A stretch of 8,824 nt of DNA from a virus (taxonomy: Duplodnaviria; Heunggongvirae; Uroviricota; Caudoviricetes). Positions within the stretch are counted from its first letter, which is position 1, and each line of letters opens with the position of its first letter. The DNA lies in the IMG/VR virus record IMGVR_UViG_2681813234_000007; one strand, given 5' to 3'. A program made the translations under genes and the position numbers. The notes beneath the pieces are model-generated. The model worked only from the letters and a program-made list of their open reading frames with translations. It searched no databases and was not told the DNA's origin. This document shows, one piece after another, positions 1 to 8,824 of the stretch.

Positions 1-216
1 AATATAGGGGCAAATCCAAAAATCTATCGCATTGTAGAACGTACCAGTACATCAATTACTATTTTTCCTGTCTTACAAAATACAGTACAGGCAAGCGAGA
101 TTATTAAATATAACAATCTGATGATCGAAGCAGTACTGGACCCTGATAATGACTATACATTGCCAGTCGGTAACATAATGAATATGACATTTAAGGCAAT
201 GGAGAATATTACATAA
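1..216 (+). CDS. 3' end of an upstream tail-module gene (5'-truncated by window edge); product unassigned
   Basis: Frame 1 is open from nt 1 to a TAA at 214-216 (about 71 codons, below the ORF-track cutoff). The stop overlaps the ATG of the next gene (TAATG), consistent with translational coupling into the tail-tip operon. Confidence 0.45.
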   Translation, partial: NIGANPKIYRIVERTSTSITIFPVLQNTVQASEIIKYNNLMIEAVLDPDNDYTLPVGNIMNMTFKAMENIT

Positions 217-838
217 TGAATGATGCAGTTTTTACTAATGCCAATCTATTGAAGTACTGGAAGTTAGTTAAAGGTACGACGAAGACACGATTAACACTAA
301 TGGATGTAATGAGCTTGGGTGTACAGGTAACTTGCTTTGATGTACTGCCAAAAGGCACAAATGGTTTTCACTGGACAGACTCACTTATAGATATCAATTT
401 AGATGGTTATCAATATATTAGTTTCCCCGATATTATCAGTGGTTCACTTCCTTCCTATTCAGAACAAAAGGGCATCACGAATGATGCTATCAACTTCAAA
501 GTCAGTAATGTGAATCAATCAGTACGTGCACTTGCATTAGGTGGATTTCTTAAAGATGCTCAGATGAATATCAAATTAGTAATCTTGAATCCATATGACA
601 GTACTGTAATCGATTCAATGCTTATGTTTTCAGGATTCATTGATTACGTTCAGGCAGTAGCAGACCCAAATCAGAAAACTAACGAAATGACGATATACGT
701 TAACAGTGTATATAAAAAGCTAGACCGACAGCCAGCCTTAATTGCTGCTAACTCAGTATATCAATCTTACTACAAAGGTGATGAGTACTTTAGTCTGTTA
801 GGGCAAGTTAATCAAAATCAAAACTGGAAGTACAAATA

Positions 839-839
<1 letters not shown>
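216..839 (+). CDS. phage minor tail protein in the lambda gpL position (tail-tip complex); function assigned by synteny only
   Basis: 207-aa ORF. ATG at 216 overlaps the upstream stop; GGAGA at 201-205. Its stop overlaps the next ATG (TAATG at 837-841). It lies directly upstream of the K-position and J-like genes. I recognise no specific motif. Confidence 0.75.
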
Positions 840-4436
<3,597 letters not shown>

Positions 4437-4445
4437 TAAATATCA

Positions 4446-4462
4446 AGGGGATAATTTCCCCT
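4446..4462. other. short stem-loop (AGGGGA-taatt-TCCCCT) in the J / downstream-gene intergenic region
   Basis: Perfect 6-bp inverted repeat with a 5-nt loop, 10 nt after the J stop. There is no following T-run, so it is not a canonical intrinsic terminator; possibly an mRNA processing or stability element. Confidence 0.3.
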
Positions 4463-4481
4463 ATGACGTAAAGGATTTAAT

Positions 4482-4778
4482 ATGGCACAAGGATTACAAT
4501 GCTGGAATAGTGCAGGGGTATTAGTAGTAGATCTCGGTGATTATAACATGCGGTATATGGGTACTTACTCAATTACTGCTACTACTGCATCAAGTTATAC
4601 TGTTACTGTACCCGGAATGAAAACAACAGGGTGGATTGCCTATTACGCACCATCTACGGATGTTTTTAATAATTGGTCTGTTATTTGTAATAATGGTTCA
4701 ATGACTATCATTTATCTACCAACGGGATCACCGTTTGCTGGTACGTATAGTTTCAACGTATATAAGTGGACGGTGTAA
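4482..4778 (+). CDS. small beta-rich tail-associated protein (candidate fibre/receptor-binding accessory), 98 aa
   Basis: AAGGA at 4471-4475, 6 nt before ATG 4482. Composition is rich in T/S/G/Y/N with no long hydrophobic helix. The N-terminal motif GLQCWNSAGVLVVD is shared with the next gene. Position is immediately after the J-like gene. Confidence 0.65.
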   Translation: MAQGLQCWNSAGVLVVDLGDYNMRYMGTYSITATTASSYTVTVPGMKTTGWIAYYAPSTDVFNNWSVICNNGSMTIIYLPTGSPFAGTYSFNVYKWTV

Positions 4779-4779
4779 T

Positions 4780-5436
4780 ATGTCAGGTTTTGAAGTTTAT
4801 AATTCTGCGGGTGCTCTGACGATTGACAGTACTAACAAGTCAATTCTCACAGGTGCTGTTAAGGCAATGGGTACACTGACGGATCAGGGGTACTACACTG
4901 GCTTTACGTGTGCTTTTGGTAATGGTGGTGCTCTTGGCTTCTTGCCACTTGCAACTATCGTGAACAGGAACACTACGCAGTACTGGTTTCAGATACAGAA
5001 AGATGGTGGCTGGTGTTTTCCCGGTGCTGAGTTGTTCCAGCCGGGGATAGGGCGATTCATGACGAGTACGCACACTGCAACGCCTACGTCTGGTTATCTC
5101 GATGTGTTTAATGCTTCTGGTACTTTGATATGGTCTGCTGCATCGGCGGCTACCATGCCCCGTATACAAGGTTTCTTAACCGTACCTGCTGCAACAGATT
5201 TGAGTACTGCAATCACAGTAACAAGCCCTGTTGCTAATCCCTGGTTTTGCTGGTCACAATGTCCGGGTAACTTAAGTGATGATGGGGAAACAATCGGTTA
5301 TTCGGGAATAGTTATTCGACGTAATAGCAGTACTTCATTCAGCTTGCAGTACGTTTCAAAGAACCAGAAAACATATCGTCAGGCAATGGGTAACAATGGA
5401 TTTCAAATTGCATTAGCTACTTTCACCGGATATTAA
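4780..5436 (+). CDS. tail-associated beta-rich protein, paralogous to the preceding gene, 218 aa
   Basis: The ORF track gives 4735-5436, but the ATG at 4780 sits 1 nt after the stop of the previous gene (TAAtATG) and begins MSGFEVYNSAGALTID, matching the N-terminus of the 98-aa protein. The motif recurs internally as DVFNASGTLIWS near residue 108. Confidence 0.75.
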   Translation: MSGFEVYNSAGALTIDSTNKSILTGAVKAMGTLTDQGYYTGFTCAFGNGGALGFLPLATIVNRNTTQYWFQIQKDGGWCFPGAELFQPGIGRFMTSTHTATPTSGYLDVFNASGTLIWSAASAATMPRIQGFLTVPAATDLSTAITVTSPVANPWFCWSQCPGNLSDDGETIGYSGIVIRRNSSTSFSLQYVSKNQKTYRQAMGNNGFQIALATFTGY

Positions 5437-5476
5437 CAATAAATATCATTATAAGAATAATAATAAGCGAGACAAT

Positions 5477-5743
5477 ATGGACATTGGTACAATCTTGGCT
5501 CTTATTATTTCTGGCTGTGTACTTCTGTACACAATATTCCGCGACAATACAAAAGATACTGATGGACTACTTACACGTGTTTCAGAACTGGAAACTAAAC
5601 AAGCAGTACAGGAAAGTAGTATGGTGCGTATTGAAGCTGATCAGAATAAGATGCGTGATGCTTTAACTAAACTTGAAAACCAGATTCATGATCTGGATGT
5701 GAAAATTGAAAAAATCATTACCATTCTTGAACAGAAACAATAA
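5477..5743 (+). CDS. membrane-anchored coiled-coil protein, 88 aa (possible lysis-associated protein; function unknown)
   Basis: N-terminal hydrophobic helix (ILALIISGCVLLYTIF) is followed by a highly charged heptad-like segment (ELETKQ...LENQIHDLDVKIEKIITILEQKQ). The gene ends 8 nt before a strong terminator and lies convergent to the endolysin. The Shine-Dalgarno is weak. Confidence 0.6.
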   Translation: MDIGTILALIISGCVLLYTIFRDNTKDTDGLLTRVSELETKQAVQESSMVRIEADQNKMRDALTKLENQIHDLDVKIEKIITILEQKQ

Positions 5744-5750
5744 GAAGAAA

Positions 5751-5780
5751 GGCGATAGTACATAATGCTATCGCCTTTTT
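5751..5780. terminator. bidirectional rho-independent terminator between the convergent 88-aa gene and the endolysin
   Basis: GGCGATAGTA-cataa-TGCTATCGCC forms a 10-bp stem (one G-U pair) with a 5-nt loop, followed by TTTTTG on the plus strand. On the minus strand the same hairpin is followed by TTTCTTCTT. The stop codons of both flanking genes (5741-5743 and 5782-5784) abut it. Confidence 0.8.
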
Positions 5781-5781
5781 G

Positions 5782-6231
5782 TTATTTGTTGGTTAGTACT
5801 GCAATCATTGCATCAACACGATTAGGTGTTTGTTTATACCATAATGAATCTTTAGCCTGTCTGATGGCTTCCGGGTAATCTTTTGCTTTAAGGGCTACTA
5901 ACATCTTTTTGAATTTCTGTACCCCGCCTAAACCTAACTGGAACATCATTATCACAAGAAAATTTTTCCAGTCGTCAGGTAGCCAGATGTTGAGCGTTTC
6001 AACATTATGTATTGCAATAAGTATATCCTGGTCCAGTAGTCTATCTGCTTGCTCAATAGTAATACCATCTGGATACTTTTCACCAACATGTAGTAAATGA
6101 CCGTAGCCAATGGTTTCAAATCCTAGTGAATCTTTGTATGTCCAAAATTTGTTATCGTGAAAGTACTTCAATTTTGTTTGATAAGCGATAGTACCTTCAT
6201 ATTCTTTTAATCTGTCTTTTAGTTTACTCAT
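5782..6231 (-). CDS. endolysin, T4-type lysozyme (glycoside hydrolase family 24 muramidase)
   Basis: 149-aa minus-strand ORF. The translation aligns by eye with T4 lysozyme as I recall it: FETIGYGHLL vs YTIGIGHLL; LVIMMFQLGLGGVQKF vs LINMVFQMGETGVAGF; WYKQTPNRV vs WYNQTPNRA. Equivalents of the catalytic Glu/Asp/Thr are present (E12, D34, T40). AGGT lies 9 nt upstream of the ATG on the minus strand. Confidence 0.93.
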   Translation of the reverse strand: MSKLKDRLKEYEGTIAYQTKLKYFHDNKFWTYKDSLGFETIGYGHLLHVGEKYPDGITIEQADRLLDQDILIAIHNVETLNIWLPDDWKNFLVIMMFQLGLGGVQKFKKMLVALKAKDYPEAIRQAKDSLWYKQTPNRVDAMIAVLTNK

Positions 6232-6282
6232 TAATAAATACCTATAATAAATCTATATAGGGATATTTATTGTGAGAGTTAA
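6222..6282. promoter_or_regulatory. candidate divergent promoter region between the endolysin and the plus-strand operon
   Basis: Plus strand has a perfect TATAAT at 6243-6248 but a weak -35 (TTTACT at 6222-6227, 15-bp spacer). Minus strand has -35 TTAACT (plus coordinates 6277-6282), a 17-bp spacer and -10 TATATA (6254-6259). AT-rich DNA yields such matches easily, so this is tentative. Confidence 0.3.
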
Positions 6283-6721
6283 TAAAGCATGGGAGATGTT
6301 CGATACTGATATGTGGGATATGTCAGAAGTAACAGATGGGAATTACGTCTCGTTTATCTACATTATTCAGTTTCCAGATACTGGCGAGTACTATTTCGGT
6401 AAGAAGCAAATCTATAAAAAAGTACGCGACATAAAGAATTTAAAGGCTACTTCAGTTGAATCGAACTGGCCTGATTATACCGGTAGTAGTAAGTGCGTTA
6501 ATGAAATGATTGATGCCGGAATGCCATACACCAAAAAGATTTTGTACTGTGTCAAATCAGACGCAGAGGCAACGATTTTAGAAACGGCATTGATTAGCTA
6601 CTTTGGTTTACATCCTGACTGTTTAAATAAGGCAATAATGTGTAAGGCACGATTACCAAAGAATCGTTTAGATTTATTTAAAGTACTGCAAGATCTAATT
6701 GATATGTTGGGTGTGAGGTAA
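6272..6721 (+). CDS. GIY-YIG nuclease-domain protein (standalone catalytic domain, EndoII/Seg-like), 149 aa
   Basis: Degenerate GIY-YIG core: FIY (res 28-30), 10 residues, YFG (41-43), Arg52, Glu104 in ILETALI and Asn119. The spacing mirrors my recollection of I-TevI (Y6, Y17, R27, E75, N90). The track start is a GTG at 6272 with AGGGA at 6259-6263; alternative ATG starts at 6296 or 6314 are possible. Confidence 0.6.
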   Translation: MRVNKAWEMFDTDMWDMSEVTDGNYVSFIYIIQFPDTGEYYFGKKQIYKKVRDIKNLKATSVESNWPDYTGSSKCVNEMIDAGMPYTKKILYCVKSDAEATILETALISYFGLHPDCLNKAIMCKARLPKNRLDLFKVLQDLIDMLGVR

Positions 6722-6725
6722 ATAC

Positions 6726-7286
6726 ATGACAAGAATAACGGGTATAGATAACGCCACGAACTATATACAAAAAACAGGAACGAAGTTAGGTAAAAAGTTC
6801 CATGATGAAATCATCAAGCGTTCAAGAGTATTATCTATGAAAGTACAGGCAGATATGAACAATGCCGTAGACAAAGGTGCAGTACCTTTCACTCAACGAT
6901 CAATTCTATTCTTTTATAAAAAGCGGGGTAGTGGGGTTACAGCTACAATCATGGTCAAAGATGTTCAGGCACAGTACTTATATGGTGTACTGGTTGAACA
7001 AAAGGCCATTGATAAATTTGTACCGACTTCAAAAGCAAGACTAACGAAGCAGGGTAACATTAGTGGTCTGAAGAAAAACTTATCAAGTGGACGATACAAG
7101 ATTGTCAAAGGTAAGAACGGAAAAGAACGATTAATAGATACTGCTCAAAAGAAAAAACAAAAGCGTGTAATCGGTCTACGGGAAAGTAAACGCCGTAAAC
7201 TAATTTATGATTTCTATCAGGAAGTGAATGATGGTGTGATGTTAGTAATGAGTGGTATACAGGGAACATTCAAGGTAACAAGATGA
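6726..7286 (+). CDS. hypothetical protein, basic (K/R-rich C-terminal half), 186 aa
   Basis: GAGG at 6714-6717, 8 nt before ATG 6726, which is 4 nt after the previous stop. Its stop overlaps the next start (ATGA at 7283-7286). No TM segment and no motif I recognise. Confidence 0.7.
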   Translation: MTRITGIDNATNYIQKTGTKLGKKFHDEIIKRSRVLSMKVQADMNNAVDKGAVPFTQRSILFFYKKRGSGVTATIMVKDVQAQYLYGVLVEQKAIDKFVPTSKARLTKQGNISGLKKNLSSGRYKIVKGKNGKERLIDTAQKKKQKRVIGLRESKRRKLIYDFYQEVNDGVMLVMSGIQGTFKVTR

Positions 7287-7594
7287 ATTTTGATGAACAT
7301 TATGGTGAACTAACCAGTGAGATTAAACTTGATGGTAATACACCAGAGGCTAATAGTATGCCTATTCATAAATGCTTTCTTGGTAATAAGTTCAAGAAGG
7401 TACTAAAGAGTAAACAGATTAATATCGAGCATTTTATGAATGTTTGCTATGAGAAAAAACAAGATATAACGGACGGTTCAGTACTTGCATGGTCACTACA
7501 AGGTGATGAAATGGATGTGTACGTAATCGAACATAAAAAACTATTCGTTAAGGGAAAACACTTTTGGGTGTATTGCGTGGGGATCATTGAATGA
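7283..7594 (+). CDS. hypothetical protein, 103 aa
   Basis: Start overlaps the previous stop (ATGA) and its own stop overlaps the next start (ATGA at 7591-7594). Scattered Cys/His (C31, H50, C55, H84, H93, C98) do not form a canonical zinc motif. Confidence 0.65.
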   Translation: MNFDEHYGELTSEIKLDGNTPEANSMPIHKCFLGNKFKKVLKSKQINIEHFMNVCYEKKQDITDGSVLAWSLQGDEMDVYVIEHKKLFVKGKHFWVYCVGIIE

Positions 7595-7881
7595 TTGGAA
7601 TGATAATTGATTTAATCAAAACTGGAGTAGGCTTCTTCCAGAAGAAAGAACAAAGTAAGCAAGAGCTGGACGCACAGAACAGCCATGAACAGAACCAGAT
7701 CACACTTGAAGAAACGCGTAAGGGCTTCACTTGGCGACAGGGCTTAGGATGGGTACTGACGTTCATCATTCTATGGAACTACGTCATTGTGCCAGTACTG
7801 GCCTTATGTGGTGTAGTACTCCCCATCGTTCCACTTGATGAGATATGGAAAGTACTGATAATCTTAATCGGCGGGAGTTGA
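7591..7881 (+). CDS. small membrane protein, 96 aa (holin-like architecture, not confirmed)
   Basis: GGGGA at 7579-7583 with coupled ATG at 7591. A short hydrophobic N-terminus and polar linker are followed by a ~45-residue hydrophobic block (GLGWVLTFIILWNYVIVPVLALCGVVLPIVPL...ILIGG) that could form two TM helices. It lacks the charged C-terminal tail typical of holins. Confidence 0.65.
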   Translation: MIGMIIDLIKTGVGFFQKKEQSKQELDAQNSHEQNQITLEETRKGFTWRQGLGWVLTFIILWNYVIVPVLALCGVVLPIVPLDEIWKVLIILIGGS

Positions 7882-8571
7882 TTTGGACTCTCTAAACAAT
7901 ACTCGCCACGAAGTAAGCCATACTGAAGGGAGAATTTGGGTAAGTGCGAAGGCAGGTTTGAAACTCAAATTATTAAATTCCCAATTTTTCTTACGTGCCA
8001 TACCATTTACATCTTGATATGTGTTAATCATTTTATCGCTAATGATAATAAAATTGTAGTAATGTGTTATACATTTTTCAAGTTCGTTAGACTTGTTTGG
8101 ATGTACTTCAATGTCCCAAACTCGTAATATATCTAATTGAGATTTCAATTTAATTAGGTGATCTTTATAATCAGCATGCAAATCTTTAACCTTTGAGTTT
8201 TTACTTTGGTACTCTTTATCGGTGATGTTGAGATCTTTATTACCTAATGTTTCATACATATCATTGATGTAAGTATGTAATATTTCCGCCTTTACTTTCG
8301 CTTCAATAAAGTAACTAATATAAACGTTTGCTTGTTCAAAACCTTTTTCATTAAGTTTTGAATCTAACCATCTATATACTTTAAAAACTGTGATGAATGC
8401 TATTACTGACATTATAGTATCCATGATTGCTGATGTAGTAGAGCTATCATAACCATGAAGTAATAGTAAATCGGAATAAATTGGTATCAATGCACCAATA
8501 GCAAGACATGCAATATGTGAAAATCTTATTTTATTTCTTATTCTTTTTAAATTCACTTTCAAAGCATCCAT
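7864..8571 (-). CDS. membrane protein with two N-terminal TM helices and a ~170-aa C-terminal domain, 235 aa; function unknown (candidate accessory/moron gene)
   Basis: A long ORF in the most AT-rich part of the window, where chance ORFs of this length are unlikely. Hydrophobic segments are FSHIACLAIGALIPIYSDLLLL and IMDTIMSVIAFITVFKVY, and the remainder is K/N/D/E-rich. No clear Shine-Dalgarno precedes the ATG (plus 8569-8571). The 3' end overlaps the convergent 7591-7881 gene by 18 nt. Confidence 0.72.
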   Translation of the reverse strand: MDALKVNLKRIRNKIRFSHIACLAIGALIPIYSDLLLLHGYDSSTTSAIMDTIMSVIAFITVFKVYRWLDSKLNEKGFEQANVYISYFIEAKVKAEILHTYINDMYETLGNKDLNITDKEYQSKNSKVKDLHADYKDHLIKLKSQLDILRVWDIEVHPNKSNELEKCITHYYNFIIISDKMINTYQDVNGMARKKNWEFNNLSFKPAFALTQILPSVWLTSWRVLFRESKSTPAD

Positions 8572-8584
8572 ATAAATTTATTAG

Positions 8585-8613
8585 AAAGCCTGTATCTAGC
8601 ACAGGCTTTTTTT
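8585..8613. terminator. hairpin with flanking A- and T-tracts between the two minus-strand genes; canonical terminator in plus orientation
   Basis: AAAGCCTGT-atctagc-ACAGGCTTT stem followed by T7 (8607-8613) on the plus strand. On the minus strand it is preceded by A7 and followed by TTTCTAATAAATTT. It lies directly between the stop of the 8615-8824 gene and the start of the 7864-8571 gene. Confidence 0.55.
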
Positions 8614-8614
8614 G

Positions 8615-8824
8615 TTACCAATCCCAACTAACAGTAATATCCAACCCACGAAGGTTAGTATGTTCTGTACGCGTCGCTACGAGAACTATATCACCAGTTT
8701 CTTTCGAGACAATATCAAAGACTTCAATTTCAGTTTGACCCATTGTACCTTTCGTTCTAAAACTCTTTCTAACGTAGGTATAGTTCTCTTTTGGATAATT
8801 ACTTTCAAACAGCGATTCAGTCAT
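8615..8824 (-). CDS. 3' portion of a minus-strand gene, probably 5'-truncated by the window edge; product unknown
   Basis: Open minus-strand frame from the window edge to a stop at 8615-8617. The ATG exactly at 8822-8824 may be internal. The translation is beta-rich and polar (…IEVFDIVSKETGDIVLVATRTEHTNLRGLDITVSWDW) and I do not recognise it. Confidence 0.5.
   Translation of the reverse strand: MTESLFESNYPKENYTYVRKSFRTKGTMGQTEIEVFDIVSKETGDIVLVATRTEHTNLRGLDITVSWDW

Follow-up and report, generated by a model that had tools for sequence, protein, structure and literature searches.

The late promoters of bacteriophage T4 are read by gp55 together with gp33 and the gp45 clamp. These promoters have an 8-bp TATA box, TATAAATA, whose distance to the transcription start is about one helical turn, with +1 at the sixth base after the box, and they show no sequence conservation at -35; the commonest natural variant of the box carries A at position -13 and accounts for 9 of 50 sites (PMC2988020). 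In the T4-like cyanophages S-PM2 and Syn9, the late promoter NATAAATA is found upstream of homologues of late genes, and gp55, gp33, and gp45 are all encoded by the T4-like cyanophages (PMC2984593). A T4-late-like motif, TggTAaAAtA, has also been described upstream of the late genes of coliphage rV5, which has no gp55, gp33, or gp45 (PMC3606486). Our literature search did not turn up any small temperate siphovirus for which a TATAAATA-type box had been described, and the box motif reported here for a prophage family is apparently new to the literature searched. We show that this box is a conserved, oriented, and position-specific DNA motif that is avoided in coding sequences and located ahead of late genes.

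The sequence analyzed is a stretch of 8,824 nucleotides, referred to below as the window, which covers that end of an integrated phage-like element where its tail and lysis genes lie; the chromosome is of the E. coli/Shigella type, and the element adjoins mipA, yeaE, yeaD, and gapA. One of the loci examined (L008) is 100% identical to the window. A megablast search of 50,697 phage records detected no relatives of the window in the DNA of isolated phages, and only two partial matches were found in 5,426 complete E. coli genomes. The features of the window that are required below are as follows.

First genes, in order: a 207-aa tail-module gene (no family match), then a DUF6950 gene, then J
J, stop TAA at 4434–4436: 1067-aa J-like tail tip gene with Phage_Tail_Tip and fn3 domains
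4435–4442, plus strand: box AATAAATA, 39 nt before the ATG (4482) of the 98-aa gene
4446–4462: hairpin AGGGGA-TAATT-TCCCCT, beginning 3 nt past the first box
4482, ATG: start of the 98-aa gene, which follows J
Stop TAA at 5434–5436: 218-aa DUF8377 gene, which follows the 98-aa gene
5438–5445, plus strand: box AATAAATA, 31 nt before the ATG (5477) of the 88-aa gene
5477, ATG: start of the 88-aa membrane protein gene, which follows the 218-aa gene
5746–5780: strong 15-pair hairpin with a T-run after it, between the convergent 88-aa and lysozyme genes
6231, minus strand: start of the T4-type lysozyme gene, which is embedded among plus-strand genes
6233–6240, plus strand: box AATAAATA in the context AATAAATACC, 31 nt before the GTG (6272) of the GIY-YIG-like gene
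6264–6271, minus strand: box AATAAATA in the context AATAAATATCC, 32 nt before the lysozyme ATG (6231)
6272–6721, GTG start at 6272: GIY-YIG-like gene of 149 aa, followed by several small genes

The original prediction concerned a longer word, the 11-mer AATAAATATCA, which was said to occur in identical form directly after the stop codons of J and the 218-aa gene. Exactly two copies are present in the window (4435–4445 and 5438–5448), both on the plus strand, and a copy with one mismatch, AATAAATATCC, lies on the minus strand at 6261–6271. Both exact copies are located at gene ends, as claimed, but their registers differ: copy 1 overlaps the final two bases of the J stop codon, and copy 2 starts two bases past the stop codon of the 218-aa gene. 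No flanking base extends the match between them on either side. The window contains 23 maximal direct repeats of at least 11 nt, compared with 12.4 ± 3.6 in dinucleotide shuffles, so the pair taken as a repeat is not significant and falls within chance, and the caution with which it was first presented was justified. The claimed length did not hold. Identity over 11 nt between the two gaps is found only in the window's own lineage, and relatives with both boxes share just 7–9 nt, from which it follows that the final three bases (TCA) of AATAAATATCA are a coincidence.

The first eight bases of AATAAATATCA are the box AATAAATA. Its four copies in the window are all in short intergenic gaps, each oriented toward the next gene, so that the non-coding fraction, about 5% of the window, holds all of them. 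The whole-window count is unremarkable (4 vs. 1.35 ± 1.26 expected; at least four in 12 of 200 shuffles). When the five short gaps were shuffled, however, 0.40 copies were expected in them compared with the four observed (P ~0.001); it is the location of the box, not its count, that exceeds chance. When the gaps and coding sequences in 19.7 kb of this prophage were compared for all 7-mers without bias, AATAAAT and ATAAATA showed the strongest enrichment in gaps. The density of ATAAATA boxes per kb of intergenic sequence was 8.1 in the window vs. 0–1.4 in the host flanks and in lambdoid phages with a 43%-identical homologue of the 218-aa gene. Vibrio phage henriette was considered as a further candidate and rejected, with only a weak enrichment of the word (1.27 per kb intergenic).

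To extend the analysis to the family, about 130 further loci were collected via homologues of the 218-aa protein and the small terminase, and ten complete or nearly complete contigs of 25–36 kb (G1–G10, IMG/VR) were assembled from these loci. Statistics on gaps were calculated from the non-redundant gaps of 33 loci, representing about 30 related Enterobacteriaceae prophages. Because the family sequences are mutually related, the counts overstate the number of independent events; despite this kinship, the effect sizes are large. In unidirectional gaps, ATAAATA occurred 68 times in the forward orientation and never in the reverse, compared with 8.5 ± 2.9 in per-gap shuffles; of the 21 words with this composition, it ranked first. 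In divergent gaps, 35 copies were found vs. 4.6 ± 2.1 in shuffles. In coding sequences, by contrast, ATAAATA was the rarest of the 21 words, and across the family it was about 59-fold denser in unidirectional gaps than on coding sense strands. The comparison of intergenic and coding frequencies that had been suggested as a check is therefore strongly positive for the core word. Synonymous-codon shuffles yielded 55.6 ± 6.7 copies on the coding sense strand and 84.4 ± 8.2 on the antisense strand, whereas only 15 and 16, respectively, were present; control words showed far smaller depletion than this 4–5-fold deficit. Avoidance on both coding strands points to a signal at the DNA level. Altogether, 161 of the 193 unique box instances were intergenic or at a gene edge.

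The sequence and surroundings of the box were then compared across the family. The consensus is (A/T)ATAAATA(C/A/T), with A (0.61) or T (0.23) as the first base, and relatives carry TATAAATA, AATAAATA, and CTAAATA at equivalent sites. A purine is common at the sixth base after the box (A, 0.62; G, 0.21), which is the expected position of +1 if the box works as in T4. Upstream of the box, the information content was <0.2 bit and no -35 signal was present in 154 instances; matches of at least 4/6 to TTGACA at a spacing of 16–18 nt were found in 3–6% of these instances vs. 13% at random positions. We also considered a sigma-70 promoter, defined by a -10 element near TATAAT (A at -11, T at -7) with either a -35 TTGACA or the TG of an extended -10, and rejected it: a consensus scan of the window gave 24 sites vs. 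30.6 in shuffles, and the -35 signal was absent. The core TAAATA makes a poor sigma-70 -10 element because the T at -7 is missing, and the base following the box is T in only 18% of instances. As a possible additional T4 signature, the boxes of T4 middle promoters (MotA) were examined and discarded; they were not enriched (4 intergenic vs. 54 coding).

The orientation of the box relative to the Shine-Dalgarno sequence is fixed, at a distance of 13–20 nt, and the distance from box to start codon is bimodal, with classes of 25–34 nt and 40–59 nt. A box precedes the fibre and major tail genes, the gene that follows the latter, and the distal tail, 88-aa, lysozyme, and GIY-YIG-like genes. Sites of the 25–34-nt class precede the 88-aa, lysozyme, GIY-YIG-like, and distal tail genes, and either have no hairpin or have a box paired with a second, inverted one within a divergent gap. 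The 40–59-nt class corresponds to three orthologous gaps (fibre/major tail, major tail/next gene, and J/98-aa gene), in which a GC-rich hairpin starts 0–6 nt after the box. In the gap after the major tail gene, this hairpin is a full terminator with symmetric A- and T-tracts. A box immediately 5' of a hairpin in three orthologous gaps is an odd location for a promoter.

In the gap after the 218-aa gene (gap 2), which has no predicted structure, (A/T/C)TAAATA is kept at or overlapping the stop codon of the gene in about 18 of 22 diverged lineages, and the box often incorporates the stop codon TAA itself (e.g., tgaTATAAATACTC, taaTAATAAATAC, and taaATAC). The remainder of the gap diverges, with the exception of the Shine-Dalgarno sequence. 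Relatives that are 97% identical to the window read CGATAAATAT here. Copy 2 is the only one of the pair that forms TATCAT with a weak -35 (9/12), and this combination is not conserved in the relatives. The hairpin at 5746–5780 is, judging from its pairs and T-run, the terminator that would close the unit begun at box 2. A search of Rfam 15 gave nothing at either 11-mer, and its sole hit was to STnc380 (5689–5787, 25.4 bits against a gathering threshold of 60, E = 0.13). This sub-threshold match is probably due to chance; it overlaps the terminator as well as the 3' end of the 88-aa gene. In two loci (L032 and L033), a (CAATAA)n array takes the place of the box in the gap after the 218-aa gene homologue.

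The gap after J (gap 1) is less uniform. The hairpin of the window has a predicted energy of -11.6 kcal/mol on the plus strand and -12.3 on the minus strand. On the plus strand, TATGACG stands after the hairpin in place of a U-tract; on the minus strand, its T-rich tail is the complement of the 11-mer, TGATATTTATT, and gives a terminator-like score. The hairpins of the relatives have different stem sequences, and in most of them TTTT(T) follows on the plus strand, which indicates an intrinsic terminator there; in the window's lineage, this T-run is decayed to TATGACG. As for covariation, the stems are out of register in the alignment and only three invariant pairs were scored. The sequence TAATAAATA is kept in nine of the ten diverged lineages that have gap 1. 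In the 97%-identical relatives, many of which have IS insertions in J, the box reads AATAAACAACA, and 8 of the 45 positions of the gap (4437–4481) differ, compared with about 2.5% overall. The gap is missing altogether in many relatives, including E. coli 14EC007 (L011, 23893–23901), and the J stop then overlaps the next start (TAATG). The copy at 4435 is dispensable in some lineages. The same box is set against a hairpin there; it may restart transcription at this site, or it may be a decaying copy. Equivalence of the two members of the original pair is not supported: the 5438 copy is promoter-like, 31 nt before a start codon, and the 4435 copy abuts a hairpin and is mutated or absent in relatives. 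The suggestion of a late-promoter-like element is the best-supported explanation of the 5438 copy and is uncertain for the 4435 copy. The 45-nt gap itself is an insertion/deletion difference bounded by TAAT...TAAT. J is split by insertions of the IS3 or IS66 family in several genomes (L002, L003, L005, L009, and L014), and in L014, part of the J region is inverted. In the hosts with an IS-split J, the prophage is decaying, and it is in these lineages, too, that the gap-1 box is mutated.

The 40-nt gap between the lysozyme and GIY-YIG-like genes (6232–6271) is a near-perfect palindrome, AATAAATA(T)CC(C)TATA ... TATAGGGATATTTATT, in which each arm provides the box for one gene and the complement of the Shine-Dalgarno sequence and spacer of the other. 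The inverted pair of boxes is conserved in the relatives, and in L011, both arms are jointly changed to ACTAAATACC. The lysozyme gene lies on the minus strand among plus-strand genes and so must have a promoter to itself; within the 40-nt gap ahead of it, nothing is conserved except the box, which is at the same position in the relatives. The product of the neighboring GIY-YIG-like gene matches the GIY-YIG domain of SegE, and the gene occupies the same position in nine of the ten assembled genomes. Being fixed in place, it is unlike a sporadic homing endonuclease, and it may have another role.

We next compared the box with the T4 late promoters. The box AATAAATA of the window corresponds to the natural A(-13) variant of T4's TATAAATA, neither T4 nor the prophage family has a -35 element, and in both, the boxes precede structural and lysis genes. 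In 50 kb of the T4 late region, which served as a positive control, the intergenic boxes were 12–35 nt before ATGs, with one exception (median ~27 nt), a spacing similar to the 25–34 nt of the prophage family. Two inverted boxes in gaps of about 45 nt also occur between the T4 gene pairs 4|53, inh|segE, and 26|51, comparable to the arrangement at 6232–6271. There are also differences. The first base of the box is mostly A in the family and T in T4; no gp55 is detectable in the prophage family; the family elements are integrated, about 25–36 kb long, and have a siphovirus-type tail module, whereas the T4-like phages are large myoviruses; and some family boxes lie directly upstream of hairpins, not downstream of terminators. 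The first position is similarly relaxed in the cyanophage late promoter, and the prophage family uses A, T, or C; the cyanophages, however, encode gp55, and none was detected in the prophage elements. Phage rV5 is a precedent for a T4-late-like motif in a phage without the T4 late transcription proteins, although it is a 138-kb lytic myovirus with a more degenerate motif, the function of which is putative there too. The box is thus T4-late-promoter-like in all features tested, but it falls outside that system as defined by gp55.

Prophage-like elements of Enterobacteriaceae, ~25–36 kb in length, thus place the box before individual tail and lysis genes. Our favored explanation is that the box is a -10-only promoter element of the T4 late type, read by a putative factor, and we rate the chances of this at slightly better than even. 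According to this proposal, RNA polymerase, directed by the factor, would open the DNA at the box, which would be equivalent to positions -13 to -6 of T4, with no need for a -35 element. Transcription would start about 6 nt downstream of the box, and a leader of ~20–28 nt, comparable in length with those of T4, would carry the Shine-Dalgarno sequence. In the window, the box at 5438 would provide a separate start for the 88-aa gene, that at 6233 (plus strand) one for the GIY-YIG-like gene, and that at 6271 (minus strand) one for the lysozyme gene. At the hairpin-linked copies, including the one at 4435, the start would be at the foot of the hairpin or in its 5' arm. More speculatively, transcripts arriving from upstream would meet the complete hairpin, a terminator in the relatives, and transcripts initiated at the box would keep at most a short 5' stem. 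Several observations count against a promoter: at L012 2907–2923, the box itself is missing and its complement alone occurs, separating the Shine-Dalgarno sequence from the ATG of a plus-strand gene; the 4435 copy is lost in the 97%-identical relatives and its gap is absent in others; and neither gp55 nor a conserved regulator was found in the elements.

Four other explanations of the box were weighed against a promoter. That TAA stop codons, often in tandem, and A/T-rich spacers yield functionless words resembling AATAAATA would account for the 11-mer pair, the non-significant whole-window count, the confinement of the TCA extension to one lineage, and the general forward bias of A-rich words in gaps. 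Such an origin is nevertheless highly improbable for the core box, given its approximately eightfold excess over per-gap shuffles that keep composition, its rank as first of 21 same-composition words in gaps and last in coding sequences, its 4–5-fold depletion on both coding strands, its sharply preferred distance to the start codon, and the retention of orthologous sites while their flanks change. Chance is largely refuted for the core box and is the best account of the three extra bases. A signal in the RNA is a more serious alternative, even if a doubtful one: the box could act within the 5' leader as an A/U-rich translational enhancer (an S1 or standby site) or as a determinant of processing or stability. 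Its fixed orientation 13–20 nt upstream of the Shine-Dalgarno sequence is what such an element would show, and a stable hairpin adjoins it in three gaps, as is often the case for RNase E sites and stabilizers. The depletion on the antisense strand (16 vs. 84), however, is not expected of an RNA signal, and S1 and RNase E are loosely specific, whereas here a single exact heptamer stands out from the 20 other words that share its composition. The pair at 6232–6271 would in addition require promoters within the neighboring coding sequences, and there was no Rfam match. Specific evidence for the role in RNA processing that had been put forward as one possibility in the original prediction was not found.

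The box might instead be a by-product of other sequences, namely the A-tract of a bidirectional intrinsic terminator (for the copy at 4435) or, where genes diverge, the complement of the U-rich stretch that separates the Shine-Dalgarno sequence from the start codon in the opposite gene (GGNTATTTATT-ATG). Like an intrinsic terminator with an A-tract, the 4435 copy directly precedes a GC-rich hairpin that is followed by a T-run in relatives; the minus-strand hairpin with TGATATTTATT is terminator-like, the tracts after the major tail gene are symmetric, the boxes in divergent gaps each complement the spacer of the other gene, and L012 2907–2923 has the complement alone. But the plus-strand T-run is missing in the window, the exact heptamer is kept and not mere A-richness, which terminator A-tracts do not need, and the other three boxes of the window are without such a hairpin. 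A by-product also leaves unexplained both the avoidance in coding sequences and the hairpin-free unidirectional gaps of the 25–34-nt class, including that at 5438, and the spacers of plus-strand genes in unidirectional gaps are not TATTTAT. This explanation is therefore unlikely. A binding site for a regulator or a nucleoid protein, that is, an operator of a repressor or activator encoded by the element or a nucleation site for H-NS, is also quite improbable. The H-NS site consensus is tCGATAAATT. A DNA-level signal, palindromic pairs in divergent gaps, the CGATAAATAT of the 97%-identical relatives at gap 2, and the location in an AT-rich, horizontally acquired island are all compatible with such a site, but the 68-to-0 orientation bias and the distance of about 30 nt to the start codon fit a core promoter better, an activator bound so near the ATG would leave no space for a -10 element, start site, and Shine-Dalgarno sequence, and no conserved regulator gene was found.

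The elements were also searched for a protein that could read the box. By phmmer, tblastn, and a profile, no gp55 homologue was found in the ten assembled genomes or in 25 family sequences. phmmer and tblastn searches with T4 gp55 gave only chance-level matches in the family. A gp55 profile built from seven diverse proteins, the sensitivity of which was shown only on these seven source proteins because the two DCP80 segments intended as a control gave no match, reached an E-value no better than 0.49 when run on the 25 family sequences as 4795 six-frame segments. The 2004 phage records with a gp55 match were all from T4-like or other large phages. Genes common to the ten genomes are those for packaging, head, tail, and lysis, together with a few small genes of no assigned function. 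The early region, upstream of the terminase (the first ~10 kb of G1–G10 and L012 1–14600), consists of variable cargo, including a serine recombinase, HNH/NUMOD4 endonucleases, a Tlde1-domain protein, DUF3800, and, in L012, a group II intron reverse transcriptase. Among the early and core proteins, Pfam and PHROGs recognized HNH/NUMOD4, Tlde1, DUF3800, DUF6998, and structural proteins only, and no sigma factor, repressor, or replication gene. The lack of a recognizable repressor or replication gene raises the question of whether the elements are autonomous phages. Two further options are both unlikely: the elements might carry a gp55 analogue that was not recognized, or their late genes might be activated in trans by an infecting T4-like phage. 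If the latter were true, the elements would be satellites or an abortive-infection device against T4-like phages.

A promoter at the box would account for the expression of single tail and lysis genes in a compact prophage, including that of the opposite-strand lysozyme gene with its upstream gap of only 40 nt. It would also mean that the simplest promoter architecture known in bacteria, a TATA-like -10 box standing alone, extends beyond the large T4-like phages that encode gp55 and occurs in a family of small integrated elements that is common in Enterobacteriaceae. Whether the box is read by a sigma-like protein, by a factor of the host, or by a superinfecting T4-like phage would then become directly testable. 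In annotation, the box can be used as a marker of the boundaries of transcription units in these prophages.

Finally, we note some observations on individual sequences. Escherichia phage DCP80 (PQ671644.1; L154 and L155) carries the best full-length relative of J (28% identity) and was considered as a characterized cousin, but the comparison is not relied on because T-even genes are combined with a siphovirus-like tail module in this record, and some genes are duplicated. DCP80 is classified as T-even, has two copies each of rIIA and spackle, and looks chimeric or misassembled; the order in its tail module is terminator, TATAAATA, 33–38 nt, ATG. In the early region of L012, an intergenic gap (12521–12680) contains a simple-sequence array, (ATTATTAA)n. 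Near the end of the window, at 8572–8614 on the minus strand, a terminator hairpin (AAAGCCTGT...ACAGGCTTT with a plus-strand T-run) is followed by TAATAAATTTAT at the ATG of a 235-aa gene; this sequence contains the partial look-alike AATAAAT 4 nt from the start codon, which places it outside the promoter position.

Follow-up and report, generated by a model that had tools for sequence, protein, structure and literature searches.

What do two short consecutive genes do for a siphovirus when they lie immediately behind its central tail fibre gene and encode proteins that begin alike? We addressed this question in a DNA stretch of 8,824 nucleotides (hereafter the window), which belongs to a prophage of Enterobacteriaceae, a lambda/T1-like siphovirus, and covers a siphovirus tail-tip and lysis region. 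The two genes are called A and B below.

The cassette and its neighbourhood

Upstream of the pair, the window carries genes for a tail protein (216-839), a DUF6950 protein (839-1240) and, on the + strand, a 1067-aa J-like central tail fibre or tail tip protein (1233..4436), which matches Pfam Phage_Tail_Tip (4e-20), Phage-tail_3 and fn3 as well as phrog_31, "central tail fiber J" (6e-59). Its final 60 residues (1008-1067; 4254..4433, + strand), the J tip, vary jointly with the type of the A/B cassette. With the end of J at 4436 and the start of A at 4482, the cassette lies directly 3' of the J-like gene, at the position named the "bona fide RBP locus" downstream of gpJ (Maffei 2021, PMC8594841; RBP, receptor-binding protein). 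In the 45-nt spacer, a terminator-like scan returned a short G+C-rich inverted repeat (4444..4463), followed by no T-run on the + strand. Gene A (4482..4778, + strand), with the ribosome-binding site AAGGA 6 nt upstream, encodes a 98-aa protein of a single unit, predicted as a hairpin plus a beta-sandwich body: residues 1-27 (MAQGLQCWNSAGVLVVDLGDYNMRYMG; 4482..4562) form the conserved hairpin segment and residues 28-98 (4563..4775) the hypervariable body. Gene B (4780..5436, + strand; Pfam PF28254, phrog_4524) encodes a 218-aa putative RBP, apparently of two units. Residues 1-17 (MSGFEVYNSAGALTIDS; 4780..4830) hold its first hairpin motif, residues 18-100 (4831..5079) are its most variable part and a candidate receptor-facing region, and residues 101-130 (5080..5169) comprise the second hairpin motif with the conserved stretch behind it. 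B starts at the ATG at 4780, separated by 1 nt from the TAA stop of A; the ORF listing stretches it to a TTG at 4735, and the coordinates in an earlier sequence-only reading of this DNA are right except for this start. A and B are translationally coupled and oriented like J. Behind them follow a gene for an 88-aa protein with an N-terminal transmembrane (TM) segment and a coiled coil (5477..5743, + strand; Kyte-Doolittle 19-residue maximum 2.35), a terminator-like hairpin with a 15-bp stem (5746..5780) and a convergent lysozyme gene (5782-6231, minus strand), beyond which lie a GIY-YIG endonuclease and more small genes. Given the 1-nt gap between A and B, and a first + strand terminator-like hairpin at 5746-5780, the four genes from J to the 88-aa gene appear to form a single late transcription unit. 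In the window's clade the 88-aa gene is kept 3' of B and ahead of the lysozyme gene; as the last gene of the J-A-B unit, its product is probably a member of the neighbourhood and not of a recognition module.

Counterparts of B and A with full or 99% identity are recorded from Escherichia coli genomes, and the nearest relative in a complete genome (78% nucleotide identity) is a prophage remnant of E. coli 14EC007, between yeaG and mipA. Among phage records no near-identical DNA was found; a distant blastn search matched them solely at the 3' end of J, and the J tip is the sole DNA-level similarity to Drexlerviridae that carry A/B. As for the pair itself, an ORF of 96-100 aa starting M-x-QGLQCW(D/N) abuts B in 78 of the 80 IMG/VR loci encoding a B homologue, and the end of a J-like ORF lies immediately upstream in every one of these 80 loci that has a sufficiently long flank. 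The same pair stands 3' of J in the lambdoid HK639 (gp24, gp25), whereas in Drexlerviridae (IsaakIselin/Bas10, NBD2, IME347, and Henu7) it adjoins J but is convergent to it. One type of cassette and J tip is found in HK639, in Drexlerviridae and in the present prophage lineage, with J otherwise ~20% identical. In PJNS034, the A/B pair lies amid replication genes, ~16 kb from the tail genes. This placement and the convergent cassette of Drexlerviridae indicate that co-transcription with J is not general.

Such arrangements could also mean that A and B are no virion parts at all, and that they act in the host cell, membrane-associated, as helpers of superinfection exclusion, as is assumed for T1 gp32/gp31 beside cor. 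A Sie-related role was assumed in the KanT1 paper from the linkage to cor (PMC13164509); the cassette of Drexlerviridae is transcribed with a signal-peptide or lipoprotein gene and convergent to J, and the pair in PJNS034 sits among early/replication genes. Nevertheless, neither A nor B contains a TM segment (KD19 maxima 0.79 and 1.34) or a signal peptide, and a PADLOC scan of both gave no defence-family match. Nor do they show the signal peptide with lipobox and the ~60-80 aa mature lipoprotein of the Cor/Llp type, from which they differ in size and fold. In the window, the two genes are moreover co-oriented with J, coupled in translation, and followed by no cor-like lipoprotein gene. Two further points come from the data presented below: the predicted fold of B appears to match that of an RBP whose target is the extracellular face of its receptor, and the J tip covaries with the cassette type, which is unexpected for an exclusion factor. 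Overall, we regard an exclusion role as quite improbable.

The shared motif and an apparent repeat unit

The sequence-only reading had drawn attention to an N-terminal motif common to the products of two consecutive genes 3' of J, and the sequences that it quoted are exact. A 4-17 (GLQCWNSAGVLVVD) and B 3-16 (GFEVYNSAGALTID) are identical at 7 of 14 positions, with a BLOSUM62 score of 42 that was reached in none of 20,000 shuffles of B (P<5e-5). The pairwise and profile alignments that were to establish paralogy gave a more divided answer. BLASTP of A against B is weak (E 0.01), and comparison of the two family profiles (hhalign) aligns just residues 1-20 with 1-19, about 19 columns (E 5.8e-5, probability 65%); against the N-terminal half of B, the A family reaches a probability of 85% (E 6e-6). 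A repeat of the motif inside B had been claimed as well. The stretch B 106-119 (YLDVFNASGTLIWS) is indeed the second-best motif site in B, yet taken alone it is marginal (score 19-20, shuffle P 0.07-0.08), and hhalign detects this internal copy with E 0.0035-0.014 over 12-14 columns. On the other hand, phrog_2427 matches A 1-76 (8e-9), B 106-175 (4.6e-3) and HK639 gp25 102-177 (4.7e-4) in the same register. A unit HMM, built from 116 single-unit A-like proteins (the A family plus a scan of 1.8 billion cluster representatives), matches B twice, at 2-22 (E 1e-3) and at 107-195 on profile positions 5-83 (E 5e-4), these being single-comparison E-values. In addition, few parts of the B family are as well conserved as this stretch, with S104 and G105 invariant and L107, D108, V109, G114, L116, and W118 near-invariant. 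Because phrog_2427, the unit HMM and family conservation agree in register, the internal copy in B is credible.

A belongs to its family over the whole unit (phrog_7961, 1.2e-15, besides phrog_2427). Its profile retrieved 112 cluster representatives at E<=1e-3, mostly of 90-105 aa; large matches, namely a 601-aa repetitive protein, FG-GAP repeats and Ig-like repeat proteins, were dropped as irrelevant or of low complexity. Homologues of A include T1 gp32 (N15 gp22), HK639 gp24 and bas10_0026, and the T1 gp32 family is recovered by hhalign with a probability of 90% (E 1.5e-6) and by HMM with E 2e-9 across 86 residues. B has a full-length family match to phrog_4524 (E 1.3e-58, residues 1-217), and PF28254 is a precomputed match on all 120 B homologues among the matches listed. 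A scan of A and B against the Pfam and NCBIfam sets used here, which lack PF28254, assigned no family to either; a DUF1513 match (E 0.03) was below its own cut-off and was dismissed, and a PDB sequence search with the A and B profiles returned noise alone (antibody Fabs, EF2458).

Judged by their sequences, A and B apparently are both built from one ~100-residue unit that opens with a conserved beta-hairpin, present once in A and twice in B, where the reading of B as two A-like units draws on sequence profiles and on matching strand counts. The proteins had been expected to be beta-rich, and both AF2 models are confident and almost all-beta (pLDDT 90.1 for B and 83.7 for A); a beta-hairpin opens each of them at lower confidence (pLDDT 67-77) than the body. 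B has the layout of T1 gp31, that is, an N-terminal hairpin and a second hairpin-led unit near residue 106-112. Since the motif also occurs internally (B 106, T1 gp31 ~112), it is at least the signature of a repeated fold unit, and its presence inside B means that the hairpin cannot be simply an N-terminal docking tag. In J itself, the C-terminal hairpin shows no significant likeness to the motif in the window (6.4 vs. a mean shuffle maximum of 6.2); in T1 J, a motif-like C-terminal hairpin is the top site of the protein, 22 residues from its end, but is no more than suggestive (P 0.07).

Conserved tip and hairpins, variable bodies

Comparison of the locus across relatives, which had been put forward as a check on a role in host range, revealed the A and B bodies as divergence hot-spots within otherwise conserved tail modules. 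Identities are given relative to the window, first for close relatives (14EC007, L015, and L018) and then for distant ones (L052, L053, and L077). J 1-800 retains 80-89% and 39-56%, J 801-1007 67-85% and 27-32%, and the J tip 78-85% and 65-75%. In A, residues 1-27 retain 78-81% and 63-74%, but residues 28-98 only 31-35% and 24-35%. The corresponding figures in B are 94% and 65-76% for residues 1-17, 49-52% and 30-39% for residues 18-100, and 77-80% and 73% for residues 101-130. Across relatives in which J 801-1007 falls to 27-32%, the J tip is still 65-92% identical, and in relatives A 1-27 is 63-96% identical; most of the 18 invariant columns of the A family fall inside this segment. Four segments are therefore jointly conserved (the J tip, A 1-27, B 1-17, and B 101-130), and two diverge fast (the A body and B 18-100).

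The same contrast extends to other phage families. Against HK639 and Bas10, respectively, A 1-27 is 70% and 52% identical, and the A body 25% and 28%; B 1-17 is 82% and 65%, B 18-100 27% and 24%, and B 101-130 63% and 73%. The J tip of the window is 63% identical to that of HK639, 58% to IsaakIselin, 42% to T1 and 35% to Rtp, while outside the tip its identity to each of the four J proteins is ~20%. In IsaakIselin, J is close to T1 J at the N-terminus (73% identity) but ends in a tip of the type seen in HK639 and the window. Between families, the J tip goes with the cassette rather than with the phage. On these sequence data, the mosaic may be read as a conserved interface, composed of the J tip and three hairpin segments, that bears two fast-evolving surfaces.

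A docking role for the shared N-terminal segment on the tail tip had been proposed from its position. The co-conservation of the hairpins with the J tip speaks for it, as does a precedent in LptD-type RBPs, where a conserved hairpin-rich base holding the N-terminus was proposed as the tail attachment site (PMC13035648); the internal occurrence of the motif speaks against a simple N-terminal tag, and the proposal is left as plausible. The motif might instead be just the first beta-hairpin of a duplicated beta-sandwich, conserved for folding, with attachment to J via other surfaces. It does recur internally, at B 106, T1 gp31 ~112, P0266 108 and 200, and possibly Rtp44 116 and 210, and a phi-x-phi-aromatic-D/N-x-x-G hairpin is a generic structural pattern. 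However, the hairpin segments are far more conserved than the remainder of the same units, they track the J tip across lineages that otherwise share almost nothing, and the pLDDT of the N-terminal hairpins is below that of the bodies in monomer models, as would be expected with a partner missing. We consider conservation for folding only to be somewhat doubtful.

The variability of A bears on the division of labour within the pair. Small genes beside fibre or RBP genes often encode chaperones, such as lambda Tfa and T4 gp38/gp57. By analogy, B alone could be the RBP, and A an assembly chaperone or adaptor that folds or attaches B without host contact. The label "accessory proteins", given to neighbours in the RBP locus in a preprint, would agree with this (bioRxiv 10.64898/2026.04.02.716166), and LptD-type loci consist of one 311-aa RBP with no small partner, which implies that the partner is dispensable in that design. 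Against it, the A body is 31-35% identical where J is 80-89% identical, a pattern that better fits a surface under diversifying pressure; A also shares the unit of B and precedes it, although an adaptor retained in the virion would still be compatible with this. Being the most variable piece of the module, the A body leads us to favour, with modest confidence, a place for A in an exposed recognition complex, and we find a pure chaperone role unlikely.

Related cassettes and the proposed role

Alleles at a "bona fide RBP locus" are expected to go with the terminal receptor and to pass horizontally between phages irrespective of their phylogeny (Maffei 2021); IsaakIselin, whose cassette resembles that of the window, targets YncD (Maffei 2021, PMC8594841). 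B and the B-like protein of IsaakIselin are 39.3% identical over residues 1-218, 100% of the length. A rule of >30% amino-acid identity and >99% coverage for the YncD-specific RBP family is set out in the preprint (bioRxiv 10.64898/2026.04.02.716166). By that rule, and taking B as the RBP of the locus, B would by identity and coverage belong to the YncD family. In the YncD-type Drexlerviridae and HK639, the same two families occur in the same order as in the window (A-like of ~100 aa, B-like of ~215 aa), B being 39-42% identical at full length and A 28-37% to their counterparts (bas10_0025/bas10_0026, gp25/gp24), with hairpin motifs and J-tip sequence type in common. The cassettes differ in their setting: that of Drexlerviridae is convergent to J and has a third gene with a signal peptide, whereas that of the window is co-oriented with J and is followed by the TM/coiled-coil gene and the lysozyme gene. 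Given that B 18-100 is just 24-27% identical to HK639 and Bas10, the receptor may differ from YncD. The closest characterised relatives of A/B bind outer-membrane proteins, not glycans.

T1 displays the same layout of one unit plus two units directly 3' of J (101 + 229 aa), in the order ST32/gp32 (101 aa, beginning MAYGISTWDANGV), ST31/gp31 (229 aa, with an internal WGMAIWDASGKLVL at ~112) and cor. A T1-type pair is present in 51 of 53 related IMG/VR loci, and homologues of ST31 were counted in 350 phage records, N15, phi80, and HK225 among them. Carriers of this FhuA-type cassette, with the motif GxxxWDASG, are T1, N15 (gp22/gp23), HK022, and phi80. The A-like unit finds a match in the second unit of gp31 (E 6e-6), but alignment of the B and gp31 families is confined to the hairpins (E ~1e-3). 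The T1 type differs from the window in its linkage to the Cor lipoprotein and FhuA and in its J tip, which is of another type. Candidates for a BtuB-type locus were rejected: MZ501078 is a T7-like phage, and JakobBernoulli and Henu8 both carry the T1-type cassette.

Single-chain proteins bear on the same theme. P0266, a metagenomic protein of 313 aa, has three motif copies, at residues 4, 108, and 200, and of its units, the first and the third are recovered by the A-like HMM (4e-17 and 2e-7). LptD-type RBPs (Rtp44, RBPOeko; DUF6453, PF20051; PDB 9RPT/9RPW/9RQI) are single chains of 311-321 aa with no small partner gene; they start MAQGIYID or MGAGILID, and stretches resembling the motif recur near residues 116 and 210. 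In a fold search for relatives of B, its predicted fold appears to resemble an experimentally verified RBP of this type, 9RPT chain C, the LptD-binding RBP of Oekolampad. At the level of sequence and profiles, the link of A or B to the LptD type is not significant (E 0.04-0.08; B family vs. Rtp44 family by hhalign, E 0.04), and PF20051 has no match in A or B at E<=0.1, with Rtp44 itself scoring 1.4e-113. A three-unit reading of Rtp44 found no statistical support (self-alignment E 0.31). For a possible fission or fusion in which A would equal unit 1 of Rtp44 and B units 2-3, profile comparisons were not significant (E 0.04-0.25), and the alignment of T1 gp31 to Rtp44 1-139 runs counter to it.

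A wider scheme would unite the FhuA-type gp32/gp31, the YncD-type A/B and the LptD-type DUF6453 proteins into one superfamily of ~100-residue, hairpin-led beta-sandwich units. The tip would always hold three units, which may come as 1+2 in two chains (A+B; gp32+gp31) or as 3 in one (Rtp44/RBPOeko; P0266), and the three hairpins would form a pseudo-threefold base on trimeric J tips. We hold this scheme to be rather doubtful as it stands; if true, a base of three hairpins on J would reconcile the threefold symmetry of the fibre with the asymmetry of the receptor binder.

Two further systems place the locus functionally. T5 pb5, which binds FhuA and is paired with the exclusion lipoprotein Llp, is a dedicated monomeric RBP that sits non-covalently at the end of a trimeric central fibre; the part of it nearest the tail is disordered in receptor complexes (PMC12685063). 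This working principle is the one proposed for A/B; however, pb5 is larger (585-640 aa), has no sequence relationship to them and is encoded outside the tail operon, and no fold or sequence match of A or B to pb5 was found. In lambda, the LamB receptor-binding domain is inside J itself, whereas J of the window ends in a short conserved tip. In the window, recognition appears to be delegated from J to separate proteins.

[quoted passage not shown] B, probably with A, would be seated non-covalently at the tip of the trimeric J fibre, with the conserved hairpins forming a J-proximal base and the variable bodies facing and contacting an outer-membrane protein receptor. This receptor would be YncD under the published family rule, with another possible because the variable region differs, and exchange of the cassette plus the J tip would be expected to change host range. 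The suggestion, made from the letters alone, that these genes are swappable host-range determinants finds good support in the published locus type, the 39% identity to YncD-targeting IsaakIselin, the predicted fold match of B and the fast divergence of the two bodies. In the T1 tail-tip cryo-EM structure, the J C-terminus and gp31/gp32 are unresolved (PMC11945409), and the literature searched yielded no virion proteomics for homologues of A or B, NBD2 included.

The locus type itself is already known. Within the literature examined, what appears not to have been described is a hairpin-led unit common to the RBP and its small partner, the homology of YncD-type and FhuA-type cassettes, a possible fold link to an LptD-type RBP, as predicted by modelling, and a co-conserved set of J tip and hairpin segments; a unit common to families published as "unrelated" is a modest new point. 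It may link three cassette types that recent papers call unrelated or found without fold matches. The cassette 3' of gpJ is the current basis for predicting which outer-membrane protein a small siphovirus needs, and the window contributes a prophage lineage whose cassette runs in the same direction as J and whose J has no more than its last 60 residues in common with known carriers. The conservation pattern marks swap boundaries for receptor engineering, with the J tip and three hairpin segments jointly conserved and two bodies hypervariable, and suggests that the small "accessory" protein A is a variable part of the recognition surface, not a bystander. Finally, it offers a testable model of how a monomeric receptor binder may be mounted on a trimeric fibre.

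Surroundings of the J-A-B genes

The 45-nt spacer that separates the central tail fibre gene J from the 98-aa gene A carries a G+C-rich inverted repeat, GGGGA-n-TCCCC (4444-4463), and no T-run follows this repeat on the coding strand. The window (1-8824) has a low and uneven G+C content for an E. coli element, with values of 0.40-0.47 over J, A and B (the gene of the 218-aa putative receptor-binding protein), and of 0.28-0.38 in the flanks and in the lysis/accessory region.

The last hairpin of J resembles the motif that opens the beta unit of the cognate downstream proteins, both in T1 (TISVRDASGRLRVQ, J residues 1151-1164) and in the window (J residues 1050-1063; 4380-4421). In T1 this hairpin is the best motif-scoring site among the 1172 residues of J (P 0.07), and the motif score of the window hairpin is no better than chance.

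Genes downstream of B

In the window, the gene after B (5477-5743) encodes a protein of 88 aa that has a coiled coil and, in its N-terminal part, a single strong transmembrane segment; the sole family match of this protein is phrog_1009, of unknown function (E 1.4e-3). A lysozyme gene lies convergent to it on the minus strand (5782-6231), and the hairpin between the two, with a 15-bp stem (5746-5780), could act as a terminator for both strands. In relatives L012, L041, L052, L053 and L057, the lysozyme gene comes directly after the transmembrane protein gene and in the same orientation, an arrangement that, by analogy, is suggestive of a holin-endolysin pair. Just past the lysozyme gene, within the prophage late region, the window also holds a gene for a SegE-like GIY-YIG homing endonuclease (6272-6721; Pfam 8e-15; PADLOC HEase 1e-4).

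In one B-carrying viral contig (L066), a gene for a 108-aa lipoprotein-like protein (MKKIHSILIILMLSACSS...) lies directly after B on the opposite strand (6642-6968, minus strand), in the place of the superinfection exclusion gene cor in T1. Its product may be the cognate exclusion protein, and nothing equivalent is present in the window.

A homologues and the unit beyond J-type tail tips

The annotated J and B genes of E. coli 14EC007 (NZ_CP024131) flank an intact gene for an A homologue of ~99 aa (MAQGLQCWDASGRLIVD...; L003 21893-22198). RefSeq lists no CDS at this place; small A-like genes may therefore be systematically overlooked by annotation.

Escherichia phage PJNS034 (65.7 kb) has a clear A/B pair of 96 and 221 aa (MSVRCWNAAGKLVADVGDYN... 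and MSTIQLRNSAGAITVDS...; L142 4995-5947, PP391266.1 6983-7935), whose neighbours are genes for DNA polymerase and exonuclease; the tail genes lie ~16 kb away. The metagenomic protein P0266 (313 aa; L139 5120-6061, JGI metagenome 3300051398), with hairpin motif copies at residues 4, 108 and 200, is preceded by 538-aa and 307-aa ORFs on a contig without a recognisable J-like gene; the unit therefore occurs also outside J-type tail tips. The AlphaFold2 model of A has weak matches in BFVD (E 1e-4 to 5e-2, TM 0.4-0.6). One group consists of ~95-135-aa proteins from phages of Pseudomonas, Acinetobacter and Sphingomonas, some of which carry the annotation 'tail fiber protein'; the others are larger fibres and spikes, matched in their N-terminal parts, such as a pectate-lyase tailspike of phage Minorna. 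These model-based matches hint that the unit may serve more widely as an N-terminal attachment domain.

Follow-up and report, generated by a model that had tools for sequence, protein, structure and literature searches.

The DNA analyzed here (the window, 8,824 nucleotides in full) comes from a lambda-like siphovirus prophage of Enterobacteriaceae that is inserted beside mipA, and represents its right arm, which ends at the host genes mipA, yeaE, yeaD and gapA. The structural module showed the lambda-like order terS, terL, a 176-aa gene, portal, a protease-capsid fusion, genes of 107 and 130 aa, fibre, major tail protein, chaperones, tape measure, distal tail genes and J. The ORF list and the sequence revealed four plus-strand ORFs at 6272–7881, coding for proteins of 149, 186, 103 and 96 aa (Table 1). 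The first two are separated by a 4-nt gap (6722–6725) and the others are joined by ATGA overlaps at 7283–7286 (186/103) and 7591–7594 (103/96), all exactly as claimed in an earlier sequence-only reading of this DNA; the Shine-Dalgarno sequence of the 186-aa gene is GAGG at 6714–6717. The GTG start of the 149-aa gene was supported by relatives, which show ATG-AGA-ATT-AAT at the same position. On one side the lysozyme gene is divergent from the block, with 40 nt between both start codons, and on the other a minus-strand gene is convergent with it, the 3′ ends sharing 18 nt; the divergent and convergent orientations, too, are as had been described. Current annotation lists each of the 186-, 103- and 96-aa proteins as "hypothetical". 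When 50,697 phage records were searched with the region, megablast gave no matches and sensitive blastn returned lysozyme fragments only.

Table 1. Genes and intergenic elements in and around the four-gene block (positions are those of the window).
Feature	Position	Strand	Description
88-aa gene	5477–5743	+	N-terminal transmembrane helix and coiled coil; closes the tail operon, with the lysis/late block next
Hairpin	5746–5780	.	Inverted repeat I1; 15-pair stem, 5-nt loop, plus-strand T-run after and A-rich run before
Lysozyme (endolysin) gene	5782–6231	-	Soluble, T4-type; Pfam Phage_lysozyme 7e-10, phrog_13211 5e-38
Divergent intergenic palindrome	6232–6271	.	40 nt; mirror-image ribosome-binding regions TAAATACCT ... 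AGGGATATTTA
149-aa GIY-YIG gene	6272–6721	+	GTG start; Seg-type GIY-YIG catalytic core and conserved C-terminal LNKAIMCKARLPK tail
186-aa gene	6726–7286	+	Very basic; putative divergent member of the lambda gpZ / Neck1 tail-completion superfamily; outside the canonical neck slot
103-aa gene	7283–7594	+	Soluble small beta-barrel; always 3′ of the 186-aa gene
96-aa gene	7591–7881	+	Membrane protein; GTA_holin_3TM-type holin candidate
235-aa gene	7864–8571	-	Two transmembrane segments

The order J ... 88-aa, endolysin, GIY-YIG, 186, 103, 96 was fixed in about 105 related prophage loci, and the synteny persisted where identity of the 186-aa protein had fallen to 36% and where integration sites differed. 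One of the related loci, with 98% identity, is in Scandinavium lactucae V105_6. The commonest junction spacings in the relatives were -4, -1 or +4 nt (the longest ORF was taken by the caller, so that some overlaps are too large), and tight spacing recurs. Median pairwise dN/dS values were 0.08 for the GIY-YIG gene, 0.12 for the 186-aa gene, 0.14 for the 103-aa gene and 0.08 for the 96-aa gene. All four genes are under purifying selection and, given the conserved order, the low dN/dS and the recurring tight spacing, they are real genes and not chance ORFs. The neighbourhood comparison, in which the genes travel together, supports the view that they form a single tightly coupled unit.

A Serratia relative has, after a terminator, the lysozyme, GIY-YIG, 193-aa, 113-aa and 98-aa genes all on one strand and spaced by 0–3 nt. 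The lysozyme gene is on the minus strand in most relatives and on the plus strand, directly 5′ of the GIY-YIG gene, in about 17, so that a description of the block as an insertion between minus-strand genes misleads; on the downstream side, too, the minus-strand gene is no fixed setting, being found in only 21 of 106 loci. An invertible lysozyme segment was ruled out because inverted repeats flanking the lysozyme gene are absent, and the two orientations are thus evolutionary variants and not a switch. The genes downstream of the block are variable (235-aa, 69-aa, methyltransferase-like, DUF2188). The third of these is weakly methyltransferase-like, and its pairing with the GIY-YIG gene as a restriction-modification system was rejected, since there is no linkage and the Serratia relatives have no such methyltransferase-like gene.

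The hairpin that follows the 88-aa gene looks like a bidirectional intrinsic terminator for the tail operon and the minus-strand lysozyme transcript, and in the Serratia relative, where the lysozyme gene is on the plus strand, a terminator is also found 3′ of the 88-aa gene. The palindrome between the lysozyme and GIY-YIG genes has an AT-rich centre with TATAAT (6245–6250). The median perfect inverted-repeat arm of this divergent region in 52 distinct relatives was 9 nt, versus 5 nt in shuffled sequences (95th percentile 7), and the corresponding RNA hairpin reached -8.3 kcal/mol in the window, with a family median z-score of -2.5. From these features the palindrome is probably the site of divergent promoters. 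A 12-mer, ACAATAAATATC, lying 24 nt 5′ of both the 88-aa and the lysozyme start codons was considered as a shared promoter element and rejected as a chance match, because it is not conserved in the relatives.

The 149-aa protein matched Pfam PF19835 (SegE_GIY-YIG) over residues 19–107 with 55.6 bits (cutoff, 25; E = 8e-15), which bears out the earlier description of the first gene as nuclease-like. Residues Y30, Y41, G43, E104 and N119 were invariant in 12 orthologues, and the core shares with the Seg-type homing enzymes the GIY/YIG tyrosines, the Y-x-G-S-S motif, the Glu and the Asn. The position expected for the conserved Arg is R52 in the window copy and Lys in most orthologues, in a provisional register; none of the solved GIY-YIG structures aligned to the family by sequence. 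The nearest phage relatives are homing endonucleases of 189–359 aa from T4-like phages (30–35% identity), and the matches in PHROG (phrog_7363/314, "homing endonuclease") and PADLOC (a weak "homing endonuclease", HEase, match at 1e-4) were of the same kind. Unlike the Seg-type enzymes, the protein ends about 30 residues past the core without a C-terminal DNA-binding domain (orthologues, 141–151 aa), and no separate targeting domain was found. Again in contrast to those enzymes, its gene is fixed in a temperate lineage, strongly constrained and coupled to late genes. Presence among the syntenic relatives was not sporadic (102 of 106 loci, 102 of the 103 intact ones); the four exceptions are accounted for by an internal deletion, a truncated contig and a pair of distant phages. 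In one relative (L041) an in-frame deletion removes the catalytic core. The size and domain make-up of the protein are presumably like those of stand-alone GIY-YIG nucleases, T4 endonuclease II among them.

The 186-aa protein is very basic, as had been noted (pI 10.4; 40 K+R versus 14 D+E). The window copy had no significant direct match in Pfam or PHROG, the direct comparison with phrog_1924 being weak (0.0095). Profile comparison of its family with the phrog_1924 group gave 99.4% (E = 2e-21), and this group in turn matched phrog_27 over the full length (1e-8) and lambda gpZ with 87.7% (E = 3e-6, 72 columns), the gpZ match covering the N-terminal 72 residues only. The best structural match was the SaPI1 tail-completion protein, and the predicted fold, a long N-terminal helix followed by a small sheet, may be that of gpZ (Pfam Minor_tail_Z, phrog_27; sister family phrog_1924), to which the protein is also close in size (186 aa versus 192 aa) in a phage that is otherwise lambda-like. 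It differs from gpZ in being very divergent, belonging to a tiny subfamily (71 representatives among 1.84 billion) with motifs of its own (PFT, QAxYL, GNI), and in the location of its gene, which lies in the last part of the late region with lysozyme on one side and holin on the other. On this indirect but significant profile link, the 186-aa protein can with reasonable confidence be regarded as a divergent member of the gpZ/Neck1 superfamily. Identification of the middle genes as ordinary structural or assembly proteins, which the sequence-only reading had itself named as an outcome that would count against it, largely applies to the 186-aa protein through its predicted virion assembly superfamily.

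A position between lysozyme and holin is atypical for a tail-completion gene. The 186-aa gene follows the tail tip and lysozyme genes and does not lie between head-closure and tail-terminator genes. The canonical neck interval, which runs from the capsid to the major-tail gene, holds only the 107-aa and 130-aa genes, and no gpZ-like gene lies between these two; since this slot is empty, the phage needs a gpZ-type protein from elsewhere. The 107-aa neck gene is gpFII-like (Pfam Phage_attach, 8e-4, full length). The 186-aa and 103-aa families showed no similarity to lambda FII, lambda U, HK97 gp7 or HK97 gp10 when compared directly, nor did the 176-aa protein to lambda W; as these direct lambda and HK97 comparisons were without signal, the roles of the 176-aa and 130-aa genes, the latter a putative terminator, are positional guesses. 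Sequence searches of solved structures with the 186-aa family and with the 107-, 130- and 176-aa neck-region proteins yielded nothing useful.

In other phages, phrog_1924 genes are located just 5′ of terS or at the right end of the genome, positions that would also fit some non-tail function. The homologue follows the replication genes in R4C, RcRhea and S-CBS3, and the lysis genes in phiNP. The cryo-EM study of R4C lists 12 virion components, and in the passages covered its phrog_1924 homologue (gene 049) is not named among them. The "minor tail protein" label of relatives is itself an annotation. A wider partnership of nuclease and tail-completion genes was rejected, as the phrog_1924 neighbours in R4C, RcRhea and phiNP carry no nuclease domains.

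The 103-aa protein is confidently assigned a small beta-barrel fold of a generic phage neck/tail-like type, and no family in Pfam, PHROG or PADLOC matched it. The remark that it is sprinkled with Cys and His holds as far as composition goes (3 Cys and 5 His), but the orthologue alignment left H6 as the only invariant one of these residues and none of the Cys is conserved, so that a metal-binding cluster is unsupported and a zinc-binding protein was rejected. A c-di-GMP-binding PilZ domain was likewise rejected; the window copy has no arginine at all and the RxxxR motif of PilZ is therefore absent. A head-closure or stopper protein, for which the fold match should be clearly better than to unrelated beta-barrels and the head-closure slot otherwise vacant, was not supported.

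The membrane character ascribed to the last gene product was confirmed: in the 96-aa protein an amphipathic N-terminus, a charged linker and a WR motif are accompanied by a C-terminal region that is hydrophobic over 44 residues (51–94). The window copy matched phrog_2024 (4e-11) and, below threshold, Pfam PF11351 GTA_holin_3TM (0.013; 16.5 bits versus 24.8); GTA_holin_3TM was matched by 10 of 18 orthologues (E up to 0.05; best 5e-6) and the "holin" family phrog_3427 by five of the 18. With the RcGTA-type holins (PF11351; phrog_3427) the protein shares small size, the amphipathic N-terminus and charged linker, adjacency to an endolysin, and a W-R-x-x-x-G-W motif leading into the hydrophobic region; it differs in being shorter than the Pfam model, whose last part is missing, and in having one long hydrophobic stretch with two helices at most. 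The N-terminus of the lysozyme is not hydrophobic and carries no signal or SAR sequence, and the gene for this endolysin without an export signal neighbours that of the small membrane protein in all relatives. The 96-aa protein is accordingly a candidate holin, putatively serving the neighbouring T4-type lysozyme. The earlier suggestion of a lysis-timing module is borne out, as to a role in lysis, for the 96-aa gene. The 88-aa protein (hydrophobic residues 1–23) gave weak PHROG matches to Rz-like spanin and holin families, and its relatives a weak DUF2730 match; 103 loci carry the gene, upstream of lysozyme in every one. On context only, it is possibly a lysis accessory outside the four-gene unit.

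A distant phage, DCP80 (a 140,978-bp GenBank record), has after a homologous J a holin-like ORF, a 183-aa homologue, a 99-aa gene and lysozyme. For the 57-aa ORF of DCP80, an hhalign match with the holin alignment was circular, that ORF being a row of the alignment, and a pairwise comparison was used instead. Upstream of the holin-like and 183-aa genes, in the slot equivalent to that of the GIY-YIG gene, DCP80 carries a homologue of T4 endonuclease VII (gp49), a junction resolvase associated with packaging; both the catalytic and the dimerisation domain are present in this homologue. Its fold (HNH-like) is unrelated to that of the GIY-YIG protein; the equivalent position nevertheless hints that the slot may hold a late DNA-processing nuclease.

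From homology and context, the block is best read, at somewhat better than even odds, as the last of the late transcription units of a temperate, lambda-like siphovirus, one that would combine virion completion with lysis; most of it appears to be ordinary assembly and lysis machinery, core equipment and not a conflict island. Three other readings were weighed against it. It seems improbable that the GIY-YIG gene contributes nothing to the phage and is a selfish homing endonuclease of the free-standing kind, or what is left of one in decay. Its closest phage relatives are indeed Seg-type and intron-associated homing endonucleases of T4-like phages, the PADLOC and PHROG labels point the same way, one relative has lost the catalytic core in frame, and a different nuclease occupies the equivalent DCP80 position; but that enzyme is a resolvase-type endonuclease VII with a dimerisation domain and not a homing HNH protein, the 149-aa family is shorter than the homing enzymes and has no targeting domain, and the gene is nearly universal in intact loci. 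Its dN/dS is as low as that of the holin gene, the catalytic Tyr, Tyr, Glu and Asn are invariant, and its translation is coupled to that of the next gene and, in relatives with a plus-strand lysozyme gene, also to that of the previous one. Our best guess is that the 149-aa protein is a late DNA nuclease for branched or non-packaged DNA and not a mobile homing enzyme.

The stretch from the 88-aa to the 96-aa gene might instead be a lysis cassette in which the 186-aa and 103-aa proteins are new lysis accessories and not virion proteins, for example regulators of the holin in the cytoplasm, or an outer-membrane disruptor in place of spanins. In its favour, lysozyme and holin flank these two genes throughout the prophage family and also in DCP80, the 103-aa gene is translationally coupled to the holin gene, the 186-aa protein carries a strong positive charge, the window revealed neither a spanin pair nor a u-spanin that could be recognised, and in phiNP the phrog_1924 gene is 3′ of the lysis genes. 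Neither protein, however, has a signal peptide or transmembrane segment, the profile links and the tentative fold link of the 186-aa protein are to the tail-completion superfamily, the canonical gpZ slot is empty in a phage that needs such a protein, and in three other phages the homologue follows replication and not lysis genes, all of which makes the cassette a rather unlikely reading. Least likely is a phage conflict module for defence, anti-defence or superinfection exclusion, made up of a nuclease effector, two adaptors and a membrane protein, a layout that the sequence-only reading had raised. It would account for the nuclease and membrane protein, for a 103-aa protein without family matches and for a location near the prophage end, where cargo genes are frequent; but PADLOC found no system and nothing at all for genes 2–4, the block is invariant across the lineage with the variable genes downstream of it, genes 2 and 4 have assembly and lysis homologies, and the block is kept in DCP80 next to its lysozyme. 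A defence or anti-defence role is thus unsupported for what is a fixed core of the whole lineage.

For the terminal late unit, functional steps can be proposed from homology and context. Transcription would start in, or read from, the palindrome shared with the divergent lysozyme gene, or in some relatives start upstream of the co-oriented lysozyme gene, and the four cistrons would be translated as a coupled series. The 186-aa gpZ-type protein would finish the head-proximal end of the tail, contacting the tape measure protein and the DNA, with the 103-aa beta-barrel most likely as its small virion or assembly partner. The 96-aa holin would build up in the inner membrane, and at the trigger time the T4-type lysozyme would reach the cell wall. 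The 149-aa protein would be a Seg-derived GIY-YIG domain that lost its DNA-binding domain and is now a fixed, selected gene of the lineage. The more specific proposal, that a homing-endonuclease catalytic domain was domesticated as a fixed late gene, translated together with the tail-completion protein and the holin, and debranches concatemers ahead of packaging or clears non-packaged or host DNA, in analogy to the endonuclease VII resolvase in the DCP80 slot, is put forward as speculative and rather doubtful.

These results are corrective, in that a nuclease, unknowns and a membrane protein, although laid out like a conflict module, prove to be conserved equipment for assembly and lysis, and two of the three "hypothetical" proteins can now be named with reasonable confidence. 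They also point to a small unannotated tail-completion branch that lies systematically outside the neck module, with the lysis genes here and just before the terminase elsewhere; given how little is understood of tail-completion proteins, a gpZ variant that is both displaced and very basic is a useful comparison point. The Seg-type GIY-YIG core without a DNA-binding domain, which this temperate phage lineage keeps fixed and strongly constrained, may be a case of homing-endonuclease domestication. If true, a domesticated nuclease together with a relocated gpZ-type gene in a lysis unit would constitute a previously undescribed "finish-and-exit" late module.

Exact-protein look-ups mapped the window to Enterobacteriaceae chromosomes directly upstream of mipA-yeaE-yeaD-gapA, and since these host genes follow immediately, the window belongs to an integrated prophage and forms its right arm. 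A gene-by-gene walk leftward showed a lambda-like late region in the order terS, terL, a 176-aa gene and the portal gene; a 608-aa protease-capsid fusion; 107-aa and 130-aa genes; a 946-aa Peptidase_S74 fibre gene and the major tail protein gene; chaperones, tape measure, distal tail genes and the lambda-type tail-tip gene J; the 98-, 218- and 88-aa genes, the lysozyme gene and the four-gene block; and a short variable part with 235-aa two-TM and 69-aa genes (both minus strand), a methyltransferase-like gene and a DUF2188 gene, followed by host mipA. The 107-aa protein matched Pfam Phage_attach (gpFII family) over its full length (8e-4). The 608-aa protein combines prohead protease and major capsid protein, and the fibre gene occupies an unusual place for such a gene, with neck genes on one side and the major tail protein gene on the other.

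The genes after J for the 98-aa and 218-aa (DUF8377) proteins share about 44 nt when the longest ORFs are called. The two proteins have alike N-termini (NSAG.L..D) and share weak matches to phrog_2427 and phrog_4062; they may be paralogues with an accessory role at the tail tip. A 60-codon ORF with a hydrophobic start lies in another frame wholly within the 88-aa gene, which encodes a TM and coiled-coil protein. This arrangement recalls Rz1 embedded in Rz, but a canonical lipobox is absent from the ORF; apart from this, the window showed no recognisable spanin genes.

Coordinates of the features discussed (window positions unless another locus is named)
Feature	Coordinates	Strand	Remark
98-aa gene	4482-4778		after J
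218-aa gene	4735-5436		DUF8377
60-codon ORF	5484-5666		within 88-aa gene
Hairpin	5746-5780		15-bp stem and T-tail
Lysozyme gene	5782-6231	-	
Palindromic spacer	6232-6271		40 nt
149-aa GIY-YIG ORF	6272-6721	+	GTG start; ORF table and sequence
186-aa ORF	6726-7286	+	ORF table and sequence
103-aa ORF	7283-7594	+	ORF table and sequence
96-aa ORF	7591-7881	+	ORF table and sequence
Variable cargo region	7864-8824 and beyond (L010:17649-19792)		downstream of block
Protease-capsid fusion and fibre genes	L010:1-5312		same prophage, upstream of window
GIY-YIG core deletion	L041:5803-5995		metagenomic relative
57-aa ORF of phage DCP80	8774-8947		unannotated

The ORF table and the sequence bore out the four coupled plus-strand ORFs described in the sequence-only reading, with a 4-nt gap, preceded by GAGG, between the 149-aa and 186-aa ORFs and two start/stop overlaps of the ATGA type within the block. 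The GTG start of the 149-aa ORF is in line with the ATG starts of its relatives. Low pairwise dN/dS medians (0.08-0.14 for all four ORFs) indicate that these are real, constrained genes. The lysozyme gene is divergent from the block 40 nt upstream, and the 235-aa gene converges on it from downstream with an overlap of 18 nt.

For the neighbourhood comparison, 80 IMG/VR and 9 genome loci carrying the 186-aa family were added to the earlier loci, and gene order was scored by using a profile of each window protein to search the ORFs of the loci. The order J, (98, 218), 88, lysozyme, GIY-YIG, 186, 103, 96 was kept in >95% of about 105 loci, which are often near-identical and do not amount to 105 independent observations; the four genes thus travel together. 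The order was retained even where the identity of the 186-aa protein falls to 36-37%, and also at other integration sites; apparent absences of the 103-aa gene proved to be a divergent, still detectable 110-aa form. The 235-aa gene was found in just 21 of 106 loci; its product gave a weak PADLOC NsnC match (0.007). The near-invariant order of the block and the patchy occurrence of the 235-aa gene indicate that the block is core and that the cargo lies downstream of it.

The hairpin lies between the 88-aa gene and the 3' end of the lysozyme gene, and in a Serratia relative, too, a terminator follows the 88-aa gene. A conserved palindrome, found likewise in relatives L002-L099, makes up the spacer that parts the divergent start codons of the lysozyme and GIY-YIG genes; its arms are the mirror-image ribosome-binding regions (TAAATACCT / AGGTATTTA) of the two genes (median arm 9 nt in 52 distinct relatives versus 5 in shuffles). 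With TATAAT in its AT-rich centre, the spacer probably holds back-to-back promoters; a consensus promoter scan was overall at chance level. As RNA, the spacer has a predicted fold of -8.3 kcal/mol, which in read-through transcripts would hide either Shine-Dalgarno sequence. The orientation of the lysozyme gene varies among otherwise syntenic relatives, being minus in most and plus in about 17 (L015, L016 and about 15 IMG/VR loci), where 3 nt part it from the GIY-YIG gene. No inverted repeats flanking the lysozyme gene were found, so the two orientations look like an evolutionary inversion and not a switch.

The only direct family match of the 186-aa protein was a weak one to phrog_1924 'minor tail protein' (0.0095), and a profile search of 1.84 billion proteins gave just 71 representatives of its close family. 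More distant representatives (library-wide E 1e-5 to 1e-3) gave phrog_1924 matches as strong as 1e-48; several of them matched phrog_27 'tail completion or Neck1 protein' as well, one along its full length (1e-8), and two matched Pfam Minor_tail_Z. In profile-profile comparisons the close family aligned with the distant group (99.4%, E 2e-21, 165 columns), and the latter with the N-terminal 72 residues of lambda gpZ (87.7%, E 3e-6); direct comparisons gave no match of HK97 gp10 to the family. Tail-completion genes normally lie between head-completion and tail-terminator genes (T5 neck paper, PMC11784142), an interval that in this prophage holds just the gpFII-like 107-aa gene and the 130-aa gene; no similarity to the 186-aa family was found for the 176-aa gene next to the portal gene. 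The simplest reading is that the 186-aa protein would be the gpZ equivalent of this phage, encoded out of place.

Genes of the sister family phrog_1924 were consistently outside the neck module, directly before terS in phiNP and last in the linear genome, after the replication genes, in RcRhea, R4C and S-CBS3. The available portion of the cryo-EM account of R4C gives 12 virion components and does not name the phrog_1924 gene among them (PMC10276861), so that, as far as this portion goes, this branch is no more than a candidate for virion membership.

The N-terminus of the 96-aa protein is amphipathic; a charged linker and a WRQGLGW motif lead into a hydrophobic region of 44 residues. The protein matched phrog_2024 (4e-11) and, weakly, GTA_holin_3TM (0.013), the latter family being matched by 10 of 18 orthologues (best 5e-6) and phrog_3427 'holin' by 5 of 18. 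Since the adjoining T4-type lysozyme is soluble, lacks an export signal and therefore needs a holin, we infer that the 96-aa protein has this role.

A confident small beta-barrel was predicted for the 103-aa protein (AF2, pLDDT 85), with no Foldseek match below 1e-3 in BFVD. A PilZ-type c-di-GMP binder was ruled out by its zero arginines and a zinc protein by its non-conserved cysteines. Its gene overlaps both neighbours, and the protein may partner the 186-aa protein in the virion or in assembly, or else act in the cytoplasm as a regulator of the putative holin to which its gene is coupled.

The nuclease-like character suggested for the first gene was supported by a match to Pfam SegE_GIY-YIG (8e-15). 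Both tyrosines, the YxGSS motif, Glu104 and Asn119 are retained in twelve orthologues; where an Arg is usual, the window copy has R and most others have K. Among phage proteins, homing endonucleases of T4-like phages come closest, at 30-35% identity; these have 189-359 residues, whereas the 149-aa protein ends about 30 residues past the core. This early end argues against a mobile homing gene, as do its presence in 102 of 103 intact loci, constraint (dN/dS) as strong as that of the holin gene, and translational coupling downstream and, in relatives with a plus-strand lysozyme gene, upstream as well. The 149-aa protein thus looks like a retained, selected, predicted nuclease. The gene was missing only from L041, one truncated contig and two distant phages. 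L041, a metagenomic relative with an in-frame deletion of the catalytic core, is a natural nuclease-less variant; its 39-codon remnant still has the N-terminal Trp as well as the LN.A.M.K motif of the C-terminus.

The sole sequenced phage with a homologue of the 186-aa protein (30% identity) was Escherichia phage DCP80 (PQ671644), whose J homologue is 29% identical over about 1100 residues. There, J is followed by genes for a TM-plus-coiled-coil protein, a genuine T4-type endonuclease VII with dimerisation domain, a 57-aa ORF resembling the C-terminal (membrane) half of the holin (BLASTP 2e-4), the 183-aa homologue, a 99-aa gene matching the 103-aa family (hhalign 49%, E 2e-4) and, two genes beyond the latter, lysozyme. 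The nuclease position is thus occupied by endonuclease VII instead of a GIY-YIG protein, and this different kind of nuclease suggests, as a lead, that the slot may hold a late DNA-processing enzyme. DCP80 is filed as Straboviridae/Gaprivervirus, yet has a lambda-J-type tail tip and a siphovirus-like late block; the classification or assembly of the record looks doubtful.

The proposal of a phage conflict module was not borne out, PADLOC giving a weak 'HEase' match for the first gene and none for the other three. The description that suits the block best is that of the terminal late unit in a lambda-like prophage, made up of a displaced, putative gpZ-type tail-completion gene, a small predicted beta-barrel, the probable holin of the lysozyme and, at its head, a fixed domain-only GIY-YIG nuclease. 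If any conflict gene exists here, the downstream cargo region is the place to look; the block itself is mostly ordinary, and mildly novel only in its nuclease and in the unusual placement of the tail-completion gene.

Follow-up and report, generated by a model that had tools for sequence, protein, structure and literature searches.

What function could a small, free-standing nuclease domain serve in a prophage when it is encoded beside the genes for lysis? The question is raised by a 149-aa open reading frame (ORF) in a stretch of viral DNA of 8,824 nucleotides (IMGVR_UViG_2681813234_000007), the whole of which is referred to here as the window. An earlier note, made from the sequence of the window alone, had proposed that the ORF encodes a standalone GIY-YIG-like catalytic domain with a degenerate signature, that it resembles T4 endonuclease II (EndoII) rather than homing endonucleases, and that it could act on host DNA or in a conflict system.

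The 8.8 kb window is the right-hand end of a siphovirus-type prophage and encodes minor tail proteins, a DUF6950 protein, a 1067-aa gpJ-like tail tip protein, small accessory ORFs, and an 88-aa protein (p88) with a transmembrane segment and a coiled coil. Four close-packed ORFs follow on the plus strand (6272-6721, 6726-7286, 7283-7594, and 7591-7881), and after them the minus strand carries low-GC cargo. A decayed prophage located between yeaG and mipA in E. coli AREA_C483 shares 96.5% identity with the window. An intact copy of the element is 33 kb long and is inserted in yegD; besides a serine recombinase gene it contains some dozen small early ORFs and genes for terminase, portal, capsid, and tail, with the nuclease unit last before attR. 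Carriers of an intact element include E. coli 02B21CPO003B (NZ_CM151386, 1,811,455-1,844,594). A GTA-like or defective element, as the holin type and the small early region could indicate, was considered; a serine recombinase and more than one site of integration were seen for the element, the sites being several. When the region was compared with 50,697 phage records by megablast, there was no match, no isolated phage carrying the nuclease clade was found, and Rfam and tRNA scans of the window returned nothing. Proteins of the nuclease family (137-153 aa) occur in E. coli, Klebsiella, Cronobacter, Enterobacter, Serratia, Pantoea, Erwinia, Yersinia, Edwardsiella, and others, where they are annotated as "hypothetical" or, for some copies named by PGAP, as "GIY-YIG nuclease family protein".

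The nuclease gene (6272-6721, plus strand) begins with a GTG codon that lies 8 nt downstream of a Shine-Dalgarno-like AGGGA (6259-6263, plus strand), read directly from the sequence. A TAGGGA/TAGGAG-N8-ATG arrangement is common to relatives of the gene, and its orthologues begin at the orthologous codon, which is mostly ATG and is preceded by the same Shine-Dalgarno-like element. Given that W7 is kept in 121/127 distant relatives and that no other start codon is present between 6272 and W7, the assigned start is sound, and the FIY segment therefore lies inside the protein; the possibility that the real start was downstream and left this segment out can be set aside. The gene stops at 6721 and the next gene, encoding a 186-aa protein (p186), starts with ATG at 6726. 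This close stop/start spacing is followed by two ATGA overlaps, at 7283-7286 (p186 and p103) and at 7591-7594 (p103 and a holin-like gene). The coupled operon described in the earlier note is thus real, with the nuclease as the first gene of a translationally coupled unit and its sole recognisable enzyme.

The assignment to the GIY-YIG superfamily was borne out by the profile search and the predicted fold. The protein matches the Pfam family PF19835 (SegE_GIY-YIG) over aa 19-107 (profile positions 10-100 of 123), and with an E-value of 8e-15 and 55.6 bits against a gathering cutoff of 25, this match is far above chance. All relatives returned also carry PF19835, with the exception of two fragments (90 and 77 aa). 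As judged from these profile matches, the protein is a free-standing, small GIY-YIG nuclease domain of the Seg/PF19835 subfamily. The domain call is routine in that the Pfam family is already catalogued and PGAP already labels copies as GIY-YIG nucleases. An AlphaFold2 (AF2) model built from a 44-sequence alignment (pLDDT 94.4, pTM 0.88) shows a GIY-YIG-type alpha/beta fold, in which a three-stranded sheet (the beta1-beta2 hairpin and beta3) is flanked by helices. The order of elements is beta1 (27-34), beta2 (39-46), an irregular stretch (47-73), a helix (74-81), beta3 (87-94), and helices at 97-111 and 132-146. Foldseek searches with this model recovered their targets weakly, and sequence searches of the PDB (phmmer and profile hmmsearch) found nothing relevant, so the residues were mapped through relatives, using alignments with T4 SegE and RB16, the order of secondary structure, and spacing.

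All residues that had been named beforehand are present with the spacing described. F28-I-Y30 (6353-6361) is followed by ten residues and then by Y41-F-G43 (6392-6400), and R52 is the ninth residue after G43. These two boxes form the GIY-YIG beta-hairpin (6353-6400, plus strand), with Y30 on beta1 and Y41-F-G43 on beta2; Y30 and Y41 are each found in 126/127 distant relatives and G43 in 127/127. The hairpin aligns to FVY...YIG of T4 SegE and was paired with Y6, Y17, and G19 of I-TevI by hhalign and hmmsearch, at non-significant scores. The signature should hardly be called degenerate, since the family consensus is itself GFVY...YIGxK and the Tyr/Tyr/Gly/Glu/Asn set is invariant. The presumed metal-binding glutamate, E104 (6581-6583, plus strand; the equivalent of I-TevI E75), occurs in 126/127 relatives and in 114/114 clade proteins, and in the AF2 model it is the eighth residue of the helix (97-111) after beta3. 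In the layout of I-TevI (1LN0), E75 is likewise the eighth residue of the helix after beta3. The GIY-YIG asparagine, N119 (6626-6628), is present in 124/127 relatives and 114/114 clade proteins and lies in a conserved C-terminal segment, D116-C-L-N119-K-A-I-M-C-K125-A-R127-L-P-K130 (6617-6661, plus strand), of which K125 is also kept in 114/114 clade proteins.

Downstream of the hairpin, a motif characteristic of the subfamily, E63-S-N-W66-x-x-Y69-x-G-S72-S73-K74 (6458-6493, plus strand), has W66, Y69, and S72 in 127/127 relatives and aligns to DGYLGSGK of T4 SegE and SegD. Y69-T-G was considered as the true YIG box on the basis of a partial SegE alignment and was rejected, as full-length SegE shows it to be a separate Seg-subfamily motif downstream of the hairpin. 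The protein ends in an amphipathic helix (aa 132-146; 6665-6709, plus strand) that was assigned from the AF2 secondary structure and is kept in the distant relative P0105; it is a candidate element for oligomerisation or partner binding. The 149 aa fold as one domain plus this C-terminal helix, which agrees with the claim of a standalone protein with no room for a DNA-binding domain.

The position of the catalytic arginine is where the protein departs from the canonical layout. In I-TevI (sequence verified against PDB 1MK0 and 1LN0), helix alpha1 carries R27 and H31; R27 is the motif-B Arg of the superfamily, which is expected on this helix about 8 residues beyond the Gly of the YIG box. The nuclease instead has a basic loop, K44-K58 (KKQIYKKVRDIKNLK; 6401-6448, plus strand), which contains R52 and the invariant K45 (126/127 distant relatives, 114/114 clade proteins), and the AF2 model places a loop and no long helix at the alpha1 position. 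With regard to R52, the earlier claim held for a conserved basic position in the clade and failed for the arginine itself, since 102 of the 114 clade proteins have Lys there and the other 12 have Arg, and the residue varies among K, R, and T across the wider family. Superfamily and PF19835 membership are thus supported by the features examined other than the motif-B Arg, for which R52 (K or R in the clade) and K45 are candidate counterparts, in a loop rather than a helix. As the canonical motif-B Arg helix is absent, catalytic activity cannot be taken for granted. It is conceivable that the domain is catalytically dead and instead acts structurally or binds DNA, for instance in the virion or during its assembly alongside p186. 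The missing Arg helix, a natural Y30H variant, and the virion-like character of p186 would fit such a role. We nonetheless regard it as very improbable, because Tyr, Tyr, Gly, Glu, Asn, and K45 are invariant over ~240 sequences down to 33% identity, a pattern of maintained active sites, and because T4 SegE and SegD, which are also without the same Arg helix, are annotated as site-specific DNA endonucleases in the T4 record. Cleavage by T4 SegE has been demonstrated experimentally. Across the 127 distant relatives and the 114 clade proteins, Y30, Y41, G43, K45, W66, Y69, S72, E104, and N119 are all invariant or nearly so. The Y30H substitution was observed in P0001, a protein 99% identical to the nuclease of the window.

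Comparison with characterised enzymes indicates a Seg-type descent. The spacing between the tyrosines is 11 both in I-TevI (Y6-Y17) and in the nuclease (Y30-Y41), and that between Glu and Asn is 15 in both (E75 to N90 in I-TevI), but the I-TevI catalytic domain has no detectable sequence likeness to the nuclease beyond the hairpin. I-TevI also differs in being intron-encoded and in its additional linker, zinc finger, and HTH DNA-binding domain. T4 SegE, SegD, and RB16p243-like proteins belong to the same Pfam family as the nuclease and have the motif set FVY...YIGx[K/H]...Y-x-G-S-[SG]-K...E...N in common with it; in register, HFVY...KKYIGKH...DGYLGSGK...E...N of T4 SegE corresponds to SFIY...YYFGKK...DYTGSSK...E104...N119. 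T4 SegE is without the basic insertion and has His where K45 sits, as does SegD, whereas RB16p243 shares both the basic insertion and the ESDWKTYTSSSK motif with the nuclease. The N-terminus of the 359-aa RB16 homing endonuclease aligned with the nuclease over 106 columns at 32% identity (hhalign probability 98.8%, E 1.3e-16). The motif E Asn is present in the lineage of UvrC and homing endonucleases (PMC1564403). The domain is of Seg type by descent, the catalytic domain of a homing endonuclease that is no longer mobile.

What the nuclease appears to have lost is the means of targeting. Seg proteins are 205-360 aa long with C-terminal DNA-binding regions and are encoded by sporadic mobile genes, whereas the nuclease consists of the catalytic domain and one helix. 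It has no second Pfam match and no homing-type targeting domain (NUMOD, HTH, or zinc finger). Among its relatives, T4 SegD has a sub-threshold HTH_17 match, P0152 has NUMOD3, and RB16p243 has a 240-aa C-terminal region; some are fused to DUF723-like (below threshold) or NUMOD3 DNA-binding modules. In the majority of cases, GIY-YIG nuclease domains are fused to other domains (PMC1564403).

The genes coupled to the nuclease point to a late function. The constant downstream partner, p186 (6726-7286, plus strand), is very basic (pI 10.4) and 98% identical to a copy in Scandinavium lactucae. Its predicted structure is only moderately confident (pLDDT 67.8). A match to HK97 gp10, taken as suggestive, makes p186 probably a virion protein of the neck or tail-completion type. 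The next ORF, p103 (7283-7594, plus strand), overlaps both neighbours by ATGA and has no family match; it was detectable in 42/80 and 68/80 related loci in two surveys. The last gene of the unit (7591-7881, plus strand) encodes a holin-like membrane protein of 96 aa of the GTA 3TM-holin type (phrog_2024, E 4e-11), with hydrophobic segments at aa 51-95, a PF11351 match below the family cutoff (E 0.013), and a weak tblastn match to the "GTA-like holin" of Pseudanabaena phage Pan1; in locus L180 it is the last gene before attR. Directly upstream of the nuclease gene, and divergent from it here, lies a phage lysozyme (endolysin) gene (5782-6231, minus strand; PF00959, E 7e-10). This gene occurred in 80/80 loci, of which 56 have it on the minus strand and 24 on the plus strand; in the latter 24/80, as well as in Serratia, it is co-directional with the nuclease gene and abuts it. 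A terminator-like hairpin with a 15-bp stem and a T run (5746-5780, plus strand; consensus match) lies between the p88 and lysozyme genes, which converge on it, and suggests that the tail operon ends there and that the nuclease operon is transcribed on its own. The four ORFs at 6272-7881 thus probably form a late unit of their own. A scan for sigma-70 promoters found 15 sites against 14.7 expected in shuffled sequence, and no promoter is claimed.

Taken together, the unit reads as a late virion-completion and lysis unit rather than the conflict system that had been suggested. PADLOC detected no system: the nuclease matched only the generic PDLC03702 "homing endonuclease" model (E 1.2e-4), and p186, p103, and the holin-like protein matched nothing. 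The virion-like p186 and the holin-like last gene likewise lend no support to a conflict system, and the module is a fixed core and not variable cargo.

This fixity was seen in every survey. The constant order runs from the tail tip through accessory ORFs, p88, and lysozyme to the nuclease, followed by proteins of ~190 and ~105 aa, a membrane protein of ~97 aa, and the prophage end with its variable cargo or host genes. Among 80 IMG/VR loci found through the nuclease, all 80 have lysozyme on one side of it and p186 on the other, and the holin-like gene is detectable in 70/80. When loci were seeded with p186 instead, the nuclease scored in its slot in 79/80. At the species level it occupied the slot in 12/12 complete loci, which come from nine genera; a 13th, truncated upstream of p186, stands outside the complete set. 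The exceptions were L123, with no nuclease match, and L114, with only a weak match to a 32-residue remnant. Both are in-frame internal deletions that keep both termini, not clean empty sites, and the existence of such variants indicates that the nuclease is dispensable at least for prophage carriage. The nuclease has a median dN/dS of 0.097, compared with 0.20 in p186 and 0.25 in the lysozyme, so that it is under tighter constraint than the neighbouring endolysin. The fixed slot across loci, the lack of empty sites, and the low dN/dS together identify the nuclease as a vertically kept core gene and not a mobile homing endonuclease, in contrast to the sporadic Seg genes.

These observations bear directly on the possibility that the gene is a selfish or recently domesticated, minimal free-standing homing endonuclease, which would cut allelic or nuclease-less related genomes and act by intronless homing or marker exclusion as in T4 Seg. 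The closest multi-domain relatives of the nuclease are indeed homing endonucleases, encoded by T4-like phages with the same hosts, its PHROG and PADLOC matches are homing endonucleases, and targeting modules of homing type are fused to some of its relatives. Allele histories of the nuclease and its neighbours are also nearly uncorrelated (rho 0.07-0.29; rho 0.07 for pairwise identities of nuclease and p186), as local gene conversion would give. The correlation between p186 and lysozyme is equally low, however, which argues for general rather than nuclease-centred mosaicism. With all adjacent pairs weakly correlated, the co-evolution comparison is uninformative; it reveals the mosaic nature of the module and does not favour a specific partnership of nuclease and p186. 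A homing gene that has become fixed is expected to decay, whereas purifying selection on the nuclease exceeds that on the endolysin. Considering also that the protein has no DNA-binding or targeting domain and that the near-complete occupancy of the slot is accompanied by no clean empty site, we regard homing as unlikely; as a class, homing endonuclease fails on the targeting domain and on sporadic distribution. A point on the side of homing is that P0110, a more distant relative, is encoded among SbcD-like, exonuclease, and HNH genes, surroundings typical of a homing gene.

Could the nuclease instead degrade host, competing-phage, or satellite DNA during lytic growth, as an EndoII-like or exclusion nuclease? 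The earlier comparison with EndoII stands with regard to the small standalone architecture but not with regard to descent, which is of Seg type, and no sequence or profile similarity to EndoII was found. T4 EndoII (DenA; PDB 2WSH) is of a different subfamily, and its likeness to the nuclease is architectural only. EndoII is the product of an early gene of a virulent phage and nicks cytosine-containing host DNA, while the phage's own DNA is protected by hmC. The nuclease, unlike EndoII, is encoded in a late/lysis unit of a temperate element without a linked DNA-modification scheme by which self and non-self could be told apart; a methyltransferase occurs in variable regions only. In favour of such a role, the position at the prophage end does adjoin variable cargo (KAP NTPase, methyltransferase, and a 235-aa ORF), but the module itself is conserved core. 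PD-T4-3, a GIY-YIG defence nuclease specific for 5hmC (PDB 9U75), is larger (248 aa), has an extra region that reads the modified base, and showed no sequence or PADLOC match with the nuclease. As a defence gene, PD-T4-3 is expressed in uninfected cells, whereas coupling to a holin-like gene leads us to expect silence of the nuclease in the lysogen, which is not what a lysogenic-conversion defence would require. An exclusion role is accordingly, in our estimate, about as improbable as homing.

The reading that we favour, and to which we would give roughly an even chance, is that of an active, late-expressed DNA endonuclease that serves the phage's own lytic cycle, possibly by debranching or clearing DNA. 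Under this reading, a Seg/PF19835 catalytic domain descended from T-even-type homing endonucleases would have become immobile without its targeting domain, as a fixed core gene of ~33-kb Enterobacterales siphovirus-like prophages, and would be produced from the translationally coupled late unit (nuclease, p186, p103, and holin-like protein) beside the endolysin at the attR end. By analogy with GIY-YIG enzymes, the protein would have one active site with a single Mg2+ held by E104, where Y30 and Y41, together with basic residues (K45 and position 52), would activate water and stabilise the phosphate, and N119 would have a structural role. Each active site would cut one strand and leave 3'-OH and 5'-phosphate ends. 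The lack of a sequence-reading domain and the presumed co-expression with lysis and virion-completion genes suggest a low-specificity or structure-selective nuclease that acts on intracellular DNA late in the lytic cycle. Its likeliest role would be the removal of branches, or the clearing of replicated or host DNA, around packaging and lysis, in which case its function would parallel that of T4 gp49 endonuclease VII or of Slx1. The near-neutral pI of the nuclease (6.6) is unusual for an autonomous DNA-binding nuclease and counts against the reading as an active late endonuclease. It also counts against this reading that many siphophages of the cos and pac types do well with no late nuclease dedicated to debranching.

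A functional lead comes from Escherichia phage DCP80, the closest sequenced phage, which is collinear with the window and 28% identical in the tail tip. In DCP80 the tail tip gene is followed by a 155-aa gene and then by a homologue of p186 (BLASTP E 2e-16), an ORF of ~99 aa, and the endolysin gene. The 155-aa gene, in the slot where the prophage lineage has the nuclease, encodes a full-length gp49-type endonuclease VII with both Pfam domains; it is ~50% identical to T4-like gp49 proteins and is present as a single copy in the genome. This positional equivalence is a single case. Along with the missing targeting domain, the presumed late co-expression with lysis genes, and the absence of any other annotated resolvase in the intact 33-kb element, it points to a low-specificity or structure-selective late nuclease. 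The DCP80 swap also leads to a testable idea, namely branch-specific cleavage by the nuclease and a packaging defect.

In its most specific form, this reading would make the nuclease a debranching or Holliday-junction-type enzyme on which a widespread family of temperate enterobacterial phages relies late in infection, where others have a resolvase of the EndoVII, RusA, or Rap type. It would then be a homing-type catalytic domain turned into a core enzyme of DNA processing, and no phage counterpart of eukaryotic Slx1 would precede it. We consider this narrower proposal doubtful, if somewhat less so than homing or exclusion. T4 gp49 endonuclease VII has a fold unrelated to that of the nuclease, and Slx1 belongs to a different GIY-YIG lineage, so that both would be analogous in function only. 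The GIY-YIG fold has seldom been recruited for structure-specific roles, and the Slx1 lineage is without the Asn motif (PMC1564403).

A late role of another kind would be that of a terminase-accessory nuclease, comparable to the HNH protein gp74 of HK97-like phages, which would aid the gpA-type large terminase at cos sites or concatemers. HNH genes of the HK97 type also follow lysis genes at the genome end, and conservation as a core gene, small size, and the presumed late timing of the nuclease would be consistent with such a role. In the intact prophage, however, the nuclease lies ~20 kb downstream of the terminase genes, and after excision the recombinase gene and ~10 kb of early genes would still lie in between. 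The large terminase of this element is, moreover, annotated with its own gpA endonuclease domain, and no GIY-YIG protein is known as a terminase accessory. We therefore see only a slim chance that the nuclease assists the terminase, and return to the reading of an endonuclease that debranches or clears DNA late in the lytic cycle. In DCP80, the equivalent module lies just upstream of a Nu1-like ORF, at a match below threshold (E 4e-4), an arrangement that a terminase accessory would also fit.

The context of the gene is of interest beyond its family assignment, in that a homing-type catalytic domain minus its targeting module is fixed in a lysis and virion-completion operon across at least nine enterobacterial genera. 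It may be a candidate case of a selfish nuclease that was domesticated for a late function of benefit to the phage or, if the enzyme is a non-specific late nuclease, an example of a nuclease built into a lysis cassette. Our literature searches on PF19835/SegE-like proteins, and on GIY-YIG proteins with endolysin, holin, or prophage, found nothing on the nuclease clade. Finally, the distant relative P0105 (hhalign probability 99.5%) follows lysozyme and small membrane ORFs at a different prophage end that has no p186 homologue. A 192-aa protein beside it was considered as a p186 homologue and rejected for want of detectable homology, which means that nuclease and p186 are not a universal pair. 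The link of the nuclease to the lysis end is more general than its link to p186.

Two related IMG/VR prophages, L123 and L114, carry the nuclease gene (~5,840-5,990) with an in-frame internal deletion, the junction of which fuses MSEWKYSEGWDEKQM to LCLNLAMMSKIRSPN... This deletion removes the entire catalytic core of the nuclease but spares the remainder of the module. There is also a substitution within the GIY motif: P0001 (L017 10001-10450), a protein cluster of 57 members, shares 99% identity with the window nuclease and has its GIY tyrosine replaced by histidine (Y30H). It may be a natural catalytic variant.

The lysozyme gene (window 5782-6231, minus strand) has p88 on one side and the nuclease gene on the other. 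Among the 80 related loci recovered with the nuclease as seed (L021-L100), lysozyme lies on the minus strand in 56 and on the plus strand in 24, with this position unchanged. The difference in strand between related elements amounts to an inversion polymorphism of one gene. The p88-lysozyme segment lies between the two arms of an inverted repeat (18 nt, 89% complementary; window 5436-5453 and 6256-6273), the right arm of which overlaps the nuclease gene's SD-like element as well as its GTG start. The repeat could be a product of chance, or it could be tied either to the polymorphism in lysozyme orientation or to regulation.

Within this segment, p88 (window 5477-5743, plus strand; 88 aa) combines a transmembrane segment at its N terminus with a coiled coil, and DUF2730 is present in its relatives. 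A role as a lysis accessory protein is possible. Downstream of p88, a strong hairpin (window 5746-5780; stem of 15 bp) separates it from the convergent lysozyme gene. With regard to the plus-strand ORF at 4735-5436, translation probably does not begin at the mechanically assigned TTG (4735). Its match to a PHROG family sets in at residue 16, the position of the ATG at 4780, and starting there abolishes the overlap with the preceding ORF.

Towards the prophage end, the 96-aa holin-like protein (window 7591-7881, plus strand) resembles GTA-type holins with three transmembrane segments; it matched phrog_2024 (E 4e-11), and its match to PF11351 was below threshold. The end of its gene overlaps by 18 nt a 235-aa ORF on the minus strand (window 7864-8571), which has two N-terminal hydrophobic segments, a very low GC content (0.28-0.31) and a weak PADLOC match to NsnC (E 0.007). 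This ORF was found in only 6/80 related loci and is therefore variable cargo at the prophage end.

The relative L180 (NZ_CM151386.1 1,811,455-1,844,594) is an intact element of only ~33 kb inserted in yegD, in which the holin-like gene (38302-38595) is the final gene ahead of attR. It encodes a serine recombinase and ~12 small early ORFs; replication, repressor and recombination genes were absent from its annotation. The prophage lineage of L180 had no members among 50,697 sequenced phage records. As for Escherichia phage DCP80 (141 kb), the tail tip module in the region examined (PQ671644.1 12,000-30,000) is of siphovirus type and shares its gene order with the window, despite the classification of this phage in Tevenvirinae. 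The DCP80 record may be misclassified or composite.

Follow-up and report, generated by a model that had tools for sequence, protein, structure and literature searches.

Among prophage-encoded exclusion systems, those closest to the locus described here are SieA, SieB and HK97 gp15. SieA of phage P22 is a protein of ~162 aa that is predicted to span the membrane with three helices and lacks a large cytoplasmic bundle; it acts alone, and its sequence types are < 30% identical to each other (PMC10883804). The P22 sieA gene lies just past gene 16, the last gene of the late operon upstream of it, in convergent orientation, and has its own promoter. SieB halts macromolecular synthesis in superinfected cells (PMC10883804), and in this system a further product, Esc, is made from an internal in-frame start and protects the phage itself. 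HK97 gp15 is a small YebO-family protein encoded within the tail operon (PMC3594210). All comparisons below with phage morons use the definition given in the same source (PMC3594210).

The window, i.e. the whole stretch of 8,824 nucleotides analysed here, carries at 7864–8571 on the minus strand (stop codon within the span) an open reading frame for a protein of 235 aa, hereafter the target. It is accessory to an enterobacterial prophage of the temperate, siphovirus-like kind. The first-pass annotation had listed this frame as lying opposite to the neighbouring operon, and the ORF list bears this out. Some frames of AT-rich DNA are poor in stop codons and the target is without any family annotation, as a chance ORF might be. 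This reading is refuted by the dN/dS of 0.16–0.30, indicating purifying selection, by conservation over 113 clusters, by a confident predicted fold (pLDDT 91.8) and by gene calls for this frame on many contigs in the collection searched; it has practically no chance of being right, and the ORF is a real gene. Its true start may be the GTG at codon 6 (8554–8556, minus strand; first base at 8556), since the ATG is missing from the 92%-identical copy of E. coli 14EC007, where the surrounding AAAGTGA is conserved. The protein also has Met50 and Met54, and database entries include annotated forms of 182 aa.

A strong compositional contrast with the tail genes had been guessed by eye. The contrast is real (30.5% GC and 25% GC3 for the target, against 38.8% for the whole window and 35.7–45.0% for the tail genes), but the gap is ~8 points and not the 10–20 that were guessed. 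The target is the most AT-rich part of the window, and left of 7100 no segment of 708 bp is equally AT-rich. In 15 related loci the homolog always lies 3–9 points under the GC content of its own phage block. Low GC is therefore a trait of the target's gene family and no sign of recent arrival here.

Homologs of the target comprise 15 close sequences (48–98% identity) and, more broadly, a family of 113 clusters at E ≤ 1e-3 among 1.84 billion representatives. Only 4 of 5,426 complete E. coli genomes carry one. Nothing significant was found for the target in Pfam, PHROG, PADLOC or NCBIfam, and scanning 15 and 72 members of the family against Pfam and PADLOC gave nothing consistent. The best match in PADLOC-DB 2.0 was NsnC (E 0.007, 14 bits), with no matched stretch passing alone; the odd matches of single members to Pfam or PADLOC probably stem from P0034, a protein of 1405 aa with insect-allergen repeats (E = 0). 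When PDB sequences were searched with two profiles, only designed or coiled-coil helical proteins matched, and hhalign was negative for all comparisons made, namely with SLATT_5, with lambda SieB and RexB, with P22 SieA and SieB and with an 8xMP protein. A scan of one genome per species found nothing, because its short patterns did not confirm, and the literature on '8xMP' or 'octameric membrane protein' gave no lead for the target. Judged by these sequence comparisons, the target belongs to an undescribed family found in the att-site-proximal cargo region of several kinds of temperate phage.

Hydropathy analysis of the target gives two membrane segments, at residues ~18–40 and 45–67, and the AlphaFold2 model (pTM 0.76) places helices at 17–38 and 43–109. 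Together with the positive-inside rule, this agrees with the two N-terminal transmembrane helices noticed earlier. The protein is predicted to start with a basic amphipathic helix on the cytoplasmic side (residues 3–14, six K/R; 8530–8565, minus strand, as are all the following segments); the family mean is 3.35 K/R ahead of the first transmembrane helix. The first transmembrane helix, TM1 (residues 17–38; 8458–8523), has invariant columns at G26, Y32, D34 and L36. A short turn, predicted to be periplasmic (residues 39–42; 8446–8457), begins the motif HGYDSSTTSAIMDT, the best-conserved segment of the close family: residues 41–46 show 96% identity over 14 close homologs, and H39, D42, S44 and T45 are invariant. 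TM2 (residues 43–67; 8371–8445) continues into the first bundle helix as one unbroken helix. The conserved polar residues around the turn are D34, H39, D42, an S/T run and D51. By positive-inside analysis the topology is N-in/C-in in 102/102 family members, and only 8–9 residues of the target are exposed to the periplasm. Some members carry TM2 only.

The rest of the protein had been described as a polar domain of ~170 aa without a recognised match. The lack of a match stands, and in the AlphaFold2 model the domain resolves as a four-helix bundle (residues 68–218; 7918–8370), predicted to be cytoplasmic. It contains the juxtamembrane family motif W68-x3-K-x-N-x-K-G-F as well as W152. In the C-terminal tail (residues 219–235; 7867–7917) a strand at 226–228 is pinned to a strand at 154–156, and F226 is ≥ 90% conserved. 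The transmembrane hairpin, the turn and the juxtamembrane motif are the most conserved portions of the family protein. The model thus predicts an inner-membrane protein in which a basic helix on the cytoplasmic side leads into a two-helix hairpin, and this into an antiparallel four-helix bundle in the cytoplasm. As a fold the bundle is generic: there was no diagnostic structural match, and no solved structure matched.

This outline, in which an N-terminal helix precedes a two-helix hairpin and the C-terminal part is helical, is shared with SLATT proteins, and the first-pass annotation had proposed a SLATT-like class. The target would then be a divergent two-TM effector of that family, triggered by a nucleotide-signalling or reverse-transcriptase partner. 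A marginal match to DUF4231, which we take to be a member of the SLATT clan, was obtained (E 0.1) for 2/15 members. The target does have a core of two TM helices, as SLATT proteins do, yet this core is common to many unrelated families. Pfam gave no match to SLATT_1 to SLATT_5 in 15 and 72 members, and hhalign with a 107-sequence family profile gave 0.2% probability against the genuine SLATT_5, RT-associated protein of locus L008. No conserved cyclase, SLOG or RT partner lies adjacent, the neighbours varying from locus to locus. The assignment is thus largely refuted at the sequence level, and we consider it very improbable.

The target is syntenic in all of at least 13 sampled relatives of the siphovirus lineage, including some whose tail-tip protein is only 34% identical, and whether integration is at mipA or at ybhA. 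In the window, in E. coli, in Cronobacter and in ten IMG/VR relatives it sits at the end of the prophage, convergent with the late genes. The horizontal acquisition by the phage that had been suggested is, as a recent event, not supported by this synteny, and the low GC is family-wide. The presence/absence comparison in relatives gave one exception to an otherwise uniform picture: the E. coli AREA_C483 prophage has at the same end another gene, for a 143-aa protein with a signal peptide, in exactly the target's slot; the flanks are the same, and the breakpoint coincides with the stop codon of a 96-aa gene. Every other sampled relative has a family member there. Different DNA at the same junction in a relative, together with the deviant GC described above, is what is expected of a moron. 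The identity of the target between relatives (30–57%) does not track that of the tail tip (34–70%), which points to shuffling. Presence in all intact relatives is as compatible with a phage function specific to the lineage as with sporadic defence cargo.

That 96-aa gene (7591–7881, plus strand) encodes a membrane protein and marks where the conserved phage backbone ends. It matches phrog_2024 (E 4e-11) and, weakly, GTA_holin_3TM; its homolog in E. coli G3/10 is annotated in RefSeq as '3TM-type holin', and it is probably the holin of the phage. The target converges on the plus-strand late genes, and its last codons overlap the 3′ end of the 96-aa gene by 18 nt in the window (18–21 nt when E. 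coli FDN-24 is included); in G3/10 the two genes are adjacent. One could then imagine that the target, a membrane protein present in all intact relatives, acts with this putative holin in lysis timing, as an antiholin, a holin partner or an unusually large holin. Holins of > 200 aa exist, such as T4 holin T. The target, however, faces away from the late genes and lies outside a late lysis cassette, has no holin-family match in Pfam or PHROG, has other cargo between it and the holin gene in L018, L022, L025, L026 and L030, and is intact in remnants that lost holin and lysozyme; a family member also occurs in a T7-like prophage with its own lysis genes. A role in lysis timing appears improbable, and that of holin is more plausibly filled by the 96-aa neighbour.

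On its other side, upstream, the target is preceded by a conserved DNA hairpin (8583–8611, strand not assigned), which separates it from a co-oriented gene of 69 aa (g69; 8615–8824, minus strand). Folding gives -13.2 kcal/mol on the plus strand (z -3.5), where the hairpin is followed by U7, and -12.9 kcal/mol on the minus strand (z -2.5). In four contexts the stem is kept while the loop changes. Because it is flanked by A7 and T7 tracts, the hairpin looks like a bidirectional terminator, more clearly so on the plus strand. The first-pass annotation had seen it as insulating the upstream boundary and had not mentioned g69. The hairpin itself is there; the boundary is not, since it sits between the target and g69 and is thus internal to a two-gene cassette. 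It is present in every aligned copy of the target with g69, and no such hairpin was found in the 27–29-nt gene-to-target spacers of loci without a 69-aa gene. We therefore rejected it as an outer cassette boundary. A moron would have a promoter and a terminator of its own, for expression from the repressed prophage; observed here are this hairpin with its T and A tracts and promoter-like sites at chance level.

g69 is an optional member of the cassette. Copies 70–88% identical lie directly upstream of the target homolog in L004–L008 and L015, L040 has a 69-aa gene at the corresponding position, and g69 is absent from L001, L002 and L009; in other subfamilies the small upstream ORF is an unrelated one of 66/67 aa. 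In Pfam, PHROG, PADLOC and NCBIfam, g69 had no match. A methyltransferase gene and a DUF2188 gene border the window's cassette, which is at the mipA site. In ybhA-integrated relatives the target lies 27–29 nt downstream of a phage-borne copy of ybhA (pyridoxal phosphatase), with which it may be co-transcribed. A system of 'hydrolase plus membrane protein', with this HAD hydrolase as partner, was rejected because the gene is a full-length copy of the host ybhA carried by ybhA-inserting phages and is missing from the mipA-site cassette of the window.

At related loci the neighbourhood contains defence genes. Homologs of the target are found near a type II-A retron (RT 4e-121, NDT 4e-85), AbiGi (2e-54) and an RT-associated SLATT gene (5e-29). 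In L004 the retron forms a unit of its own, with several genes between it and the homolog, and so does the RT-associated SLATT in L008, where the genuine SLATT_5 gene is 2.6 kb away. Small serine recombinases, reported markers of defence loci (PMC13552941), adjoin some homologs. The cargo region of a T7-like prophage with a large serine recombinase holds a distant family member, and another member adjoins DuOB/DUF488/mSLOG genes. Intact copies are retained in decayed prophage remnants without phage structural or lysis genes. Paralogs occur as three tandem copies in L042/L043, as two head-to-head copies in L031–33 and as a second copy in L026, L027 and L030. The position at the prophage end, the defence neighbours, the variable slot and the paralogs support the target as accessory conflict cargo, and the moron-type setting assigned to it at the outset holds up, also in view of the remnant copies and the rarity in E. 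coli.

From this layout and neighbourhood, our best guess is that the target acts as a prophage-expressed exclusion or abortive-infection membrane protein. Such a role, with expression from the prophage and protection of the lysogen from other phages, we put at slightly under an even chance. Expression in the lysogen is an assumption, because promoter-like sites near the target are no commoner than in shuffled sequence and none stands out. Against exclusion, the target is not homologous to any protein for which an exclusion or abortive-infection phenotype is known, and guilt by association at prophage ends is weak evidence since many kinds of cargo collect there.

This same variety of cargo, with the secreted 143-aa protein in the same slot elsewhere, would suit a membrane protein serving lysogenic conversion or phage fitness apart from exclusion, e.g. 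in envelope or stress physiology, on a host transporter, in anti-defence or in establishing or maintaining lysogeny. The target is without defence homology, the methyltransferase and DUF2188 genes flank its cassette, and at the ybhA site it may share a transcript with ybhA. The repeated co-location with retron, AbiGi and SLATT genes argues against such a role, and paralog arrays and a fast-diverging domain would be more usual in a conflict gene than in a physiological one. We hold it to be unlikely.

Exclusion itself might be exerted at the step of DNA entry, as by P22 SieA or HK97 gp15: the transmembrane hairpin would meet the conduit of tape-measure or ejection proteins of related phages at the inner membrane, DNA entry would be stopped and the cell would survive. 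This is a mechanistic variant nested in the explanation by exclusion or abortive infection and no independent rival. The layout is that of P22 sieA, convergent on the end of the late operon; gp15 is likewise a moron-encoded exclusion protein of the inner membrane (PMC3594210); occurrence throughout a phage lineage is expected of a protein that excludes kin; and the periplasmic turn and hairpin are the best-conserved part. Sequence relation to SieA is lacking, however, the periplasmic exposure is very small, a cytoplasmic bundle of ~150 residues is not obviously needed to block entry, and family members are also found in an unrelated T7-like prophage. We regard an injection block as quite unlikely.

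The mechanism that we favour within the exclusion or abortive-infection explanation is a sensor-effector of the SieB/RexB kind, a specific proposal that is itself unlikely. The fast-evolving cytoplasmic bundle would detect a component or a consequence of the infecting phage, and the signal would travel down the continuous TM2-stalk helix. The conserved transmembrane hairpin would then oligomerise or open, so that membrane function collapses and infection is aborted. The small upstream ORF, g69 here and the unrelated 66/67-aa ORF in other subfamilies, could be a modulator. We infer each of these steps, as we do expression in the lysogen and the exclusion phenotype. More generally, the family might represent a new class of anti-phage membrane proteins, in which a conserved membrane element of two (sometimes one) helices is rigidly coupled to a sensor, the cytoplasmic four-helix bundle, that diversifies rapidly, often with a small upstream ORF, in paralog arrays at prophage ends, each copy for a different invader, and in at least two unrelated lineages of enterobacterial temperate phages; this wider view is possible, if rather unlikely.

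If the prediction is true, a defence or exclusion family is absent from Pfam, PHROG, NCBIfam and PADLOC, and a little-studied lineage of prophages in E. coli, Cronobacter and Klebsiella maintains, at the att-site end, a gene dedicated to exclusion. Close relatives of this lineage are lacking among 50,697 deposited phage genomes: nucleotide and protein searches with the window, the target and g69 gave no match there, and the tail-tip protein is only 28% identical to that of the nearest deposited phage. The confident structural model makes the family directly testable by cloning one or two small genes. If the prediction fails, another explanation is needed for a membrane gene that is syntenic throughout the lineage and has a conserved polar hairpin.

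The comparison with known systems can be drawn as follows. The four-helix bundles of chemoreceptors (4HB_MCP; Tar, Tsr) share a generic fold with the target at 4–10% identity, and the Tar/Tsr bundle is periplasmic and lies between two membrane helices, whereas that of the target is predicted to be cytoplasmic and follows both. orf1 of Haemophilus phage HP1 (205 aa, in the lysogeny region between int and cI) also has two N-terminal membrane helices and then a helical domain. Its similarity to the target (Foldseek/BFVD E 0.01, probability 1.0, with TM-scores of only 0.39/0.44; hhalign probability 54%, from the turn through TM2 to the W-K juxtamembrane region) does not reach any safe threshold; as orf1 is likewise without assigned function, the match adds no functional information. 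RexB gives 1.2% in hhalign and has four membrane helices where the target has two, and no rexA-like neighbour was found at the locus. SLATT effectors (SLATT_1 to SLATT_5, SLATT_fungal, DUF4231) resemble the target in a two-helix hairpin with flanking helices and in their defence contexts, and differ in that the target has no significant sequence or profile match to them and no conserved signalling partner. HK97 gp15 is the classic example of an exclusion protein that the prophage expresses in the inner membrane from an insert of distinct composition (PMC3594210), and the target would parallel it in these respects; the target is larger, at 235 aa, includes a large folded domain in the cytoplasm and is encoded at the end of the prophage. 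With P22 SieA the target shares a prophage-borne gene that faces the end of the late structural operon in convergent orientation and, as predicted, an inner-membrane product, although it has two transmembrane helices and a cytoplasmic bundle, and hhalign gives 0.2% probability. SieB of P22 and lambda is near in size (184–192 aa) and is transcribed against the surrounding operon. The target had no match to SieB in Pfam (PF14163), and hhalign gave 0.1% for lambda SieB and 1.0% for P22 SieB; by eye, the P22 SieB sequence has two N-terminal hydrophobic segments and then a soluble C-terminal part, like the target. Whichever function applies, the layout of a moron-like membrane gene at a prophage end is familiar, and the locus is an ordinary kind of element that carries a new family.

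The window covers the right-hand end of a siphovirus-like prophage. On the plus strand it carries tail genes (216-839 and 4482-5436), with a DUF6950 gene (839-1240) and the gene for the 1067-aa tail-tip protein (1233-4436) among them. Next come an 88-aa membrane/coiled-coil gene, a lysozyme gene (5782-6231, -), a SegE-type GIY-YIG homing endonuclease gene (6272-6721, +), two genes with products of 186 and 103 aa, and a gene (7591-7881, +) for a 96-aa membrane protein. The latter matches phrog_2024 and, weakly, GTA_holin_3TM. As the first-pass annotation had stated, the gene under study (7864-8571, -) is transcribed against this plus-strand operon: it converges on it and overlaps its last gene by 18 nt. 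Upstream lies a co-oriented 69-aa ORF, g69 (8615-8824, -). In several enterobacterial chromosomes the same 8.8 kb adjoins mipA at 99.8-99.9% identity, and the prophage ends with the 96-aa gene, the target and g69, then a methyltransferase and a DUF2188 gene, then mipA. Databases hold the exact target protein as a 'hypothetical protein' of E. coli or Enterobacteriaceae. A nucleotide search of 50,697 deposited phage genomes returned no match to the lineage, and the deposited phage nearest in its tail-tip protein is Escherichia phage DCP80, at only 28% identity. In some hosts (loci L010 and L015), IS3-family insertions in tail genes break the prophage. The lysozyme gene is inverted relative to the surrounding late genes and adjoins the SegE gene, whereas in the relative L018 it has the orientation of the late genes, which suggests an inversion or a homing-associated rearrangement.

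The AT-richness estimated earlier by eye was borne out by a GC profile. The target has 30.5% GC (GC3 25%), below the window's 38.8% and the 35.7-45.0% of the tail genes, and is more AT-rich than any 708-bp stretch outside its own neighbourhood. Comparison with six homologs gave dN/dS of 0.16-0.30, that is, purifying selection. Translation may start at the GTG at 8556, because the ATG is lost in a 92%-identical E. coli copy.

The upstream boundary had been described as insulated by a hairpin. The hairpin (8583-8611; -13.2 kcal/mol, z -3.5) is real; on the plus strand it is preceded by A7 and followed by U7, and so looks like a bidirectional terminator. It is kept in four contexts with changes in the loop only, and no comparable hairpin was seen in the 27-29-nt spacers of loci devoid of g69. 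These comparisons place it inside a g69-target cassette rather than at its boundary. Promoter scans stayed at chance level, and the terminator scan missed this obvious hairpin and is therefore unreliable here. A second stable hairpin (7870-7907, +; -16.8 kcal/mol, z -3.1) covers the 96-aa gene's stop codon together with the target's 3′ end; no T-tract follows it and it is much weaker on the minus strand. Just past the right-hand edge of the window, a 46-bp spacer (9702-9747 of locus L012) from which the methyltransferase gene and g69 diverge contains an imperfect palindrome, AATACCCTTGTACA GTT TGTGTACGGGTATT, a possible operator of the two genes.

Scans of the protein against the models of Pfam, PHROG, PADLOC and NCBIfam gave no match, and no relative was found among known structures. 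The proposed likeness to SLATT proteins failed in sequence tests. A word-indexed search returned 15 homologs (48-98% identity), and a profile search of 1.84 billion representatives returned 113 clusters at E <= 1e-3. Nearly all of the latter are of 200-280 aa and carry the N-terminal module and the motif V-K-x-W-L-x2-K-x-N-x-K-G-F; some members are devoid of TM1. One protein from this search (P0066, 461 aa) carries an 8xMP domain (PF24838, E 2e-24) joined to the TM2-plus-bundle part of the family, a fusion that may come from gene calling or reflect a true association; in locus L008, too, an 8xMP gene is found 4 kb away from the target homolog.

The two N-terminal TM helices noted previously were recovered as two hydrophobic segments and in AlphaFold2 models, whose pLDDT rose from 75 with a 15-sequence alignment to 91.8 (pTM 0.76) with 75 family members. 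The model predicts a basic helix (residues 3-14), TM1 (17-38), a four-residue turn and a single unbroken helix (43-109) comprising TM2 and the first helix of an antiparallel four-helix bundle. Helices 119-151, 158-184 and 190-218 complete the bundle, and a strand pair (154-156 with 226-228) ties the C-terminus to it. The positive-inside rule predicts cytoplasmic N- and C-termini for 102 of 102 family members, the periplasmic loop being ~9 residues long. Invariant residues of the close family (G26, Y32, D34, H39, D42, S44, T45, T52, W68, K76, F78, E79) are concentrated in the membrane hairpin and just C-terminal to it; residues 41-46 are 96% identical, compared to 53-55% in the bundle. W68 does not vary in a set of 75 diverse members, where conservation of G26, W152 and F226 reaches at least 90%.

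A family member closes the same gene order (tail-tip, 88-aa, lysozyme, SegE, 186-aa, sometimes 103-aa, 96-aa, zero to two variable genes, convergent target) in every relative of the phage lineage sampled: Cronobacter L002, loci L017 and L018, E. coli 14EC007, G3/10 and FDN-24, and ten IMG/VR contigs. Tail-tip identity as low as 34% does not break this order. Target identity (30-57%) does not follow tail-tip identity (34-70%), which indicates that the gene has been exchanged among relatives. The suggestion of horizontal acquisition holds with a qualification: the family has low GC wherever it occurs and is a fixture of the lineage, passed between relatives and not a newcomer. The slot itself varies. 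In L018, AbiGi and a 227-aa gene separate the target from the holin-like gene, and three other loci (L026, L027 and L030, 784-1589) carry a second, diverged paralog in this position. In E. coli AREA_C483, the entire g69-target cassette is replaced, exactly from the stop codon of the 96-aa gene, by a gene (L016:9311-9742) for a 143-aa protein with an N-terminal signal peptide and no family match. A homolog is present in only 4 of 5,426 complete E. coli genomes.

Homologs with g69 also occur in small elements integrated at ybhA, which encode a CI-like repressor and two serine recombinases, one small and one large. One (L004) has in addition a type II-A retron, and another (L008) DUF3800, an RT-associated SLATT protein and an 8xMP protein. 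In both, the small serine recombinase adjoins the target homolog; recombinases of this kind are proposed to mark defence loci (PMC13552941). A 3′-end fragment of the 96-aa gene still adjoins the homolog in these elements, which shows that they descend from phage DNA. Intact copies persist in remnants reduced to an IS element, the ybhA copy, the target and one or two more genes. A Tlde1-domain (PF10908) gene adjoins the kept homolog in decayed ybhA-site remnants (L001:11735-12265, L009:12021-12551). Relatives of the phage integrate near codon 72 of the host's ybhA (pyridoxal phosphatase), which is split into N- and C-terminal fragments. Immediately within the junction and directly upstream of the target homolog, they bring a full-length ybhA of their own, of 276-281 aa and sharing 62-78% identity with the host fragments (L002:8633-9973; L004:8361-9659 and 19805-20371; also L001, L009, L018, L039, L040), and so appear to replace the gene that insertion disrupts.

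Distant members were sampled in four contexts only. One (E 9e-10) is part of a T7-like prophage's cargo region and is arranged head-to-head with a second paralog (L031-L033:6907-8696), which itself has a 66-aa ORF in front of it; the combination of ORF and member recurs in L036, as a 67-aa ORF, then a 263-aa member. These small ORFs (L033:7759-7956, -; L036:70-273, +), directly upstream of 263-aa members in two unrelated contexts, are 69% identical to each other and unrelated to g69; the arrangement of a small ORF ahead of the membrane protein is therefore found repeatedly, with small partners that are not homologous. Another member adjoins DuOB/DUF488/mSLOG genes. Metagenomic viral contigs from IMG/VR (L042:6521-8684, L043) carry three tandem paralogs, two of them devoid of the first membrane helix.

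A lysis role for this neighbour of the holin-like gene is quite unlikely: the target is in the wrong orientation, several relatives have other cargo between it and the holin gene, it is kept where the lysis genes are gone, and the family is also present in a phage whose lysis cassette is a different one. The target is a real, selected membrane-protein gene among movable temperate-phage cargo. Its company of defence systems, its diverged paralogs and its outliving of its own phage form the pattern of a conflict gene. The earlier proposal of exclusion or abortive-infection cargo draws its support from genomic context only. With the closest precedents (P22 sieA, P22 and lambda sieB, HK97 gp15), this pattern leads us to favour, still tentatively, an exclusion function expressed from the prophage; a non-defence conversion function is a less likely alternative. 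Within the exclusion reading, a sensor-effector abortive mechanism would have a modest chance, suggested by the large variable cytoplasmic bundle rigidly coupled to a conserved polar hairpin and by the small partner ORFs and paralog arrays. A block of DNA entry, suggested by lineage-wide presence, a most conserved part within the membrane and a sieA-like layout, would be only slightly less likely.

As a moron-like membrane-protein gene at a prophage end, the target is an ordinary kind of element; its family is described in no database and provides a concrete candidate for a new phage-exclusion protein. None of SieA, SieB and HK97 gp15 is detectably homologous to it. P22 SieA, a protein of the inner membrane, is encoded by a gene that, like the target, converges on the late operon's end, and sieA sequence types are themselves <30% identical (PMC10883804). 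SieB of P22 and lambda, which acts by an abortive mechanism (PMC10883804), is similar to the target in size and outline, and the HK97 gp15 moron is a third close precedent (PMC3594210).
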